Shown in pieces: positions 1 through 64,000 of a DNA stretch of 64,000 bases. The position numbers and the translations under genes were made by a program. How positions within the stretch are numbered: position 1 is the first letter of the stretch; each line of letters starts with the position of its first letter. The notes below the pieces were generated by a model. That model was not told the origin of the DNA. It did no database searches and was given only the letters and a program-made list of their open reading frames with translations. Origin of the DNA: Mycoplasma sp. CAG:956 (lineage in GTDB: Bacteria > Bacillota_I > Bacilli_A > RF39 > UBA660); contig HF993102.1 of the NCBI GenBank assembly GCA_000433475.1, forward strand, positions 23,806-87,805. Reading direction: 5' to 3'.

Positions 1-34
1 CTTTTTATGGTGCAGTGGTTAATTACCCTATAAA

Positions 35-268
35 TTATTTAACCTTAATATGACCATTAAAAGTAGCCTCATATTCATTTATAAAATCTTTTAATAAGTA
101 ACTATTCTTTTTACAATTGTTTATACTTAAAACGACATTTTCAATATCATATTCCGTAACTATTTTAAAAACTCTTAATTTTAATCTATTTACATTGTAG
201 GAATTTAATTCTTCATAAATGTTAACAAATAAAGTATTATCATTATAAAATATATTCACAAGTATCAC
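35..268 (-). CDS. hypothetical small protein (77 aa)
   Basis: Complete ORF in the track. No recognisable motif. Confidence 0.3.
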   Translation of the reverse strand: MILVNIFYNDNTLFVNIYEELNSYNVNRLKLRVFKIVTEYDIENVVLSINNCKKNSYLLKDFINEYEATFNGHIKVK

Positions 269-360
269 CTAAATTAAATATAACAAATATCTTTAGCATT
301 TCATATAAATTCGACAAAACTTAGCAAAATCTCTTTTTTTCTTGGGGTTTTATAGTATAA

Positions 361-1719
361 TTGTCTTATGGTGGTGTTATTATGAAAATATTTTTAGCTA
401 CTTTAGTTAATAGATTTATTAACTTTGGCTGCAGACTTTTTGGTAAAAATGGAACGCAGTTACCTGGATATTGGGTTTTAAAAATCTTTGGCGATGATAT
501 CGTTAATTATGTCAAATATCCTAAGTATGTGATTGCTGTTACTGGTTCTTCTGGTAAAGGAACAACTTGCAATTTAATTAAACATATCTTAGTAGATGCT
601 GGGTATTCTGTTGCATTAAATGAGTATGGTTCTAACGGCTTAATTGGAGCTACAACTTTAATTTTTAACAATTTAAAACTTAATGGTGAATTTAAAAAAG
701 ATGTTTTACTTTTAGAATGTGATGAAAGGCATTTACAATTTATTTTTCCAAAGAAAAAGCCTACGCATTTAATTATAACTAATTTGACTCGCGATCAACC
801 GGTAAGAAATGGAACACCTGAAATTATTTTTAAAGAAATAAATAAGGCTATTGATGATTCTATTCATCTTATTATTAATGCTGATGACCCTTTAGTTAGC
901 CGCCTAAAACTTACCCATAAGGGTAAAATTACAACTTATGGTATTGATAAAACTAAACATAGTTTTAAAAAGCCAACCTTAAACAATGTTGATTTTGCTT
1001 ATTGTCCTAAATGTCATGAAAAGTTAGAATATTCTTATTATCATTACGGACATTTAGGTGACTATAAGTGCCCAAGATGTAATTTCTATCGTGGAGTACC
1101 TGATTGTCTAGCAACTAATATCAATTTAGATAAACAACATATTACCATTGATGGCAATGAGATCTATATTAATAAAAATGCTTTATATACGGCTTATGCT
1201 ACAACAGCGGCATATACTCTAGCTAAAGTCTTAAATATTCGTGAAGATAAAATTTTATATGCCTTAAATACTGATAAAATTGCCTCTAAACGTGGCAAAA
1301 CTTATTATATTGCAAATCGCCCTATCATGATGTTAGAAACTAAAAACGAAAATAATTTAAGCTATTATCAAAGTTGTGAGTACATCAGGGAGCAAAAGGG
1401 ACCTAAAACTGTAATTTTAGGTTTTGAAAATGTTTCTAGACGTTATAAAGAAAATGACCTTTCATGGTTATATGATGTTAACTTTGAATTATTAAATGAT
1501 GTCTCTATTGATAAAATTTTCTGCATTGGTAGATTTCGTTATGATGTTAAAACTCGCTTGGAATATGCAGGTATTGATAAGAATACATTAGTTTTAGTTG
1601 ATGATTTAAATAATCTTCTTAATTTAGTCGAAGAAAAATCAACTGGCGATATTTATACGATGGTATGTTTTGATATGACAGCTATTATTAAAAAAATGAT
1701 TGAGGAGCAAGAAAAATGA
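361..1719 (+). CDS. murT: Lipid II isoglutaminyl synthase ligase subunit MurT (Mur-ligase family with DUF1727)
   Basis: Mur-ligase P-loop 'VTGSSGKGTT'; 'NADDPLVSRLK'; Cys4 ribbon 'CPKCHEKLEYSYYHYGHLGDYKCPRC', as in S. aureus MurT. The likely true start is the ATG at 382 (MKIF...), preceded by GGTGGTG. It overlaps the next ORF by 4 nt. Confidence 0.85.
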   Translation: MSYGGVIMKIFLATLVNRFINFGCRLFGKNGTQLPGYWVLKIFGDDIVNYVKYPKYVIAVTGSSGKGTTCNLIKHILVDAGYSVALNEYGSNGLIGATTLIFNNLKLNGEFKKDVLLLECDERHLQFIFPKKKPTHLIITNLTRDQPVRNGTPEIIFKEINKAIDDSIHLIINADDPLVSRLKLTHKGKITTYGIDKTKHSFKKPTLNNVDFAYCPKCHEKLEYSYYHYGHLGDYKCPRCNFYRGVPDCLATNINLDKQHITIDGNEIYINKNALYTAYATTAAYTLAKVLNIREDKILYALNTDKIASKRGKTYYIANRPIMMLETKNENNLSYYQSCEYIREQKGPKTVILGFENVSRRYKENDLSWLYDVNFELLNDVSIDKIFCIGRFRYDVKTRLEYAGIDKNTLVLVDDLNNLLNLVEEKSTGDIYTMVCFDMTAIIKKMIEEQEK

Positions 1720-2396
1720 TTAAAATATTGCATTTATACTACGATATTATGAATATGTATGGAGAATCAGCTAATGTAAGAGCATTAATGCATGCCCTTG
1801 ATAAAGAAGATGTAAAATATAAAGTAGATTTTAAGTCTTTACATGATGATATTAAAATTATGGATTATGACTTTATTTATATAGGTACTGGTCTTGATGA
1901 ATCTTACCCTATAGTCTTAGAAGATTTAAAAAGATATAAGGAAGATTTAAGTAAGTATATTGATGCTAATAAATTTATTTTAGTAACAGGTAATGCTCTA
2001 GATTTATTTAGTGATTTAAAAATACTAAAATTTAAGAGTGTTAAAGAAGATTTCAGGATTATTGGTGAGCAAGTCTATACAACCGATTTAATTAAAAATT
2101 ATGTTATTGGTTTTCAAAATCGTGATACAGTTATTAAAGAATATAGCGAGACCTCCTTATTTAAAGTAACAACAGGCACTGGCTTTGCTCCTAATAATAA
2201 AAATGAAGGCATTAGAAAAAATAATTTCTATGGCACTTACTTGCTAGGTCCCCTTCTTATTCGTAATCCTTATCTATTAGAATATTTTACAAAGAATTTA
2301 CTTAAAAGTAAAAATATTAAATATAAAGCTATGTCTCATGATACAGCTTATCAAGCATATGATACTTATTTAAAAAATTTTGTTAATAAAGAGTAA
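1716..2396 (+). CDS. gatD: GatD-like glutamine-amidotransferase-fold partner of MurT (CobB/CobQ-type GATase domain)
   Basis: ATGA overlap with murT. The C-terminal 'EGIRKNNFYGTYLLGPLL' aligns to GatD 'EGIHYKNLLGTYLHGPIL'. The expected nucleophile and His positions appear substituted (see findings). Confidence 0.7.
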   Translation: MIKILHLYYDIMNMYGESANVRALMHALDKEDVKYKVDFKSLHDDIKIMDYDFIYIGTGLDESYPIVLEDLKRYKEDLSKYIDANKFILVTGNALDLFSDLKILKFKSVKEDFRIIGEQVYTTDLIKNYVIGFQNRDTVIKEYSETSLFKVTTGTGFAPNNKNEGIRKNNFYGTYLLGPLLIRNPYLLEYFTKNLLKSKNIKYKAMSHDTAYQAYDTYLKNFVNKE

Positions 2397-2400
2397 AAAA

Positions 2401-2432
2401 ACTTATAGAAATCTTAAATTTCTATAAGTTTT
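2401..2432. terminator. bidirectional rho-independent terminator between convergent gatD and the LysM/GH25 gene
   Basis: Palindrome 'cttatagaaatcttaaatttctataag' flanked by A-run and T-run. Confidence 0.55.
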
Positions 2433-2434
2433 TT

Positions 2435-4294
2435 CTATAGACTTTTTCTAGTAGAATCAGTATAAGATACATTAGCATTTCTGGTATTGTTTAACCCACG
2501 GTTATAAATAATTTGTGGATAATTTCTAAAAGCCTTATCTAAATCAAGATTCTTAGAATAGCCTTTAAGAAAAGCATTGTCACTTACTTGATGAATACCA
2601 AAATTGGTTACATACTCAGGCATCTTTAAGTTATCAATATTAGTTGATTTTGAAAAATAAATTTTTTCTCCAAATTTAGAATTAGAAGAATATTTTCCAT
2701 ATCTAGCTATCCAAGTATCAATGCCAAAGATACCACCATCTTCTGTTTTAAAGGGGCGAAGATAATCTTTAACACAAGCATCTCCAGTATAAAGCATTAC
2801 ATAATAACCGGCTTCTTGTAGTAAACGGATGGTTTCCATGATGGCTTTATAGGCATCAGAATTTTTCCCATGTTCTTTTAAATCATTTAAAATTCTCTTA
2901 CAATCAGCAATATCTTCAATATCCAAAGCAATAGGCATAAAAGTATAATAGCCAAGAGACTCTAAGTACCTTAAATATTGAATTATTTTTTTCGTTTCGG
3001 TATTTGCTTCAGAAACATTTCTTGCTGATGGAAAATAATAATAACCTGCTACTACATTATTAGCTCTTAAAATCTCAATATTTTTTGTAAAGTTAGCATC
3101 AACACTAGGATTATTAGCAAGACAGTTACCTATACGGTTATAAACAAAACGAATGTTTGGATTAGCTTGTAAAACTTTATTTAAATCCATTGTATCTTGG
3201 TGTTTTGAAATATCAATCCCATACACATGACCATTTCTAGCAATTTGTTCGTTCCAATCTGATATGCTTTTAACAGGAATATCACTTTTAGCATCAATAT
3301 TATCTTCATAATCTAATTTTTCTTCAGTTATAGAAATAGTGCTACTATCAGGTAAATATATTGTTTCACCAGGATTAATTGCTGAAGTACCATTAACATA
3401 TAAAATATCTTCTGGATAAATTCCTAATCTAGAGGCTAAATCTTCTATGGTTTCACTGTCACCTAATTTATACTTTTTATAGATATCCATATCAGTAGCA
3501 ACAAGAACTTTATCACCTGGTTGATAATAAGATGGATAAGTTATACCGTTTAAACTTTCAAATAAAGGGATAGACATACCAAATTTCAAGCATATATCAT
3601 CAATATTTTCAAAGTTTTTAACAATATATCCTTTAATATTATTTTTAACGGCTAAAGTTAAAATATCTCCTTCTTTGATACTGTTAATATTTTTTAAATT
3701 AGGATTTAATTCTTTTATCTTATCAATATCACAGCCAAAAGTAGTACTGATACCAGAAATAGTATCGCCAGATTTAATTATATAATTTATTTCATAAAAC
3801 TCTTTTTTTATCTTAGGAACATTTAAAATTAAACCAGGATATATTTTATCTGGGTTAGAAATAGCTTGGCTATTTAAGGCAATCAAGTCTTCTAAACTTA
3901 TGTTATGACTTTTAGCAATACTAGTTAAATTATCACCTGGTTCTACGATATAATCTTCATAAAGTTCTTCATCTAGTTTTATCATCGGAACCTTAATAAT
4001 TGTATCAATTAAAATATTGTTTTCATCTTTTATGTCAGGATTCATTTCTAAAATCGTTTCAACAGTAGTTTGATAATCTTTGGCAATTTGCCATAAAGTA
4101 TCACCAGATTTAATCTTTATTTCAATAATTTCACGAATATTACCATCTTTGTCAACATAAGTTGAACCTATTTCGTATTTTTTCTTACAACCAGTAAGGC
4201 TTAGTATAACGGGTGCTACCGCTACTACCTTCAAAAAATCACGACGTGATATTTTAAGTCTATTATTTTCTTTTATTTCTTCTTTCATAACCAA
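2435..4294 (-). CDS. Lipoprotein with multiple LysM repeats and a C-terminal GH25 muramidase (lysozyme) domain; probable autolysin
   Basis: Lipobox 'LTGCKK'. Repeated LysM-like units (SGDTLWQIAKDY..., PGDNLTSIAKSHNISLEDLIALN, SGDTISGISTTFG...). GH25-type 'YGIDISKHQ' region near the C-terminus. Confidence 0.7.
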   Translation of the reverse strand: MVMKEEIKENNRLKISRRDFLKVVAVAPVILSLTGCKKKYEIGSTYVDKDGNIREIIEIKIKSGDTLWQIAKDYQTTVETILEMNPDIKDENNILIDTIIKVPMIKLDEELYEDYIVEPGDNLTSIAKSHNISLEDLIALNSQAISNPDKIYPGLILNVPKIKKEFYEINYIIKSGDTISGISTTFGCDIDKIKELNPNLKNINSIKEGDILTLAVKNNIKGYIVKNFENIDDICLKFGMSIPLFESLNGITYPSYYQPGDKVLVATDMDIYKKYKLGDSETIEDLASRLGIYPEDILYVNGTSAINPGETIYLPDSSTISITEEKLDYEDNIDAKSDIPVKSISDWNEQIARNGHVYGIDISKHQDTMDLNKVLQANPNIRFVYNRIGNCLANNPSVDANFTKNIEILRANNVVAGYYYFPSARNVSEANTETKKIIQYLRYLESLGYYTFMPIALDIEDIADCKRILNDLKEHGKNSDAYKAIMETIRLLQEAGYYVMLYTGDACVKDYLRPFKTEDGGIFGIDTWIARYGKYSSNSKFGEKIYFSKSTNIDNLKMPEYVTNFGIHQVSDNAFLKGYSKNLDLDKAFRNYPQIIYNRGLNNTRNANVSYTDSTRKSL

Positions 4295-4480
4295 TTCCCC
4301 TTTTTTATTGATTGTTACTATAACACGAAGTTTAATTTAAGTCAACTGTTTACTTTGAATTTTAGCATGCTTATGTTTAACTTATGATAATGTCCCAATA
4401 GTTATTTTAAAAAATATGAAGATATCAAAAAAAGAAGCTTTAAAACTTCTATAAATGTCTGCTCATAAATTGGATAATTT

Positions 4481-4864
4481 TCATCTACGATGAGATAATT
4501 TCATTGTACGTTCATTGGGTTCTTTTGCTCCTAGAAAATCATCAGTATCTAAAGTAGGCTCTTCATCTGGTCCATTATCTATTTCATAGGTATCAACTAA
4601 ATATTGTTCTAAAGAATCGCTCAATTCTATTTCAGCATTCAAATGTTTTTGCTTACTTTCTTCTAGTATTTTACAAATATTTTGTTCTCGTCTTAAAACA
4701 TAAACAAAATATTTAGCTAAGGCATCATCACTCCAATTAGCAATGTCTCTCCTACTTAAGGACTCTGAATTATCAAATGGTAATAATCCACGGTATTTAT
4801 ATATAGTACTAATATATTCCGCAACAAGTTGGTCTGGCATTAGATACTCCCCCTTTTTTAGCAT
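4481..4864 (-). CDS. hypothetical acidic protein (127 aa); paralog of 4898..5311
   Basis: Shares 'IAN(W/L)SD..L..Y...L' and a C-terminal 'TD(D/T)FLG(A/P)' motif with the adjacent ORF. Confidence 0.4.
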   Translation of the reverse strand: MLKKGEYLMPDQLVAEYISTIYKYRGLLPFDNSESLSRRDIANWSDDALAKYFVYVLRREQNICKILEESKQKHLNAEIELSDSLEQYLVDTYEIDNGPDEEPTLDTDDFLGAKEPNERTMKLSHRR

Positions 4865-4897
4865 CTAATATAATAGCACAATTTTACAAATTGTCAA

Positions 4898-5311
4898 TTA
4901 TCTTTTTTCATTTTGTTCAGAATCCTTGGCCTCACGAATTAAGCGAAGATTTTGTTCATCTATTTCTTTGCGAACTTCTTCTATAATCTTAGCATGGGGA
5001 TTGGGCTGAACTGGTCCTAAAAAAGTATCGGTTTGACATTCATTTAAAATTATTGAATCATCTTCATATGGTTCGGAGTCAATTTCATTATCCTTATTAA
5101 TATAAGCTTTTTTGATTTGTTCTTCAGTTTCCATCTTTATTTTAATTAAGCATCTTTGAATATCCAAGTAATAACGAATTAGATCATAATCAGAAAGATT
5201 AGCTATCTGGGCATAACTATAAGGATAGCCAGTACCACGTATCTTGATATGAATCAAGTTTTGATATCGATATATAATTTTAACATATTTTGATTTTTCA
5301 AGCTCAAGCAT
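4898..5311 (-). CDS. hypothetical acidic protein (137 aa); paralog of 4481..4864
   Basis: See the paralog. No known domain recognised. Confidence 0.4.
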   Translation of the reverse strand: MLELEKSKYVKIIYRYQNLIHIKIRGTGYPYSYAQIANLSDYDLIRYYLDIQRCLIKIKMETEEQIKKAYINKDNEIDSEPYEDDSIILNECQTDTFLGPVQPNPHAKIIEEVRKEIDEQNLRLIREAKDSEQNEKR

Positions 5312-5365
5312 ATTTTCACCTCAAAAACTAACGTTAGGATAACATAAATTATACACATTTGCAAC

Positions 5366-5683
5366 TTAAAATAAACTTCCTAGTAATTCCAAGAAATCCT
5401 TGATACCGCCATCCATTAATTTATCTAAGCTAGTACCAATTTTACTACCAAATCTAGAGACTCCTGAGGAGTAATCAATATAATCTTTAGTTAAATAATC
5501 TTTTAAATCAATATTTTTACCGTCTTTAACATCTTGCTCAAATTCTTTTAATTTTTCCTCTGTAATTGTTGCTTTTCTACCCATTTTAACATCATAATAA
5601 CCAGATTCTAAGGCAATGTATAAAGCAATAAATATTAAGAAAAATACAAATAAAATTTTAAAGAAAGGGTTAACCTTTTTCAT
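5366..5683 (-). CDS. small membrane-anchored protein (105 aa) translationally coupled to spoIIP; possibly YqxA-like
   Basis: N-terminal TM helix. 4-nt overlap with the spoIIP stop. B. subtilis has yqxA directly downstream of spoIIP. Confidence 0.4.
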   Translation of the reverse strand: MKKVNPFFKILFVFFLIFIALYIALESGYYDVKMGRKATITEEKLKEFEQDVKDGKNIDLKDYLTKDYIDYSSGVSRFGSKIGTSLDKLMDGGIKDFLELLGSLF

Positions 5684-6615
5684 ATGTTTTCTCCTATATA
5701 ATCATAAAGCATTTTAGCTAATATATCTATAGTATTAGATACTTCTAACATAGTATTATATTGTCCACCTAGTTCAATTAGAATACAATTGCTATTAAAA
5801 TCTTGATTATATATACCATTAACTCCTGGTCCACTCTTTTTATAAATACCTCTTGTAAGACTTGGATATTTAGCTTTTATTAAGTTATTAATATCAGTTG
5901 CTACTTTTAAATTGGCATTATAATTATCGTGTTCTAGTCCTACTAAAAACATAACTCTAGCATATGACTTACCATCTATTGTGGTAGTAGTTTTACTTTT
6001 TAAGGAAGAATCACGATGCAAATCAATAAAGTATTTTAAAGAAGTATTATTTTGATAAGTATTTTCTAAATAAATTCTTGAAGCTTTATAAGAATCTTTA
6101 TAAACCCAGTTATTTTTATTTAGGGCATCTTTAATCATTCTTTTTTCAACAATTGTGTTAAGCCCTAAATCACTTAGCTTTTCTTGTAAATAGTAAGAAG
6201 CAATTTTAACGTCTGGTTTAATATTATAAATATTAAAATAGCTACTAGCATAACCCTCGGTATCATGGGTACTATATATATAAATAATTGGTTTAGTACT
6301 ATTTGAGACCTCTTTAGTATTAGACTTATCAGTAATTTGACTGGTATCGTCATTATTATTTTCTGTTACCGAAGTATTATCAAATGTAGTATTACTCAGT
6401 AGGCTAGATTTAATATAACTACTATCAATTTGCTTATTAAAGCCAACTTTTAATAAATAGTTTAGGTAATCTTCGCTTGATATCATGTTTCTTACTTTGT
6501 AATAAAAGTAAAGATAACTTAAGAAAAAACCTATTAAGATAAATATTAAATAGATGATTTTCTTAAGATTATTTAATTTTTTCCTGCTTTTAAATCTTTT
6601 TTTCATAATTATCAC
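5680..6615 (-). CDS. spoIIP: Stage II sporulation protein P (SpoIIP family)
   Basis: N-terminal TM. 'IIYIYSTHDTEGY', 'IDLHRDS' and 'ILIELGG' motifs typical of SpoIIP. Located near rpsT as in Bacillus. Confidence 0.7.
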   Translation of the reverse strand: MIIMKKRFKSRKKLNNLKKIIYLIFILIGFFLSYLYFYYKVRNMISSEDYLNYLLKVGFNKQIDSSYIKSSLLSNTTFDNTSVTENNNDDTSQITDKSNTKEVSNSTKPIIYIYSTHDTEGYASSYFNIYNIKPDVKIASYYLQEKLSDLGLNTIVEKRMIKDALNKNNWVYKDSYKASRIYLENTYQNNTSLKYFIDLHRDSSLKSKTTTTIDGKSYARVMFLVGLEHDNYNANLKVATDINNLIKAKYPSLTRGIYKKSGPGVNGIYNQDFNSNCILIELGGQYNTMLEVSNTIDILAKMLYDYIGENI

Positions 6616-6677
6616 TATTTAATTTTAGTAAATAACACTTAAATAATATGTCAAATTATGCTTAAAAATTTAATTTT

Positions 6678-7778
6678 TTATATTTTATTACTTTTACCCT
6701 GATTACATCTTTGACACAATGTTTGTAAATTAGACATGGTTGTTTTACCACCCTTGGAGACTGGAATAATATGGTCGACTTGTAATTTTATACCATCTTT
6801 TACTGTAGCTCCACACATTTTGCAAGTGAAATGATCTCTTTTTAGTACTTCATATCTTAGAGTCGACGTTATTTTGTTTCTTTCTCTTTTTATCGTTTCG
6901 CAATACTTTTTGCCATTTAACCATTCATTATAAATATTTAGTATTTGCTTCCAAGTAATTATGCCAATATTTTTATACCAAACAGCACCATTATAGGCAT
7001 GATAAGTAATAGTAATTTTAACATTTAATAATAAATTTTCTTTTTGGTATATTAATGAAGATATTATTCTTTTTTCAAGTCTTTGATAGAAAAAGCGATT
7101 CTTTTTACCTACAAAATCAGAATTATTTAATAAAATTTTATTAAGTTCTTCTTTGTAATTTTTTAAATTTTGAAGATCTAGTATAGTATTTTCTATTGAC
7201 TTTCGAAGACAATTAATATCATTTTCAATATAATATCTAATAACTTCTTCTTTAGTAATATTATTAAATTTTCTTTTAGAAGATACTTGCTCTTTGATGG
7301 TTATAGTGTTTGTCTTGTTATTAAATTGATATTTATTATTTAATTCTTTTATTTTAATAGCTTTAGTACTGATTAATATTAGTTTTTTATAATAATTAAA
7401 TATATTTTTAATAATAAAAATGTAAATAATAATTGGTAGAATAAATGCGATGATATTTAAATCATTTGTAAATTCATTATTAAGTTTTAATATATAGTTA
7501 AGAATACTTATTACTTGATAATTAAACACCCATATTAATAAAAAGATAAGAACTTTTTTAGCTTTTGACATATAAATTATGTTTTCTAGGATGCTAATTT
7601 TAGTCATTGCTGGTTTTAAAATAAAGACATAGATAATACTAGGTAATAGAAAAAGAATAAGGCTAATATTTTTGACTAATAAAGAATCTAAACCTATGGA
7701 TTGTAAACTATAATATGATATATAGAAAGCAATATAGCTGATTAAAATTAGTAATATATTTTTTTGATATTTGGACAT
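6678..7778 (-). CDS. Polytopic membrane protein with C-terminal HNH endonuclease domain
   Basis: About 4 N-terminal TM helices. C-terminal 'HFTCKMCG...VDHIIPVSKGGKTTMSNLQTLCQRCNQGK' (HNH with CxxC...CxxC zinc knuckle). Confidence 0.6.
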   Translation of the reverse strand: MSKYQKNILLILISYIAFYISYYSLQSIGLDSLLVKNISLILFLLPSIIYVFILKPAMTKISILENIIYMSKAKKVLIFLLIWVFNYQVISILNYILKLNNEFTNDLNIIAFILPIIIYIFIIKNIFNYYKKLILISTKAIKIKELNNKYQFNNKTNTITIKEQVSSKRKFNNITKEEVIRYYIENDINCLRKSIENTILDLQNLKNYKEELNKILLNNSDFVGKKNRFFYQRLEKRIISSLIYQKENLLLNVKITITYHAYNGAVWYKNIGIITWKQILNIYNEWLNGKKYCETIKRERNKITSTLRYEVLKRDHFTCKMCGATVKDGIKLQVDHIIPVSKGGKTTMSNLQTLCQRCNQGKSNKI

Positions 7779-7809
7779 AATATCACCTTATTCTTCTTTT
7801 AATATAGTT

Positions 7810-8925
7810 TTATTTTGTAACTTTTGTTAATTTTCTACCGCTATTTCCAATACCTAGAGATTCTTCAATCATTTTGATATCATCTTCACCATATAATTTG
7901 CCTAGTAAAGTTTTTTTAAAGTAACCAACATTTTTTTGATTATTAACACCATCATTATAACTATTTATATCTAACTGTTCTACAAAGAAAGTAAATTCAT
8001 TAACATTTGGCTCTTTATTAATGCTTAAACATGCTTTTAAATAAGAAAATATAACAGTTTGTAAAAAGCAATTATAAGAGCCATCATTATCTGGTAAGAC
8101 ATTTAAATTAGCATCATCGGTTGGAACAAAGGTAGCATTTGGCTTAATAGCTGCTTGAATTGTTTTATTATTTTTAACAAAGTCTTTAATATAAAAATAC
8201 TGTTCTGGACTAGTAAATCTAAATACGATGGCATCATTTGCAGGAACCGTTCTAAATTTAGTTTGACCTAAAAGTTCACCATTAAAATTGCGACGAAAAT
8301 TATTAACAAAATTAATAATTTCTAGAACTACTTCAGTATATTTTTCTGGTACAACTGAAAGATAAGCTTTACCAAAATAATAATGGTTAGCCATATCATG
8401 AAAGATAAAATTCATTCCCCTGTCTACTGTAAAGTCTTCGACTTGTCGTTCTAAAGCATTTAAATTATGGACGTCTTTTTTACTACCTGCGATTCTTTGA
8501 GTCCAAATCGTAGCATTAAGTAAATTATTTATATCATAAAATATTTTTAAAAGATTTTTATCATACTTGCCAGCAAACTTACTATCCACTGCCGCATAAA
8601 AGGTTTCAAAATCCGTTGAGGCTTGCCAAATTGACTCAGCATCAGTTTCAAGCAAATCTGGGCCCCAAGAAGAACATCTACCGGTGGCTTTAAAAGCTGC
8701 TAAATCTTGTTCCATTTTTGACCATTTACCCTTTAATATAGTATCGTAGCACTCTATTATATTAAGATATAAACCAAACTGCTCATCTTTTTTAGTACTA
8801 ATAGCCCCACTTTCAGTAATCAACTTTTTCTTTTCTTCTTTGGTTAAATCTGGACGTGCCATTGTCTTTTCATACTCTTGCATGGCATGATACCATTTTT
8901 TTAACAATTCATCAATATTTTTCAT
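7810..8925 (-). CDS. hypothetical cytoplasmic protein (371 aa)
   Basis: Long ORF with a strong RBS context. No recognisable motif. Occupies the position of gpr in Bacillus but lacks Gpr/HybD-like motifs. Confidence 0.4.
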   Translation of the reverse strand: MKNIDELLKKWYHAMQEYEKTMARPDLTKEEKKKLITESGAISTKKDEQFGLYLNIIECYDTILKGKWSKMEQDLAAFKATGRCSSWGPDLLETDAESIWQASTDFETFYAAVDSKFAGKYDKNLLKIFYDINNLLNATIWTQRIAGSKKDVHNLNALERQVEDFTVDRGMNFIFHDMANHYYFGKAYLSVVPEKYTEVVLEIINFVNNFRRNFNGELLGQTKFRTVPANDAIVFRFTSPEQYFYIKDFVKNNKTIQAAIKPNATFVPTDDANLNVLPDNDGSYNCFLQTVIFSYLKACLSINKEPNVNEFTFFVEQLDINSYNDGVNNQKNVGYFKKTLLGKLYGEDDIKMIEESLGIGNSGRKLTKVTK

Positions 8926-9068
8926 ATATAACCCCCCTTAAAATGCTAACTATCGCATTTGTTGACAGCTACTTTAGCACTAAATTTATTATTTGTCAAC
9001 TTTATTCATATCATTTTAATCAAAGAACAACACTTATCATAAGAAATAGAAAAAAAATTTCAAATGCC

Positions 9069-9097
9069 TTGAAAAGTCTTGAAATATTTGATAAAAT
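9069..9097 (+). promoter_or_regulatory. sigmaA-type promoter for rpsT
   Basis: TTGAAA, 17 nt spacer, TGaTAAAAT extended -10. RBS AAGGAAGGAG follows. Confidence 0.45.
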
Positions 9098-9127
9098 CAT
9101 ATAGACATTTAAGGAAGGAGCAAGAGT

Positions 9128-9391
9128 ATGGCTAATATTAAGAGTTCTAAGAAAGCGATTAAACAAATTGCTAAAACTACTGCTAATAACCATGAATTAA
9201 AAGCAAGAGTTAAGAATACTATTAAGGCTTGTGAAAAAGCAATCGCATCAAAGAATAAAGAAGAAGCGACTTCTTTAGTTAAAGAAGTACAAACTGTAAT
9301 TGATAGAGCATCTAGCAAAGGTCTTGTTAAAAAGAATACTGCTGCTAGACAAAAATCAAGATTAAATAATAAAGTTAAAGAAATGAACTAG
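9128..9391 (+). CDS. rpsT: 30S ribosomal protein S20
   Basis: MANIKSSKKAIKQ...ARQKSRLN is a canonical S20. Strong SD. Confidence 0.9.
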   Translation: MANIKSSKKAIKQIAKTTANNHELKARVKNTIKACEKAIASKNKEEATSLVKEVQTVIDRASSKGLVKKNTAARQKSRLNNKVKEMN

Positions 9392-9410
9392 TAAGGGTTC
9401 ATTTTTTTTG
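9383..9410 (+). terminator. rho-independent terminator of rpsT
   Basis: ATGAAC-loop-GTTCAT hairpin plus T8. Confidence 0.45.
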
Positions 9411-9424
9411 ATATAATCTACTAG

Positions 9425-10348
9425 GTGATTAAATTGAAAAAGTTTATATGGCCAGTTATACTTGGCGTTTTATTAGCATTAGAAGTTAAAAATATTGATA
9501 CAATAACTGATTATGTCGTAAGTAAATTGGATAATACAAAAGAAGTAGTTATTTTAGATAGTAATAAATATCATAAAGATGCTTCATATAAATTTGTCCA
9601 AGAAACAACGAATTTCGTTCCTTATAGTTATCATGATTTGCTTAATATAATATATACAGTTATTAATAATGGATGGAATTCTTTTACTTTTTATTGTCCT
9701 AAAGAATATAGTGAGTGTTTAAGTGATATTAAAGATATTTCTACTAACGATACATTACTTACTCAAATTAATAATTATGCTGCCCCTTTTAATTCCTTTG
9801 CATCAATTCAAACTTTATATGATGATACGGGAGAGATTACTTTAAAAATAACGAAGACTTATACAAATGAAGAAATTGCTCTTTTAAATGATAAAGTTAC
9901 AACAATGTTAAACACTGTTATTACTGATAATATGACTCTTAAAGATAAGTTGTTAGCTATTCATGATTATATTATTAATAACACTAAATACGATACAGAA
10001 AAAAATAATAATGGAACGAGTAAATATCATAGTAATACAGCAATTGGAGTTTTTATGGAAGGATATGCCACTTGTAATGGGTATGCTGATGCTTATGCCA
10101 TAGCCTTAGATAAATTAGGAATTAGAAACTATAAAGTATCTAGTAATACACATATTTGGAATGCTGTTTATTATAATGATGAATGGTTACATGTTGACCT
10201 TACTTGGGATGATCCAGTAAGTAGCGATGGTAAAGATTATTTATATCATAAGTACTTTTTAGTTAATAATGAACAAATGAAAAAAGAAGATGAGGATTTA
10301 CAAGACCACATCTTCGATAAAAAAGTTTTCCAAGAATTTATGGATTAA
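9425..10348 (+). CDS. Secreted transglutaminase-like (papain-fold) domain protein
   Basis: Signal peptide. 'GYATCNGYADAYA...H...D' Cys-His-Asp arrangement typical of the transglutaminase-like superfamily. GTG or TTG start. Confidence 0.6.
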   Translation: MIKLKKFIWPVILGVLLALEVKNIDTITDYVVSKLDNTKEVVILDSNKYHKDASYKFVQETTNFVPYSYHDLLNIIYTVINNGWNSFTFYCPKEYSECLSDIKDISTNDTLLTQINNYAAPFNSFASIQTLYDDTGEITLKITKTYTNEEIALLNDKVTTMLNTVITDNMTLKDKLLAIHDYIINNTKYDTEKNNNGTSKYHSNTAIGVFMEGYATCNGYADAYAIALDKLGIRNYKVSSNTHIWNAVYYNDEWLHVDLTWDDPVSSDGKDYLYHKYFLVNNEQMKKEDEDLQDHIFDKKVFQEFMD

Positions 10349-10363
10349 TAGGTTTATAAAGAC

Positions 10364-11794
10364 CTATTTTTTTAATTTTCTAGTGTAATAATTATTAATG
10401 ATATCTTCTAAACTTACTTGATAATTTACCATTATATCTTTGCTACTCATACTAAATAAAGGATTTAAAAGTCCATTAATTGTAACTGGTAGATTATTTG
10501 CTTTTAAATAAGCTATTTTACTAGCTAGTTCAATAAAGGAGATTCTTTTAAGAATTACTTGATTTAAAGAAGTGTCGATATCATTTTCTATTGCAATATT
10601 TAATACTGCTTTATAATTAGCTTTTAAAGGCCAGATTAGTCCCATTTTAGTTAATAGAATTGCATTTTTTCCTAAGGGATTAGCGGAGTGTTCAAAATTA
10701 TATAACCATTTATATAGTTCTATTTTACCATTTGGACTATATGTATAACCATCATCGGTTTTAAAACCAGATGGTACCATTAAATTACCATAATAATCAT
10801 GATAAGCTTTTAAATAGGGATAAATTTCAGCAAAACGAATCTGAATTTTCCAAATCATTTCGATTTTATTTAATAAGGCTACTTTTTCTTTATCTAAGGC
10901 TTGCTTACAAGTACTATTGTTATTAGGATTTAAATAATTTTTATATTTTTTACGTTGAGAATTAATCCAATAACCTAAGTTTACTAGATTACCATCACTA
11001 TCAAAATAAGAATAAGTTGCTGGAACTTTTAAGTCACCATGGATATCATAATATTTAGCAGCTTCCTTATACATTTTCATCCAATAATAGTCATAGTCAG
11101 CAAAATTTGTTATAGAGATTTTTACTAAAGCTTCTCTTTGTTCTATAGTTAAATCACTATTTTTATCTAAAAATTTGGCTTTATTATTTAATAACCATTC
11201 ATAAGCATTAAATTTTTTGCCGTTAGATAAGGACATATCGTAATCTTTTGGCATGTCTAAGCTACCATTAACTTTCAAATAATCTAAAATAGCATTATAC
11301 TTAAGGAGCCAATTTTGTTCATTAAGAGGAAGCCAGTTAATACCTAGTTCTTCTAAAAGAGAGATTCTTTCGTCACTTAAATGCCATCTGGTATTTTTTA
11401 ACTTAGATATGCCTTTGGCATTACGATAATTGTTTCTTTGATTAATTAACCAACGTCCTAAATAATAGGATTTACCATCAATTTTTTCTACATAACTTTG
11501 TTTTATATTTAAATTACCATGAGATTCTTTATACTTTTTAGCTAAAGAGTACATAAAAAGCCATTCATCTTCTAATGGATGCCAAGATATATTTAAATGT
11601 TCTAACATTTTAATTTCTTCATCTGTTAGTTTATTATTACGATATTTATTACGTTGTGCGTTTATATAGCAGCCTAAATTAACTACTCTACCATCTTTGG
11701 TAGTAACCTTATAATTAATAGGAATATTAATATCTTGATGTTCATTATAATACTCTACTAATAAATCATAGTAAAATTGTAAATTATAATTCAT
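10364..11794 (-). CDS. Protein composed of about 5 tandem helicase-associated (HA, PF03457-like) domain repeats plus a C-terminal module
   Basis: Repeating 'W...Y..L..Y....G.L.VP......G..LG.W...QR......L....I..L..IG..W' units. Confidence 0.65.
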   Translation of the reverse strand: MNYNLQFYYDLLVEYYNEHQDINIPINYKVTTKDGRVVNLGCYINAQRNKYRNNKLTDEEIKMLEHLNISWHPLEDEWLFMYSLAKKYKESHGNLNIKQSYVEKIDGKSYYLGRWLINQRNNYRNAKGISKLKNTRWHLSDERISLLEELGINWLPLNEQNWLLKYNAILDYLKVNGSLDMPKDYDMSLSNGKKFNAYEWLLNNKAKFLDKNSDLTIEQREALVKISITNFADYDYYWMKMYKEAAKYYDIHGDLKVPATYSYFDSDGNLVNLGYWINSQRKKYKNYLNPNNNSTCKQALDKEKVALLNKIEMIWKIQIRFAEIYPYLKAYHDYYGNLMVPSGFKTDDGYTYSPNGKIELYKWLYNFEHSANPLGKNAILLTKMGLIWPLKANYKAVLNIAIENDIDTSLNQVILKRISFIELASKIAYLKANNLPVTINGLLNPLFSMSSKDIMVNYQVSLEDIINNYYTRKLKK

Positions 11795-11797
11795 TTT

Positions 11798-14700
11798 TTA
11801 CCTCCTAACAAGATTCATTCTATTTTGATATTTTATAATTAGTTCCTCTAGAGAAACATTATATTCATTTTTTAAATCTATACTACTCATGGTAAATATA
11901 GGATTTATTTCATTTTCGCTTTCTAAGTGTAATTTATTATCAAGGCAAAAACATATTTTAGCATTTAATTCTAAAAAAGAATATCTATTTATAATGTTTT
12001 TAAATAACTTATTAGAAAGATGATAATAATTACATAGATTAAAATTATTAATATGATTATCACTTTTATTCCAAATCATCCCTATTTTATTTAAAAGTTC
12101 AATTTGTAAGGAATTTAATTTGTTATCTTGATAATCTATCTGTTGTTTATGATACCAACTTCCTAGAGCTACACTTTTTCCTTTAGCATCATATGTTTTA
12201 TAAGCAATAACTATTGCTAGATTTTTATTAGTTAAATAATATTCTTTAGCATAGTTATACATTCTAAGCCACTCTAAACTTAAATTAAGCCAAGATATCT
12301 TTAAATTTTCAAATATTTTAATTTCTTCTTCCGGTAATTTATTTTCCCAATAAAGTTGTCTTTGTTGTTCTACCCATTGATATAAATTAAATTCACCTGT
12401 AGAAATAATAGCTTTATAATTTGATTCAACTAGTAAATTACCATATGTATTATAGTAATCTCTAGCAGCATTTAATTTTTCGTTCCATAATGAATCAGCA
12501 TTTTGCAATTTTATACCTATCATTTGTAATTTAGCTATCTCTTCATTAGTTAATTTGCCAGTAAGAAATTTATCTTTTTGTTTTTGAAGCCAGTTACCAA
12601 TATTTATAGTAATATTATCATCATAAGCTACCTCATAATCTAAAGGAATATCTAAAGTACCATATTTTTCTTTATATTTAATAACTTCTTGATAATTAAA
12701 TTGCCATTCTTCTTCTTTTGAAAGATGAAGTTTCCAAACCATATTAATGCTATCTAAGGCTTTAATTTGAAAGTCACTTAAGCTATTTGCTTTTTTTCTT
12801 TTTCTTTGGATATAAAGCCAATAACCGAGATAGACTTCTTCGTTATAGAATCCAGTAACGGTCTTGGTAAAACCTAAATCAAGATTATGATAAGTATTGG
12901 CATATTTCTTAGCTATAACAAAGTTATACCACCATAGATCATACTGATATAAATCTTTTTTATCGGGTGGTAAAAGAGCTGATATATTACCTTCTTTAAT
13001 AGCTTGATACCATTTTTTGGCTATAAGTTCATTTGCAGTAGTACGATAGTGCTTAGAAGTTTGACTCCAAATCATATCTATACTATCTAAAGCTTTGATT
13101 TGTTCTTTAAATAAGCCACCACTCGTTTCTCGCCTTTTTTGACTAGTTAGCCAAGTTGTTAAGTTAAAATCTTCATCGTAATAGCCTTTTACTATCTCGT
13201 TTTTATTAGGACATAAACAGCCATATTTTTGATAATATTGGTAAGCAAGACTAAACTGATACCACCATAAATCAAAGAAAGACAACATAGCTTTTGAAGC
13301 TGGTAAAATCTTTTTAACATTATTATTTTTGATGGCTTCTAACCATTTACTGGCAATTGAATAATTAGCTTCATCAGGTTTCAAAGTCTTATTAGCAATG
13401 CTATTAAAAGCCTTTCTTTGATATTCATTTAAACTATTTTTATTATTACGATTAGCTTGACGCATTAACCAACTTCCAACATAAAATGGTTCGTTATAGA
13501 ATCCTAACATTAGTTGATTACTTGAGATATTTAAAACGATATTTTCAGTTAAATATTTTTTAGCAAGAGCAAAATTATACCACCAAATGTCAAAGTAACT
13601 TAATTTTCCTTTATCATCAGGTAAAAGTGATTTAACATTATTATTTTTAATAGCTTCTAACCATTTGACAGCAGCTATATCAGCCCTATTTTCTATTTCT
13701 GATTTATCTTTTTCTATCCTATCTAATTGGTACCAATTAGAACAAATATTATTTAGAGCTTCTAATTTATAAGGTTCTAACTGATTACTTAGATATTTTA
13801 ATCTTTGATGACGATACCACCTGTCTATTATAACATCTTCACCATAGTAACCTTTAACTGTCAATTCATAGTACATAGCTAAATTACCATGTTCTTGATA
13901 AAATTTTTTTAACAAAGCTAGGTTATACCACCAAAGATTAAGATTATCTAATGATTCTTTATTTTTTGGTAAAATACTTTTAATATCAGCATTTAAAATA
14001 GCATCCTGCCATTTTTTATTTACAGAATCGATATAACTTTTAGTCTTTTTTTCCCAAATAATGCCGATATTATCAAGAGCTTGAATTTGCTTATCAGATA
14101 ATTTATCTTTTTGGCGGTTTTTTTGACAACTAAGCCAAATTCCTAAATTAACGATTTCACCATAGTAGCCAGTAGTTTTATAGCTTTGGGAAAAATCCAG
14201 GTTATGATGTTCTTGGTAATAAGTTCTAGCTAAAGAATATTTATACCACCATAAGTCATTTAAGTTTAAGCAATCTCTACTAATAGGTAAAATACTTTGA
14301 ACACTATTATTTTTAAATGCTTTTAACCATCTATCAGCTATTATGTTTTTAATATCGTTTTCATCTTTTTGCCAGATTATCTCTAATTTTTCTAAATAAG
14401 TAATTTGACGTTTAGATAACATATTATTTCTTTTTCTAGCTATTTGAGCATTAATCCAGGCACTTAAAGAGACATTCTTTCCATAATAATCAATGATAGT
14501 TTGATTAGACTTTAGATTAATATTTTTCTTTTCTTCATAACATTTTTTAACTAATAAATAATTATACCACCAAATTTCATAGCGAGTTAAATATTCTTTT
14601 TTTAAGGGAAGAGCACTTCTAATATCATTTATTTCAAACATTTGAAACCAACAGTTAATTAGTTGGTGACCAGTTATTTTAGCCTTTTTTTCATTTAAAA

Positions 14701-15037
14701 GTCCAATATTTTTTAAAAATACTATTTTATCTTCTTCTAAGAGATTATTTTGAAATCTAAATATTTGAATATCTAGCCAACTTTTTAAGTTGGTTTGTTC
14801 GTTATAAGCTCCTATTATGTTAGTGTTATTAAAAATTTGTCCTTTATTTAATAAAGTAAGGTGATTTATAATTAGTCCTAAGTTATACCACCATAATTTT
14901 TCAAGATTTAATTCATCTTTTATTGCTGGTAAGTTTTGAGCTAATTTAACATCACTATTAAGACTTGTTTGTACCATAATTACATTTCCCCCCCTTAAAT
15001 GTAAAAATATACTATCACTTTTATTTACAAAATGCAA
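11798..15037 (-). CDS. Large protein of about 10 tandem HA-domain repeats (roughly 110-aa super-repeat) with the same C-terminal module as 10364..11794
   Basis: Seven 'LWWYN(F/L)ALAKKYY..H.NL...' super-repeats followed by three shorter HA units. The likely true start is the ATG at 14977 behind 'AGGGGGGGAAA'; the track start at 15037 is TTG. Confidence 0.65.
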   Translation of the reverse strand: MHFVNKSDSIFLHLRGGNVIMVQTSLNSDVKLAQNLPAIKDELNLEKLWWYNLGLIINHLTLLNKGQIFNNTNIIGAYNEQTNLKSWLDIQIFRFQNNLLEEDKIVFLKNIGLLNEKKAKITGHQLINCWFQMFEINDIRSALPLKKEYLTRYEIWWYNYLLVKKCYEEKKNINLKSNQTIIDYYGKNVSLSAWINAQIARKRNNMLSKRQITYLEKLEIIWQKDENDIKNIIADRWLKAFKNNSVQSILPISRDCLNLNDLWWYKYSLARTYYQEHHNLDFSQSYKTTGYYGEIVNLGIWLSCQKNRQKDKLSDKQIQALDNIGIIWEKKTKSYIDSVNKKWQDAILNADIKSILPKNKESLDNLNLWWYNLALLKKFYQEHGNLAMYYELTVKGYYGEDVIIDRWYRHQRLKYLSNQLEPYKLEALNNICSNWYQLDRIEKDKSEIENRADIAAVKWLEAIKNNNVKSLLPDDKGKLSYFDIWWYNFALAKKYLTENIVLNISSNQLMLGFYNEPFYVGSWLMRQANRNNKNSLNEYQRKAFNSIANKTLKPDEANYSIASKWLEAIKNNNVKKILPASKAMLSFFDLWWYQFSLAYQYYQKYGCLCPNKNEIVKGYYDEDFNLTTWLTSQKRRETSGGLFKEQIKALDSIDMIWSQTSKHYRTTANELIAKKWYQAIKEGNISALLPPDKKDLYQYDLWWYNFVIAKKYANTYHNLDLGFTKTVTGFYNEEVYLGYWLYIQRKRKKANSLSDFQIKALDSINMVWKLHLSKEEEWQFNYQEVIKYKEKYGTLDIPLDYEVAYDDNITINIGNWLQKQKDKFLTGKLTNEEIAKLQMIGIKLQNADSLWNEKLNAARDYYNTYGNLLVESNYKAIISTGEFNLYQWVEQQRQLYWENKLPEEEIKIFENLKISWLNLSLEWLRMYNYAKEYYLTNKNLAIVIAYKTYDAKGKSVALGSWYHKQQIDYQDNKLNSLQIELLNKIGMIWNKSDNHINNFNLCNYYHLSNKLFKNIINRYSFLELNAKICFCLDNKLHLESENEINPIFTMSSIDLKNEYNVSLEELIIKYQNRMNLVRR

Positions 15038-15050
15038 ATATTTTTTGAGT

Positions 15051-15097
15051 AAAAAAAGATAATAACGAAATTACTATTTCAGTAACTAATTATTATC
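15051..15097 (-). terminator. rho-independent terminator downstream of ileS
   Basis: GATAATAA...TTATTATC stem with inner TTACT/AGTAA stem, followed by U7 on the minus strand. Confidence 0.6.
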
Positions 15098-15109
15098 TTT
15101 TTAAAATAA

Positions 15110-18100
15110 TTATTCAGCACTAGTTATACTTAAAGTACAATCTTCGCCATTAATGTCATAGTGATTTTCACTTTCTTCTAAAGTTAGATTGTTTGCTAAA
15201 GTTTCTGACTTAATAAAATCAGCATATTTAGTAAAGCATTCAACAATCTTATCTGAACCACTATAAGTAACATTGATATGGTCTTGAATATCTAAATCCA
15301 TTTCTTTACGCATGTTTTGTAGTTTAGAAACGATTTCTCTTGCCATACCTTCAAGTAATAATTCATCAGTTAAAGTTGTATCTAAAATAACAAAATCACG
15401 ACCATTCATGGCAACATCAAAGCCTTCTTTTGCCTCAATACGAACATCTATCATATTACTAGTGATAATTAAATCTTTATCTTGGAAAGTAACATTTAAT
15501 TCTTCTTTATTATTTAACTTTAGTTTATCTTCTTCACTTAAATTTAATAATAATTCTTGGTAAGCTTTAATATCTTTGCCAAACATAGAACCAGCTACTC
15601 TAAAGTTAGGTTTAATAGTTAAGTTCATATATTTACTTAAATCTTTAGTAAATTCTAGATTTTTAACATTTAATTCTTCGGTAATAAGATTAGTTAAATC
15701 GCCTAGTAAGTCTTCTAATTTACCATCAATAATAACAGTTGCAAGAGGAATTCTTACTTTGATTTTGCTATCTTCTCTGGCATTACGTCCTAGAGATATT
15801 AAGTCTCTTACTTTATCCATTTTTTCTTCAATAGTAGAGTTAATATATTCTTCGTTAACTACTGGATAATTACTTAAATGAACTGATTCTTCATTTGTTA
15901 AATTACGGTACATTTCCTCAGAAATATAAGGACAAATTGGAGCAATTAGTTTAGATAAGCCTACTAAGACATCATAAGTAGTTTTGTAAACAGCCTTTTT
16001 ACTAGTTGTAAGATGACTATCCCAGAAACGATTACGATTACGACGAATATACCAGTTAGATAGGTCTTCACAAACAAAGTCTGTTAAAAAGTGAACTACT
16101 TTATTTAAATCATATTCATCAAATGAAGCTCTAACATTTTTAACTAAAGTATTATATTTAGAAAGTAACCATTTATCAATTAAGTCTAGGTCTTCGTATT
16201 TAACATTACATTCATCAGTATCTATTTTATCAGCATTAGCATACATAACAAAGAAATTGTAAGTATTTTTAAGAGGGTTAAAAAACTTAGAATGAACTTC
16301 TTTTAAACCATCAAATGAGAACTTAAGTGGTGTCCATACTGGTGAAACATAAGGTAAGTAGAATCTTACTTCATCAGCACCATATTCTTCGATAGTCTTG
16401 AAAGGCTCAACGATATTGCCACGGGATTTACTCATCTTTTTACCTTCACCGTCTAATAGTAAGTCATTTACTAAAACATTACGGTAAGGAGCATGCCCCA
16501 TTACAAAGGTAGAAATAACCATTAAAGTGTAGAACCAACCTCTAGTTTGGTCAATTCCTTCACAAATAAAGTCAGCTGGGAATTGTGTTTCAAATAATTC
16601 TTTATTTTCAAATGGATAATGATATTGAGCAAATGGCATAGAACCAGAATCAAACCAACAGTCTAAAACATCAGGAATACGTTCCATAGCACCACCACAC
16701 TCTGGACAAGTTAGATGGACTGTATCAATATATGGTTTATGTAAATCAAAGTCTTCTGGTAATTTTTCGATGCTACGATTTCTTAATTCTTCGATACTTC
16801 CTAACATTTCATTGTGACCACAACTACATTTGAAGAATGGAATTGGTGAACCCCAGAAACGGCTACGGGAAATATTCCAGTCTTTAGCATTACTTAACCA
16901 GTTAGCAAATCTTTTTTCGCCAACATAATCAGGATACCAGTTAACTTCTTTATTAGCTTCTACTAATTTTTCTTTAAAAGCTGATACCTTAATATAATAA
17001 CTAGGCATAGTATAATAAATTAATGGAGTATGGCATCTCCAGCAATGTGGATAGTCATGGGTTATTTTTTGCTTTCTAAATAATTTATTATTTTCTTTTA
17101 AGTAAGCAATAACATCATCAGTACAATCGAAAACAAATTTACCAGCCCAAGGTCCTTCTGTATAACAGCCGTCTTTGCCAACTGGATTAACAATTGGCAC
17201 CCCGTAACGGTTACAAACATTGGCATCATCAACTCCGAAAGCACCAGCCATATGAACAATACCAGTACCATCAGAAGCCGTAACGTATTCATCACACATA
17301 ACAAAGAATGCTTTACCTTCCACTTTTAACTCTGGAATTAATTGCTCATATTCAGTAAATTCTAAGGATTTTCCTTTGAATTTTTCTAAAATTTCAACTT
17401 TTTTATCTTGAAAAACACTAGTAATCAAGCTTTCAGCTACAATATACTTAAGTCCATCTACTAAGACTTTTACATATTCCATATTTGGATTAACACAAAG
17501 ACCTACATTTGCAAGTAAAGTCCAAGGTGTAGTTGTCCAAGCTAGAAAATAAGTATCACTATTTTTTATCTTAAAAGGTACATATAAAGTAGTTGCTGTC
17601 TCAGATACATATTCTTGAGCAACTTCATGGGTAGCAAGCCCAGTACCGCAGTGAGGGCAATAAGGCACTACTCTAGTTCCTTCATAAAAGTATCCCTCAT
17701 CAAAGAATTTCTTTAAAATCCACCATTCTGTTTCAATATACTCATTTTTATAAGTTAAATATGGATGGTCAACATCAATAAATTGACCCATTTTACTAGT
17801 TAGTCTAGTGAAAGCTGCTTCGTTTTCAGCAACACTATTACGGCATTCTTGATTAAATTTATCAACACCAAGTTCTAGAATTTCTTTCTTTGAAGAGATA
17901 CCTAATTTCTTCTCTACATGGTTTTCAATAGGTAGGCCATGAGTATCCCAACCTACTTTTCTTAAAACTTTTTTACCATTCATGGCATGATATTTGCAAA
18001 TTGAGTCTTTTAGGTTTTTAGCAACCATATGGTGAAGTCCTGGAAAACCATTAGCAAATGCTGGTCCATCATAGAAAACAAAAGTATCGCAATCTTTATG

Positions 18101-18301
18101 AACTTCATTTTGACGATTTAAAATATTAACGATGCCACCCCAACTTTGCAAAATGTCATTTTCTACAACACTAGTTGGTCTTTTGTCTAAATTTTTAAAA
18201 TTTTTCATACATTTTCCTCCCAAATATTTGATAAAAAAAGAAAAAATCCCATAACATAAGGGCGAATTACCGCGGTACCACCTTATTTTATGAGATATCA
18301 T
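15110..18301 (-). CDS. ileS: Isoleucine--tRNA ligase (long, about 1030 aa form)
   Basis: Class I aaRS with HMGH-like and KMSKS ('KMSKSRGN') motifs and zinc knuckles. The true start is probably the ATG at 18208 (MKNFKNLDK...) behind GGAGGAAAATGT; the upstream part of the track ORF is the T-box leader. Confidence 0.95.
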   Translation of the reverse strand: MISHKIRWYRGNSPLCYGIFSFFIKYLGGKCMKNFKNLDKRPTSVVENDILQSWGGIVNILNRQNEVHKDCDTFVFYDGPAFANGFPGLHHMVAKNLKDSICKYHAMNGKKVLRKVGWDTHGLPIENHVEKKLGISSKKEILELGVDKFNQECRNSVAENEAAFTRLTSKMGQFIDVDHPYLTYKNEYIETEWWILKKFFDEGYFYEGTRVVPYCPHCGTGLATHEVAQEYVSETATTLYVPFKIKNSDTYFLAWTTTPWTLLANVGLCVNPNMEYVKVLVDGLKYIVAESLITSVFQDKKVEILEKFKGKSLEFTEYEQLIPELKVEGKAFFVMCDEYVTASDGTGIVHMAGAFGVDDANVCNRYGVPIVNPVGKDGCYTEGPWAGKFVFDCTDDVIAYLKENNKLFRKQKITHDYPHCWRCHTPLIYYTMPSYYIKVSAFKEKLVEANKEVNWYPDYVGEKRFANWLSNAKDWNISRSRFWGSPIPFFKCSCGHNEMLGSIEELRNRSIEKLPEDFDLHKPYIDTVHLTCPECGGAMERIPDVLDCWFDSGSMPFAQYHYPFENKELFETQFPADFICEGIDQTRGWFYTLMVISTFVMGHAPYRNVLVNDLLLDGEGKKMSKSRGNIVEPFKTIEEYGADEVRFYLPYVSPVWTPLKFSFDGLKEVHSKFFNPLKNTYNFFVMYANADKIDTDECNVKYEDLDLIDKWLLSKYNTLVKNVRASFDEYDLNKVVHFLTDFVCEDLSNWYIRRNRNRFWDSHLTTSKKAVYKTTYDVLVGLSKLIAPICPYISEEMYRNLTNEESVHLSNYPVVNEEYINSTIEEKMDKVRDLISLGRNAREDSKIKVRIPLATVIIDGKLEDLLGDLTNLITEELNVKNLEFTKDLSKYMNLTIKPNFRVAGSMFGKDIKAYQELLLNLSEEDKLKLNNKEELNVTFQDKDLIITSNMIDVRIEAKEGFDVAMNGRDFVILDTTLTDELLLEGMAREIVSKLQNMRKEMDLDIQDHINVTYSGSDKIVECFTKYADFIKSETLANNLTLEESENHYDINGEDCTLSITSAE

Positions 18302-18445
18302 ACACTCTTACTTTTAACGCAAGTTAAACGGCTATAAGCACATCGAAAAGTGATTTGAAATAAACTAATTTACTGCCTTTCACCAAATGACAGCTCTCTT
18401 TGAAATATCATTTATTTCCGTCTTTTTTCATCTGATTTACTGTTT
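18215..18445 (-). promoter_or_regulatory. T-box riboswitch leader of ileS
   Basis: Conserved T-box 'AAGGUGGUACCGCGG' (plus 18270-18284). Antiterminator AAGG/CCUU + 7-nt UGGUACC bulge + GCG/CGC. U-tract follows. Candidate AUC-A specifier upstream. Confidence 0.7.
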
Positions 18446-18446
18446 A

Positions 18447-18475
18447 ATTATACATCAAGTATTTTTCTCTTGCAA
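18447..18475 (-). promoter_or_regulatory. sigmaA promoter driving the ileS T-box leader
   Basis: TTGCAA, 17 nt, TGTATAAT (extended -10). Confidence 0.55.
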
Positions 18476-18528
18476 GTTTTTTACGTTAGTATTTACTAAT
18501 TAATTTAGTGATAATTTGTAATTTTTAC

Positions 18529-19464
18529 TTATTTTGTAATCGAACCGTTGATTTTCTTTAAATATATTAATCTTTTAATTGGTGCTTTTAACTGACTGAT
18601 ACTTCGTTTACTTAAGTAATAGTGGGGTTTAATATAATCTTTATAATAGTATTCTCTTAAACTATTTAATGCTGATGTACTTCTTAGAATAAACAAGCAA
18701 TTTTCTAAGATATGTTCTACTCCGACATCAGTTATATTAGCTATTTTAGCAATCTGTCTTTTAGTTAGTGGCTCTTCAATGCCAAGTCCATAATACATCT
18801 TAAATATTTTTTGATAATTTAAAGGTATATATTTATTAATGATAGTAAGAATATCTTGAGTTTCATAATAATCATCATCACCTATTTTTACGTCTTCTGT
18901 TGTAATTTTAGTATCAACGTAATTTTTTCTATTTACTAAGCCTATTATTCTTCTCATTCCCTTAATATCAATATTAAATTTAGAAGCTAGTTCTAAACAA
19001 TCAAGTTCTTTAGTATTACCAGCTTCTAAGTCATTTAAATATTTTAAATATAAAAAGACTATATAATCAAAATTATCACCAACTTTAGCAGTTGTATGAT
19101 TTAAACTAATTTCTTTATTAATATTTTTAATTATATAAAAATAAACTGAATTATTTATATTACCAGACTTAAATTTTTTTATTCCTTCAATAAAACCATT
19201 TACGGCTGCCATGGCAACATCATTTAAATCAATACCTTCTATATTGTAATTAAAAACTATAGAAAGAATGAATGGATAATAATATTTAACAAGTATAGTT
19301 AAAGCTCTTTTATTGTTTTGCTTAGCAAGTTCTACTAGTTTTAATAATTTTTCAGAAGGAATCTTAGAATATTTTAAATCTCTTAAGCTATTTAGATTAT
19401 TTATATCAATGTTATCAAATTTTTCAACTATTATTTCTAATTCTTTTAGTTCTTCATTAGTCAT
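18529..19464 (-). CDS. Divergent sigma-70-family-like protein (311 aa)
   Basis: Region-2-like 'LVKYYYPFILSIVFNY...GIDLNDVAMAAVNGFIEGIKKFK...YFYIIKNINKEI' and a C-terminal HTH-like 'LTKRQIAKIANITDVGVEHILENCLFILRS'. Very divergent. Confidence 0.4.
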   Translation of the reverse strand: MTNEELKELEIIVEKFDNIDINNLNSLRDLKYSKIPSEKLLKLVELAKQNNKRALTILVKYYYPFILSIVFNYNIEGIDLNDVAMAAVNGFIEGIKKFKSGNINNSVYFYIIKNINKEISLNHTTAKVGDNFDYIVFLYLKYLNDLEAGNTKELDCLELASKFNIDIKGMRRIIGLVNRKNYVDTKITTEDVKIGDDDYYETQDILTIINKYIPLNYQKIFKMYYGLGIEEPLTKRQIAKIANITDVGVEHILENCLFILRSTSALNSLREYYYKDYIKPHYYLSKRSISQLKAPIKRLIYLKKINGSITK

Positions 19465-19651
19465 GTTATCCCCACTTCTTTTGAAGACTTATTTTAGCAT
19501 ATTTATTGTTAAAAGTAAAAACTTTTGCTATGATAATAATGTAAAAATAGAAAGGATTCAATTAATTTTTAATTACTTATGCTATTTTAAAAGAAAAAAG
19601 ATTTTAAATAGTATAAAAATGTTAAAATTAGTTGCTAAAATGTGATTTAAA

Positions 19652-21028
19652 ATGAATAAAAAAATATTTCGCGAATATGATATTCGTGGTATCTATCCAG
19701 TTGAAATAGATGAAAAAACAGCATATATCATTGGCAAGAGTTACGGTTCTATCTTACAAACAAAGTATAATAAGCATATTTGTACGGTGGGTTATGATAA
19801 TCGTTTGTCTTCGCCTAGCCTTCATAAATCTATGGTTCAAGGGCTTATTGATACTGGACTTGATATCATTGATTTGGGACTTGTAACAACACCGATGTTA
19901 TATTATGCCTCAATTAAGTGTAATACTTTAGGTATTATGATAACGGCTTCCCATAATCCTAAGGATGATAATGGCTTTAAATTTAGCTTTGATAAATTAG
20001 GAAATGCTCGTGGTAAGCAAATATATGATTTTAGAGATTTTACTTTGAAAGATGATTTTTTAAGTGGAAATGGTAATATTTATCACTTAGATATCTTGCC
20101 TTACTATAAGAGCCTATTTAAAGATAATATTTTTATGGGAGATAAAAAATTAAAAATAGTACTAGATCCAGGTAATGGCACTACTGCTAATTTTGCTTAT
20201 GATATTTATAATCAATTCAGTAATTTAGATATAACCATGATTAACGGTAAAAGTGATGGTACATTTCCTAATCATCACCCCGATCCTGCAGTACCCGAAA
20301 ATTTAAAACAATTGCAGGCTAAAGTTTTAGAACTAGGAGCAGATGTTGGCATTGCCTTTGATGGTGATGGTGACCGTGTTGGCTTTGTTGATGATAGTGG
20401 TAATATTGTACCTGCTGATAAATTTTTGTGTATTTTAATGCGTTATTATTTACCAAATTATCAAGATAAACGAGTTTTATATGATGTAAAATGTTCTAAA
20501 ATAATTAATGATACAGCAAAAAGGCTTGGTATTGAAGATATTATGTTCCGTACAGGGGCATCATATACAAGAAGTGAAGTTGTAAGAAAGCATATTCCAT
20601 TTGGTGGTGAATACTCAGGACATATAATTTTTAATGACCGTTTTAAAGGTTTTGATTCAGGAATTTATGCTGGGCTTCGTATGTTGGAAGTATTGTCAAA
20701 TAGTAATATAGCTTTATCTCATCAACTTGATGACATTACTAAATATTATAATACACCAGAAATTAAGATACCAACACCCGATGAAATTAAATTTCAAGTA
20801 ATTGATAAGGTTATAGAATATGCTAAGAATAAAAATTATAACTGTCTTACTATTGATGGACTAAGAGTCAATAATGATGAATCTTGGGCATTAGTACGTG
20901 CTAGTAATACTGGACCTAATATCACTTTAAGATTTGAAGCTACAACTGAGGATGAATTAAATAATTTAAAAGATGAATTTACTAAATTAGTAGAAAAATA
21001 TAAAAAGGACTTAAGTACAAACATTTAA
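19652..21028 (+). CDS. Phosphomannomutase/phosphoglucomutase (alpha-D-phosphohexomutase family)
   Basis: 'FREYDIRG', active-site 'TASHNP', Mg loop 'FDGDGDRVG', 'GGEYSGH'. Confidence 0.85.
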   Translation: MNKKIFREYDIRGIYPVEIDEKTAYIIGKSYGSILQTKYNKHICTVGYDNRLSSPSLHKSMVQGLIDTGLDIIDLGLVTTPMLYYASIKCNTLGIMITASHNPKDDNGFKFSFDKLGNARGKQIYDFRDFTLKDDFLSGNGNIYHLDILPYYKSLFKDNIFMGDKKLKIVLDPGNGTTANFAYDIYNQFSNLDITMINGKSDGTFPNHHPDPAVPENLKQLQAKVLELGADVGIAFDGDGDRVGFVDDSGNIVPADKFLCILMRYYLPNYQDKRVLYDVKCSKIINDTAKRLGIEDIMFRTGASYTRSEVVRKHIPFGGEYSGHIIFNDRFKGFDSGIYAGLRMLEVLSNSNIALSHQLDDITKYYNTPEIKIPTPDEIKFQVIDKVIEYAKNKNYNCLTIDGLRVNNDESWALVRASNTGPNITLRFEATTEDELNNLKDEFTKLVEKYKKDLSTNI

Positions 21029-21038
21029 GTCCTTTTTT
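21007..21038. terminator. rho-independent terminator after pgm/pmm (may also serve convergent priA)
   Basis: GGACTTAA-loop-TTAAGTCC followed by T6. Confidence 0.55.
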
Positions 21039-21090
21039 AATATTTTTGATTTTAATAAATTTTACTTAAAATAGTTAGCAAGTTTTTTTA

Positions 21091-23268
21091 TTATATTTTT
21101 AAAGGATTAATATCAATATCCAAGTTAATATTTCTATTATTAGCGTACATTTCATCTAAATATTTTAAAACAGAGAAAAGATTTTTATCATAGGTATATT
21201 TAATTATCACTTGATAACGATATAGATTACTAATTTTACCAATACTAGCCATATTAGGTCCATAAACCTTTGTATTTTTATTGACATTTTTATTAATATA
21301 ATTAAAGACATTATTACTTTCTTTAATGACTGAATTAACATCTCGACCGGTAATTAAAATATTTATTAAGAAACAATAAGGTGGGTATAGAGTATTTTTA
21401 CGAAAATTCATCTCGTATTTATAAAATCCTTTATAGTCATTATTTTTAACAAAATTAATATAGGGATTATCAGGATTATAGGTTTGAATGACTACTTCCC
21501 CATTACTAGTTTTTCTGCCAGCTCTGCCTGATACTTGACTTAAAAGTTCATAAGTAACTTCCCCACTTCGAAAATCAGGGATATTAAGGCTCGTATCAGC
21601 ATTAATAATACCAACTAGAGTCACCTTAGGGAAATCAAGACCTTTACTAATCATTTGGGTACCGACCATAATATCATAGTTTCCATTTGCAAAATCATTA
21701 ATTAGGTTAGCATAAGAACCTTTTTTGGCTGTTGTATCAACATCCATCCTAGTGATTCTAATGCTTGGAAACATTTTTTTTAGTTCTAATTCGAGCTTTT
21801 CAGTTCCAAGTCCCATAAAATTTAGAGAGTAGCCACCACAGCTTGGACAAGTATCACTTTTTATTTTAGTATAACCACAATAATGACAACGCAAGCTATT
21901 ACTACTTTTATGATAGGTTAAAGTTATATCACAATGAGGACACTTATAAACAAACCCACAAGCCGAACATGTAACTGTTGTTGAATAACCTCTGCGGTTT
22001 AAAAGAAGCATTGTTTGTTCACCATTATTAAGTCTTTCCAGGATTTTTGCCTCTAATAGACTACTAATAATAGGATGACGATTTTTAATTTCTTCTTTCA
22101 TGTCAACTAAAGAAATTTTAGGTAAGACGGATAAACCTATTCTTTTGGTAAGCTTAAGTAATTTATAAGTACCATTTACAGCTTGAGTCATATCTTCTAA
22201 TTTTGGGGTTGCACTACCTAAAATGACAGGACAGTTATTATATTTGCCACGCCATTTGGCTATATCAATCGCATTATACTTAGGAGTATTTTCTTGCTTA
22301 TAAGTGCTACTATGTTCTTCATCTAAGATAATCAAGCCAATATTTTTTAACGGTGTAAATATGGCACTTCTTGTTCCAACAACGATACTTACCTTACCAC
22401 TATAAATTTTTTGATATTCATCATATTTTTCACCGTTTGAAAGCCCACTATGAAATATAGCTACTTTAGAACCAAATCTTTTATAAATACGTTCTATCAT
22501 CTGAGTTGTTAAAGATATTTCTGGTACTAAAAGAAGTGATGATTTGCCTTTAAGACTTGCTTTTTCAATTAAATTCATATAAACTTCTGTCTTACCAGAA
22601 CCAGTTATGCCATATAAAAGATAGACTAAAAATTGATCCATATCAACACTTGTTACGGCTTTTTCTTGTTCTAAAGACATCTTGGGTTTAATTTCTAATT
22701 TAGTATTATCATAATTAAGACGATAAACTTGCTTTTTTACTTCTTTAACTAAATTTTTATTTACTAAAGTTTTAATAGTACCACTATTTTCTTTATTCTT
22801 TTCTATAGAACTACCATTTAAAAGGCTAGTTAATATTGCTATTTGTTTAGGATATTTAATATTTTTTAGATAATTTTCGATTTCTAAAGGACTTTTATTT
22901 AATTCTATATAAATCTTATATTTGCTATAATTATGATTTTTTTCTATTTTTAAACTACTGGGTAACATCGTATTAAAAGCACTTATTAAACTACATAAAG
23001 TTATAGATTTTAGATATTTACCTAGTTGTAATAATTCATTATTTAAGATGAAATTTTCTAGAACAATACTATCTATTTCTTTTAAAGTATAAGTACTAGC
23101 AAAATTATCATATATTTTTAAAACGAAACCATTTATTAATTTTTTATTAAAAGGCACTCTTACTTGCATACCTACTTTTATTTTATTTTCTAAAGTTTTA
23201 GGTATTAAATAAGTAAATGTTTTATCGATTGTTTTGTTATTATATTCAATTAGTATTTCTGCGTACAT
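21091..23268 (-). CDS. priA: Primosomal protein N' (replication restart helicase PriA)
   Basis: Walker A 'GITGSGKTEVY', DEEH box, Cys-rich zinc-binding insert 'CSACGFVYKCPHCD...CHYCGY...CPSCGG'. Confidence 0.9.
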   Translation of the reverse strand: MYAEILIEYNNKTIDKTFTYLIPKTLENKIKVGMQVRVPFNKKLINGFVLKIYDNFASTYTLKEIDSIVLENFILNNELLQLGKYLKSITLCSLISAFNTMLPSSLKIEKNHNYSKYKIYIELNKSPLEIENYLKNIKYPKQIAILTSLLNGSSIEKNKENSGTIKTLVNKNLVKEVKKQVYRLNYDNTKLEIKPKMSLEQEKAVTSVDMDQFLVYLLYGITGSGKTEVYMNLIEKASLKGKSSLLLVPEISLTTQMIERIYKRFGSKVAIFHSGLSNGEKYDEYQKIYSGKVSIVVGTRSAIFTPLKNIGLIILDEEHSSTYKQENTPKYNAIDIAKWRGKYNNCPVILGSATPKLEDMTQAVNGTYKLLKLTKRIGLSVLPKISLVDMKEEIKNRHPIISSLLEAKILERLNNGEQTMLLLNRRGYSTTVTCSACGFVYKCPHCDITLTYHKSSNSLRCHYCGYTKIKSDTCPSCGGYSLNFMGLGTEKLELELKKMFPSIRITRMDVDTTAKKGSYANLINDFANGNYDIMVGTQMISKGLDFPKVTLVGIINADTSLNIPDFRSGEVTYELLSQVSGRAGRKTSNGEVVIQTYNPDNPYINFVKNNDYKGFYKYEMNFRKNTLYPPYCFLINILITGRDVNSVIKESNNVFNYINKNVNKNTKVYGPNMASIGKISNLYRYQVIIKYTYDKNLFSVLKYLDEMYANNRNINLDIDINPLKI

Positions 23269-23429
23269 GTAGTTCCTTTCTTAGTTAATACCTATTTTTT
23301 ATTTAGAAATTAAAATTATTATTAAAAAAATACTAGACTGTTTTTAATTGCTTCAACTTGGTACAATTATAACTCAAAATCCTAGTTTTTACCATAATTA
23401 CCTCAAATATTTTAAGACTATTTATTTCT

Positions 23430-23490
23430 CTAATTATATATATTGGTAACTTAAAACTATTTTCCTTCAAAAATTAAAAAAAATATGTTC
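23430..23490. repeat. Copy 1 of a duplicated ~55-nt element (22 nt identical to 55245..55266)
   Basis: 'ctaattatatatattggtaact' is identical at both loci, followed by similar 'tttcctt...aaaaaaaa' sequence. Lies upstream of priA. Confidence 0.5.
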
Positions 23491-23493
23491 AAT

Positions 23494-24645
23494 CTAGAAC
23501 ACATCTTTATTAAACCAATCATATTTATTTGCTAAGAATCGGTAAAGGACTTTAAATAAACTTAATATTGGTGTTGCAAGAATCATTCCCACAATCCCAA
23601 AGAAATGTCCAAATACTAATAAGCCAATAATAATTGTTACTGGGTGTAGTTGCATAGTCTTACTCATAACAACTGGTTGTAAAACATAATTTTCAACTAA
23701 CTGCACAATGGTTGCAACAATTAAAGTTATAATACCAATAATTGGATTTTGGGAAAAACCAACGATGACGGCAGCAGCACCACCAATATATGGACCTATG
23801 TAAGGAATTAAATCAGTAATTCCACAAAGGAGTCCAAATAAGATTGGTGATTTTAAGCCAGCAAAGGCAAAACCAATTGAATCACAGACAAAAACCATGA
23901 AGGCCACTAGTAAAGTACCATTAACGCATTTTCTTAATTCGTTAGCAATATTATCAACCAAATTTTTAGTTTCTTCTTTGTGATTCTTAGGTATATATTT
24001 AAGTAAATGGTCAGTTACATCATTAAAATCGAATAATAAGTAAATACCAACTACTAAAGATACACCTATTGTTCCCAAACCACTAACTAAAGAACCAGCA
24101 ATACTTACAATCGTTGAAGGCAAGTCATTAGCAATACCGCCACCTAAATTTTCCATTGTCTTAAAAATATTACTTTCAATCTCAGCTACATTAAACATTT
24201 CACTACTATTAAATTTATCTAAAAAATTAGTAATCCATAATTTAACTTGATTAAATATATTAGGTAAGGCTGCTACTAAATCATTTAACTGATTATAAAG
24301 AGTTGGAATTAGCATGCCAAAGAAAGCAAATAAAATAATAATAAAAGCTAAATAAACTGTTACACAAGCAATTCCTCGTTTCCAACCACGGTTTTCTAAT
24401 TTTACAACAATAGGATTAAATAGCCAAGCTAACACGAAGCCAATAAAAAATGGGTTTGCTACTTTTAAAAGAGTTACGATTAAATTTAAAATCCCCCACT
24501 CTTTAATAATTAAAGTAGCTAAGAAAATGATACCAATTATCATCATTATATAAACTAGATGTAATATTTTTTTTGAAAGTCCTACGACTTCATTTACGTC
24601 ACGAACATTTATTTTACCATTTTTCTTTTCTTTATCTTTATCCAC
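23494..24645 (-). CDS. AI-2E family transporter (PerM/YtvI-like permease)
   Basis: Eight or so TM helices. Conserved 'LNPFFIGFVLAWLFNPIV' and 'GLLVFGHFFGIVGMILATP' patterns of the AI-2E family. Confidence 0.7.
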   Translation of the reverse strand: MDKDKEKKNGKINVRDVNEVVGLSKKILHLVYIMMIIGIIFLATLIIKEWGILNLIVTLLKVANPFFIGFVLAWLFNPIVVKLENRGWKRGIACVTVYLAFIIILFAFFGMLIPTLYNQLNDLVAALPNIFNQVKLWITNFLDKFNSSEMFNVAEIESNIFKTMENLGGGIANDLPSTIVSIAGSLVSGLGTIGVSLVVGIYLLFDFNDVTDHLLKYIPKNHKEETKNLVDNIANELRKCVNGTLLVAFMVFVCDSIGFAFAGLKSPILFGLLCGITDLIPYIGPYIGGAAAVIVGFSQNPIIGIITLIVATIVQLVENYVLQPVVMSKTMQLHPVTIIIGLLVFGHFFGIVGMILATPILSLFKVLYRFLANKYDWFNKDVF

Positions 24646-24714
24646 TGTTATCCCTCCTTTAAATATATTCTAAATATACCATAATTATTGAAAAAAGAAC
24701 ATACTTTTCGTATG

Positions 24715-24846
24715 TTAAAGTAAGTCTACTTCATCTAATATCTCATTAAATAAAGCTTCATATTTTAATTTAGTTATTTTTTCATAAGCCATGATTGAAG
24801 CAATGGTTAAACCTACTCCTAAGGATATATTCCAAATTTTTTTCAT
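24715..24846 (-). CDS. Unannotated small membrane peptide (43 aa)
   Basis: My own translation, below the track size cutoff: MKKIWNISLGVGLTIASIMAYEKITKLKYEALFNEILDEVDLL. RBS AAAGGAA about 7 nt upstream. Confidence 0.25.
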   Translation of the reverse strand: MKKIWNISLGVGLTIASIMAYEKITKLKYEALFNEILDEVDLL

Positions 24847-24907
24847 ACCAATTCCTTTCTAAAATTAGTATGAATATAAATTATTTTTTTATACTGTTAT
24901 TATTATA

Positions 24908-27097
24908 TTAAATATAAGAAAGCAATTGTTCTTTTAGAGAAGTCTTTCTGTTCATACTGTAATCATTATTAACAGCCATTAAGAAAGACTGGACTTCACC
25001 AATTAAAACAAGGCTTTTCTTGGCTCTTGATACACCAGTATAAATAAGCTTGTTATATAACATTTTATAATAGTTTTTTACAACGGGCATTATAACGTTA
25101 ATAAACTCACTTCCTTGGGCTTTATGAATAGATATAGCATAAGCTAGTTTTACATTTAACATTTCGGCAGTTGTTAAAGTTACTAAGTTACCATCAAAAT
25201 CAATATTGATATTTAAAGCTTTCGAGTTATCATAGATAATATCATCAATATAACCGATATCCCCATTATATATACCTTTATCAGGGTCATTTACTAGTTG
25301 TAAAACCTTATCACCTACTCGAAAAATATTTTCACCTACTCTGATTTCTTTTTTCTTTTTATTCTTAGGATTAAATAAATCACGTAAATTATTATTTAAA
25401 TTATCTATACCATTAATTCCTTTATACATAGGGGCTAAAATTTGAATATCTCTATCAGTGAGACCTTTATTAATAGATAATTCACAAACTTTTTTAATGC
25501 TTTCAACCATATTATCACTATTTACTTGTAGAAAATTGTAGTCATCTTTTTTACTTAAGAACTCTTCACCAATATTCTTATTTTTTATTTCTTTGGCTAA
25601 ATAAGGAATGAAAGAATTTTCACTTTGGCGATATATTTTTTCTAAAGGACAAAAATTAAATAGGTCTGAGGCAATTAAGTCACCTAGGACAAGACCACAA
25701 CCAACTGATGGTAATTGGTCTTTATCACCAACTAAAATTAACTGAATATTATTAGTTAATCCTTTTAAAAGAGCATCAAAAAGATTAGTATCTATCATAC
25801 TTACTTCATCAATAATAATTAAGTGATGATAATTTTTATTTAGTTCATTAACTTGAAATTCATTAGTATCTTTATTCCATTTTAAATATTTATGAATAGT
25901 AGAAGCTCCAAGTCCAGTTGCTTCACTAAGTCTTTTAGCAGCCCTGCCAGTGGGTGCTAAGAGGGCAATATAAGCATCAACATTATTAGGTCCTAAGTTA
26001 TACATTTTCATATAAAGACTAGTTATAGCTTTAATAATAGTGGTTTTACCTGTACCGGGTCCGCCAGTAATAATACTAATCCGACTTTCTAAAGTTTTTT
26101 TAATCGCCGCTAATTGGTTGATATCATAAGTTACATCTAATTTTTCTTGGAGTTTTACTACTTCAGTATCAAACATGCTAATGTTTTTATTAACAATAGG
26201 CATATTATTAATATGGTTTAAAGTCTTTGCTATATCAACTTCCATTTTATAAGTAGTATATAAGTATATTCTTTTATCTTTAATATAAATATCGTTATTA
26301 TTTTGTAAGTCTAAAAGTATATTATCAAAATTTTCATCTGGTAAGATACCAAAATAACTTCTTAAACCGTCTTTTAATTCTTCATCGTAAAAATAAGTAT
26401 CACCATTTTTAATTTCTAATTCTTTTATTGTTTCTAAAAGACAGTTTTTAGTTCTTAAATAAATATCAGGACTACCAAGATTCATATAAACATTATCAAG
26501 TTTTTTAAAATCAATTATTTCTTTTAGAGCATAAGGATTAGATTTAGTAATACTAACGGCATTGGCACCAAACTTATTAATAATATTTAAAGCTTCTTGA
26601 ATCGAAAAACCTAATTCTTTTAAGTTTATTAACATTTCATCAGTATTAGCGATTTTCATTAAAGAACTATAGATTTTTTCAGCTTTTTTCTGAGTCATCT
26701 TGGGAACTGTAAGCAATATTTCAGGATTTTCTTTGATTTTCTTTAAACAGTCTTCACCTAAAGTATCAACGATTAAAGTAGCAGTTGCCTCACCACACCC
26801 CTTAACTAAATCGCTAGTTAAAAATTCTATTACCGCATCTCTTCCTTTAACTTCTACTCTTTTATAATCAGTCACATTATATTGATAACCATACTTATCT
26901 TTATAAACTAGGGTACCTTCCATTTCGTAGTTATCCCCAATTTGGAGATTAGCAAAATAACCAGTAAAATGAACATTTCTACCAACGAAGCCTTCCATTT
27001 CAGTATCGTTAGTTTCTTTTACTCTTATCTCACCTACTTTATAGTTACTATCTGACTCATAGATAATTACTCTGATTTTTCCTTTAATACTGCCCAC
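24908..27097 (-). CDS. recD2: RecD2-type ATP-dependent DNA helicase (SF1, RecD/TraA family)
   Basis: Walker A 'ITGGPGTGKTT', Walker B 'LIIIDEVSM', C-terminal SH3-like domain. Size 729 aa. Confidence 0.85.
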   Translation of the reverse strand: MGSIKGKIRVIIYESDSNYKVGEIRVKETNDTEMEGFVGRNVHFTGYFANLQIGDNYEMEGTLVYKDKYGYQYNVTDYKRVEVKGRDAVIEFLTSDLVKGCGEATATLIVDTLGEDCLKKIKENPEILLTVPKMTQKKAEKIYSSLMKIANTDEMLINLKELGFSIQEALNIINKFGANAVSITKSNPYALKEIIDFKKLDNVYMNLGSPDIYLRTKNCLLETIKELEIKNGDTYFYDEELKDGLRSYFGILPDENFDNILLDLQNNNDIYIKDKRIYLYTTYKMEVDIAKTLNHINNMPIVNKNISMFDTEVVKLQEKLDVTYDINQLAAIKKTLESRISIITGGPGTGKTTIIKAITSLYMKMYNLGPNNVDAYIALLAPTGRAAKRLSEATGLGASTIHKYLKWNKDTNEFQVNELNKNYHHLIIIDEVSMIDTNLFDALLKGLTNNIQLILVGDKDQLPSVGCGLVLGDLIASDLFNFCPLEKIYRQSENSFIPYLAKEIKNKNIGEEFLSKKDDYNFLQVNSDNMVESIKKVCELSINKGLTDRDIQILAPMYKGINGIDNLNNNLRDLFNPKNKKKKEIRVGENIFRVGDKVLQLVNDPDKGIYNGDIGYIDDIIYDNSKALNINIDFDGNLVTLTTAEMLNVKLAYAISIHKAQGSEFINVIMPVVKNYYKMLYNKLIYTGVSRAKKSLVLIGEVQSFLMAVNNDYSMNRKTSLKEQLLSYI

Positions 27098-27204
27098 ACT
27101 ATCACCTGTTTTCCTATTATAAGTTAATTAATAATTTTAGTAAATATGGAAAAGTTAAATCATTGAAGAATTTTCTTACTTAATTTAACTTTTAATTACT
27201 TAGT

Positions 27205-28122
27205 TTACTTTGTTAAACTTCTTTTTACTTCTATTTCTTGTTTACCTAATAATGATAATTTATTATCAATAAATGTTAGATTTTCTAAATCAATATAACT
27301 AATATAACCACTATCAAAGCCCATTTGCATATTTAAAAATGATGGAATAACTCCTTTAGTACTTGGCACATAATTAGATAAAGCTGGAATATATATTAAA
27401 ATATTATCATTTACTATTTTTACTTTATATTGATGAGAATGTCCCACTAAAACCACTTTTTTCATTGGAGTATTATTACAATCACAACTTAGAGGATGAT
27501 ACATATTTATAAAGTCATTTTTGACTAGAATACGACCATTTTCTATACCAGCTATGGCAAAATCAGGACGATAATTTTCTAAGATACGAGCGAAATTAAC
27601 TCCATCTTTATTTAAACCTTTAATATCATGATTACCTAAAACGCAAATATTTAAAATACCTTCTTCAAAGGGATGATTTTCGATGAAATATTCACACTGA
27701 CTAAGATGGGTTCTACAAATATTTTTTCTTTCACTAGTTAGACCATTTATTAAATCGCCACCATTAATAATAATATGAATACCATTTTTAATGGCATAAT
27801 CATAAACTAAGTTAAGTAAATCTAGTCTTTCTTCTTTAGTACCTAAATGTAAATCCGATATTAAAAGGGCATTTATTTCTTCTTTATTTTTCGTAAGTAA
27901 ATTTATACTATCACTAACATTTTTACCATATAAATCTTTATTTGGTGTATATAAAGTACCACCATTTAATAAGTATCTTTTATTATATTCAATACCTTTA
28001 TTTTTTAAATTTAATAATATATTTCGTAAGTCAATACTACTTATTTTTAACTTTTGACATATTTCAATACTACTTTTTCCTTGTTTAATTAACTCTACTA
28101 TTCTTTTTTCTAAACTACTCAT
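27205..28122 (-). CDS. HTH domain fused to a calcineurin-like metallophosphoesterase
   Basis: N-terminal 'KQGKSSIEICQKLKISSIDLRNIL' HTH. 'DLHLG', 'GGDLINGL', 'GNHD' and 'GHSHQ' phosphoesterase motifs. Confidence 0.6.
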   Translation of the reverse strand: MSSLEKRIVELIKQGKSSIEICQKLKISSIDLRNILLNLKNKGIEYNKRYLLNGGTLYTPNKDLYGKNVSDSINLLTKNKEEINALLISDLHLGTKEERLDLLNLVYDYAIKNGIHIIINGGDLINGLTSERKNICRTHLSQCEYFIENHPFEEGILNICVLGNHDIKGLNKDGVNFARILENYRPDFAIAGIENGRILVKNDFINMYHPLSCDCNNTPMKKVVLVGHSHQYKVKIVNDNILIYIPALSNYVPSTKGVIPSFLNMQMGFDSGYISYIDLENLTFIDNKLSLLGKQEIEVKRSLTK

Positions 28123-28277
28123 ATATAAATTCTCCCTTATTATTATGACATAGTTTTAAGAATTATTCTATTGATAATGAGTTATTTATAAATTATTTTA
28201 CTTATTTAGTCTTACTTTTCCAACCACACCACCCTATAGGGATAAGTAAAAAAACTCAGGAGATAATCCCAAGTTTG

Positions 28278-29390
28278 TTATTTACTTTCTTTTGTTAATT
28301 TTAATTTTGGACCTTTATTGTCTTTTGATGTTTCTTCTTTAATAAAATCATCAAAAGCATTTTTTTGTAATAATGTAGCAAAAATATCATAATCTGCTGA
28401 CTCCATTAGAGATTTCATATAAAAACGGCTAGCTAGATAATTTAAATATTCATCGCTATTATCATATTTTTTGCACATAGGATTAGCCATGTATAATAAA
28501 TGACTACGATTGGCAATTCCCATTAAATTAGCCTCTACAAATCTTAAAACTTTAAATGTACTTTCAGGACCATAAGTATTGGCTTTAACGAGAGCAATAT
28601 TATTTGCTAACTTTTGATATTCATCAGTAAATTTTAAAACAGGAAATGTCTCTTCGTTTAAAACTTTAGCAAAAGTATTTATTAGATAATTTGCATAAGA
28701 TACATCTAAAGCACTCATTTGTTTAATAAATTCTAATATATTTCTATAATCTTCAGTTATTAAACAATTTGTTCTGCCAATAAAACGCATATAATTTTCA
28801 ACTTTATCATAATATTCATGTAAAGCCTTACGCATCCTGATAATAATCTTATTTGAACGATTAGCCATTGGTTTGGTATAAGCACTTATTTCTTTCAATA
28901 TATCTTGGATTAATTTAGCGTTTTTCATTATTTTAGCAAAGGCTTCAGCCTCTAAATCATTTAATTTACACGTACCATAACGGGAATGTGCAAAATCACT
29001 TGCATACTGATATCTATTATATTTTTGACGTTCATACTCTCTTTGCTGATCATAATAATATTTCCAATTATAATCATTGTAATTGTTATAGTTATTGTTA
29101 TTGTTATAGTTATTATACTTATCATAATAATTATTGTAACCGTTATAGTTATTAGATTTATCATAAGTATAAGATTTACTTTGATTAGCATCCTTAGAAG
29201 TCTCACTCTTAGCTTTTTGGAAAGCCAAGTCATATGCTTCATTAATTTGTTTCATCTTAGCCTCATAAAATTCTCTTTCGGCATCTGAATGTAAATCGGG
29301 ATGGTTTTGCTTAGCAAGTTTTCGATAAGCCTCTTTTATTTCTTTTTCAGAGGCATTTACAGGAATGCCCAATATTGTATATGGATTCAT
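28278..29390 (-). CDS. J-domain (DnaJ-like) protein with a long Asn/Tyr-rich low-complexity tract and a C-terminal unknown domain
   Basis: '[33 protein letters not shown]' with HPD. The N/Y tract accounts for the two overlapping low-complexity ORFs reported in both strands. Confidence 0.7.
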
Positions 29391-29503
29391 ATTAATCCCC
29401 CTTCTTGAGTTAGTATGTTATTATATTTTTTACTCCTTGTCAACCAAAAATTAATCAAAAGTAAAAAATTGTTACAGTTTTATACTTTCTGTAACAATTT
29501 TAA

Positions 29504-30637
29504 TTATCTAAAAAATAACATATAAAGAGTAAATACAAATAGAATACCAAAGGTTATCCAACCATTAATACTACTTTGTTTATCAGTCTTATTTTTAATG
29601 CCAAGACCCATAGTGATAAATACACCACCAATTAAACCACCAATATGAGCATAAAAATCAATATTAGATACAACTAAACTTAAGGCTAAGTTAAGAACAA
29701 TTACGGGAATAATTTCACTATATAAGGCTTTACCCATATATAATCTATAGTAATAGCCAAAATAACATAAAGCCCCCATAAGTCCAAATATAGCTCCACT
29801 AGCCCCAAGGGACCAGCTGGTATTAAAGATACAAGAAAACATGGAACCAATAATACCACTTACAAAATAAATAAGTAAAAATTTCTTCTTACCAAAATAA
29901 TTTTCCGTAGCACAACCAATAACATATAGCGAATACATATTACATAGTAAATGCCAAATAGAACCATGCATAAACATTCCGGTAACTAACCTATAAACTT
30001 GTCCACTTCTTACTAAAGAACCATTTACTGCTCCTAAGGTAGTTAAACTTGGAAATAATATTTGTAAAATATAAACTAAAGTACAAAGTGCTATTAAAAC
30101 ATAAGTAACAACTATCTTTTTAGGTTTAAATACTTCTTCATACTTTCTATTTTCCTTGGCTGTCTTACTATTTATATCATTAGTAACATTAACTATTAAG
30201 TCAACATCATTATCAGCATTAATAATATCTTTTTCAATATTAGGAAAAGCTTCTACTACGATTTGGTTATGCACTAAATCTTGGGTATCATTTACTTTAA
30301 TATTATCAATATGATCAATACTATCTAATTTAACATCATCATTTAAATCTAAGAAAATATTTAAAACATTCATCTTCCAAGATAAAGTCTTCTTTTTTAT
30401 TTGTCTTGCTACATTATTAGTTTTATATATATCAAAATTAAATTGTTCTTTATTATGTATATAATTAGAATTAATTCTTATTATTTTATATGGTCCTTCA
30501 ACATTTTCTAACCACACTTCATTTCTTACTCCATTAACTACTATCGGTGTATAGTTTTCTTTAGTAACTAAGAAATGTACTAATTTCATGACAATTTCAT
30601 CTTTTTTATCCATACTAATTGAACTCATTTTTACCAC
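29504..30637 (-). CDS. Rhomboid-family intramembrane serine protease with N-terminal cytoplasmic domain
   Basis: 'GASGAIFGLMGA' (GxSG) and 'AHIGGLIGG' (catalytic His) in the TM segments. Confidence 0.8.
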   Translation of the reverse strand: MVKMSSISMDKKDEIVMKLVHFLVTKENYTPIVVNGVRNEVWLENVEGPYKIIRINSNYIHNKEQFNFDIYKTNNVARQIKKKTLSWKMNVLNIFLDLNDDVKLDSIDHIDNIKVNDTQDLVHNQIVVEAFPNIEKDIINADNDVDLIVNVTNDINSKTAKENRKYEEVFKPKKIVVTYVLIALCTLVYILQILFPSLTTLGAVNGSLVRSGQVYRLVTGMFMHGSIWHLLCNMYSLYVIGCATENYFGKKKFLLIYFVSGIIGSMFSCIFNTSWSLGASGAIFGLMGALCYFGYYYRLYMGKALYSEIIPVIVLNLALSLVVSNIDFYAHIGGLIGGVFITMGLGIKNKTDKQSSINGWITFGILFVFTLYMLFFR

Positions 30638-30683
30638 CTTCTATTATTTTATTATACTTCATATAATTAGTAAAGGAGTATTT

Positions 30684-31007
30684 ATGACCACTATTACTAT
30701 TATATTATTTATTATTTCTTTTGCTTTACTTAACTTTTCTTTAATTTCTATTTTCTATCATAATAAGTTTACTAATGATACTACTTATTTTATTTTAAGT
30801 AATTCAATTATTTTAGTTAGCATTCTTTTATTTTATCATTATTTTAATGATTATTATTTATCTTTAATATTTAGTGTTTTTTATTTTATTAATAATATTT
30901 GTCTTGCTATTGAACTGAAAAAAGTTAGTATTAAATATTTTTTCTTTAGTATTCCGTACCTTTTATTTAATATTTACTTTTTATCTTTATTAATTTTTAA
31001 ATTATAG
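30684..31007 (+). CDS. small hydrophobic membrane protein (107 aa)
   Basis: ATG at 30684 behind AAAGGAG. The longer track ORF starts inside the rhomboid gene on the other strand. Confidence 0.35.
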   Translation: MTTITIILFIISFALLNFSLISIFYHNKFTNDTTYFILSNSIILVSILLFYHYFNDYYLSLIFSVFYFINNICLAIELKKVSIKYFFFSIPYLLFNIYFLSLLIFKL

Positions 31008-31913
31008 AGTATCTTGTTCTAATTTTTCTTCATTATCTAACTTATCTAGGAAGTCTTTAAAATACTTTGGAACATCTCTTTTAAAATACATTTTTTCTTT
31101 AGTAATAGGATGGATAAATTCCATACTATAAGAATGTAAGAATTGACCGAAATCGTCTGTGCTTTTATTAGAATACACTGGGTCATTATAAACGGGATAG
31201 CCAATATACTTCGTATGTACTCTTATTTGATGAGTTCTTCCCGTTTCTAGTCTTGCTTTAACTAAAGTATATCCAGCTTTATATCTTTTTAAAACCTCTA
31301 AATGGGTTATAGCTTTTTTACTGTTATTAGGAGTTACAGTCATTCTTAAACGATTCTTTTCATCACGACCTATGGGTGCATCAATCGTTGCTGTGTCATG
31401 AGGAAATATCCCACACAAAAGGGCTATATATTCTCTTTTGATACTATGCTCTTTAAAATATTCTCCTAATATTTCATGGGCTTTATTAGTCTTAGCAATC
31501 ATAATAAGACCTGATGTATCTTTATCAATACGATGAACTATTCCTAGCCTTTCAACCCCATTAATATCGGATAATTTATCCGTATAACTTTTTAAGGCAT
31601 TAACAAGAGTATGGTCTTTATTACCATTACCAGGATGTACTACCATACCACTAGGTTTATTAATAATAATAATATCATCGTCTTCAAAGACAATATCTAA
31701 AGGATAATCCCAAGGTGTAATATCTTCTGTATCCGTTTTAACATTATTAATCGTAATTTTATCACCTTGTTTTACTTTATAACTAGGTTTTATCTTACTA
31801 TCATTAACTAAAATATCACCGTTTTTAATTAAATTTAAAATCAAGTTTCTTGAATAATCAGTATTATCCGCAATATACTTATCTATTCTTACATCATTTA
31901 TATCTGCAATCAT
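31002..31913 (-). CDS. rluD: 23S rRNA pseudouridine synthase, RluD/RluA family (S4 + PseudoU_synth_2)
   Basis: 'HRIDKDTSGLIMIAKT' catalytic Asp motif. N-terminal S4 domain. Confidence 0.85.
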   Translation of the reverse strand: MIADINDVRIDKYIADNTDYSRNLILNLIKNGDILVNDSKIKPSYKVKQGDKITINNVKTDTEDITPWDYPLDIVFEDDDIIIINKPSGMVVHPGNGNKDHTLVNALKSYTDKLSDINGVERLGIVHRIDKDTSGLIMIAKTNKAHEILGEYFKEHSIKREYIALLCGIFPHDTATIDAPIGRDEKNRLRMTVTPNNSKKAITHLEVLKRYKAGYTLVKARLETGRTHQIRVHTKYIGYPVYNDPVYSNKSTDDFGQFLHSYSMEFIHPITKEKMYFKRDVPKYFKDFLDKLDNEEKLEQDTL

Positions 31914-32350
31914 TTCTTATCCCCCAAACTCATTATTAAAACCATTAAAATTATTCCTAAAGTAATACATATATCAGCTAGATTAAAGATTGGAAAACTT
32001 ATTCCAAAGATAAAGGTTTCTAAATAATCAATAACATAACCTCTAAATACTCTATCTATTAAATTACCTATTATACCACCCAAGATTACTCCGAATAATA
32101 TATCATACTTTTTAGTCTTTGGTAAATCTTTTCTTAAATTAAATAAGAAATATATTAAAATAAGACTAAATAATAAGATTAAATATCTTTTATTTTCTAA
32201 AAAACTAAAAGCTACTCCATAATTATAGACTTTATGAATATTAAATAATTTTGGTAATATTTCTATAAATAATACTTTTTTATCAATTATAAACTTAATT
32301 ATTTGATCTAATATAGTTATTAAAATACTTATTATAATACTGGTTTTCAT
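31910..32350 (-). CDS. lspA: Lipoprotein signal peptidase II
   Basis: 'NYGVAFS' and 'FNLADICI' motifs. 4 TM. lspA-rluD order as in Bacillus. Confidence 0.85.
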   Translation of the reverse strand: MKTSIIISILITILDQIIKFIIDKKVLFIEILPKLFNIHKVYNYGVAFSFLENKRYLILLFSLILIYFLFNLRKDLPKTKKYDILFGVILGGIIGNLIDRVFRGYVIDYLETFIFGISFPIFNLADICITLGIILMVLIMSLGDKK

Positions 32351-32365
32351 AACATCACTTGTTTA

Positions 32366-32596
32366 TTATATCATAATATCAACTAAAATGACATCTTCCC
32401 CAATTCTTTTTATTTGTTTAAAAGTAATAGTCGTTTCATTGTCTTTATTAAATAAGTTATTTAGGCTACCTCTTTTTTCAATACTTAAGTATTCTATAAT
32501 ACCAGCATCATTTATTACCGCATCAATTATTCGCCCAATTTTTTTACCATCATTAATATTAACTACATCTTTAGTCTGTAAATCTGATAAATGCAT
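32366..32596 (-). CDS. YlmC/YmxH-family (PRC-barrel) sporulation protein
   Basis: 'LSDLQTKDVVNINDGKKIGRIIDAVIN' matches the YlmC/YmxH signature. Confidence 0.6.
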   Translation of the reverse strand: MHLSDLQTKDVVNINDGKKIGRIIDAVINDAGIIEYLSIEKRGSLNNLFNKDNETTITFKQIKRIGEDVILVDIMI

Positions 32597-32668
32597 AATA
32601 TCACCTAATTAATTATATTGCTGAATTATCTATTTTTTGTTAAAATATTTATAGAAAGGACGATTAAT

Positions 32669-33055
32669 ATGTACGATTACGCTTATAAAACAAGTGTTGG
32701 TGGCTTTTATACTTTTAAATTAGTTGCATTTATAATTGCTATTGCCGCTACTATTATTATTTATACTGTTTTTATGGATAAACGTAACAAAGATACTTAT
32801 AGTAATCCTTTAAAGAAATTATTTGATTACTTACATTTTAATAAATTCTTTATGGAACCTATTTTAAAGATTACTTATATCTTTTGTAGTTTATATATAA
32901 CTATTACAGCTTTTGGCTATATTGGTACTTCCTTCTTATTATTCTTTTTACTTTTAATCTTGGGTAATGTTATTTTAAGAATGTTTTTTGAAGGTCTAAT
33001 GGTTATTTATAAAATTTATCTAAATTTAAATGAGATAAATAAGAAAATGAAATAA
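32669..33055 (+). CDS. hypothetical 2-4 TM membrane protein (128 aa)
   Basis: ATG at 32669 after GAAAGGA. Convergent and abutting the sigG stop. Confidence 0.4.
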   Translation: MYDYAYKTSVGGFYTFKLVAFIIAIAATIIIYTVFMDKRNKDTYSNPLKKLFDYLHFNKFFMEPILKITYIFCSLYITITAFGYIGTSFLLFFLLLILGNVILRMFFEGLMVIYKIYLNLNEINKKMK

Positions 33056-33829
33056 TTATTTTATAATATGACGAAGAGTGCTTATGGCACTTTTTTCTAT
33101 GCGTGAAACTTGAGCTTGGCTGATATTTAAAGCTGCTGCTATTTCTTCTTGAGTTTTTCCCATGACATATCTATCTTCTAAGATTATTTGTTCCCTTTGT
33201 TTTAAACTAGTTAATGCTTTTCTTAATGTTAACAACATATCTTTATCTTTGTCTAAACTTTTATCCGCTAATTTATCACATAAGTAAATTGTATCACCAC
33301 CGTCACTATAGATAGGTTCAAAAATACTTACTGGTGCTACTAAAGAGTCCATAGCTCCTTTTATATCGTACAAACTAAGGTCTAGGGCCTTACCAATATC
33401 TTGCCAAGAAGGTTCTCTATCATGTTCTTTTAAGTAGTCTTCTTTATATTTTAAAATGCGATAAGCATTATCTTTAATGCCTCTACTAATTCGTACCGAA
33501 GTATTGTCCCTAATGTATCTTCTAATCTCCCCCATAATAAGTGGCACAGCATACGTTGAAAACAAGCAGTTATAATTAATATCAAAATTATCCACGGCTT
33601 TAATAAGACCAACACAGCCTATTTGAAATAAATCATCAACATTATATTTACTTTTATCAAATCTTTGAACTATGGATAAAACAAGACGTAAGTTACCATT
33701 TACTAGAGTATCTTTGCACAAAGTATCTCCTTCATGCATTTTAATAAATAGTTCTTTCATTTCTTCATTGGTAAGTGTTTTTAAACTACTTGTTTTAATA
33801 CCTGCAATATCTACTTTATATCTTCCCAT
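33056..33829 (-). CDS. sigG: Sporulation sigma factor SigG (SigF/SigG clade)
   Basis: Near-colinear with B. subtilis SigG: 'NGNLRLVLSIVQRF...DDLFQIGCVGLIKAVDNFD...FSTYAVPLIMGEIRRYIRDN', and a C-terminal 'QAQVSRIEK' HTH. Confidence 0.85.
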   Translation of the reverse strand: MGRYKVDIAGIKTSSLKTLTNEEMKELFIKMHEGDTLCKDTLVNGNLRLVLSIVQRFDKSKYNVDDLFQIGCVGLIKAVDNFDINYNCLFSTYAVPLIMGEIRRYIRDNTSVRISRGIKDNAYRILKYKEDYLKEHDREPSWQDIGKALDLSLYDIKGAMDSLVAPVSIFEPIYSDGGDTIYLCDKLADKSLDKDKDMLLTLRKALTSLKQREQIILEDRYVMGKTQEEIAAALNISQAQVSRIEKSAISTLRHIIK

Positions 33830-33845
33830 AACATCACCTAACCAA

Positions 33846-33875
33846 ATTATGGAAATTTTACTAATGTTTTATACA
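33846..33875 (-). promoter_or_regulatory. Forespore sigmaF/sigmaG-type promoter upstream of sigG
   Basis: GTATA-N18-CATAATT on the minus strand, about 20 nt upstream of the sigG RBS. Confidence 0.4.
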
Positions 33876-34052
33876 CAGAATGCTAAAAGAAAAGAAAAAA
33901 AGTTATAAAACATTTAATTTTACAACTTTCTAACCAGCCCTTTTTGAGCAACCGTATTATCATGATTCGTATGTTTTCCTCATACTGGCTATACTCTTCA
34001 ATATTAACCTTAACATCTTCGGCAATCTTTTCGTCGTAAAATTAGATATTTT

Positions 34053-34880
34053 TTACTTAGTTCTAATTTTTACTCTTGCTAGTTGTGGCGATACCTGGAT
34101 ATCTTTATTTTCTTTGCAGGTCTTTTCATCATCCAAATTTGTATTTAATATTTCTTCAATCTTTTTGTCAATTGAATTTTTAAGTTGTTGTTCTAAATGA
34201 TTTTGCTTATTATCAGAAATTTGCTCTTCATTATTAGCCTCTTGCATTTTTACCATTTCTTCAATTTTTAAGTAAGCATTTAACTGTATTTTAGTAAGTC
34301 TAGAGTAGCACTCTTGGCGTTTAAAAGGTGCTAAATCTAAGTCATGGGTTTCTTCGGGACTAATTTTTGCGTAGGTGTAAGCTATTTCTCTAATTTGGGC
34401 TAAATCACTTTGATAGCCAAGATATTTGGCAGCAATAATATAATCGATAAGATTATTAACATAGTTTAAAAACAAATTTTCTTCTTTGCTATCAGAAACA
34501 TTAATATAGGTTCTGGTTTTATTTATTTCAGCCTCTAACGTTTTTTTAATTTCTTCAATACGTTTAGAAGCCTTTTCATCATTATTTTTTTCTACTATGG
34601 CGGTAATTACTGCTGATATAGGAAATGATGAAAAAAGCCAAGCAATGGTAAGAGCAAATTTAACTGCAGGCTTTGTTTTTGAACTGTAAAGAAAAATGGA
34701 ATTATATCTATGTCTGTACCAAAATTCATTTTTTAAAACATTATTATAACAAATTAATGCTTCTTCTTTGGTAGAACAATATCCTTTTATTAGAAAATTT
34801 TCAACAACATGCCATTCTTCAACAGTACAATTATTTCCGGCGCGAGTACCAAGTAAATCAAATTCTGTTACTAATTCCAT
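34053..34880 (-). CDS. hypothetical membrane protein with Cys-containing N-terminal domain and coiled-coil C-terminal domain; paralog of 34887..35675
   Basis: Shares 'EEW.(I/V)V.NF...G.C.S.EE..ICY.N.L.N..WY', 2 TM and 'KY.GYQSDL..(I/L)..IA' with its neighbour. Confidence 0.45.
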   Translation of the reverse strand: MELVTEFDLLGTRAGNNCTVEEWHVVENFLIKGYCSTKEEALICYNNVLKNEFWYRHRYNSIFLYSSKTKPAVKFALTIAWLFSSFPISAVITAIVEKNNDEKASKRIEEIKKTLEAEINKTRTYINVSDSKEENLFLNYVNNLIDYIIAAKYLGYQSDLAQIREIAYTYAKISPEETHDLDLAPFKRQECYSRLTKIQLNAYLKIEEMVKMQEANNEEQISDNKQNHLEQQLKNSIDKKIEEILNTNLDDEKTCKENKDIQVSPQLARVKIRTK

Positions 34881-34886
34881 ATTAAA

Positions 34887-35675
34887 TCACTTCTTTCTAT
34901 TTAAAGTTAGCCCCTGTCCTTTATCACTAAAATCACTAGTAAAATCTATATCATATTTTGGGTTATCATCGATATTTAAAGTATCCAATTTTCTATCAAC
35001 AATATTTTGAATCTGATAATTAATTTCTTTACTCCTTTGATAAAACTTTATTTTGTTTTCAATATCAAGGTCCAAAATTTTTTTAAATATTGCTACTTTT
35101 TCGGCTACGGTTAATATTTTTTTAGACTTAATATCTTTAACATATTGATGTGCAATATTTTGTAATTCATATAAATCACTTTGGTAGCCGGGATATTTTA
35201 CTTGGGCAATTGTATCTAAAGTACTAGAAATTTCTCTGATAATTTCATCATCTCTTTGATAAATATCTTTTACTTGTTCTTTTAATTGATTTTCAAGTTC
35301 AGATAAAATAGCTTTTGCCTCTTTATGCTTTTTAATACTAATTATTTTATTGACCACTCTATAAAGAATAATGTCACTTACCAAGAAAACGGCTATAACT
35401 TTGGGCATTTTGTCAGCAAATACTGCGAGCAAGAAAATAAACTTAAGGAAAGCACCTACCGCTTCTGCTATTATATCGTTTGTAGAGATAGCATCTACCA
35501 GACTAGTCTCATACCAATTATGATTTTCTAACATGTTTTTATAGCAAATAATTTTTTCTTCTAAGGAATTGCAACCACCACATAAAATAAAGTTCTTCAC
35601 TATTTTCCATTCTTCATCAGTAGATTTATTCAAATATCTAATATCTTCTAATTCTGTACCTCTTATCCATTCCAT
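34887..35675 (-). CDS. hypothetical membrane protein; paralog of 34053..34880
   Basis: See the paralog. Confidence 0.45.
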   Translation of the reverse strand: MEWIRGTELEDIRYLNKSTDEEWKIVKNFILCGGCNSLEEKIICYKNMLENHNWYETSLVDAISTNDIIAEAVGAFLKFIFLLAVFADKMPKVIAVFLVSDIILYRVVNKIISIKKHKEAKAILSELENQLKEQVKDIYQRDDEIIREISSTLDTIAQVKYPGYQSDLYELQNIAHQYVKDIKSKKILTVAEKVAIFKKILDLDIENKIKFYQRSKEINYQIQNIVDRKLDTLNIDDNPKYDIDFTSDFSDKGQGLTLNRKK

Positions 35676-35840
35676 GCATTATCCCCCTCTTTGTTGAGGA
35701 TTATCATAACGCATAGTTTACACCGTGTCAAGTTTTTTAGACTTTAAAAAACTACCCAATTGCCTTAAGTAGTCTTATAAACTCTACCTATGCTATTCCT
35801 ATAGCACTAAGTGAGATAAAACGATTTAAAAGGGATATAA

Positions 35841-36584
35841 CTACTTTTCTTTAGTCTTACCTTTAGGGTAAATTAACTTATTATTACTGATTGCTAAATC
35901 TTTGTTAATTAACATAGTCTCTTTTTTTTCTTCGCCGTCCAGCTTATACGTTATGTCTACTGTAAATTTACTATTTTTATAGCCTTTCTTAGTAAATAAT
36001 TCATCATAACTATAATCTTCGATATTAATTCCTGTAAAAAAACTACTCTGCCCCTTAATAAGCTCATCATCTATTTTAAATTCAACATTAATAATATCAT
36101 TTTCTTTTACTTTATCATTCTTAATGTCAAAAGTCCCACTCTTTAAAATAAATTTCTGGCTTGATTCTGCAAAAATGCCGTTTGTATAAGTAAAAGTGTC
36201 ACTATCACCATTTAAAACATAAACTCTTATTCTGTTAAAGTTATTAAAAAAGTACATGCTAAGTAAAACAAACAATATAGTTAGAGCAATTGCAGCAAAA
36301 TTTATCATTCTAAATTTAAAGACTTTTTTACTAAACTTTTTGGTTTCGACTTCTAAATAATTATCTTTTTCTTCTATAGTTTTCAAAAATTCATCCATAG
36401 ACATATTAAAAACTTTACACAATTTCTGCATTATTTCTATTGATAAGCCCCTTTGACCATTTTCTATCTTTGAAAAATAACTTCTTGAAATACCAAGTTT
36501 ACTGGCCAACTCCTCTTGACTCATTTTATTTTCTTTTCGCAAGCTTTTGATTCTTGAGCCTATTAATTTTTCTTCGTTTTCCAT
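35841..36584 (-). CDS. Membrane-spanning XRE-family HTH regulator (HTH, TM, extracytoplasmic domain)
   Basis: 'IGSRIKSLRKENKMSQEELASKLGISRSYFSKIENGQRGLSIE' HTH_3, then one TM (AAIALTILFVLLSMYFF), then a 130-aa C-domain. Confidence 0.65.
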   Translation of the reverse strand: MENEEKLIGSRIKSLRKENKMSQEELASKLGISRSYFSKIENGQRGLSIEIMQKLCKVFNMSMDEFLKTIEEKDNYLEVETKKFSKKVFKFRMINFAAIALTILFVLLSMYFFNNFNRIRVYVLNGDSDTFTYTNGIFAESSQKFILKSGTFDIKNDKVKENDIINVEFKIDDELIKGQSSFFTGINIEDYSYDELFTKKGYKNSKFTVDITYKLDGEEKKETMLINKDLAISNNKLIYPKGKTKEK

Positions 36585-36723
36585 ACTTTTTGCCTCACAA
36601 CTTAAATTTTACATTAATAAGTCTTATTTGTCTATCCAAATTTTTTTATTATTATAAAGCTATAGATAATTTTTAATTCATTAATATATATAATCATTGT
36701 TTTGTTAATTTGCAAGTTATTTT

Positions 36724-36757
36724 AGAAAAAAGTAAGCAAAATTTCTTCTGCTTACTT
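36724..36757 (-). terminator. rho-independent terminator after the Smr-domain gene
   Basis: AAGTAAGCA-loop-TGCTTACTT with a U-tract on the minus strand. Confidence 0.5.
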
Positions 36758-36763
36758 CCAATT

Positions 36764-37033
36764 TTATTTTAAGTTTAATAGAACAACAGTTTGCCCATCA
36801 TTTAAACCATCAATATAATATTTATTAACCCTTTTATTTCTTTTTAGTAATTCATGTGTTTTACTTCTTAGAGCTCCACTACCTTTACCATGAATAATAA
36901 TAATTTTATCATTTTTTAATTTAACATTATCTCTGATAAAGGCTTCAATTAAATAAACAATAGTGGCAGTTGTTTCACCATGTAAATCTAAATGTGGTAA
37001 ATAATCAGTAAAAGGGTCAATTATTTTTCTCAT
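36764..37033 (-). CDS. Smr (small MutS-related) domain protein
   Basis: 'LDLHGET...IIHGKGSGALR' is the Smr signature. Confidence 0.7.
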   Translation of the reverse strand: MRKIIDPFTDYLPHLDLHGETTATIVYLIEAFIRDNVKLKNDKIIIIHGKGSGALRSKTHELLKRNKRVNKYYIDGLNDGQTVVLLNLK

Positions 37034-37922
37034 AAATTTTGTTTACCTCATCTAGTTTAGAAATGGAAATGCGTCCTCCTATTACTCTAGTGGCAAGACC
37101 AGCTGCTATATTACCATACTTAATTGATTTTTCTAAAGTAAAATTATTAGCAATGCCATAACTAAAAGCTCCGGTAAAAATATCACCACAACCAGAAGTA
37201 TCAACAACTTCCATTTTTAAAGATGGGGAAATTTTTATTTGGTCATCTACCATATACATTGCACCATTATTACCTAAAGTTATAATTATATTTTGATGCT
37301 CATAGCGACTTCTAAGCTCAGTATAAGCATTAACTAAAGCCGAAACATTGCTACTATCAATTGGCATTTTTAAATGACCACTAACAAAGTCTAGAGAACA
37401 TATTAAATAATTTACTTTTAAAGCTAAATTGGCAATATCTTGGTTAAATCTAGTTGCTCTTAAAATGGTAACAGCTTTAGGAAATCTTTCGATAGTTGAT
37501 TTAGAGGCATAAGTATCGTTACCATCTAAAACAATTAAATCGGGTTGAAAATCAAAATCAAATTTCTTTAATTTTACAAATTCATCAGCAACATCAAAGC
37601 TAGTTGACATTTTATTTTTGTTATCAACTAAAACAAAGGATAGTACGGTATCTTTTTCATATGATGTTTCTACATACCTGGTATCAACTCCAGCTGTTTC
37701 TAATTCCTTACGAACTCTGTTACCATAAACATCATTACCAACAACACCAGCAAATGTTGATGAAATACCCCATTTAGCAAGCATATATGCAACATTGCAC
37801 GCAGTTCCCCCACCACAGCCAATCTTATTAATAAATCTTAGCTTATCTCCTTCTTTTGGGTATTCATCAACACTTACATATATATCATAACTAGCTTGAC
37901 CTATCGACAAAGTTTTAATCAT
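37017..37922 (-). CDS. PfkB-family carbohydrate kinase (ribokinase-like)
   Basis: GG motif 'GCGGGTACNVA' and 'DTSGCGDIFTGAF' (DTxGAGD anion hole). Confidence 0.8.
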   Translation of the reverse strand: MIKTLSIGQASYDIYVSVDEYPKEGDKLRFINKIGCGGGTACNVAYMLAKWGISSTFAGVVGNDVYGNRVRKELETAGVDTRYVETSYEKDTVLSFVLVDNKNKMSTSFDVADEFVKLKKFDFDFQPDLIVLDGNDTYASKSTIERFPKAVTILRATRFNQDIANLALKVNYLICSLDFVSGHLKMPIDSSNVSALVNAYTELRSRYEHQNIIITLGNNGAMYMVDDQIKISPSLKMEVVDTSGCGDIFTGAFSYGIANNFTLEKSIKYGNIAAGLATRVIGGRISISKLDEVNKIYEKNN

Positions 37923-38021
37923 TTTCTTATCTCCTTATACTAATATCTACAGTAAAGATTATACTATATTTTTACTAAGAAAAAAAGTACCAGCTTTAGA
38001 GTTTTATGGTACTTTTTATTT

Positions 38022-40643
38022 TTATTGTTCCTTATTAATTAATGATGCCTTGGCAGCAGCTAGTTTAGCAACGGGTATACGATATGCCGATGCAGAAATA
38101 TAAGAAAGGCCAATTTTATCAAAGAAGATAATTGATGATTCATCGGCAGCATGCTCACCACATACACCTAAAGAAATATTTGGCTTAATACTTTTAGACA
38201 TTTTTGTAGCAATTTTAACTAAAGTTCCTACTCCGTTTGTATCAAGACTCATAAAAGGGTCTTTTTCTAAAATATTTTTAGCATAATAATCTTTTAAGAA
38301 TTTGGCAGCATCATCTCTAGAAAAGCCGAATGTTAATTGAGTTAAATCATTTGTACCAAAAGAGAAGAAATCGCAAACATCTGCTAATTCATCAGCTAAA
38401 ATGGCTGCTCTTGGTACTTCGATCATAGCACCAATTTGATAATTAATTTGCATGCCTTTTTTCTCTAAAACACGTTTAATTTCTTTTTCAACAATATCTT
38501 TTATATAAATAAATTCTTTTTTATCCATAATAAGTGGTAACATAATTTCAACGATTGGATCAATACCTTCTTTTTTGACGTTGCAAGCAGCACTGATAAC
38601 AGCATTAGTTTGCATAACAGCAATTTCTGGATAAGTTATATCAAGTCTTGAACCACGATGTCCCATCATTGGATTAAATTCTTTTAAACTATCTATTTTT
38701 AATTTTAAGGCTTCTGGTGTAGTATTTAAAGCTTTAGCTAATTCTTCTATTTCATAATCTTCTTTTGGTAAAAATTCATGTAATGGTGGATCTAAATAGC
38801 GAATAACAACTGGTAAACCAGAATTTAGGCGATATAGTTCTTCAAAGTCTTTTTCTTGATATGGTAATAATGATACTAGTGCCTGTAAACGTGTCTTTTT
38901 ATCATTTGCAAGTATCATCTGTCTAAATTTAAATATTCTAGTTTTTTCAAAGAACATGTGTTCAGTACGAACAAGTCCGATGCCCTCAGCTCCAAATGAT
39001 TTAGCTATTTCCATATCCTTTTTAGTATCAGCATTAGCGCGAACGCCTAGATTTTTAATATCATTGCACATATTTAAAAGTTCATTAATAGATGTATTAC
39101 TGCTAATGTTTTCTAATTCAATTTCACCCTTATAAACATTACCTGTTGTACCATCAATCGAAATAATATCACCTTCGTGTAACACTTCCCTTTTATTAGT
39201 AATTAATGTATTATTTGCAATATCCATATTACTGCAACCACTAACGCAACAAATACCCATACCACGAGCTACAACAGCAGCATGAGAAGTCATACCACCG
39301 CGGATAGTTAAAATGCCCTCGGCATAATGCATTCCCTCAATATCTTCAGGACTTGTTTCATGACGTACTAAGACAGTTTTAATGCCTTCCTTAGATTTTT
39401 TTATAGCATCTTGAGCTTCAAAAACAATCTGACCACAAGCAGCTCCAGGACTGGCTGCAAGTCCTTGACCTATTATTGTAGCTGTCTTTAAGCTGTCAGC
39501 ATTAAATACTTTATGTAGAGCTTGAGTAATATCATCGATGCTTACTCTTCTAATAGCTTCTTCTTTACTGATTTTTCCTTCACGAACTAAAGAGGTTGCA
39601 ATATTAACTGATGCTAAACCAGTTCTTTTGCCAGTACGAGTTTGTAACATATAAAGTTTACCATCTTCGATAGTAAATTCCATATCTTGCATATCCTTAT
39701 AGTAGTCTTCTAACTTTTTAGCAACAGATATAAACTCTTCATAAACAAGGGGCATAATATTTTTTAAAGTTTCAATACTTTGTGGAGTTCTAATTCCAGC
39801 AACAACATCTTCTCCTTGAGCATTAATTAAATATTCTCCGAATATTTTAGCCTCACCATTAATAGGACTTCTTGTAAAGGCAACTCCTGTACCAGAATTA
39901 TTATTTTTATTACCATAAACCATTTCTTGAATATTAACAGCTGTTCCCCAATCATCAGGAATATTATTAATCTTGCGATAATATATAGCTCTACTATTAT
40001 TCCATGATTTAAACACAGCTCCAATTGCCATAATTAATTGACGAGTTGTATCCATAGGGAATTCTTCGTTAGTTAATTCTTGATACATCTCTTTATATTT
40101 TAAAGTTATTTTATACCAATCATCACCAGTTAATTCAACATCGTTTTCATAGTTATGTTCTTTTTTATAAGTTGTTAAATATTCTTCAAATATACTTTTA
40201 TCTTTACCCATAACAACATCAGCAAACATCATGATTAAACGGCGATAAGAATCATAAACAAATCTTTCGTTATTGGTTATTCTAGCAAAAGAAGCTGCTA
40301 CTTCATCATTAAGTCCTAAGTTAAGAATAGTATCCATCATTCCCGGCATACTACTTCTAGCCCCACTTCTTACAGATACTAATAGTGGTTTATTAACATC
40401 TCCTAAGATTTTGCCAGTTCTTTGTTCTAAACTAGTTAAATGCTTATAAATCTCTTCTTCTAAGGTTACAGAAATTGTTTCGGCATCGTCATAGTATTTA
40501 TTGCAGGCTTTAGTTGTAATAATAAAACCATCAGGTACTGGCAAGCCTAGATTTTTCATTGAAGCTAAATTGGCGCCTTTACCACCTAGTAATTCTTTCA
40601 TATCTTTTGTGCCTTCACTGAAGTCATACACAAATTTTTCCAT
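38022..40643 (-). CDS. ppdK: Pyruvate, phosphate dikinase
   Basis: 873 aa. Phosphohistidine motif 'GGMTSHAAVVARGMG'; PEP-utilising and ATP-grasp regions. Confidence 0.95.
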   Translation of the reverse strand: MEKFVYDFSEGTKDMKELLGGKGANLASMKNLGLPVPDGFIITTKACNKYYDDAETISVTLEEEIYKHLTSLEQRTGKILGDVNKPLLVSVRSGARSSMPGMMDTILNLGLNDEVAASFARITNNERFVYDSYRRLIMMFADVVMGKDKSIFEEYLTTYKKEHNYENDVELTGDDWYKITLKYKEMYQELTNEEFPMDTTRQLIMAIGAVFKSWNNSRAIYYRKINNIPDDWGTAVNIQEMVYGNKNNNSGTGVAFTRSPINGEAKIFGEYLINAQGEDVVAGIRTPQSIETLKNIMPLVYEEFISVAKKLEDYYKDMQDMEFTIEDGKLYMLQTRTGKRTGLASVNIATSLVREGKISKEEAIRRVSIDDITQALHKVFNADSLKTATIIGQGLAASPGAACGQIVFEAQDAIKKSKEGIKTVLVRHETSPEDIEGMHYAEGILTIRGGMTSHAAVVARGMGICCVSGCSNMDIANNTLITNKREVLHEGDIISIDGTTGNVYKGEIELENISSNTSINELLNMCNDIKNLGVRANADTKKDMEIAKSFGAEGIGLVRTEHMFFEKTRIFKFRQMILANDKKTRLQALVSLLPYQEKDFEELYRLNSGLPVVIRYLDPPLHEFLPKEDYEIEELAKALNTTPEALKLKIDSLKEFNPMMGHRGSRLDITYPEIAVMQTNAVISAACNVKKEGIDPIVEIMLPLIMDKKEFIYIKDIVEKEIKRVLEKKGMQINYQIGAMIEVPRAAILADELADVCDFFSFGTNDLTQLTFGFSRDDAAKFLKDYYAKNILEKDPFMSLDTNGVGTLVKIATKMSKSIKPNISLGVCGEHAADESSIIFFDKIGLSYISASAYRIPVAKLAAAKASLINKEQ

Positions 40644-40727
40644 TTTTTATTCTCCTTCTATTCTAATTAAATATAGCATTTTTCTAAAAATTTTACTACT
40701 AATTTTTTATCAATTTTTAATTTATAA

Positions 40728-41657
40728 TTATCTTTTAAAAGCTTTTAAATATTCTTGTCTTACTACTTCATTAGTAACATGCGTATATATTCCCGTTGTT
40801 GATAGTGATTTATGTCCGAGTAATTCTTGAACACTTCTTATATCACAACCATTGTTTAACATTTCAGTTGCAAAAGAGTGTCTTAGAGTATGAGGACTAA
40901 TCTTTTGACGTAGCAGGGCTTTTTTAGAAATATCACTTATTAAATATTCAACTCCTCGTCTTGTTAATCTAGTATAATTTTTATTTAGAAATAAGTATTC
41001 TTTATCAACAATATTTATGTTTCTTCTTAAATTTAAATAGTCTTCTAAGTAATTTTTAGCATAATCTCCGTAATAAACTATTCTTTCTTTATTACCCTTT
41101 CCTAAGACTTTTATACTTTGTTCTTTTTTATTAATATTATTAATTTCAATATTTACAGCTTCACTTACTCTTAGACCAGTATCAAATAAAATTTCTAGTA
41201 ATAAGAGATTTCTTGCTTTTAAAAATTCGTTTTCTTCCTTTTCTACTATAGCAAGCAAACTCATGTACTCGGAATAATTAATAAAATTAGGTAGTCTTTT
41301 TTCTTTACGTGGACGATTAATATCTTCAAAGTAATTATACTTAGTAACCTTACATTTTGTTAAATAGTTATAATAATCATTAAGACTACTTAAAATACGG
41401 TTAATACTACTATTTTTATATTTTTTTTCATCTAAGTATTTTAAATAACTCCTTATTACTTCATGGTTAACATCTTTATAATTTAGCTTTTGAATATGCA
41501 AATATTCTAAAAAAATATTAATATCACTTATATAACTATTAATAGTATTTAAACTATATTTTCTAACATTTTTTAAATAATTTTCAAAATCTTTTAACAT
41601 ATTTATCCTAAAAAAATAGGTCTTTAGACCTATATTCAAGTTGGTGCAAGCCAACAA
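40728..41657 (-). CDS. Tyrosine site-specific recombinase, XerC/XerD family
   Basis: C-terminal 'HTLRHSFATEML...LGHKSLSTTGIYTHV' (R-H-R-Y catalytic set). N-terminal SAM-like core-binding domain. Confidence 0.8.
   Translation of the reverse strand: MLACTNLNIGLKTYFFRINMLKDFENYLKNVRKYSLNTINSYISDINIFLEYLHIQKLNYKDVNHEVIRSYLKYLDEKKYKNSSINRILSSLNDYYNYLTKCKVTKYNYFEDINRPRKEKRLPNFINYSEYMSLLAIVEKEENEFLKARNLLLLEILFDTGLRVSEAVNIEINNINKKEQSIKVLGKGNKERIVYYGDYAKNYLEDYLNLRRNINIVDKEYLFLNKNYTRLTRRGVEYLISDISKKALLRQKISPHTLRHSFATEMLNNGCDIRSVQELLGHKSLSTTGIYTHVTNEVVRQEYLKAFKR
41616..41640 (-). terminator. rho-independent terminator after deoD
   Basis: Perfect palindrome TAGGTCTTTAGACCTA followed by U7 on the minus strand. 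Confidence 0.5.
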
Positions 41658-41663
41658 CCCTTT

Positions 41664-42395
41664 TTATTTTATTATAGCATCTAGTGCAAGTGTAATCATG
41701 TCGTCTAGTGATTTTTCACGGTCTTCAATTGGTAAAACAACATCACTAAATTTAGAATCAACGGCAGTTACTATCGCTGTTGCTTCCTTTTTAAATGAGT
41801 TAGCAACATGAACAAGAGCATAAGCTTCCATTTCCTCAGCAATTGGTTTAACATCTTCAGGGATTCTTTTTAAAACATTATCCATGTTAATATAAGGACC
41901 AAAGGCATCACATGTAAGCATGGTGCCAATGTGTAATTTTTTTCCTTGTTCTTTAGCGGTTGCTATGATATTTTCATTTAATTTTTTGCTTGGATAAACC
42001 ATATTTTTATCATAACCATCATAATTGTAAGCAAAGTTTGATAAACTAAAGATATCATCAGCAAGTATTAATTCTGGCACGTTAATATCCTTAGTTACAA
42101 CTCCACAGGTACCAATGCGAATGATTTTTTCAACATTAAAATAATAAAATAATTCAAAGGCATAAATGCTCATACTAGGCATTCCCATACCACTACCCAT
42201 GATTGTTATCTCATGATTTTTATAAGTTCCTGTAAAGCCAAACATATTACGAACGCTAGTAACCATTCTAGCATTTTTTAAAAACTTTTCAGCTATATAT
42301 TTTGCTCTTAGTGGGTCACCAGGCATTAATACTAAAGGTGCTATATCTTTTTTATTTTTTACTTTAATATGAATAGGTTCTTCTTGTGGTTTCAT
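41664..42395 (-). CDS. deoD: Purine nucleoside phosphorylase DeoD-type
   Basis: 'LVLMPGDPLRAKYIAEKFL...FGFTGTYK...GMGMPSMSIY' matches DeoD nearly residue for residue. Confidence 0.9.
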   Translation of the reverse strand: MKPQEEPIHIKVKNKKDIAPLVLMPGDPLRAKYIAEKFLKNARMVTSVRNMFGFTGTYKNHEITIMGSGMGMPSMSIYAFELFYYFNVEKIIRIGTCGVVTKDINVPELILADDIFSLSNFAYNYDGYDKNMVYPSKKLNENIIATAKEQGKKLHIGTMLTCDAFGPYINMDNVLKRIPEDVKPIAEEMEAYALVHVANSFKKEATAIVTAVDSKFSDVVLPIEDREKSLDDMITLALDAIIK

Positions 42396-42625
42396 TTTTT
42401 CTATCCTCCTATGATTACATTATAGCTTAAATTTACTAATAATAAAACTAAAAATTACAAAAAAGCTATTTTTTTTAAGAAAAAATCTTTACAAATTACT
42501 ATCTTTTTAGTAATCTAAAACAACGTAAATAATTTTATGGCTTTATATACTTATATAAGAAATATTTTAGAAAGGAATTAAAATTAAGAAAATTTTATTT
42601 ATCTTATAATTAATTAAAAATTAAT

Positions 42626-42928
42626 ATGTTAGGAAAAATCGTAATTAGTGTTAATAAAAATTATTACTTTTTAGAAATTAATGGTTTTTCAAGGAAAACT
42701 AAGGATAACACAGTAATTCTTGATATTTTAAATAAAAATTATGGTCATTTAATTAACTATAAAAAAAGTGGCAATGATTTAGTCTTAAATTTTGAACGAA
42801 TAGTTATCGTCATTAAAAGTATAAGAAATATTAATAAGCTTGGCAACGATGATACTCTTTTTAATTATGTTGCCTCTTTTAAAGATGAAAAGTTAATGAG
42901 GTTAGTAAAGATTAAGCAAAAAAATTAA
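42626..42928 (+). CDS. hypothetical protein (100 aa)
   Basis: ORF only. No motif. Confidence 0.3.
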   Translation: MLGKIVISVNKNYYFLEINGFSRKTKDNTVILDILNKNYGHLINYKKSGNDLVLNFERIVIVIKSIRNINKLGNDDTLFNYVASFKDEKLMRLVKIKQKN

Positions 42929-43626
42929 TCTTTATTTTTTTTAATAAATTCTCTTAATATTTTACTTATAGCACGTTTTTCAATTCGGGAAACATAGCTT
43001 CTTGAAATACGCATTTCTTTAGCAATTTCTTTTTGAGTCATTGCTTTTTTATTATTAAGACCATATCTTTTAATAATAATATCTTGCTCTCTTTTATTTA
43101 ACTCAGCTATAAATTGTTTTAAAAGATTAATATTATCTTTTAAATACAGTTCTTCTTCAATTGGTTTGCTTTTATCTTTGATAACATCTTTTAGGTTTAT
43201 TTTGTTGCCTTCTTTATCAGTACCAATATAATCGTCCAGTGATACTGTATTTTGAAATTTTCTAGAAGAACGATAATACATTAAAATTTCATTTTCAATA
43301 CAACGGGCGGCATAAGTAGTTATTTTAATGTTTTTGTTACTCTGATAAGAATCGATGCCTTTAATTAGTCCAATGGTTCCAATGCTTATCAAATCGTCAG
43401 TAAGTCCAAGAGGAGGGTTAAATTTTTTAACTATATGGGCAACCAAGCGAAGATTATGCTCAATTAAGATATTTCTGGCTTCTTTATCACCTTGTTGCAT
43501 TAAAGTAATGTATTTTTCCTCTTCATCGCTGGTTAAGGGATCTTTAAAAACAGTATTAGAATAACTTCCCGTAAAGAAGAAAATGTTTTTAATGAAATTA
43601 ATAAGTAAATTTAGCAATATTATCAC
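42925..43626 (-). CDS. sigK: Sporulation sigma factor SigK (pro-sigmaK with N-terminal pro-sequence), uninterrupted
   Basis: 'NILIEHNLRLVAHIVKKF...LISIGTIGLIKGIDSY...DKEGNKINLKDV...ISRSYVSRIEKRA' matches B. subtilis SigK. Pro-sequence '...FFFTGSYSNTVFKDPL'. GTG or TTG start. Confidence 0.85.
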   Translation of the reverse strand: MIILLNLLINFIKNIFFFTGSYSNTVFKDPLTSDEEEKYITLMQQGDKEARNILIEHNLRLVAHIVKKFNPPLGLTDDLISIGTIGLIKGIDSYQSNKNIKITTYAARCIENEILMYYRSSRKFQNTVSLDDYIGTDKEGNKINLKDVIKDKSKPIEEELYLKDNINLLKQFIAELNKREQDIIIKRYGLNNKKAMTQKEIAKEMRISRSYVSRIEKRAISKILREFIKKNKD

Positions 43627-43677
43627 CTACTAAATTGTATTTTTATTCATAAAAAAAAGAACTAGATAGCAACATGA

Positions 43678-44145
43678 TTAATATTCAATATCATCATATT
43701 TGTCTAATAGTTCTTTTTGTTCTTTAATTATATTCATTACTCGATTTCGATATACGATAGTGTCTCTTTTAATTGCATCGGCATCATCTTGAATTTTTTG
43801 AGCCTTAAGCAAGGCATCGTTAATAATTCTTGAGGCATTTTTCTTAGCATCTTCTACAATTGCCTGCGATTCATCATTTGCAGATTTCCTTATGGTTTGA
43901 TTTGATTCTTCAGCAAGGACCAAAGTTCTTCTTAGAGTTCCTTCAATGTTTTTATATTGCTCTAGTTGACTTTCCAGTTTGCTATTATCATCTCTTAATT
44001 TTTTCATTTCTTCGTTAGTTTGCTTTAGCTTATCTAACATGCTTTCATATTCGTTAGTAACATTGCTTATAAACTCATTAACTTCGTTTTTATTGTAGCC
44101 ATAAAAAGACATCCCAAATGTTTTAGGCATAATCCCCCACCTCAA
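43678..44145 (-). CDS. divIVA: DivIVA-domain protein
   Basis: 'MPKTFGMSFYGYNKNEVNEFISNV' matches DivIVA 'MP...KTF..SFRGYDEDEVNEF', followed by a coiled coil. The likely start is the ATG at 44130; the track start is TTG. Confidence 0.7.
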   Translation of the reverse strand: MRWGIMPKTFGMSFYGYNKNEVNEFISNVTNEYESMLDKLKQTNEEMKKLRDDNSKLESQLEQYKNIEGTLRRTLVLAEESNQTIRKSANDESQAIVEDAKKNASRIINDALLKAQKIQDDADAIKRDTIVYRNRVMNIIKEQKELLDKYDDIEY

Positions 44146-44156
44146 TTTTTATTAAA

Positions 44157-44561
44157 TTACCACTTCACTTCCTCATTTGCTTCTTCATCGGCAACTGATG
44201 AATCTTCCGTGATTTTTCCTTGTACATTTACATTATTAGGTGCACACAAATAGATACCTACACCAACTTTTTGCATAGTGCCACCTATGGCATAGATACA
44301 TCCACTTAAAAAGTCAATAATTCTCTTAGCTTGATCAGAAGTCACCCTTTTCAAGTTAACAACAACACTATTTCTCTTTTTTAAGTGATCAGCAATTTGT
44401 TGTGATTCTGAATAGGCACGAGGCTCTAATAAAATCATTTTTGAGCCACCGTTTTTGCTGCCCGTTGCTTCCTCTTCTGTTGCTGTATAAAATTCGTCTT
44501 CAGTTTGAAGAGAATTATCATCACCATCTAACCCCATCATTTTCTTTAAATTTAAAGCCAT
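44157..44561 (-). CDS. sepF: Cell division protein SepF
   Basis: '[31 protein letters not shown]...[17 protein letters not shown]' is the SepF core. Strong SD. Confidence 0.85.
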
Positions 44562-44591
44562 AACTAAATCTCCTTACTTTATCTAACAACA

Positions 44592-44620
44592 ATTATACAT
44601 AAAATAAGCATTTTTTGCAA
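44592..44620 (-). promoter_or_regulatory. sigmaA promoter for sepF (and possibly divIVA-sigK)
   Basis: TTGCAA, 17 nt, TGTATAAT (consensus -10 with TGn extension). Confidence 0.55.
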
Positions 44621-44693
44621 TTCTTTTATGACTTTCAGTGCTTATTTATAATATCAAATTGTTTTTAATTTAGCAACCACAAATTTATTTTTT

Positions 44694-46079
44694 TTAAAAT
44701 TTAACAGCATTTTTAATGTATTCTTTTAAGTCACTAACTTTAACTTTTTCCTGAGTCATTGTATCACGATTACGGACTGTAACAATATTATCATTAATCG
44801 TTTCATCATCAACTGTAATGCAAAATGGAACACCAATAGCATCGCATCTTCTATAACGTTTACCGATACTACCTGCATCATCATAAGAAACATAAAAATC
44901 TCTTAACAAATCAGAATAAATCTCATTTGCTTTTTGACTATGAACTTTTTTAACTAATGGTAAAATTGTAGCTTTAAATGGTGCTAATGCTGGTATTAGA
45001 TGTAGTACTTCTCTTTCGGTACCATTTTCTAATACTTGACGTTCATAGGCATCGCATAAAACAGCTAAGAATAATCTTTCAACCCCAACACTTGGTTCAA
45101 TAACATAAGGTAAATATCTTTCATTAGTTTCTGGATCAATATATCTTAAATCTTTCTTTGAATGTTCCATGTGAGTTGATAAATCATAATCAGTTCTATC
45201 AGCAATCCCCCATAATTCTCCCCAGCCGAATGGATAATGATATTCAATATCAGTTGTAGCCTTTGAGTAGAATGATAATTCTTGTTTTTCATGATCACGA
45301 TTTCTTAAATTTTCTGGTTTTATTCCTAAATCTTTTAAGAAACTATTGCAATATGATTTATAGAAGCCAAACCATTCTAAATCACTATCAGGTTTACAGA
45401 AAAATTCTAATTCCATTTGTTCAAATTCACGAACACGAAATATAAAGTTACCTGGTGTTATTTCATTTCTAAAACTCTTACCAATTTGTCCAATACCAAA
45501 TGGTACTTTAGCACGCATTGTTCTTTGAACATTTAAGAAATTAACAAATATTCCTTGAGCAGTTTCACCACGTAAATAAATTTTGTTTTTAGTATCTTCG
45601 GTTACACCTTGACTTGTTTCAAATAACAAATTAAATTGACGAATATCAGTAAAATCACAAGCGCCACATTTTGGACAACAAATATTATGTTCTTTAATGT
45701 AGTTAGTAAGTTCTTCATTACTCCAACCATCAGCACTACCACTGATATTATTTTTAGCAAAATATTCTTCAATTAATTTATCAGCCCTACTTCTTGCCTT
45801 ACATTTACGGCAATCAATTAAGGGGTCTGCAAAAGATGCTACATGACCAGATGCTACCCAAACGTTAGGATTCATTAAAATAGCGGCATCAAGACCATAA
45901 TTGTATTTATTTTCAACAATAAACTTTTTCCACCAACATTTTTTTATGTTTTCTTTTAATTCTCTTCCTAAAGGTCCAAAATCCCAAGTATTGGCAAGTC
46001 CACCATAAATTTCACTACCAGGAAATATATACCCATATTGTTTGCAAAAATTAACTATATCTTCCATATTATTTTTCAT
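44694..46079 (-). CDS. glyQS: Glycine--tRNA ligase, alpha2 homodimeric type
   Basis: 'IVNFCKQYGYIFPGSEIYGGLANTWDFGPLG' N-terminus typical of GlyQS. Class II motifs. SD GGAGGA 9 nt upstream. Confidence 0.95.
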   Translation of the reverse strand: MKNNMEDIVNFCKQYGYIFPGSEIYGGLANTWDFGPLGRELKENIKKCWWKKFIVENKYNYGLDAAILMNPNVWVASGHVASFADPLIDCRKCKARSRADKLIEEYFAKNNISGSADGWSNEELTNYIKEHNICCPKCGACDFTDIRQFNLLFETSQGVTEDTKNKIYLRGETAQGIFVNFLNVQRTMRAKVPFGIGQIGKSFRNEITPGNFIFRVREFEQMELEFFCKPDSDLEWFGFYKSYCNSFLKDLGIKPENLRNRDHEKQELSFYSKATTDIEYHYPFGWGELWGIADRTDYDLSTHMEHSKKDLRYIDPETNERYLPYVIEPSVGVERLFLAVLCDAYERQVLENGTEREVLHLIPALAPFKATILPLVKKVHSQKANEIYSDLLRDFYVSYDDAGSIGKRYRRCDAIGVPFCITVDDETINDNIVTVRNRDTMTQEKVKVSDLKEYIKNAVKF

Positions 46080-46779
46080 ATTTAAAATCCTCCAATTTCA
46101 ATTGATGACAATTAACATTTTTTAAATTTTCTTTACAATCAGCACAGCTAATAATTATCGGAAAAACATTTTTTTCATCTCCTGTAAAACTAACATGAGT
46201 ATTAAAAACTGTAATATCAGTACTAACTGGCTTATTAAATTGATAATTTATTCTAATATCATTGTGTTTAGATACAAATTCTAATAAATAGCTAACTAAG
46301 TTTGGCATTTCTAAATCTAGTAAGTGGTTAGATTCAAAAACAATTTTTTTAGTATATTTATCAGTTACGATAATTTTATCTTTTCTTAAATTAATTTCTA
46401 AAAGACCATTGCCTATTTTTATTAAATTAAAGAGACTTCTTTTTACCGCTATTACTAAATAAGCTTTAATTTCATTATTATAACTACTTAATAACGTTTT
46501 TTCTATTTCTAAAACTTTACCATCATTTCTAATTATAATATCAACATCACTATTATTAGGGTGTGGCTGCCAAGCGATAATATCACTTCTTAAAAAGTCT
46601 GATACTATATCCTTTTTTATATCTTCTCTTTTTGGCAAGCCAATATCTAAAATATCTTTAGCATCATAAACTTTATCATGAAAGCCATAACACTTAATGC
46701 TATTTTTTCTAATAACTACTGCTTTATAGTCTCCAACTAGAGCTCTTAGTACTTCTATATCCAAAACAACCACCATCAA
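46069..46779 (-). CDS. hypothetical protein (236 aa) inserted between recO and glyQS and overlapping the glyQS start by 11 nt
   Basis: ORF with a C-terminal Cys/His cluster 'CADCKENLKNVNCH'. No family recognised. Confidence 0.45.
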   Translation of the reverse strand: MMVVVLDIEVLRALVGDYKAVVIRKNSIKCYGFHDKVYDAKDILDIGLPKREDIKKDIVSDFLRSDIIAWQPHPNNSDVDIIIRNDGKVLEIEKTLLSSYNNEIKAYLVIAVKRSLFNLIKIGNGLLEINLRKDKIIVTDKYTKKIVFESNHLLDLEMPNLVSYLLEFVSKHNDIRINYQFNKPVSTDITVFNTHVSFTGDEKNVFPIIISCADCKENLKNVNCHQLKLEDFKYEK

Positions 46780-46825
46780 CCTTTAACACCATTTAGTATA
46801 ATAAAACTTCATCTTTTTTGCAAGG

Positions 46826-47554
46826 TCACATAGCAAGTTTATTTAATAATTCTTTATTTTTAACATACAATCCAGTAAAAGTTTCATAATAATTACTTAA
46901 AAATAAGTTGATTTCAGTTTTAACCAAAGGACTAATTTTAATTTCTTTTATCTTAAGTATATCAATATTAGCATAGTTTCTTATCATTATGATTGTCTTT
47001 TTATTTACTAAATACTCTTTTTGGTAACAACTACGGCAAATTAAGCCTCCTAAAGAGCCATTTAAAGTTACGATATTATCACTATTACCACATTTAATGC
47101 AAGTCCTTAAATTTAAATTTATTCCTAAGTATTTTAAATATTTTATTTCTAAAATATTAGTAAGTACTAATGGGTCTAAATTTTCACTTATTTTTTTTAA
47201 AGTAGTAAGAAAAAGGTTTAATATTTCTTTATTATTATCTTGTTTTACTACTTGATAAGTTAGTGATCCTAAATAACTAAGGTAAGTTATTAATGTTATA
47301 TCCTGATGAAAATAAGTAAAATAATCTATAACGTCTATTTCTTTTAATGGAGAAAGCCCAGCTTTTTTATAAATTATAAAAAATTTAGCATAATTATAAA
47401 TTCTCGTTTTATTCAAAAATTTACTTTTAACTTTTTTAGATCCACGACAAAGAAGACCAATTAGGCCATATTCTTTAGTTAAAACTTGTAATATTTCACT
47501 GCTTTCTTTAAATGGAGTTACATATAAAATAATTCCTTCAACGCATTCTTCCAT
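46826..47554 (-). CDS. recO: DNA repair protein RecO
   Basis: N-terminal OB-fold region 'EGIILYVTPFKESSEILQVLT'. C-terminal zinc finger 'CIKCGN...CRSCY'. Confidence 0.8.
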   Translation of the reverse strand: MEECVEGIILYVTPFKESSEILQVLTKEYGLIGLLCRGSKKVKSKFLNKTRIYNYAKFFIIYKKAGLSPLKEIDVIDYFTYFHQDITLITYLSYLGSLTYQVVKQDNNKEILNLFLTTLKKISENLDPLVLTNILEIKYLKYLGINLNLRTCIKCGNSDNIVTLNGSLGGLICRSCYQKEYLVNKKTIIMIRNYANIDILKIKEIKISPLVKTEINLFLSNYYETFTGLYVKNKELLNKLAM

Positions 47555-47579
47555 TTTTACTACCTACTTTTTTGTAATG

Positions 47580-47660
47580 CTATTTATGTTTTTTATACTG
47601 TAAATAATATTCTATTTTCCCAGTTTTTTTAAATAATTCCCATAATTCATCTTTACTCAT
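47580..47660 (-). CDS. Unannotated YqzL-like small protein (26 aa)
   Basis: My own translation: MSKDELWELFKKTGKIEYYLQYKKHK, W..F..TG.I..YL pattern. AGGTGA RBS. It sits between era and recO exactly as yqzL does in Bacillus. Confidence 0.4.
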   Translation of the reverse strand: MSKDELWELFKKTGKIEYYLQYKKHK

Positions 47661-47768
47661 TTTTCATCACCTATTATTATAATGATGCAAGAAAAATAAT
47701 TTTATTCACATATTTTAGAAAAAAAGAAAGAAATTTTAACAATTATCCTTCTTTTTTTGTTTTATTTT

Positions 47769-48647
47769 TTAAAATTCATAGAAACCTAAATCTTTTAAAA
47801 TAAATTCTTTATCGCGCCAGTTAGGAATACATTTAACATATAATTCTAAATAAACTTTTTTATCCAACATTTTTTCAATGTCTTTACGAGATTCCATACC
47901 AACATTTTTTAACATTTCGCCATTATGACCAATAATAATCTTCTTTAAAGATTCCCTATCAACTATAATATCAACATTAACATTTACGATTTTTTCTTTT
48001 TCTTCATAGCCTGTCGTAAAACAAGTTATAGCATGAGGAATTTCTTGCTCTAAATGGTTAAATAGTTTTTCCCTAACATATTCACTTATCATGAAACGCA
48101 CGGAACTGCTGGTAACGGCATCATCTTTAAAATATTTGATATCATCGTTTAAGTAGTTTCTTACAACATCAACTAGAGTTTTAACATTATCGCCGTTTTT
48201 AGCACTTACAGGAACTATATCACTAAAATTAAATAAATCTTTGTATTCAATTATTCTATTAATGATTTCTTCTTTTTTCATAGTATCAATTTTATTTAAA
48301 ACTAAAATTGTTGGAATATCTTCATTTAAGTTTTTAATTATTTCCCGGTCTCCTCTACCTAAACCACCTTTAGCATCGACAACAAATAATATGCAATCAA
48401 CTTCTTTTTGTTGACTTAAAGATTGTTTGTTTAAAACTTTTCCTAATTTATCAATTGGCTTATTAATTCCTGGGGTATCAACAAATACTATTTGGCTTTC
48501 TTTATCGTTATAAATGCCTTCGATAATATTACGGGTAGTTCCAGCTTTATCACTTGTTATTGCAACATGATAGTTAACAATATTGTTTAAAAGGGTTGAC
48601 TTGCCAACATTTGGTCGCCCAATTATACTTACAAATCCACTTCTCAT
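47769..48647 (-). CDS. era: GTPase Era
   Basis: G1 'GRPNVGKSTL', G3 'DTPG', G4 'NKID'. C-terminal KH domain. Confidence 0.95.
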   Translation of the reverse strand: MRSGFVSIIGRPNVGKSTLLNNIVNYHVAITSDKAGTTRNIIEGIYNDKESQIVFVDTPGINKPIDKLGKVLNKQSLSQQKEVDCILFVVDAKGGLGRGDREIIKNLNEDIPTILVLNKIDTMKKEEIINRIIEYKDLFNFSDIVPVSAKNGDNVKTLVDVVRNYLNDDIKYFKDDAVTSSSVRFMISEYVREKLFNHLEQEIPHAITCFTTGYEEKEKIVNVNVDIIVDRESLKKIIIGHNGEMLKNVGMESRKDIEKMLDKKVYLELYVKCIPNWRDKEFILKDLGFYEF

Positions 48648-49096
48648 CTAGTAATCTCCAATTCTTCTAATATTTTATCTTGCTTGCCAAACATTATTTT
48701 TTCATCTTCAGGTTCCATATGATCATAGCCTAAAAGATGAAGGAGCCCATGACATGTTAAGAAAGATAGTTCACGCATTTGACTATGTCCATATTCTTTA
48801 GCTTGTTCTTTCATTCTATCGATACATATGTAAATATCCCCTAATACTCTTAGACCATTAATTTCAAAGTCATCACTATCCTCAAGAGCAAATGATATTA
48901 CATCCGTTGGTCTATCAATGCCACGATACTTCTTGTTAAGTTTATGAATTTCATCTAAAGTAACAAAAATAATTGAAAATACGGCACCATTAACTTGTTC
49001 TTCTTCTAAAGTTTTATTAATTACTTTATCTAGATAAGCATAATCTTTATATAAATCATTGTCTACAATTGTATAATTATTTTCCATTAAAACCAC
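48644..49096 (-). CDS. ybeY: Endoribonuclease YbeY
   Basis: 'HGLLHLLGYDHME' zinc-binding H..H..GYDH motif. Confidence 0.9.
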   Translation of the reverse strand: MVLMENNYTIVDNDLYKDYAYLDKVINKTLEEEQVNGAVFSIIFVTLDEIHKLNKKYRGIDRPTDVISFALEDSDDFEINGLRVLGDIYICIDRMKEQAKEYGHSQMRELSFLTCHGLLHLLGYDHMEPEDEKIMFGKQDKILEELEITR

Positions 49097-49704
49097 CTTA
49101 AATCTAATATATTTGCTGCATACAAAATAAACATAGTTAATATTATAAGAGAAATGACGTCATAAATAAAGTCTTTCTGCAAAATTTTTGGCAAATGTTT
49201 ATAAATAGCATCAAAGGCAATATAAACAAAGTAACCTATGATAGCTCCCACTATATTTAAAATAATATCATCTATATCAAAAGAGCGCCCTATTTTTAGT
49301 TGAACTGTCTCAACTGTAACACTAGTAATTAAAGCATCAACAATAATAGGTAATATTTTCTTAGGTTTAACATATCTTGAGATAAAATAACCAAATGGTA
49401 CGAAAATCAAAATATTACCTAAAACATTATAAATAAACATTTTACTGCCAAATTCATAGCGCATAATTTCTTTAAAAGGTATATTATTTATTCCACTACC
49501 ATAAGAATTCTCCGTACCGGTTAAAAGTTCAAATAATAACAAAACATAAATAATAAAAAGTAAATTAAATATTTCATTATGTAAAATTATTTTTTGATTA
49601 GTGCTTCTAATATAACTAATTCTTACAGTGCAAATAACAACTATAAATATAATTAACATCGGTAATGCACTATTAACGATGTTATGAAATGCTTCACTAA
49701 ACAT
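49087..49704 (-). CDS. VanZ-like family membrane protein
   Basis: 'NNIPF', 'NILIFVPFGYF', 'SVTVETVQLKIGRSFDIDDIILNIVGAIIGY' fit VanZ-family conserved blocks. Confidence 0.55.
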   Translation of the reverse strand: MFSEAFHNIVNSALPMLIIFIVVICTVRISYIRSTNQKIILHNEIFNLLFIIYVLLLFELLTGTENSYGSGINNIPFKEIMRYEFGSKMFIYNVLGNILIFVPFGYFISRYVKPKKILPIIVDALITSVTVETVQLKIGRSFDIDDIILNIVGAIIGYFVYIAFDAIYKHLPKILQKDFIYDVISLIILTMFILYAANILDLRWF

Positions 49705-49717
49705 AAAACCTCACTAT

Positions 49718-50821
49718 CTATTCTGAAAGTATTGCTAATGCTGTTACAAATACTTCTATTTCTATTGTACTATCAAATTCAGTCTTTTTCAAAATATTTT
49801 TATATAAAATTTCTTCTCCTTGATTTTTTTTTAAATTTACTTTATTAGCAAGTATTTCGTCAATTTTTCGATTTATTTCTTCTTCTTCATAATATTTGTC
49901 CTGAAAAACATACTCTTTTTCTTTAGTCTTTAAAAGTTTTTTACCCAAAATACTAATTATTTCTTTTGTATCTTCATCATAGTTTTTGTACTTACTTCTA
50001 AATATTTTATAATCATTTCGTCCTAAGTCAATTTTGAAGTTAGTCTGGGTTTTGCCAGTATAGTTCTTGATTTGATACTTTTTAGGAATACTTATGCTAG
50101 CTTTATACCAAATTTCACCGAAAACTGTACCCATAGCACAAGTTTTTCCTTTTATTTCCTCATTCAAATTTATATCACCGCTGATGAGTAAATCTCCTTT
50201 TCTGATATATTGATTTTCGTTTACTAAAACATTTCCTTGGGTAGCAATTATCTTCTTTACAATACCATCTTTGGTGGCATAGATATTGCAATAGTTCTTT
50301 CTAGTATTTTCTTTTATTATTTTTCTTTCTTCTAGAGTAACAAGATAAGTCATCCCGACATTTTTTATTTCTAACCATTCAATAGTATCTTTGTAATCGA
50401 CTTCTATCTTTTTTTTAATTTGAGTAAGATTATTATTATCTTTTTTCATACTAAGGCGATAAATACCATAGTTTTCTAAGGATTTTTTTAATTTTCTAGA
50501 TAATTGCTCATTAGAGCTGACAATATTAATATCAATAATTATATTTTTAAAAAATAAAAAAAGAAACATACTTATAATAATGCTTAAAATGGTTAGATAA
50601 TTCTGTTTTATTTTAAAAATGATACTTGCAAAACTAAAGGATTTAACAATTGTCACTTTGTAATATTTATTAATTTTTATTAAATCTTCTCTTTTTATTT
50701 TACATTTTAAAATATTTTCTTGATAACTTATTCGTTCAATATAAATGTTATTTTTTATAGAATTCATCAAAAAACTATTAAGATTAAAAACCCTAATATT
50801 TACAACAATTAAATTATTCAT
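49718..50821 (-). CDS. yqfD: Sporulation protein YqfD-like
   Basis: Size, single central TM, and synteny yqfC-yqfD-(...)-ybeY-era-recO. Confidence 0.55.
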   Translation of the reverse strand: MNNLIVVNIRVFNLNSFLMNSIKNNIYIERISYQENILKCKIKREDLIKINKYYKVTIVKSFSFASIIFKIKQNYLTILSIIISMFLFLFFKNIIIDINIVSSNEQLSRKLKKSLENYGIYRLSMKKDNNNLTQIKKKIEVDYKDTIEWLEIKNVGMTYLVTLEERKIIKENTRKNYCNIYATKDGIVKKIIATQGNVLVNENQYIRKGDLLISGDINLNEEIKGKTCAMGTVFGEIWYKASISIPKKYQIKNYTGKTQTNFKIDLGRNDYKIFRSKYKNYDEDTKEIISILGKKLLKTKEKEYVFQDKYYEEEEINRKIDEILANKVNLKKNQGEEILYKNILKKTEFDSTIEIEVFVTALAILSE

Positions 50822-51053
50822 AGGTTACCCCTTTGATTGTTCCATAAATAATTAATTCGTTTCCACAAGATTTCTTTAAAATAAGATTATTTCCTAAGAC
50901 AGTTAGTTTTTTATCGCCAATATCAAAAGAAATTTTTTTACTTGTTATAAAATAAATTTTTGTAAAATTATAAACGTATAAAAAATTGCTAAAGTAAGCT
51001 AAAAAGTAATCTTTATCATATAAAAATTTTTGCAAATTAGCCCAGATATGCAT
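50814..51053 (-). CDS. yqfC: Sporulation protein YqfC-like (79 aa)
   Basis: Small protein overlapping the yqfD start. Synteny-based call. Confidence 0.45.
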   Translation of the reverse strand: MHIWANLQKFLYDKDYFLAYFSNFLYVYNFTKIYFITSKKISFDIGDKKLTVLGNNLILKKSCGNELIIYGTIKGVTYE

Positions 51054-51100
51054 AATATCACCTAAATAATCCTATGAAAAAAGAAGTCTAATAAGACTTC

Positions 51101-51544
51101 TTAATTCAAACTTGCTTTGATTAGTTTACTAACTTCGCTCATATCAGCAATGGAACCTAAAGTACTACTTGCCTCTTTCATAATTTTACCCATATCTTTA
51201 ATAGTTGCATCTGGATAATTTTTTAAGATTTCTTGGACTTTAACTTCTAATTCTTCATGTGATAACTGTTTAGGAAGGTATGCTTCTAAGATTGCAATTT
51301 CTTGTTTTAAATCATTAACCATATCGATACGATTATACTTAGTATATTCCTCGATACCAGCACTTCTTTCTTTAAGTTGCTTTTTTATGACCATAATAAC
51401 TTGTTCATCGTTCAAATCAGTAGACTTGCTATTAATTTTTTCACTTTGTAAAGCACTTTTTAACATTCTTAGAACGGATACTTTAAACTTATCAGAATTT
51501 TTCATTGCCGTAAGGGTATCGGTTGTGATTTGTTTTTCTAACAT
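51101..51544 (-). CDS. yqeY: GatB/YqeY domain protein
   Basis: 'LTAMKNSDKFKVSVLRMLKSAL...IMVIKKQLKERSAGIEEY' is YqeY-like. Follows rpsU as in Bacillus. Confidence 0.8.
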   Translation of the reverse strand: MLEKQITTDTLTAMKNSDKFKVSVLRMLKSALQSEKINSKSTDLNDEQVIMVIKKQLKERSAGIEEYTKYNRIDMVNDLKQEIAILEAYLPKQLSHEELEVKVQEILKNYPDATIKDMGKIMKEASSTLGSIADMSEVSKLIKASLN

Positions 51545-51555
51545 ATCAATACTCC

Positions 51556-51759
51556 TTAATCTCTATGATGTTTTCTAGCATTACGAATCATTTCTTTTTT
51601 GGCTTCTCTTCTTTTTACGCCTGGTTTTTCATAATGTTTTCTCTTTTTTAATTCTGAAGGGACACCACTTTTAGCAACTTTAACTTTCCATTTTTTTAAT
51701 GCACCATCTACATTGCCATCTTTTACCACTACTTTTGTCATCTTTATCCCTCCCTTCAA
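51556..51759 (-). CDS. rpsU: 30S ribosomal protein S21
   Basis: 'MTKVVVKDGNVDGALKKWKVKVAKSGV...HYEKPGVKRREAKK'. The likely true start is the ATG at 51741, after GGGAGGGA. Confidence 0.9.
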   Translation of the reverse strand: MKGGIKMTKVVVKDGNVDGALKKWKVKVAKSGVPSELKKRKHYEKPGVKRREAKKEMIRNARKHHRD

Positions 51760-51877
51760 TCAACAAGCCAATTATACCACATGTATTTGTTGGGTTTCAA
51801 CTGTTTTTCTCTGGTTTTGTTGATGTTTTTTAGATAGCAATCATTTTTTTATAATAAAAGTTAAGTTTTATTCTATT

Positions 51878-52678
51878 TTAATTCCAATTAATAAATAAAT
51901 TATCCATACTATAAACTGAGTAATCAGAAAAATAATTAATTTTACTAGCTTTAGTATCATTGCTAAAATTTTTTAAAAACTTGTCTTGATCGCTAGTGCT
52001 TATGTTTAGGGTATCACTGCCATTAACCCCACTTTTTTTAATAATATCCGTAACATCGACAACTAATACATTATCAATATGCATTATAGTATTACTAATA
52101 TTGTTACTGTAGTTAACTCGAAATTGACATTGACCATTATAATCACTTTTTTCTAAATAGCCTTTTTTTTTCCAGTTCAAATTATAATCATTGTCATAAT
52201 TAACAACAACAAAATTTATAGATTCTCCAGCAATAAGACTATTGTTTTCTGAAAATAAGCCAATATTTCCGGTGCCATTACCAACATTACCATTAGTGAA
52301 CACATAATAAGAGACGTAATAATATCTATTGGCATAACAGTTAAATTTATTTGAAGTTACTGTTGCAGTGCTATTTGGAAATTTTAAAGAACGTAATCCA
52401 CCTTTTTTTGTTTCCTTATTATCTGGATTACTGTAATAGGCATTGCTTAAATTCCAAGAATTATTTTTTTCAAAATCGCTATTACCAATTTCATTATATA
52501 AAGTAATATATTTATCATTTATTCGGGTATTTAAAGCAGTATTTATACTCTTATTATATTTGTTAAGGGTATTACGATAATAATTGTAATTACTAATAAT
52601 AACGGTTACTAGTGTGGCAAATAAAAGTAAGAAGGAATAAATAAGTGTGGTTGCAATAAAACCTTTGTTATTTTTCAT
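51878..52678 (-). CDS. Asn/Tyr-rich secreted or membrane-anchored protein with N-terminal hydrophobic anchor (266 aa)
   Basis: N-terminal 'MKNNKGFIATTLIYSFLLLFATLVTVII', then an N/Y/S-rich domain. Own promoter with TGgTATACT extended -10 at about 52700. Confidence 0.45.
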   Translation of the reverse strand: MKNNKGFIATTLIYSFLLLFATLVTVIISNYNYYRNTLNKYNKSINTALNTRINDKYITLYNEIGNSDFEKNNSWNLSNAYYSNPDNKETKKGGLRSLKFPNSTATVTSNKFNCYANRYYYVSYYVFTNGNVGNGTGNIGLFSENNSLIAGESINFVVVNYDNDYNLNWKKKGYLEKSDYNGQCQFRVNYSNNISNTIMHIDNVLVVDVTDIIKKSGVNGSDTLNISTSDQDKFLKNFSNDTKASKINYFSDYSVYSMDNLFINWN

Positions 52679-52882
52679 AATAATTCACCTCTATTTTAGA
52701 GTATACCATAAAGATATTAATTTTTCACTTATTTATCCTACTTGCATATAGTTTTTATTTATCTTTTTAGAAAATTAAGAACGTAACATAAACATCTTAT
52801 GAATGTATAAAAATCTTTATTCATATATATCCTTTCTAAAGAATTCGTAAGGTAATACGAAGAAACTCTATAATTTTTTTTA

Positions 52883-53050
52883 TCATTTGCATACCCTTTT
52901 AGAAAATAACATTCTTATTGCGGTGCCTAGACTTCTTCCTATATCAGAAATAGTACTTAGGCTTCTTGCAAGAGCATTAAAGAATGTGGCATTTAAAACA
53001 CTTACCGCTCCGCCTTTTATTTCTTTTAATTCATTGACATTTAATAACAT
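52883..53050 (-). CDS. Double-glycine-leader bacteriocin-like precursor peptide B (55 aa from the ATG at 53050)
   Basis: Leader 'MLLNVNELKEIKGG'. Mature 'AVSVLNATFFNALARSLSTISDIGRSLGTAIRMLFSKRVCK'. RBS AGGAGA. The track ORF extends to a TTG at 53068. Confidence 0.6.
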   Translation of the reverse strand: MLLNVNELKEIKGGAVSVLNATFFNALARSLSTISDIGRSLGTAIRMLFSKRVCK

Positions 53051-53058
53051 ATGATCTC

Positions 53059-53196
53059 CTAATTGCAAGCTAATGGACGCATAATACCATCTAAAATTCC
53101 GATTAAAAATGCTCCTAAGCCAACTAAACTAGCAATAAGTCCTACGGACATACCGCCACCCTTTATTTCTTTTAATTCTTCAAGTTTTAATATCAT
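53059..53196 (-). CDS. Double-glycine-leader bacteriocin-like precursor peptide A (45 aa), absent from the ORF track
   Basis: My own translation: MILKLEELKEIKGG|GMSVGLIASLVGLGAFLIGILDGIMRPLACN. RBS AAAGGA 8 nt upstream. Lies 17 nt after the ABC transporter stop. Confidence 0.6.
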   Translation of the reverse strand: MILKLEELKEIKGGGMSVGLIASLVGLGAFLIGILDGIMRPLACN

Positions 53197-53215
53197 AATT
53201 TTTTCCTTTCTTACA

Positions 53216-55231
53216 TCAGAATAACTTTATTTGCTTTTTAAACAGATCTTGTACATCTTTATGTGATATATAAATTAAAGTACAGTTTTTATAAGCACCT
53301 ATTATATTTTTTATTATCTTTTTTTCAGTTGCTATATCAACTTGGCTCAAAGCTTCATCAAAAATCATGATAGGTTTTAAATCATAAAGACTTCTAGCCA
53401 AAATAATTCTTTCAATTTCGCCACCAGATAAATTATTTCCAGATTCTTGTAATCTTGTTTCTAGGTGATTTGGTAATTTAAAAATCAATCCTTCCAGTTC
53501 ACATATTTTTAAAATTTTATTTAATTTATCTAAATTTAATGTTTTACCAAGTACTATATTATCTTTAATGGTTTTGTTAAATAAAATGGCATCTTGACTA
53601 ACATAACCTATATTACTTCTTAAACTATTTAAGTTAATATTTTCAATATTAATATTATTTATAGTAATACTTCCTTTTTGCAAATTATAATAGCGATATA
53701 GCAATTTACATAAAGTGGATTTGCCAGTGCCACTTGGACCCAATAATATTACTTTTTCGCCCTTTTTAATTGATTGATTTAGATTTTTAATAACATTATT
53801 GCCATTGTTATAATTAAAACTTACATTGCAAAAAGTAATATCGCCTTTTGAAAATGGTAATTTTGATTCTTTATCTTCTGTGGAAATATCACCAAATTCG
53901 CTAATACGATTATAACTTTGTTTTAAATAACGATACTTTGGCATAATATCTAGTAATTCTTCTAAGTTATAAATCAGATAGTTAGCTAAAGTAATAAAAG
54001 TAAATAGACCTATTAAGGCTATTTTATTTTGAAGATATAAAACAAAGCCATAACTTACTATACTGAAGTTTCCCAATTCCAAAAGAATACTTTCCATAGA
54101 TTGCCATTTATTTAGAGTATTGCCATAACTATTCTGATAGTCAAAATAATCTAAAGCTTCACTTTGAAAGTGACTATAAAAATAATTTTCTTGATTGATA
54201 TCCTTTATTGTTTTATAGCCATTTATTATTTCTATTAAAGAATCTTGATAAATATTATTTTTATCAAGTAGATAATTTATGTAACAATTCATTTTTTTAT
54301 TTTCAATCACCTTAAAAATCGTATAGCTTAAAATAATAAGTATAACAAATATGCTTAAGAGAAGATTTAAATTAATGATTAGAATAAAGCCTAATATAAA
54401 CTGACAGACAGTCATGGTAATTTTTAATAAAAATTCTAAAATTGCTTCTTTGATAATTTGTAAATCTTCAATATGTTTTAAAGTTCTTCCTGATGTTGCT
54501 TTCTCTAAATAAGGAAGCGGGAGATGTAAAAAATGTTTAATATAACTAAAAGTTAAAGCTTTATCTACGCTTTTGTTAAATTGCAAACTTTCTTTAGTAA
54601 AATAATATTTGCTTATAATTTTAAGAATAGTTAAAATTAGAAATATAACTATAATCTTTAGATAACTAGAAGAAATATTTAAAAACTGTAGATAGTAGCT
54701 AAGGATTATATTCAAAATATTTAAAGTAAGCCCTAATATGATAATACTTGCTACTGACTTCTTGTTTTGACATACTAGCTTTTTAGTTAAGCAAAATAGT
54801 GATGTTGATTTGTTTAATTTAATAATGGCATCACTAGGTATAGCATTTATAGCAATATTTGTCCAAAGACTTGCAAGTTCTGATAAAGACATTTTAATTA
54901 TTCCTTTACTAGGATCCATAATGGTACAAACATCATTTTTGGTTTTTAAAAGTAAAACGTAATGATAATATTTGTTTAAATTCAAATGTAAAATAATGGG
55001 ATTTGATACTTTTTTAAGATCGTCTATTGTTAACTTTAAGCCTTGAGCATCAAAACCGTAACGTCTTAAAGTAATGACGATATCATATGCTGTTACTCCT
55101 TCCTTATCTAAATTAGTATCAATACGAATTTTTTCTATTGAAACGTAACCATTATAATATTTTACTAGACTATAAATGACTGCTGGAGCACAATCATTTA
55201 TATCACTTTGCATAGTTACCAATTTGTGCAT
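53216..55231 (-). CDS. Bacteriocin/peptide-exporting ABC transporter with N-terminal C39 peptidase domain
   Basis: C39 'DCAPAVIYSLVKYYNG' (catalytic Cys) and 'HYVLL' (His). 6 TM. ABC 'GPSGTGKST', 'LSGGEIERI', 'IMIFDEALSQVD'. Confidence 0.9.
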   Translation of the reverse strand: MHKLVTMQSDINDCAPAVIYSLVKYYNGYVSIEKIRIDTNLDKEGVTAYDIVITLRRYGFDAQGLKLTIDDLKKVSNPIILHLNLNKYYHYVLLLKTKNDVCTIMDPSKGIIKMSLSELASLWTNIAINAIPSDAIIKLNKSTSLFCLTKKLVCQNKKSVASIIILGLTLNILNIILSYYLQFLNISSSYLKIIVIFLILTILKIISKYYFTKESLQFNKSVDKALTFSYIKHFLHLPLPYLEKATSGRTLKHIEDLQIIKEAILEFLLKITMTVCQFILGFILIINLNLLLSIFVILIILSYTIFKVIENKKMNCYINYLLDKNNIYQDSLIEIINGYKTIKDINQENYFYSHFQSEALDYFDYQNSYGNTLNKWQSMESILLELGNFSIVSYGFVLYLQNKIALIGLFTFITLANYLIYNLEELLDIMPKYRYLKQSYNRISEFGDISTEDKESKLPFSKGDITFCNVSFNYNNGNNVIKNLNQSIKKGEKVILLGPSGTGKSTLCKLLYRYYNLQKGSITINNINIENINLNSLRSNIGYVSQDAILFNKTIKDNIVLGKTLNLDKLNKILKICELEGLIFKLPNHLETRLQESGNNLSGGEIERIILARSLYDLKPIMIFDEALSQVDIATEKKIIKNIIGAYKNCTLIYISHKDVQDLFKKQIKLF

Positions 55232-55244
55232 CTAATTACACCTC

Positions 55245-55300
55245 CTAATTATATATATTGGTAACTGATGGCAAATTTCCTTTAAAAGTTTTAAAAAAAA
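55245..55300. repeat. Copy 2 of the duplicated element (22 nt identical to 23430..23451), overlapping the ABC-transporter promoter/RBS
   Basis: 'ctaattatatatattggtaact...tttcctt...aaaaaaaa'. On the minus strand it contains TTGCCA...TATAAT and the AGGAGGTG RBS of the transporter. Confidence 0.5.
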
Positions 55301-55301
55301 G

Positions 55302-56078
55302 TCATTTTTTTGACTTTTTTGACATTTTTTTCTTGATTTTATAATTTTTTTTATCTTTTTTCTTGGTTTCTTTATCTTTTGATTTTATCTTAGTAATAAG
55401 TTCTTGCTCTTTTTTACTATCTTTCCAAATATCTGGAAAGGCATTAAATAATCTGTTTTTAACAAATTTTAAATGAGAAATTTCATTTTTATATTTTCTT
55501 TCTAATAAAGTAGGAATCATACGTAATTTAGCACTTTTTAATTCTTCTGCAATAATTATACGATGACGTAGATTATAAGCAATTATGCAAGAGAAAATCA
55601 TATCTAATATAAAGATAACTAAAAATATAGTTCCTATAATAATGATAAATTTATCAGCCAAATGACTTCGTAATTGATATAACAAAGGATTTAAAATTTT
55701 TATAATAAAGCAGGTGCCAATTCCAAAAAGGATAGAATTTTTTAGACAAATACGACCATTGATATTATCTTTACGATAAGAATAATCCCACCAACGATTA
55801 TGAAATATTACTTCAAGAATGTAACTTGTATAGTATTCAACAGTGCTAGTTATTAAAGCTCCCATTAAGAAAAGAATGATTAAATCATTTTCATATTTAG
55901 TAAGAAGCCAAGTAATTAAAACAAAGCCTACTCCATAAATAGGACAAATCGGTCCAAATAAAAAACCACGGTTGACTAATTTTTTATAACTAATACTGCA
56001 TTTGATAACTTCTGCTGTATATCCAAGAAAGCTAGCAACAATAAAATATAAAAATACTTCTATTAATTTTAAATACAT
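55302..56078 (-). CDS. Polytopic membrane protein, DUF1113/'putative ABC-transporter type IV'-like, with Lys-rich C-terminal tail
   Basis: 'FLGYTAEV...GFLFGPICPIYGVGFVL' resembles the CmpB-like family signature. Low confidence. Confidence 0.4.
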   Translation of the reverse strand: MYLKLIEVFLYFIVASFLGYTAEVIKCSISYKKLVNRGFLFGPICPIYGVGFVLITWLLTKYENDLIILFLMGALITSTVEYYTSYILEVIFHNRWWDYSYRKDNINGRICLKNSILFGIGTCFIIKILNPLLYQLRSHLADKFIIIIGTIFLVIFILDMIFSCIIAYNLRHRIIIAEELKSAKLRMIPTLLERKYKNEISHLKFVKNRLFNAFPDIWKDSKKEQELITKIKSKDKETKKKDKKNYKIKKKMSKKSKK

Positions 56079-56096
56079 AAATTCTCCAATATTTTG

Positions 56097-56552
56097 TTAT
56101 TCGCCATATTTTTTAACACTACAATGACTTGGATTAAATAAACATGTAAAACAGTCTTTATAGCCATTTTTACCACTAGTATTTGTTGATGTTTGATAAC
56201 CATCTATAACTAGATTAAAAATGCCATTAATAAGACCAGGAGCCATGAATATCAAAATAGCAGCAATAGAGCGCTTAGCAAATTGAATTAGATTTTTTTG
56301 CAAGCCATCTTTAGCATCAATTACCGCTTTTGCGATATCAATAGTGCCATAAACAATCAAAACAATAGGTATTATGATTTTAACTACAAATATAGCATAG
56401 CCAATGATTTGTAAAGCTAATTTTACACCATTTGCAGCACAGAAGTTTAAATCTGAAACATCATCTGCTAAAACAGTTCCTCCGAACATCATAAAAAGTG
56501 TAAAAATAGAAAAGAAAATATTAATAAACTTTTTTTTAGTTTTCTTTTTCAT
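56097..56552 (-). CDS. small membrane protein with signal peptide (151 aa)
   Basis: Signal peptide plus 2-3 TM. C-terminal Cys-rich 'CFTCLFNPSHCS'. Confidence 0.4.
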   Translation of the reverse strand: MKKKTKKKFINIFFSIFTLFMMFGGTVLADDVSDLNFCAANGVKLALQIIGYAIFVVKIIIPIVLIVYGTIDIAKAVIDAKDGLQKNLIQFAKRSIAAILIFMAPGLINGIFNLVIDGYQTSTNTSGKNGYKDCFTCLFNPSHCSVKKYGE

Positions 56553-56710
56553 AGCTAAGTTCCCTCTCTTCTAAGAATGATTATACCATATAAGTAAATT
56601 GAAGAAAAGAAAAAATAATTATCCATTTTTTGACTTTTTTTAGCATTTTTAAATTGACTTATCGCAAAATATTATTTACAATTTATATGAAGTTTAATTG
56701 ACAGAAAAAA

Positions 56711-57241
56711 ATGATAAATTTAAATTATTATAAGATTACTCCAAACAGTACTTTTATAAATACTTTTAAACATTTTGATGAATTAGAAAATAAGTTAGAT
56801 GCCTTGGTTAAAAAATACAATTATTGTTATCATAATGGTAAATTTTATAACCGAGCCTCTATTTTTTTAGATAAACATTTTGATAATTTTTGCAAACGTG
56901 AATTTCTTTATTATGATATAAGTCGTAACAAATACTTGGTAGATATTATTGATACTTTTAATTTTCATACCACTAATTTTAAGTTTACAATGGTTTTAGG
57001 TAAAATACGTACTAGTATTATGAAATATAAGAATGTATCTTATATAAACATTTATACCGAAAAAGAAATTAAAGCTTATAAATTACTGGTTATGTATAAA
57101 AATTATGAAGAAGCTTTTGTTGAAGCAGAAAGATTATATCAAGTTTTAAGAAAACTGAGAGAAAGAGATATTTTAGAAATAATATTTCGCAGTGAAGAAA
57201 AAAGAATAAATAATATGAGTTCCATTACTTTAGTATTCTAA
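56711..57241 (+). CDS. hypothetical protein (176 aa)
   Basis: ORF only. Confidence 0.35.
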   Translation: MINLNYYKITPNSTFINTFKHFDELENKLDALVKKYNYCYHNGKFYNRASIFLDKHFDNFCKREFLYYDISRNKYLVDIIDTFNFHTTNFKFTMVLGKIRTSIMKYKNVSYINIYTEKEIKAYKLLVMYKNYEEAFVEAERLYQVLRKLRERDILEIIFRSEEKRINNMSSITLVF

Positions 57242-57386
57242 TTATTTATTTTTTGATTCTATTTTTTTCTCTTTAAAATTTGAATCTTTTTCTTATTTAC
57301 ATATATCAGATTAAAAAATTAGTATTGAATTATAAAAAAAATAGAGCAACAAAAAAAGCCCTCTTATAAGGGCCTTAAACTCTATC

Positions 57387-57471
57387 TGGTGCGGGTAAAG
57401 GGACTTGAACCCCCATGGATCTCTCCGCTAGATCCTAAGTCTAGTGCGTCTACCAATTCCGCCATACCCGC
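57387..57471 (-). tRNA. tRNA-Leu (anticodon UAG), CCA encoded
   Basis: Hand-folded cloverleaf: 7-bp acceptor GCGGGTA/TACCCGC, anticodon loop CU-UAG-GA, long variable arm, T-loop TTCAAGT. Confidence 0.85.
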
Positions 57472-57484
57472 GATTATTTAAGAA

Positions 57485-57561
57485 TGGTGGACCCTGTAGG
57501 ACTCGAACCTACAACCCATCGGTTATGAGCCGATTGCTCTAACCGATTGAGCTAAGGGTCC
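57485..57561 (-). tRNA. tRNA-Met (or tRNA-Ile2/lysidine), anticodon CAU, CCA encoded
   Basis: Cloverleaf: acceptor GGACCCT/AGGGTCC, D-stem GCTC/GAGC, anticodon loop CU-CAU-AA, T-loop TTCGAGT. The G1-C72 pair means it is not an initiator. Confidence 0.8.
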
Positions 57562-57650
57562 ATTCATTTCTTTCGACTAGTTAAATATATCATAAATATG
57601 CCATTCTTGCAATAACTTTTTGATAAAAAGCTTAAAAAAAATAAGTATCA

Positions 57651-58079
57651 CTACTTATTATTTTGCAACATATTTAATAAATCAATTTTAAACATGTCTT
57701 TTGAAGCATTTTCTTTAGATATCATAACACCTTTATATGTTGCAAGTTCTGATTGATGTCCTTCAAGTAAAATACTTGATGGTGTAATAGTATCCAACAT
57801 AACAATTTCTTCTTGTTCGTATACAACGTAATGTAATTTGACATCACCATGAATTTGAGCAAATTTTCTATCACTAGGTAATTTTAACTCATAAGTCTTA
57901 GTGTGTTTACTCTTATTTTGAGAAACTAATTCACCAACAAATTTACCATCCCTCAAATCAGGATAATATTCAAAATTTAATTTCTTATAAGCAAGCATGT
58001 TATATTTTTTTAATGCTCTTTCTAGTTTGTGATACTCATTTTCGTTTGTATAATCTAAAACAAAACCTTTCATAACCAA
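57651..58079 (-). CDS. hypothetical protein (142 aa), weak RelE/ParE-fold-like C-terminal half
   Basis: 'YELKLP...HGDVKLHYVVYEQEEIVMLDTITP' is reminiscent of ParE/RelE 'lyRiRvGdyRiiY.i.de...v.iLrIghR'. Tentative. Confidence 0.3.
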   Translation of the reverse strand: MVMKGFVLDYTNENEYHKLERALKKYNMLAYKKLNFEYYPDLRDGKFVGELVSQNKSKHTKTYELKLPSDRKFAQIHGDVKLHYVVYEQEEIVMLDTITPSSILLEGHQSELATYKGVMISKENASKDMFKIDLLNMLQNNK

Positions 58080-58319
58080 TTCCCCCTATAAAACCCTTTG
58101 ATACTTTTGATTATAGCACAAAAGTTTACATTTGTCAAATTTTGTCTTATAATCCTTGCAACATACATAAAAGATGCTATTTACCATTGGGACTTAATAT
58201 TATCAAATATTTAAGGCTTTGTCAAACTTTTTTTACTTTTACTTAGGTAATTTATAAATTTTTAAAAAAAATAAAAACCCACTTCTCTTTTATCAGAGAA
58301 ATAGGTTTAAATCTTCTTA

Positions 58320-58868
58320 TTATTTTTCCAACATGCTATTTAATTTTTTTAAACTTAAAAGTAACTCTTCCTCTTTTACTTTGCTAATAGCAGCATATTT
58401 TTTTTCTTTATTAGCATTATAAACAGCTGGATGACTTATTGGTTTAGGGTCCATGGTTTCAATTAAATTATTAACATCGATAGCTCTTACTAATAGACCA
58501 TTAATTTCTTCTTCGTTCTTATATTTTAAAACAGGAATACTTTGAGTATTAATTAGTTCATCATAGCTTATAATAGCCTTGGTTTCTTCTTCATTTTCAA
58601 ATTTTGTTAAATCAGTTCTAATAACAGCTGTACTTTCTTGAAGCTTTGAAGTTAGGGCTTCTAGAGAAATATCACTATTATCGACAACAATAGTATTGGT
58701 TACTTCTTCCTTCTTATCCTTAAACTTTAAAACATAAATAAAAGTTACTAGTAACATCATCAGTAAAATATTTGCACCAATAAAAATAATATCATAAGTA
58801 TTCAATGAATTAAAATATTCTAATAAATTTCTTGCAATTACCATTACTATATTCATACTATCTATCAC
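58320..58868 (-). CDS. hypothetical single-pass membrane protein (182 aa)
   Basis: N-terminal TM 'IIFIGANILLMMLLVTFIYVL'. No domain recognised. Confidence 0.35.
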   Translation of the reverse strand: MIDSMNIVMVIARNLLEYFNSLNTYDIIFIGANILLMMLLVTFIYVLKFKDKKEEVTNTIVVDNSDISLEALTSKLQESTAVIRTDLTKFENEEETKAIISYDELINTQSIPVLKYKNEEEINGLLVRAIDVNNLIETMDPKPISHPAVYNANKEKKYAAISKVKEEELLLSLKKLNSMLEK

Positions 58869-58986
58869 CTATTATAATAGTAGCATATTTAAATATTGCT
58901 TGACAATAAAATTCTTTAAAAATGTCAAAATATTCAAAAGTTTGACATTTTTTTGTTAAATTTAAGTAAAGAAAATGACAAGTGAG

Positions 58987-59727
58987 TTATTTATCAGTAC
59001 ATACATTATTCATAGTTAGTGGAACACTGTAAGTGACTTGTTTATTATTACTATCAGTTGCTTTAATTGTAACATACAGTCCATTGTTTTGAAATTCCTT
59101 ACACTTATAGATATAATTATCAATATTAAACGTAACATTTTTCAATAAATCTTCTAACTTTTTAGGATTTTCTTCTTTTATTACTATTTGTGATATCCTA
59201 TTTTCTAAAGTACCATTCTTTTCATAAAGAATACATTCTATACTTTTATATAAATTGTCATCAGCCCCACCACAATAATTAATGCTTGCTATATAAATAG
59301 CACTTTTAATATCGTTATAAGCAATAGAACCTGTTATAGTAAAATTACTGCAATCACTACTTATAGTTTTAAATTCAAAATCATTAACTTTATTTTTAAT
59401 AACTAAAAAAACTAATGTTATGCCTATCAAAGAAATAAATATTCCTAAAATCAAAAACTTTTTTTTATTAAAATTATTTTTAATTTGCGTATTTTTACTA
59501 CTTGCGTTGGTATTTAAAACATAATCGCCGGTTAAAAAAGAATTGATATCAATATTAAAATCATCGCATATTTGTTTAAGGAGGCTTATATCAGGGATGT
59601 TTTTACCATTTTCCCACTTAGAAACAGCCTGATAAGTTATGTTATATTTTAAAGCTAAATCTTTTTGCGTTAAATGATTATCTTTTCTTATTTGTTTAAT
59701 TAATTTTCCTATTCTTTCTGTGTCCAT
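58987..59727 (-). CDS. Membrane-spanning XRE-family HTH regulator with extracytoplasmic Cys-containing domain
   Basis: 'IGKLIKQIRKDNHLTQKDLALKYNITYQAVSKWENGKNIP' HTH_3, then one TM, then a 130-aa C-domain with 4 Cys. Confidence 0.6.
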   Translation of the reverse strand: MDTERIGKLIKQIRKDNHLTQKDLALKYNITYQAVSKWENGKNIPDISLLKQICDDFNIDINSFLTGDYVLNTNASSKNTQIKNNFNKKKFLILGIFISLIGITLVFLVIKNKVNDFEFKTISSDCSNFTITGSIAYNDIKSAIYIASINYCGGADDNLYKSIECILYEKNGTLENRISQIVIKEENPKKLEDLLKNVTFNIDNYIYKCKEFQNNGLYVTIKATDSNNKQVTYSVPLTMNNVCTDK

Positions 59728-59795
59728 AAAATCTCCTAGATAATTATAACATAATCTTTATTTTAGAGAAAAGAAAAAGTACCATCAAGGATACT

Positions 59796-60581
59796 TTATT
59801 CTAATTCTAATTTCTTTATTATTGCATGATAATTGTTAAATACATAAGGATAAAACTCTTCTTCTAATCTTATATTATTTTGAACTAAATAATCAGATAC
59901 AACATCCCCAATTAAGTAGCCCAAAATATTATTAATTACATTTTTAAGTTTTAAGTCAAGAATTTTTCGAATTTCATTAATCTCAAGATTTGGAGGCAAA
60001 CTTTCATTTTCTAAATAATACTCTTCGTATTTTTGCATTAACAATAAATTATTTAGTTTTTCTTGCATAGCTAGATAATGGTTATTCTGTCTAATTTTAA
60101 CAACATTTTCATACTTTAAGCCAACTAGTTTTATAAACTCTTTTTCCATATAAAAACTAAAGGTCTCTGGTAAAAAACAGTAGTAAGCGTTACCATTAAT
60201 AATATCTTTATGTAACTTAAAATCAACAAAATGGGCCAACTCATGAATTAACCGAAACAAGTCACTATCATCATTTTTTATATTTATAAAAGTTTTATTA
60301 ATATCTAAATAGGAAATAGTTTTTCCTTCAGGTTTCATGATAATGTTTTTATTCATATTAGCCATAATAATTGCATAGTATTTTAAATTATACATTTTAT
60401 AAAAATTCAAAACAACTTTTAAATACTTAGATTTAGTCTTTAAATATTTCTGCTTAAAAACTGGCTCACTATAATGCTTTTTTAATATTTCTATTTCTTC
60501 TTTTGAGCATAGCTTCGTATAATTAGAATTATCGGCAATTAGTTTTCTAAATATTTCGATTTTTTCTAAAGAAACATTCAT
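59796..60581 (-). CDS. Putative zinc metallopeptidase (HExxH) domain protein
   Basis: 'FRLIHELAHFVDF' HExxH with a downstream Glu-rich 'ETFSFYMEKE'. Start overlaps the pheT stop. Confidence 0.4.
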   Translation of the reverse strand: MNVSLEKIEIFRKLIADNSNYTKLCSKEEIEILKKHYSEPVFKQKYLKTKSKYLKVVLNFYKMYNLKYYAIIMANMNKNIIMKPEGKTISYLDINKTFINIKNDDSDLFRLIHELAHFVDFKLHKDIINGNAYYCFLPETFSFYMEKEFIKLVGLKYENVVKIRQNNHYLAMQEKLNNLLLMQKYEEYYLENESLPPNLEINEIRKILDLKLKNVINNILGYLIGDVVSDYLVQNNIRLEEEFYPYVFNNYHAIIKKLELE

Positions 60582-62974
60582 TAATTATCTCTAACTTTGC
60601 AATTAAACTTATTTTTAACATTAGTCATTATATCATTAAATATAGTCATAACTTCATCTTCTTGTAGAGTTCTAGTATTTGATTGGAATGTTAATTTGAA
60701 TGCTACTGATTTTTCAGTTTCTAAGACATTTGGTCCAGTATAAACATCGAAAATACTAATATTTGTTAATAAATCCTTGCCTGATATTCTTATTTCATTC
60801 ATTATTTCTTCAACTGGCAGGCTCTTATTAACTACAAAAGCTACATCTTTAACGATTTCTGGATAAATAGAAGCCGCAACATACTTAAGTGGTTTTATTT
60901 CTTGCATTAATTTATTTAAAGAAATTTCGCAAACATAAATCTCATCTTTACATAAGTTTGGATGAACCTCACCTATGATGCCTAAGAATATATCGTCTAA
61001 ATAAATCTTAGCACTTCTTTTTGGATGCATACTATCTACTCTTGCTTTAGCAAAATGATATCTGCCTGCAAATCCTAAATAGTCAAGTAAGTTTTCCACG
61101 ATTCCTTTAATCAAATAGAAATCACACTTCACATTAACTTTAGTTGCTTCGTTAAGAATATAATTACCTTTCATTAAAATAGCAATCTTACTTTCTTCTT
61201 CAAAATTAACATCATAAGTCTTACTAATTTCATAAAGAAACATATCATTTACTTTACGAGTTTTATTATAATTATACACATTTAACATACTAGGAATTAA
61301 AGAAGTACGTAAGACGGACTTATCAATACTCATTGGATTAGGCAAATTTAAATTTACTTTACCTTCGTAATTAAAAGTACTAGCCATATTTGGGGAAGTT
61401 AAGGTATAAGTTCTAGTTTCTGTAAGTCCTAAAGAGCGAAGGCGACTTGCAATGATCTTATGATATTTAACATCACCCTTATACTCGCCTTGTTTTATTT
61501 TTACTTTTGGTAAAGTACAGGCTAAATTTTCATAACCATAAAGACGAACAATTTCCTCAGCAATATCATTAACATTAGGGTCTATATCTAATCTACGATT
61601 AGGAATAGTTACTGTGAAGGTATTATTATTAAATTTATATGGAAATTCTAATCTATCAAGTTCATGTTCAATATCATTTGGTTTAATATCAATACCTAGA
61701 AGTTTACTAATATCATCTTCTTTAAATGTTACTACTTTAGGAGTTTTATCTAATTTATCATAAGTAATAGTACCATTTAAAATAGTAGCATCAGCATATT
61801 TTTCTAATAAATTACAAGCTCTATTTAGGGCATAATTAGTATATTCATAAGATAAGCCTTTACCATAACGAATAGATGCTTCACTCTTTAAATTGAGACG
61901 ATTAGATGTATTACGAATACTAATATTATCAAAGATAGCGGCTTCAATAAAGATATTTTTAGTATTTTCTGTAACCTCAGTATTTAAGCCTCCCATAACC
62001 CCCGCTAGGCAAATAGACTTCTTGCCATCAGTTATAACAATATCACTAGCCTTTAAAACTCTTTCATTATTATCTAGAGTTACTAATTTTTCATTTTCAT
62101 AGGCATCTCTAACTACTATTTTTGTACCTAAAGTATCTTTGTCAAAGAAATGAAGAGGTTGGCCAAATTCTAGCATTACGTAATTGGAAATATCAATAAC
62201 ATTGTTAATTGGACGCATACCAGCATCAATTAATCTCTTTTTAATAAATTCTGGACTTTCTTTAATGGTTAAATTAGTTGCCATACGACCAGTATAATAT
62301 GGACATTTAGGAGTATCTATTTCTAATGAGATATAGTTATTTACATCATCATTAACTGTTTTATAAGACATATCTGGTAAAGTAACTTTACGATTTAAAA
62401 TTGAGGCAATTTCATAGGCAAAACCAATATGATAGTAGCAATCGTTATTACGATGTTTATGAATATCTAACTCGTAAAGAGTTGTTTCTAAACCTAAAGC
62501 GGCAATGGCTGGAGCACCAATTTTTAAGTTATCTGGAGCGATAAAAATACCTTTAGCATAATTTTCTTTAGTATTTTCTTCTAAGCCAATTTCACATAAA
62601 GCACAAATCATACCATTAGAATCTATGCCACGCAAGCTAGTATTTTTAATAATGCCACCTGGTAATTTAGTACCATCTAGAGCTACTATTACTTTAATAC
62701 CACTTTTAACGTTTGGAGCCCCACACACTATTTGAACTAATTCATCATTTCCCACATCAACCTGGCAAATATGCATATGGTCAGAATTAGGATGATTAAC
62801 ACATTCAACTATTTGTCCTATTACTAAACCTGGTATATTATTGGAAATAACTTTTTCAACATTTATACCAGCTTTAGTTATTTTAACGGCTAATTCTTTT
62901 AAATCTTGATCTTTAATATCAATATAATCGCTAACCCATTCTAAACTAATCATTTTCTTTTTCCTTTCTATCAA
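60581..62974 (-). CDS. pheT: Phenylalanine--tRNA ligase beta subunit
   Basis: 797 aa. N-terminal tRNA-binding (EMAP-like) domain, B3/B4, FDX-ACB C-terminal domain. Overlaps pheS. Confidence 0.95.
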   Translation of the reverse strand: MIERKKKMISLEWVSDYIDIKDQDLKELAVKITKAGINVEKVISNNIPGLVIGQIVECVNHPNSDHMHICQVDVGNDELVQIVCGAPNVKSGIKVIVALDGTKLPGGIIKNTSLRGIDSNGMICALCEIGLEENTKENYAKGIFIAPDNLKIGAPAIAALGLETTLYELDIHKHRNNDCYYHIGFAYEIASILNRKVTLPDMSYKTVNDDVNNYISLEIDTPKCPYYTGRMATNLTIKESPEFIKKRLIDAGMRPINNVIDISNYVMLEFGQPLHFFDKDTLGTKIVVRDAYENEKLVTLDNNERVLKASDIVITDGKKSICLAGVMGGLNTEVTENTKNIFIEAAIFDNISIRNTSNRLNLKSEASIRYGKGLSYEYTNYALNRACNLLEKYADATILNGTITYDKLDKTPKVVTFKEDDISKLLGIDIKPNDIEHELDRLEFPYKFNNNTFTVTIPNRRLDIDPNVNDIAEEIVRLYGYENLACTLPKVKIKQGEYKGDVKYHKIIASRLRSLGLTETRTYTLTSPNMASTFNYEGKVNLNLPNPMSIDKSVLRTSLIPSMLNVYNYNKTRKVNDMFLYEISKTYDVNFEEESKIAILMKGNYILNEATKVNVKCDFYLIKGIVENLLDYLGFAGRYHFAKARVDSMHPKRSAKIYLDDIFLGIIGEVHPNLCKDEIYVCEISLNKLMQEIKPLKYVAASIYPEIVKDVAFVVNKSLPVEEIMNEIRISGKDLLTNISIFDVYTGPNVLETEKSVAFKLTFQSNTRTLQEDEVMTIFNDIMTNVKNKFNCKVRDN

Positions 62975-63998
62975 ATGTTTTAATTTCTCTTAAGTCGTTA
63001 TTATAAAAGACACGGATATCGTTAATATCATATTTAATCATAGCTAAACGTTCAGCACCAAACCCGAAAGCAAAACCACTCCACTCGTTTGGATCATAGC
63101 CAGCCATTTTTAGGACATTAGGATGAACAATACCAGCACCACAAACAGTAACCCAGCCCGTTTGTTTACAAACATTACAACCTGTACCATGACAATTACA
63201 GCAAGTTATATCTACTTCAACAGAAGGTTCAGTAAATGGATAATAACTTGGGTGGAAACGTGTCTTTGTATCAATGCCATATAGTTTCTTAGCGGCTAAA
63301 TCAATAGTTCCTTTTAAATCACTTAGAGAAATATTTTTGTCAACTAATAAACCTTCAATTTGAGTAAATTGATGTGAATGCGTAGCATCATCATCATCAC
63401 GACGATAAGTCTTACCTGGACAAATTACTCGAATTGGTTTTTTACCTTCTCCTTTTAACATTGTTCTTATTTGAACAGGTGAAGTCTGACTTCTTAAAAG
63501 TAACTCTTCTCCCTTAACATAAAAGGTATCTTGAGCTTCTCTTGCAGGATGACCTTTAGGTAAATTTAACATTTCAAAGTTATACTTATCAAGTTCAATT
63601 TCTGGTCCATCAACAACATCATAACCCATACTCATGAATATTTCTTCTACATCAAGAATTAATTTTTCTAAAATACAAGGTGACCCTACTGGTATTTTAG
63701 TAGCCGGAAGACTAATATCAATATCTTCACTTTCTAATTTTTTATTTAATATTTCTTCTTTAATTGTTGTTTCTTTATCACTAATTAACTTAGTAACTTC
63801 TTGTTTTAAAGTATTTACTAAACTACCATAAGTTTTTCTTTCTTCAATATCCATACTTCCTAAATTAGCAAGTAAACCAGATATTTCTCCTTTTTTAGAT
63901 AAATACTTATTTTTTAGTTCAGTTAAACTATTTATATCTTTAATATTTTGTAAGTTATTTAAAATAGTTTCTTTAATATTCTTTATCTTTTCTTGCAT
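62946..63998 (-). CDS. pheS: Phenylalanine--tRNA ligase alpha subunit
   Basis: Class II motifs: 'FRPSYFPFTEPSVEVD' (motif 2) and 'GFAFGFGAERLAMI' (motif 3). Confidence 0.95.
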   Translation of the reverse strand: MQEKIKNIKETILNNLQNIKDINSLTELKNKYLSKKGEISGLLANLGSMDIEERKTYGSLVNTLKQEVTKLISDKETTIKEEILNKKLESEDIDISLPATKIPVGSPCILEKLILDVEEIFMSMGYDVVDGPEIELDKYNFEMLNLPKGHPAREAQDTFYVKGEELLLRSQTSPVQIRTMLKGEGKKPIRVICPGKTYRRDDDDATHSHQFTQIEGLLVDKNISLSDLKGTIDLAAKKLYGIDTKTRFHPSYYPFTEPSVEVDITCCNCHGTGCNVCKQTGWVTVCGAGIVHPNVLKMAGYDPNEWSGFAFGFGAERLAMIKYDINDIRVFYNNDLREIKTFDRKEKEND

Positions 63999-64000
63999 AC

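What the first reader, a model, noticed from the sequence alone, without database searches (positions are those of the whole stretch)
10364..15037. Tandem pair of proteins built almost entirely from helicase-associated (HA) domain repeats, sharing a distinct C-terminal module
Two adjacent minus-strand genes (476 aa and about 1060 aa) consist of about 5 and about 10 copies of a 65-70-aa unit. The unit matches the HA domain (PF03457) usually found as 1-2 copies C-terminal to helicases.

In the large protein the units are organised as seven near-identical 110-aa super-repeats (LWWYN.ALAKKYY.EH.NL......V.G.Y.E.V.LG.WL..Q.......L...QI.AL..IG.IW) followed by three shorter HA units. Both proteins end in a related C-terminal module of about 70 aa (R.SF.EL..KI..L..N.L......NP.F.MSS.D....Y.VSLE..I..Y), which suggests gene duplication and repeat expansion.

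There is no helicase, signal peptide or TM segment. The module has its own promoter and sits between a secreted transglutaminase-like protein and ileS. Such HA-only repeat arrays are essentially uncharacterised. Candidate roles include a nucleic-acid-binding scaffold or a sporulation or chromosome-organisation factor.
Basis: partly seen in the sequence, partly recalled or inferred. Interest (0 to 1): 0.6.

Follow-up and report, generated by a model that had tools for sequence, protein, structure and literature searches.

The report
Helicase-less HA-repeat protein pair
Two adjacent genes of the human-gut bacterium 'Mycoplasma sp. CAG:956' encode cytoplasmic proteins with 5 and 10 copies of the small, probably DNA-binding 'helicase-associated' (HA) domain plus an undescribed end-cap domain; they are real, evolve unusually fast, and have no known function.

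Summary
Gene A (10364-11794, minus strand, 476 aa) has 5 HA units plus a 91-aa C-terminal module (CT). Gene B (11798-14977, minus strand, 1059 aa, not the 1079-aa TTG ORF) has 10 HA units plus the same module. Pfam PF03457 scores are E=6e-50 and 5e-78. Seven units of B are spaced about 107 aa apart by a B-specific 40-aa linker, but these super-repeats are only 25-47% identical, not near-identical.

There is no helicase domain, signal peptide or TM segment, and both proteins have pI 9. B is deposited as 'helicase' (CCY88707.1), which is a misnomer.

New findings:
- CT is a compact six-helix domain (AF2 pLDDT 91.5) with no Pfam or PDB relative. It caps HA arrays in at least 340 protein clusters, including SF2-helicase-HA-CT proteins.
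- The pair is syntenic in 10 related loci, with 3 or 6 linker copies in B.
- It evolves 6-20 times faster than its neighbours (A 56% and B 40% identical, against ileS 96%), still under purifying selection.
- It sits behind an invariant promoter block.

Best reading: helicase-less, probably DNA-binding HA arrays. The biological role is unknown. Interest is moderate.

The parts
11798..14977 (-). Gene B: a 1059-aa HA-array protein, 100% identical to CCY88707.1, which is deposited as 'helicase [Mycoplasma sp. CAG:956]'.
   Evidence: ORF. P0035 is 1059 aa and 98% identical. P0213 is 100% identical. Pfam HA gives E=4.6e-78.
12743..14902 (-). Super-repeat region of B. Seven HA units are spaced 106-116 aa apart and separated by six B-specific linkers of about 40 aa (KWLEAIKNNNVKSILP motif).
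   Evidence: Unit HMM. Alignment and 25-47% pairwise identity. The linker HMM hits only B orthologues. There is no DNA tandem repeat.
12080..12715 (-). Three contiguous HA units of B (units 8-10). Together with units 6-7 and the CT module they are collinear with all of protein A.
   Evidence: for the units; BLASTP of B against A.
11801..12079 (-). C-terminal cap module (CT) of B, 93 aa.
   Evidence: Alignments. The CT profile search found 340 cluster representatives at E<=1e-3.
10364..11794 (-). Gene A: a 476-aa protein with 5 HA units plus CT. Its AGGAGG ribosome-binding site (11801-11806) lies at the 3' end of B, immediately before B's TAA stop codon (11798-11800).
   Evidence: The AF2 model has mean pLDDT 81.6, and each unit folds as helix, beta-hairpin, helix, helix.
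10640..11791 (-). HA array of A: five units at residues 2-68, 75-151, 159-227, 235-312 and 319-385.
10367..10639 (-). C-terminal cap module (CT) of A, 91 aa. It is a compact six-helix domain with a small hairpin.
   Evidence: AF2 gives pLDDT 91.5 and pTM 0.82. No Pfam match. No PDB sequence match. No relation to HA.
15009..15039 (-). Promoter of the B-A operon: -35 TTGCAT (15037-15032), a 17-nt spacer, and an extended -10 TGA-TAGTAT (-10 hexamer at 15014-15009). It lies in a block with 24 consecutive invariant bases that contains the inverted repeat TTTGCA-N3-TGTAAA.
   Evidence: Sequence. Alignment of 7 species. The 24-mer occurs once in the window (0 expected by chance) and once per locus in 10 loci, always upstream of B.
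15051..15100 (-). AT-rich hairpin followed by a T-run. This is the intrinsic terminator of ileS and separates ileS from the B-A operon.
   Evidence: Sequence. The hairpin is conserved, with arm changes, in relatives. The simple terminator scan did not call it because it requires G+C-rich stems.

Best explanation
A and B are a co-transcribed pair of soluble, basic, all-helical cytoplasmic proteins. They consist of arrays of the HA domain, the small three-helix domain of PDB 2KTA, which its authors' title reports as DNA-binding. Each array is closed by a conserved six-helix C-terminal cap domain (CT).

They are helicase-less relatives of a wider protein class with the layout SF2 helicase (ResIII/DEAD) - HA array - CT. 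B arose from an A-like gene (5 HA units plus CT) by N-terminal expansion of a 'linker plus HA' unit.

The most likely mode of action is as stand-alone nucleic-acid (most likely DNA) binding arrays:
- Each HA unit would contact the nucleic acid through its conserved second helix (LGxW[LI]xxQ[RK]xxY[KR]).
- Many weak units in series would provide avidity or an extended footprint.
- CT would act as a common terminal module, either for partner binding or self-association (possibly A with B) or as a further nucleic-acid contact.

The fast divergence, the changing unit number and the multi-gene families of HA-only proteins in related gut Bacilli suggest that whatever they recognise changes quickly.

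Shown: domain composition, architecture, operon structure, conservation, evolutionary rates and the helicase-HA-CT relatives.

Inferred: nucleic-acid binding, the role of helix 2 and the role of CT.
For: **Domain identity and fold**
- HA identity: Pfam E=6e-50 and 5e-78. The unit profile hits 2KTA, annotated 'Putative helicase', at E=4.6e-5.
- The title of the 2KTA paper says the structure 'indicates domain binding to DNA' (reference 64 in PMC12191111).
- HA domains are also fused to PLD nucleases and to TniQ target selectors, where a DNA-recognition role is assumed.
- In the AF2 model of A every unit folds as helix, hairpin, helix, helix (pLDDT 81.6).
- CT is a separate confident fold (pLDDT 91.5, pTM 0.82).

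**CT module distribution**
- The CT profile finds 340 cluster representatives at E<=1e-3 and 171 at E<=1e-10. The module is almost always at the extreme C-terminus.
- It is preceded by 1-10 HA units in most full-length hits.
- In the large proteins a ResIII/DEAD helicase lies N-terminal to the array (P0076, P0120, P0126, P0169, P0056, P0151, P0196).

**Physical properties**
- Both proteins have pI 9.0 and are hydrophilic, with no TM segment or signal peptide.

**Conservation within units**
- Helix 2 carries the best-conserved polar residues: W42, Q46, R47, Y50 and K51.
- A hypervariable face lies beside them at positions 41, 44, 45 and 48.

**Operon and promoter**
- The AGGAGG ribosome-binding site of A lies at the 3' end of B, immediately before B's stop codon.
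- The promoter block is invariant in 10 loci.

**Real, selected genes**
- Synteny is conserved in 10 loci.
- dN/dS is 0.18 for A and 0.24 for B at unsaturated distance.

**Fast evolution**
- dN is 0.37 for A, against 0.005-0.057 for ileS, rpsT, the transglutaminase-like gene, SpoIIP and PGM in the same genome pair.
Against: - No direct evidence of nucleic-acid binding exists for these proteins. The 2KTA paper could not be read, so only its title is used.
- The positive charge is modest, and several units are acidic (B units 8 and 9 have pI 4.5-4.6).
- The relative arrangement of units is not predicted with confidence (pTM 0.44), so no DNA-wrapping geometry can be claimed.
- Helical repeat arrays often bind proteins rather than nucleic acids.
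- No helicase partner is present in the 64-kb window. Only A and B carry HA or CT.
- CT has no recognisable relative that would indicate its function.
Confidence: 0.4

Rival explanations
1. The proteins are genome-conflict factors. The HA arrays would act as fast-evolving sensors or decoys for foreign DNA from phages or mobile elements. This would be analogous to HA domains serving as the target-recognition part of PLD nucleases and helicases. It is compatible with DNA binding but assigns a specific biological role.
For: - A and B evolve 6-20 times faster than their flanking genes.
- B differs in unit number between related species: 3 or 6 linker copies.
- Other gut Bacilli carry tandem families of 3-4 HA-only genes.
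- Some HA-only genes lie next to defence-like genes: ResIII/SLFN helicase, MazG-like and ApeA-HEPN in L020, and an SF1 helicase plus a TerB_N protein in L012.
- HA domains are fused to PLD nucleases related to END defence nucleases.
Against: - There are no PADLOC or PHROG matches.
- No relatives were found in viral contigs with the CT patterns.
- The locus is a stable housekeeping neighbourhood (ileS, rpsT), syntenic in 10 loci, with no effector (nuclease, toxin or NTPase) next to it.
- dN/dS is well below 1.
- Within the species the proteins are 97-100% identical.
Confidence: 0.15
2. The proteins are RNA-binding or translation-associated factors. The HA arrays would bind rRNA, tRNA or mRNA rather than DNA. 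The helicases that carry HA-CT tails would then be RNA helicases.
For: HA-only genes in these Bacilli repeatedly follow translation genes:
- ileS, here and in 10 related loci.
- infC-rpmI-rplT.
- hisS-aspS-HA-prfA-prmC.
- tsf.
- tilS.

DEAD/ResIII cores occur in both DNA and RNA helicases. The fold of CT has its only topologically sensible PDB match in an mTERF protein, and mTERFs bind DNA or RNA.
Against: - The B-A operon is insulated from ileS by a terminator and has its own promoter.
- Translation genes are a large share of small genomes, so the adjacency may be chance. No statistics were possible.
- The other contexts are unrelated to translation: hrcA-grpE-dnaK, folD and LemA.
- Fast evolution is atypical for core translation factors.
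- The one experimental hint for HA concerns DNA.
Confidence: 0.15
3. The proteins are pure protein-protein interaction scaffolds. They would be helical repeat proteins of the TPR or ankyrin type that organise other proteins without binding nucleic acid.
For: - The architecture is an all-helical repeat. The positions conserved across units are mostly hydrophobic core (W4, Y8, Y14, L21, L39, W42, L55, L63, I66), and the surfaces are variable.
- The unit profile gives weak hits to designed TPR proteins.
- Net charge is modest.
Against: - The TPR hits cover only about 20 residues and rest on a YY/Y-rich helix.
- HA is consistently fused to DNA-acting enzymes: helicases, PLD nucleases and TniQ.
- Polar residues in helix 2 (Q46, R47, K51) are conserved.
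Confidence: 0.15
4. The proteins are secreted or surface repeat proteins, such as S-layer or cell-wall-binding proteins. Alternatively they are decaying, non-functional repeat DNA.
For: - Surface alternative: the repeats are numerous and N/K/Y-rich, and a neighbouring gene encodes an exported transglutaminase-like protein.
- Decay alternative: in one lineage B is split by a frameshift.
Against: - There is no signal peptide or TM segment.
- Pfam assigns the repeats to HA, not to SLH, CWB or LysM.
- Both reading frames are intact across species, dN/dS is 0.18-0.24, and the promoter is invariant.
Confidence: 0.02

Closest known systems
HA (helicase-associated) domain, Pfam PF03457; solved example BVU_0683(627-691) of Bacteroides vulgatus, PDB 2KTA
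   Same: - The same roughly 65-aa unit: Pfam E=6e-50 and 5e-78, and the unit profile hits 2KTA at E=4.6e-5.
- The helix-2 motif NLGxWxxxQRxxxKxGKL aligns residue for residue.
   Different: - The 2KTA chain is deposited as 'Putative helicase' and Pfam names the domain 'helicase associated'; here there is no helicase.
- The domain is multiplied to 5 and 10 copies and makes up nearly the whole protein.
- The units here carry a beta-hairpin insert between helices 1 and 2 in the AF2 model. A direct structural superposition was not possible.
SF2 helicase (ResIII/DEAD) - HA array - CT proteins of Firmicutes metagenomes (e.g. P0126 1089 aa, P0169 1154 aa, P0076 953 aa)
   Same: The C-terminal two-thirds have the same layout: 5-7 HA units closed by the same CT module (CT E-values 1e-13 to 1e-18).
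   Different: - A and B lack the helicase core entirely.
- B has a lineage-specific 40-aa linker that these proteins lack.
- These helicases are themselves uncharacterised.
HA-only proteins annotated 'Helicase associated domain protein' in Firmicutes MAGs (e.g. P0010-P0021; the gene clusters in L017 and L021)
   Same: - They are made of HA repeats only (4-9 units) and occur in low-GC gut Bacilli.
- They sit in chromosomal housekeeping neighbourhoods.
   Different: - Most of these lack the CT module.
- They are only 26-35% identical to A.
- None has the super-repeat of B.
mTERF repeat proteins (human MTERF1, PDB 3MVB)
   Same: - MTERF1 is the only topologically sensible fold match of CT: TM-score 0.56 (normalised to the query), rmsd 3.8 A over 78 columns, 22% identity.
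- The CT consensus (ELxAKIxYL...P...L..IFxMSS....YGISLExLI) resembles the mTERF motif. This resemblance is from my own knowledge, not a test.
   Different: - The Foldseek E-value is 7 and the probability 0.18, so the match is not significant.
- The Pfam mTERF model is not matched at E<=10 by any of 10 CT sequences.
- There is no PDB sequence hit.
- This is a lead only, not evidence of membership.
Modular helical-repeat nucleic-acid binders (TALE, PUF, PPR) - an analogy of principle only
   Same: - Tandem small helical units.
- Unit number varies between relatives.
- Exposed helix positions are hypervariable.
   Different: - There is no homology.
- No one-unit-one-base code is known for HA.
- The inter-unit geometry is not predicted with confidence (pTM 0.44).

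Membership tests
HA domain family (Pfam PF03457) | Sequence match to the PF03457 model above its gathering score (28.4 bits). | tested here: met
   A scores 167.8 bits in 5 stretches and B scores 257.9 bits in 9 stretches. The home-built unit HMM finds 5 and 10 units.
HA domain family (Pfam PF03457) | A small unit of about 65 aa with three helices, homologous to the solved HA domain 2KTA. | tested here: met
HA domain family (Pfam PF03457) | Location C-terminal to an SF2 helicase core in the same polypeptide (the association that gave the domain its name). | tested here: not met
   Neither A nor B contains a ResIII, DEAD or Helicase_C domain. No other ORF in the window carries HA or CT. PriA and RecD2 lie elsewhere in the window and are unrelated. 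The deposited name 'helicase' for B (CCY88707.1) is therefore a misnomer.
HA domain family (Pfam PF03457) | DNA binding by the domain. | not testable with these tools
   Only the title of the 2KTA paper is available, through PMC12191111 reference 64. The paper itself is not held.
Helicase-HA-CT protein class (defined here by the CT profile) | A CT module at the extreme C-terminus, directly after an HA array. | tested here: met
   CT lies at A residues 386-476 and at B residues 967-1059. The same arrangement is seen in most of the 150 best hits.
mTERF family (for the CT module) | Match to the Pfam mTERF model or to mTERF sequences in the PDB. | tested here: not met
   No mTERF hit for 10 CT sequences at E<=10. 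The CT profiles find no mTERF chain in the PDB.
mTERF family (for the CT module) | An mTERF-like fold, i.e. repeats of two helices plus a short helix. | tested here: inconclusive
   Foldseek against 3mvb_O gives TMq 0.56 and rmsd 3.8 A over 78 columns, but E=7 and probability 0.18.
Secreted or cell-wall-binding repeat proteins (SLH, CWB, LysM, S-layer) | An N-terminal signal peptide or anchor, and a match to a wall-binding repeat family. | tested here: not met
   The N-termini are hydrophilic and the maximum hydropathy is 0.94 for A and 0.73 for B. Pfam finds only HA.
Known anti-phage defence systems (PADLOC) and phage protein families (PHROGs) | Match to any model of the library. | tested here: not met
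   No family at E<=0.01 for A, B or CT.

The most novel reading that the evidence does not exclude
HA arrays are a bacterial class of modular, evolvable sequence-reading DNA-binding repeats. Each unit would read a short stretch of DNA through the hypervariable face of helix 2 (positions 41, 44, 45, 48). Unit number and surface residues would be retuned quickly between species. The CT cap, possibly mTERF-like, would position or dimerise the array. The A-B pair would be a free-standing version of the targeting tail used by HA-helicases, PLD nucleases and TniQ. It might bind, among other sites, the invariant inverted-repeat-containing block in its own promoter.
Probability: 0.07. Interest if true: 0.8.

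Novelty: new variant of a known kind. Interest (0 to 1): 0.45.

Why it matters
The HA domain is widespread. It occurs in helicases, PLD nucleases and Tn7 TniQ target selectors, yet it is characterised by only one NMR structure. The pair described here is a clean natural 'HA-only' system: 5 and 10 units with no enzyme attached. That makes it a good substrate for asking what HA arrays bind.

The work also delimits a C-terminal cap domain that neither Pfam nor NCBIfam covers. It accompanies HA arrays in at least 340 protein clusters, including helicases. It could be added to domain databases, and it would correct annotations such as 'helicase' for CCY88707.1.

One contrast points to a rapidly changing ligand. 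The proteins evolve 6-20 times faster than their neighbours, while the promoter is invariant over 24 consecutive bases. That makes the pair a candidate for host-parasite or specificity-switching biology in poorly known gut Bacilli.

If the function proves to be ordinary non-specific DNA binding, the finding is a routine annotation improvement.

Tried and rejected
- **Foldseek of the whole A model against the PDB:** only noise (E>=1), as expected for beads on a string with pTM 0.44.
- **CT as a degenerate HA unit:** rejected by hhalign (probability 0.2%).
- **Pfam, PDB-sequence and NCBIfam searches for CT:** nothing credible.
- **DNA-level tandem repeats in B:** none, so the expansion is old.
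- **PHROGs, PADLOC and a viral-contig scan:** nothing.
- **Word-indexed search with the CT profile:** only 7 hits and little information.
- **Short 'CT-only' proteins in the hit list:** the one checked (L025) is a fragment behind a scaffold gap with an HA unit upstream. It is not a stand-alone gene and not a code-4 artefact. L024 may be a true small CT-like gene, but the match is weak.
- **The 499-aa 'B' of L007:** it is cut by the contig start and was disregarded.
- **The 2KTA paper:** could not be read.
- **Literature searches for HA-only proteins:** nothing relevant.
- **Generic promoter and terminator scan:** no more matches than in shuffled sequence. The promoter call rests on conservation instead.

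Full report
**Observation**

The region holds two adjacent minus-strand ORFs. Pfam assigns both to the HA domain PF03457 and to nothing else of significance. A (476 aa) scores E=6.2e-50 in five stretches. B scores E=4.6e-78 in nine stretches. NCBIfam has no model for either.

A unit HMM built iteratively from the two proteins finds five units in A, at residues 2-68, 75-151, 159-227, 235-312 and 319-385. It finds ten units in B. Per-unit E-values range from 1e-19 to 1e-30.

In B the first seven units start 106-116 residues apart. A roughly 40-aa linker with the motif KW[LY]xAIKNNxVKSILPxxKxxL precedes each of units 2-7. The last three units are contiguous.

Tandem Repeats Finder sees nothing at the DNA level. 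The expansion is therefore old.

Both proteins end in a shared module of about 91 aa.

**Gene boundaries and transcription**

The listed TTG start of B at 15037 is in fact the TTG of a -35 hexamer. The real start is ATG 14977, behind a GGGGGGG ribosome-binding site. This gives 1059 aa, the length of the database proteins P0035 and P0213.

The AGGAGG ribosome-binding site of A lies at the 3' end of B, immediately before B's stop codon, so the two genes form one operon.

Upstream, ileS carries a T-box leader at 18255-18440. It ends at 15110 and is followed by an AT-rich hairpin with a T-run. After that comes TTGCAT-17 nt-TGA-TAGTAT.

Aligning this intergenic region from seven related species shows a block with 24 consecutive invariant bases, ATTTGCATTTTGTAAATAAAAGTG. 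Near-invariant sequence continues down to the ribosome-binding site, while the flanks diverge. The 24-mer occurs once in the window, with none expected by chance. It occurs exactly once in each of ten related loci, always in front of B.

The claim of an own promoter therefore rests on conservation, not on the generic scan, which was no better than shuffled sequence.

**Organism and context**

Window B is 100% identical to CCY88707.1, deposited as 'helicase [Mycoplasma sp. CAG:956]' (taxid 1262908). This is a low-GC (27%) human-gut bacterium that uses the standard code and has sporulation genes such as SpoIIP.

The name 'helicase' is wrong. No helicase domain is present in A or B. No other ORF in the 64 kb carries HA or CT.

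The neighbourhood is housekeeping: a transglutaminase-like exported protein, rpsT, SpoIIP, ileS, phosphoglucomutase and PriA.

Both proteins are hydrophilic, have pI 9.0, and lack a signal peptide or TM segment.

**Relatives**

Orthologues of A (51-57% identical, 477-485 aa, always 5 HA units plus CT) and of B occur in the same synteny: ileS, B, A, then the convergent transglutaminase-like gene and rpsT. They are found in Hadza and other gut metagenomes and in seven 'uncultured Bacilli' MAGs.

B varies between lineages:
- 1059-1062 aa with 10 units and 6 linkers.
- 589-676 aa with 5-6 units and 3 linkers.
- In one lineage, a frameshifted 411 + 625 aa version.

The linker motif is confined to B orthologues.

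All of A aligns collinearly with the C-terminal half of B. This supports duplication of a '5 HA plus CT' ancestor followed by N-terminal expansion in B.

**Evolutionary rate**

The window was compared with locus L001:

| Gene | Amino-acid identity | dN | dS | dN/dS |
|---|---|---|---|---|
| ileS | 96% | 0.017 | 0.34 | 0.048 |
| rpsT | 99% | 0.005 | 0.079 | 0.061 |
| transglutaminase-like gene | 92% | 0.040 | 0.634 | 0.063 |
| PGM | 94% | 0.033 | 0.839 | 0.039 |
| SpoIIP | 89% | 0.057 | 0.804 | 0.070 |
| A | 56% | 0.37 | 1.1 (near saturation) | 0.33 |
| B (window against L002/L006/L008) | 40-42% | 0.52-0.55 | 1.0-1.2 | 0.43-0.55 |

Source.

At a less saturated distance (L002 against L006) dN/dS is 0.18 for A and 0.24 for B.

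The pair therefore evolves 6-20 times faster at the protein level than its neighbours, but it is clearly under purifying selection. Within the species the proteins are 97-100% identical.

Position-by-position analysis of the units gave three classes:
- A hydrophobic core conserved across all units: W4, Y8, Y14, L21, L39, W42, L55, L63 and I66.
- Conserved polar residues in helix 2: Q46, R47, Y50 and K51.
- A face of helix 2 that varies even between orthologues: positions 41, 44, 45 and 48.

**The HA unit**

A profile of the 15 units finds the single solved HA domain, 2KTA ('Putative helicase', 74 aa), at E=4.6e-5. The helix-2 motif aligns.

The paper describing that structure is cited in PMC12191111 as reference 64. 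Its title states that the structure 'indicates domain binding to DNA'. I could not read the paper itself.

HA is also reported fused to PLD nucleases and to TniQ.

AlphaFold2 on A with its five orthologues gives mean pLDDT 81.6. Each unit folds as helix, beta-hairpin, helix, helix. The pTM is only 0.44, so the mutual arrangement of units is undetermined.

**The C-terminal module (CT)**

CT has no Pfam match and no PDB sequence match, even with a 47-sequence profile. It shows no profile-profile relation to HA.

AF2 predicts a compact six-helix domain with a small hairpin, at pLDDT 91.5 and pTM 0.82.

Foldseek finds no significant PDB or viral match. The only hit with a sensible superposition is human MTERF1 (3mvb_O): TM 0.56 normalised to the query, 3.8 A over 78 columns, 22% identity, E=7. 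This agrees with my impression that the CT consensus resembles the mTERF motif. It remains a lead, not a result.

An exhaustive HMM search of 1.84 billion cluster representatives finds 340 proteins at E<=1e-3 and 171 at E<=1e-10. CT is almost always at the extreme C-terminus.

Re-scanning the 150 best hits gave the following:
- CT is preceded by 1-10 HA units in nearly all proteins long enough to tell.
- A few proteins have 2-3 CT copies interspersed in the array.
- The short 'CT-only' entries are at least partly assembly fragments.

The large members are ResIII/DEAD helicases followed by 5-7 HA units and CT.

CT is thus an undescribed domain that caps HA arrays. A and B are the helicase-less form of a helicase-HA-CT architecture.

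**Other HA-only genes**

In related uncultured gut Bacilli, HA-only genes mostly lack CT. They form tandem families of up to four genes after infC-rpmI-rplT.

They also sit at the ends of other housekeeping operons:
- hisS-aspS-HA-prfA-prmC.
- tsf-HA.
- tilS-HA.
- iPGM-HA-hrcA.

Two contexts look defence-like or mobile: L020 downstream genes and L012. I could not test whether the adjacency to translation genes exceeds chance.

**Interpretation**

Shown:
- Two intact, co-transcribed, conserved but fast-evolving genes for soluble basic proteins made of HA units plus a new cap domain.
- They are related by duplication and expansion.
- They are homologous in their tail architecture to HA-helicases.

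Inferred:
- They bind nucleic acid, most probably DNA, through helix 2 of each unit, with avidity from many units.
- CT provides a common terminal function: partner binding, self-association or a further nucleic-acid contact.

Confidence in this reading is about 0.4.

The rivals are:
- A role in conflict with foreign DNA (0.15). It fits the rate, the copy-number changes and the paralogue families. However, no effector, PADLOC hit or phage link was found.
- RNA- or translation-related binding (0.15). It rests on gene neighbourhoods only.
- A pure protein scaffold (0.15).
- A surface repeat protein or decaying DNA. This is excluded.

**Novelty and score**

The HA domain and 'HA domain proteins' are known database entities, so this is not a new kind of system.

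What is new:
- The delimitation of the CT cap domain and its link to HA-helicases.
- The B-specific linker super-repeat with variable copy number.
- The rate contrast with the neighbours.
- The invariant promoter block.

I rate it a new variant of a known kind, with interest 0.45. It is a good and tractable entry point to an uncharacterised domain, but without a demonstrated function or a surprising mechanism.

Noticed in passing
window 15009-15048 (-): The B-A promoter region is invariant over 24 consecutive bases (ATTTGCATTTTGTAAATAAAAGTG), including the whole spacer, in species whose A and B proteins are only 40-57% identical. It contains the inverted repeat TTTGCA-N3-TGTAAA overlapping the -35 hexamer. 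This looks like an operator for an unknown regulator, and autoregulation is conceivable.
   Followed up: partly
window 18529-19464 (-): A 311-aa ORF upstream of the ileS T-box has no Pfam match. By eye it is sigma-factor-like (a possible region-4 helix-turn-helix near residue 255). It is a second fast-evolving gene: 44% identity and dN/dS 0.40 against L001, where the neighbours are 89-99% identical.
   Followed up: partly
window 6678-7778 (-): This gene encodes a protein with hydrophobic N-terminal segments and a C-terminal HNH endonuclease domain. Window 6680-7784 has no counterpart in the otherwise collinear locus L001. It is probably a strain- or species-specific insertion between SpoIIP and the rpsT side.
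   Followed up: partly
window 18208-18440 (-): The listed ileS ORF starts at 18301, inside the T-box leader (18255-18440, 102 bits). The real start is most likely the Met at 18208 (MKNFKNL), giving 1032 aa as in L001.
   Followed up: yes
window 11798-14977 (-): The public record names this protein 'helicase' (CCY88707.1, Mycoplasma sp. CAG:956), although it has no helicase domain. The annotation was evidently propagated from the name of the HA domain.
   Followed up: yes
L001 6809-9996: In one Hadza-gut lineage the B orthologue is split by a frameshift into 411- and 625-aa ORFs. The two pieces are each recorded on 4 contigs (P0268, P0269). This is either a genuine disrupted allele or a recurrent assembly error.
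   Followed up: no
L017 5353-5871; L021 2936-3454: In other gut Bacilli ribosomal protein L20 carries a Rho_N domain (172 aa). It is followed by a cluster of three to four HA-only genes interspersed with small unknown ORFs.
   Followed up: no
window 2435-4294 (-): The LysM x3 - GH25 muramidase is also comparatively fast-evolving: 75% identity and dN/dS 0.22 against L001, compared with about 0.05 for the housekeeping neighbours.
   Followed up: no

Follow-up and report, generated by a model that had tools for sequence, protein, structure and literature searches.

A C39-ABC exporter locus with two double-glycine-leader peptides in uncultured gut Bacilli, a candidate reduced member of a class IIb-like two-peptide bacteriocin family

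A locus of the MAG 'Mycoplasma sp. CAG:956', a bacterium known from metagenomes alone, encodes a C39-peptidase/ABC exporter followed by two small peptides with double-glycine leaders. The evidence tips modestly towards this locus being a reduced representative of a new family of class IIb-like two-peptide bacteriocins, equipped with a dedicated processing exporter. Rather than standing alone, the locus is a cut-down version of a five-gene module that is widespread and whose peptide families, although common, have neither a name nor a database model. The carriers of the module are abundant, uncultured, AT-rich gut Bacilli whose interactions with their neighbours are almost undescribed. A conserved two-peptide system, if truly present in them, would make a candidate weapon against competitors, from which new narrow-spectrum peptides could be drawn. 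A literature search found no paper mentioning CAG:956; a large gut class II mining study gives 4,186 unique double-glycine precursors (PMC12648112).

The locus encodes a peptidase-containing exporter and two small peptides

The DNA analysed was a 64-kb stretch, hereafter the window; all coordinates refer to it, and all the features described lie on its minus strand. The initial annotation had placed an exporter gene before two small peptide genes, which proved correct, with exact coordinates: the gene order is that of the C39-peptidase/ABC exporter (PCAT; 671 aa, positions 53216–55231, GenBank CCY88749.1, 'ABC-type bacteriocin transporter'), then pepA, then pepB. The domains of PCAT all scored above the Pfam cutoff (Peptidase_C39, E = 4e-29; ABC_membrane; ABC_tran). 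Alignment with PCAT1 showed the catalytic residues Cys14, His90 and Asp106 to be intact, and the Walker A motif (residues 498–506), the signature LSGGE (601–605), the Walker B motif with its Glu (621–626) and the H-loop (654–658) were all located. The protein thus has the N-terminal C39 domain with its Cys/His/Asp residues, the six-helix TMD and the NBD that characterize a PCAT. The best match in the PDB was PCAT1 (4RY2; E = 6e-87, full length), followed by ComA (8HF7; E = 1e-80). Against the full-length model TIGR01193 the score was 296.9, below the cutoff of 523.85, which makes PCAT a divergent member.

The pepA gene (53059–53196) encodes a 45-aa precursor that starts at an ATG, with the SD sequence GAAAGGA upstream, and carries the leader MILKLEELKEIKGG (53155–53196). 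It had been reported as absent from the ORF track, and indeed is, because that list has a lower limit of 60 aa. The pepB gene (52883–53050) encodes a 55-aa precursor with the leader MLLNVNELKEIKGG (53009–53050). As had also been pointed out, the track lists it as a longer ORF initiated at a TTG (52883–53068, 61 aa, called mechanically). The ATG at 53050 is the true start, since AGGAG-N6 precedes it and it agrees with the start of all homologues. Just 8 nt separate the two genes, both of which have good ribosome-binding sites. Their description as unannotated is valid for the ORF track but not for GenBank, where they exist as CCY88748.1 and CCY88747.1, named 'unknown'.

Both leaders are 14 aa long, with hydrophobic residues at positions -4, -7 and -12 and Glu at -8. 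This is the textbook double-glycine form that had been proposed for them, and both leader and mature sequences match those quoted earlier. Throughout the pepA and pepB families, leader length is mostly 14–15. A six-frame scan of the window for double-glycine leaders (pattern [EDQN][LIVM]xx[LIVMA]xG[GAS] close to an N-terminal Met and with 15–90 residues after it) gave exactly two matches, pepA and pepB. Mature A (GMSVGLIASLVGLGAFLIGILDGIMRPLACN; 31 aa, 3070.67 Da) and mature B (AVSVLNATFFNALARSLSTISDIGRSLGTAIRMLFSKRVCK; 41 aa, 4413.41 Da) had both been described as cationic and amphipathic. This is so for B, which is strongly amphipathic with a net charge of +5, but not for A, whose computed net charge of 0 and GRAVY of +1.5 are those of a hydrophobic, TM-like helix. 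For pepA, AF2 modelling predicted that the leader is helical and that residues 16–39 form a TM-like helix (pLDDT 84); for pepB it predicted one long helix (pLDDT 70 overall, 81–84 for residues 21–50).

The window uses genetic code 11: it has a coding density of 91% and contains 145 TGG Trp codons, and TGA is the stop of 8 of its 46 long ORFs. Genetic code 4, considered because of database versions of pepB ending in W, was ruled out, the codon in locus L016 being truly TGG. The 74-aa 'pepA' variants found in databases are TGA read-throughs by the gene caller.

pepA and pepB are genuine genes under purifying selection

Intact and syntenic copies of pepA and pepB were found in four species-level relatives, and PCAT is likewise intact in all four alleles. 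Values of dN/dS among these relatives, with synonymous sites near saturation, were 0.08–0.29 for pepA and 0.08–0.12 for pepB, which establishes both as genuine genes under purifying selection. The peptides are 67–82% identical among the relatives, versus 63% for PCAT. A divergence hot spot between near-identical flanks was considered on the basis of a short contig (L001; flanks 95–100% identical, block ∼74% identical). It was discarded since 10-kb flanks, available in L028, are just 84–90% identical, and the apparent identity in L001 came from slow-evolving genes (tRNAs, rpsU and a 142-aa gene). Compared with the housekeeping genes beside it, the block shows somewhat greater divergence and nothing beyond that. 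In some gut strains pepA is cut off after Gly37 by foreign DNA encoding a replication-initiation protein, which indicates that the locus is non-essential, a property to be expected of an antagonism trait.

The peptides belong to widespread families within a five-gene module

The searches included a metagenome scan with a pepA subset, and the families comprise at least 48 pepA-like sequences and 116 pepB-like clusters at 50% identity. The carriers include 'Mycoplasma sp. CAG:956', 'Clostridium sp. CAG:710', Candidatus Ventrenecus and other MAGs, and one pepB variant was present on at least 1000 contigs. In all 40 distinct pairs, which come from AT-rich uncultured gut Bacilli, B lies immediately after A, and PCAT lies upstream in 28 of the 29 loci with enough sequence. 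The GxxxG motif, which had been claimed for peptide A, was found once in each peptide and is invariant or nearly so (G33xxxG37 of A in 48/48 relatives; G38xxxG42 of B in 57/58). In pepA relatives it takes the form G33xxD36G37 (48/48), and RPxxC is present in 43/48; in pepB relatives it reads GxxxG[STN] (57/58), and 56/58 have a C-terminal Cys. A shared origin of A and B was rejected, as hhalign aligned just the leader and a few residues.

In most related lineages the module comprises PCAT, an accessory protein of ∼140 aa, A, B and a further gene, C. The latter encodes a leaderless, membrane-anchored TM protein of 50–58 aa and overlaps the pepB stop codon in 24 of 38 loci. Comparison of C with mature B by hhalign (probability 91%, E = 1e-6) identifies gene C, at the profile level, as a paralogue of B. 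From its position and size, which are those of a classic immunity gene, C is the obvious candidate for the immunity protein, and it would act by mimicry of B. All three proteins, A, B and C, have a conserved C-terminal Cys. That the accessory protein might be an HlyD/ComB relative was ruled out by the absence of any Pfam or PDB match. Neither Pfam nor NCBIfam holds a model for either peptide family, the accessory protein or C, and the named records retrieved for the four are all 'hypothetical' or 'unknown', except for one evident misnaming. Defining these families should improve the annotation of many gut genomes.

The module has a preferred chromosomal location. The rpsU-yqeY genes lie within 1.5 kb downstream of it in 16 of 30 loci, and this fixed position spans lineages with S21 proteins about 50% identical. 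The conservation of the peptides equals that of S21 and YqeY. A tblastn search of 72,556 plasmids (PLSDB) gave no match, and the module is kept in genomes whose longest contigs measure just 1.1–1.2 Mb. Most class II bacteriocins are patchy in distribution and often plasmid-borne. The fixed chromosomal place, the S21/YqeY-like conservation and the lack of PLSDB copies therefore speak against a bacteriocin, as do the uncharged nature of A and the fact that the window peptides reach no bacteriocin-model cutoff.

Several of these observations would suit a module that serves the physiology of its producer, with A and B (plus anchored C where present) joined in a small Cys-linked membrane or surface complex that might act in envelope function, sporulation or cell-cell contact. 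Synteny beside rpsU-yqeY or sporulation genes is maintained across very divergent small-genome Bacilli, the mature peptides match S21 and YqeY in conservation, and C is B-like yet anchored and ends in the same Cys; retention in small genomes, and the lack of any plasmid match, point the same way. However, a mobile element has truncated pepA in nature, so the locus must be dispensable, whole clades have lost the accessory protein and C, and bacteriocin or pheromone precursors account for all the sequence similarity detected. Further, we know of no precedent for such an A-B-C complex. A physiological role is judged unlikely, although it is the strongest of the rival readings.

A related proposal, to which we assign a slightly lower probability still, is that PCAT, the accessory protein, A, B and C form a vertically inherited core system of uncultured small-genome gut Bacilli in which self-protection, or else assembly, would occur by molecular mimicry. 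Anchored C would capture A via the common GxxxG motif and the C-terminal Cys, yielding a Cys-linked, three-component membrane complex rather than a classical diffusible bacteriocin. Its use would be kin discrimination or envelope/sporulation physiology, and a CmpB-family protein (see below) would replace C in lineages such as that of the window. The B/C paralogy, the common C-terminal Cys and the fixed rpsU position generate testable hypotheses on the assembly of two-peptide bacteriocins and on the self-protection of the producer.

The window clade carries a reduced form of the module

In the clade to which the window belongs the module consists of PCAT, A, B and two mini-ORFs; the accessory gene and C are missing, a condition specific to this clade except for locus L067. 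The initial annotation had stated that no recognisable immunity gene is adjacent. Located 3′ of pepB in the window are just the two mini-ORFs (18 and 21 aa), which had been overlooked. The ATG of the predicted 18-aa ORF (MQMIKKIIEFLRITLRIL; 52836–52892) overlaps the pepB stop codon, at the position where gene C starts elsewhere. Equivalents of 16 aa are present in L001 and L016, and none in L014; a remnant of the N-terminus of gene C is a possible origin. The 21-aa ORF (MNKDFYTFIRCLCYVLNFLKR; 52759–52824) has its own SD (AGAAAGGA) and is present in all four alleles, its core FYTFIRCLCYV being invariant despite five synonymous changes. Its TFIR motif suggests that it, too, is possibly a remnant of gene C. 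No significant structure that might form a terminator was detected after pepB (z = -0.04).

The near-restriction of these absences to the window clade, with just mini-ORFs in the place of C, and the circulation of truncated pepA alleles might indicate that the system is here a decaying relic, left with no working product after the loss of the accessory gene and C. This seems most improbable. PCAT, pepA and pepB are intact in every species-level allele, saturated synonymous sites with dN/dS of 0.08–0.3 are incompatible with neutral decay, and the ribosome-binding sites are invariant, with the intergenic region nearly so. The absence of both gene C and the accessory protein from the window clade does speak against the bacteriocin reading, since it leaves self-immunity unaccounted for.

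A CmpB-family (PF06541) multi-pass membrane protein (55302–56078; Pfam E = 1.5e-48) is encoded directly upstream of PCAT. Among the loci examined, a CmpB homologue was detected only beside modules lacking gene C; any link between CmpB and immunity is speculation, and a search of the literature on bacterial PF06541/CmpB found nothing useful. The nearly invariant intergenic region 5′ of PCAT (mean column identity 88%, versus about 73% for the block) contains a TATAAT sequence (55248–55253) and the SD AGGAGG (55241–55246). An AU-rich hairpin of 10 bp with a U-run, predicted by folding at 55295–55320, straddles the CmpB stop codon. Hairpin and intergenic region may serve as terminator or promoter. 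The first gene of the probable transcription unit encodes a 151-aa secreted or membrane protein (56097–56552) with no family match in Pfam or NCBIfam, and is preceded by a conserved extended -10 promoter (TG, 56587–56588; TATAAT, 56580–56585).

On the other side of the locus lies a gene for a pilin-like protein (51878–52678) with the N-terminus MKNNKG/FIATTLIYSF... and a hypervariable C-terminal domain, for which ComGE was the only match (E = 0.035). This gene has its own conserved promoter (GTGAAA-17-TGgTATACT, 52700–52728). A pilin-like gene again follows pepB in loci L026 and L027.

Proposed mode of action

Two different peptides encoded side by side in one putative transcription unit, a double-glycine leader on both, a GxxxG motif in each and a C39-ABC exporter are the features of a class IIb system, and all are present in the locus. 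According to the bacteriocin reading, pepA and pepB would be translated with their 14-residue leaders, and the leader helix would dock in the C39 domain of PCAT, where Cys14, His90 and Asp106 would cut after Gly-Gly. ATP hydrolysis would then push the mature peptides out. Mature A, as an uncharged TM-type helix, and mature B, as a +5 amphipathic helix, would act jointly on the target membrane, probably packing via their single GxxxG motifs (G-I-L-D-G in A, G-R-S-L-G in B). The conservation of the C-terminal Cys in A, B and C makes it plausible that A and B are locked by a disulfide between these residues; the formation of an extracellular disulfide in the anoxic gut is doubtful.

The same export route, a PCAT acting on double-glycine leaders, is used by pheromones, and a pheromone pair had been offered as an alternative. 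A and/or B would then be pheromones of the ComC, BlpC or plantaricin A type, sensed by a kinase encoded elsewhere, and some relatives do match the ComC, BlpC, EntF and VP1 models weakly. These matches, however, fall on the leader. Known pheromones have a mature length of roughly 17–27 aa, and pherotypes usually diversify; mature A and B, in contrast, measure 31 and 41 aa, the helix of A is of the TM type, and conservation of the mature sequences from one genus to another is strong. In no locus with called genes was the module flanked by a HisKA/HATPase_c kinase with a LytTR-type regulator, and in close relatives no such pair was found within about 10 kb. The only kinase and regulator genes seen in any locus were those for a hybrid kinase and a regulator in the distant locus L021; they lie past obg and were judged unrelated to the module. 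The earlier statement that no regulatory two-component system is adjacent therefore stands, there being no cognate kinase or regulator near the window module, while the pheromone alternative that accompanied it is very unlikely given the peptide lengths, the TM helix and the missing kinase/LytTR pair.

Comparison with known systems

As the initial annotation had anticipated, no characterised bacteriocin matched the core sequences. Neither window peptide reached the cutoff of any Pfam or NCBIfam model, the sub-threshold matches being to generic models of double-glycine-leader bacteriocins. Profile searches of the PDB for homologues of the mature peptides found leader similarity to CtA alone. 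For pepA and its relatives, TIGR03949 (lactobin A/cerein 7B) scored highest (43/48 relatives, best E = 4e-8); this model gave 15.7 bits for pepA itself (E = 0.0094, cutoff 21.5) and no match for pepB. It covers the leader and the Gly/Ala-rich hydrophobic N-terminal core of pepA-family peptides; on pepA the match spans residues 2–34, ending before the motif LDGxxRPLxC that defines the family. The Bacteriocin_IIc model (PF10439), which had been put forward for these peptides, matched neither, and only weakly matched 36/48 A and 11/58 B relatives. The same was true of the lactococcin-G-like models: those for lactococcin G/enterocin 1071 (NF038034, NF038035 and PF11632) gave no match at E ≤ 0.1 for the window peptides, with weak matches among relatives (NF038034 in 35/48 pepA relatives). 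Neither peptide is thus a member of any named class IIb family.

The ComAB/ComC and BlpAB/BlpC systems of streptococci share the exporter type and the leader type with the window locus. Their loci differ in encoding an accessory protein of the ComB type and a kinase with its regulator, and the peptides, which are shorter, differ between pherotypes. In Streptococcus pneumoniae, CibAB-CibC pairs a two-peptide bacteriocin, with double-glycine leaders, with a very small membrane protein for immunity encoded next to it. The bacteriocin is controlled by competence and exported by ComAB encoded elsewhere, and CibC is not known to be a toxin paralogue. No resemblance at the sequence level was detected.

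The closest solved homologue of the window exporter is PCAT1 of the PCAT1-CtA system of Clostridium thermocellum (PDB 4RY2, 6V9Z and 7T54-57). The CtA leader, ELTDEELMEMTGG, which has been seen bound to PCAT1, is similar to both window leaders, and an accessory protein is absent from both systems. The cargo there consists of one polypeptide, CtA, of ∼90 aa, whereas the window locus encodes two short peptides.

The remaining comparators are the class IIb systems lactococcin G/enterocin 1071, plantaricin EF and JK, lactacin F, brochocin C and ABP-118. The module differs from these in the mature regions, which show no detectable homology and pass no family model, in the lack of charge on A, in the conserved terminal Cys of both peptides, and in a putative immunity protein, C, that is related to peptide B as a paralogue. 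Further differences are the lack of an HlyD/ComB signature in the ∼140-aa accessory protein of the relatives, the chromosomal, syntenic and lineage-wide distribution, and the absence of immunity and accessory genes from the window copy. What is held in common is the overall design: two different adjacent peptides with double-glycine leaders, a dedicated C39-ABC exporter, a GxxxG motif in each peptide and helical mature peptides of 30–40 residues, together with, in most relatives of the window locus, a small membrane protein encoded directly after the second peptide.

Two small genes downstream of the exporter gene are constrained

The sequence of window positions 52500-55500 was re-read, and the minus strand matched the initial annotation in its coordinates, ORFs and leaders. 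The gene for the C39-peptidase/ABC exporter (PCAT; 53216-55231, minus strand) encodes 671 aa, with Peptidase_C39 (E 4e-29), ABC_membrane and ABC_tran domains each scoring above the Pfam cutoff. The gene pepA (53059-53196, minus strand; 45 aa) starts 20 bases past the PCAT stop with GAAAGGA ahead of it, while pepB (52883-53050, minus strand; 55 aa) has its ATG at 53050, 8 bases past the pepA stop and preceded by AGGAG-N6. The mechanical ORF list gives pepB as a 61-aa TTG ORF, and omits pepA unless its length limit is reduced. Both N-termini, MILKLEELKEIKGG and MLLNVNELKEIKGG, obey the rule for double-glycine leaders. When all six frames of the window were scanned for leaders of this kind near a Met, with 15-90 further residues, pepA and pepB were the sole matches. 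Genetic code 11 is in use (145 TGG codons; TGA is the stop in eight of 46 long ORFs) and the coding density is 91%. The exact proteins are on public record as CCY88748.1 (pepA), CCY88747.1 (pepB) and CCY88749.1 (exporter), all from the human-gut MAG 'Mycoplasma sp. CAG:956', with both peptides labelled 'unknown'; pepA was found on more than 600 contigs.

Four species-level relatives (the window and the contig groups L001/L002/L028, L014/L015 and L016-18) share the gene order 150-aa membrane protein, CmpB, PCAT, pepA, pepB, pilin-like protein, rpsU, yqeY, yqfC, yqfD. In codon alignments of such relatives, synonymous divergence was near saturation and dN/dS was 0.08-0.29 for pepA, 0.08-0.12 for pepB and about 0.25 for PCAT; the peptides were 67-82% identical, against 63% for PCAT. 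These low ratios at near-saturated synonymous sites, and a peptide identity exceeding that of the exporter, indicate that pepA and pepB are real, constrained protein-coding genes. Given this purifying selection, it is unlikely that the locus is decaying.

The exporter and its likely cargo

The solved structures nearest to PCAT are PCAT1 of C. thermocellum (PDB 4RY2; E 6e-87, residues 6-658) and pneumococcal ComA. The catalytic residues Cys14 (in QSDINDC), His90 and Asp106 are present, as are Walker A, the LSGGE signature, Walker B with its Glu, and the H-loop. Since its scores against three full-length models of NCBIfam (TIGR01193, NHLM_micro_ABC1 and Mbov_0121) were well under each cutoff, the protein is a divergent PCAT. 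The likeness of the A and B peptide families to PDB entries was confined to their leaders, which resemble that of CtA, the PCAT1 cargo, as bound to PCAT1.

The initial annotation described both mature peptides as cationic and amphipathic. This holds for B (41 aa, net charge +5, hydrophobic moment up to 0.65) but not for A (GMSVGLIASLVGLGAFLIGILDGIMRPLACN), which has a net charge of 0 and a GRAVY of +1.5, and the label is therefore restricted to B. AlphaFold2 predicted for A, from a 48-sequence alignment, a short helix in the leader, an unbroken helix at residues 16-39 and a loose RPLACN tail (pLDDT 84), and for B a single long helix (pLDDT 70 overall, 81-84 over residues 21-50).

A profile search for pepA relatives yielded 48 usable sequences with identities down to about 40%, all with a leader, a Gly/Ala-rich hydrophobic helix and FLIG-x-(L/I)-D-G-x-x-R-P-(L)-x-C. 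That for pepB retrieved 116 clusters at E ≤ 0.001 from 1.84 billion cluster representatives; nearly all were 50-57 aa long and matched end to end, with the consensus ...ATF(L/I)NA(I/L)xR...(D/E)(L/I)GRS(L/I/V)G(S/T)(A/S)IRR....C. A GxxxG motif was present in 48/48 A and 57/58 B sequences, and a Cys in the final five residues in 47/48 and 56/58, respectively. Kinship between A and B is confined to the leader. No Pfam or NCBIfam model reached its cutoff with the window peptides: the best for pepA was TIGR03949 (15.7 bits, cutoff 21.5), and pepB had no match. Relatives of A and B matched generic models of double-glycine-leader bacteriocins or pheromones below threshold, and no relative was found among the PLSDB plasmids. 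By sequence, the peptides belong to no named family. On P0005, a 1.3-kb metagenome contig, pepA residues 1-41 are joined in frame to the pepB tail DIGRSLGTAIRMLFSKRVCK, which may reflect either a genuine deletion or faulty assembly.

Several database variants of pepA (window 53059-53196) end after Gly37 (L087:1-1028, L088 and L089). The sequence of L087 and L088 is homologous to the window up to exactly Gly37, and foreign DNA follows that encodes an HTH_36 replication-initiation/DnaD-like protein (phrog_4707, E 1.4e-18); these contigs are at most 1 kb long, with one junction visible. Because homology ends at this residue and a replication-protein gene then follows, a mobile element appears to have integrated in the pepA 3′ end in some gut strains, an interruption that shows the pepA peptide not to be essential.

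The A/B pair belongs to a wider module

Exact-protein look-ups and one metagenome scan, with HMMs built here, provided the contexts of 40 distinct A/B pairs. A was directly followed by B in all 40, and PCAT lay upstream in 28 of the 29 loci whose available upstream sequence spans 2.5 kb or more. The PCAT-A gap was at least 250 nt in 24/34, leaving room for an accessory gene; a third gene, C, started within the last pepB codons in 24/38; and rpsU lay within 1.5 kb downstream in 16/30. The accessory protein (109-160 aa, a single N-terminal TM segment) had no match in Pfam or the PDB. The gene C product (50-58 aa) has a basic N-terminus and one TM helix, then (F/Y)xxGxY(V/L)GTxIR.....C. Its hhalign match covered the whole of mature B (91% probability, E 1.1e-6, 40 columns), which, with its TM layout, indicates that C is a paralogue of B, leaderless and anchored in the membrane, and encoded where an immunity gene typically lies.

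The named carriers are 'Clostridium sp. CAG:710', Candidatus Ventrenecus stercoripullorum and 'Bacilli bacterium' MAGs, with contigs of up to 1.1-1.2 Mb and a GC content of 22-30% at the locus. The rpsU-yqeY link persists even where S21 and YqeY share just 44-53% identity with those of the window; pepA and pepB in these lineages are still 45-65% and 39-47% identical, respectively. A chromosomal position fixed across deep lineages, peptides as conserved as a ribosomal protein, the uncharged A peptide, the C-terminal Cys conserved in A, B and C, and the lack of an immunity candidate in the window are atypical of a bacteriocin and would suit a physiological or assembly role. We consider such a role possible but rather improbable.

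The window clade lacks C and the accessory gene

In the window clade gene C is missing, and the PCAT stop lies about 20 nt from the pepA start, so no accessory gene is present. An 18-aa ORF (52836-52892, minus strand), absent from L014, overlaps the pepB stop in place of C. A 21-aa ORF, MNKDFYTFIRCLCYVLNFLKR (52759-52824, minus strand), has its own Shine-Dalgarno sequence and is kept in each of the four species-level alleles, with no residue change in the core, FYTFIRCLCYV, where the five changes are all synonymous. The encoded peptide contains two Cys and lacks a leader. This ORF may be what is left of C (TFIR motif) or may encode a new small protein.

Among the examined loci, CmpB (PF06541; 55302-56078, minus strand) lay upstream of PCAT only in C-less lineages (the window clade and loci L022, L027 and L067), and none of the 24 C-positive loci gave a CmpB match. 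This hints that CmpB could substitute for C, a hint only, since few independent events are covered. The CmpB-PCAT spacer (55232-55320, minus strand) is almost invariant in the four alleles, against about 73% identity in flanking coding DNA; within it lie a TATAAT box and, overlapping the CmpB stop codon, an AU-rich hairpin with a U-run. Upstream of the 151-aa gene is an extended -10 promoter, also conserved. No terminator was found after pepB.

Downstream of pepB, a pilin-like gene (51878-52678, minus strand; L026:6521-7273; L027:6353-7189; L028:10398-12011) with its own conserved extended -10 promoter occurs in three separate lineages. Its product has a type IV pilin-like N-terminus, …KG|FIAT(T/S)LIYSF…, missing the Glu at +5, and a hypervariable C-terminal domain (266 aa long in the window; in L028, 537 aa long and including a glycine-rich ALK_LTK_GRD domain). 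No further such N-terminus was found in the window.

Elsewhere in the window, a 142-aa protein (57651-58079, minus strand) is identical in amino acids in three other species-level relatives (GlyRS about 97%, other neighbours 71-98%), and its gene is also 100% identical in nucleotides to that of L001. tRNA-Met(CAT) and tRNA-Leu(TAG) (57387-57561, minus strand) are followed by the region's sole strong intrinsic terminator (57355-57376). Between tRNA-Leu and a divergent 176-aa gene, relatives carry an extra MBL-fold gene matching the Apyc1 anti-Pycsar Pfam family (L001:1168-1932, L016:352-1116, L028:5029-5793), absent from the window (57264-57390). A T-box leader (102 bits; 18255-18440, minus strand) lies upstream of an ORF of ~1060 aa (15110-18301), presumably an aminoacyl-tRNA synthetase.

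Comparison with class IIb bacteriocins

The locus represents an undescribed, widespread peptide system of uncultured gut Bacilli with unusual, testable features. A pheromone role of the peptides is very improbable, because the module has no neighbouring kinase/regulator pair and the mature peptides are long, one being a TM helix. The two-peptide bacteriocin reading proposed in the initial annotation was supported in part. A two-peptide class IIb bacteriocin is the best-supported mechanism, and a somewhat probable one, because the module matches such systems in architecture, leader-peptidase pairing, the obligatory A/B pair, a conserved GxxxG motif in each peptide and a small membrane protein after B; by its organisation, the window's locus would be a new, reduced member of class IIb.
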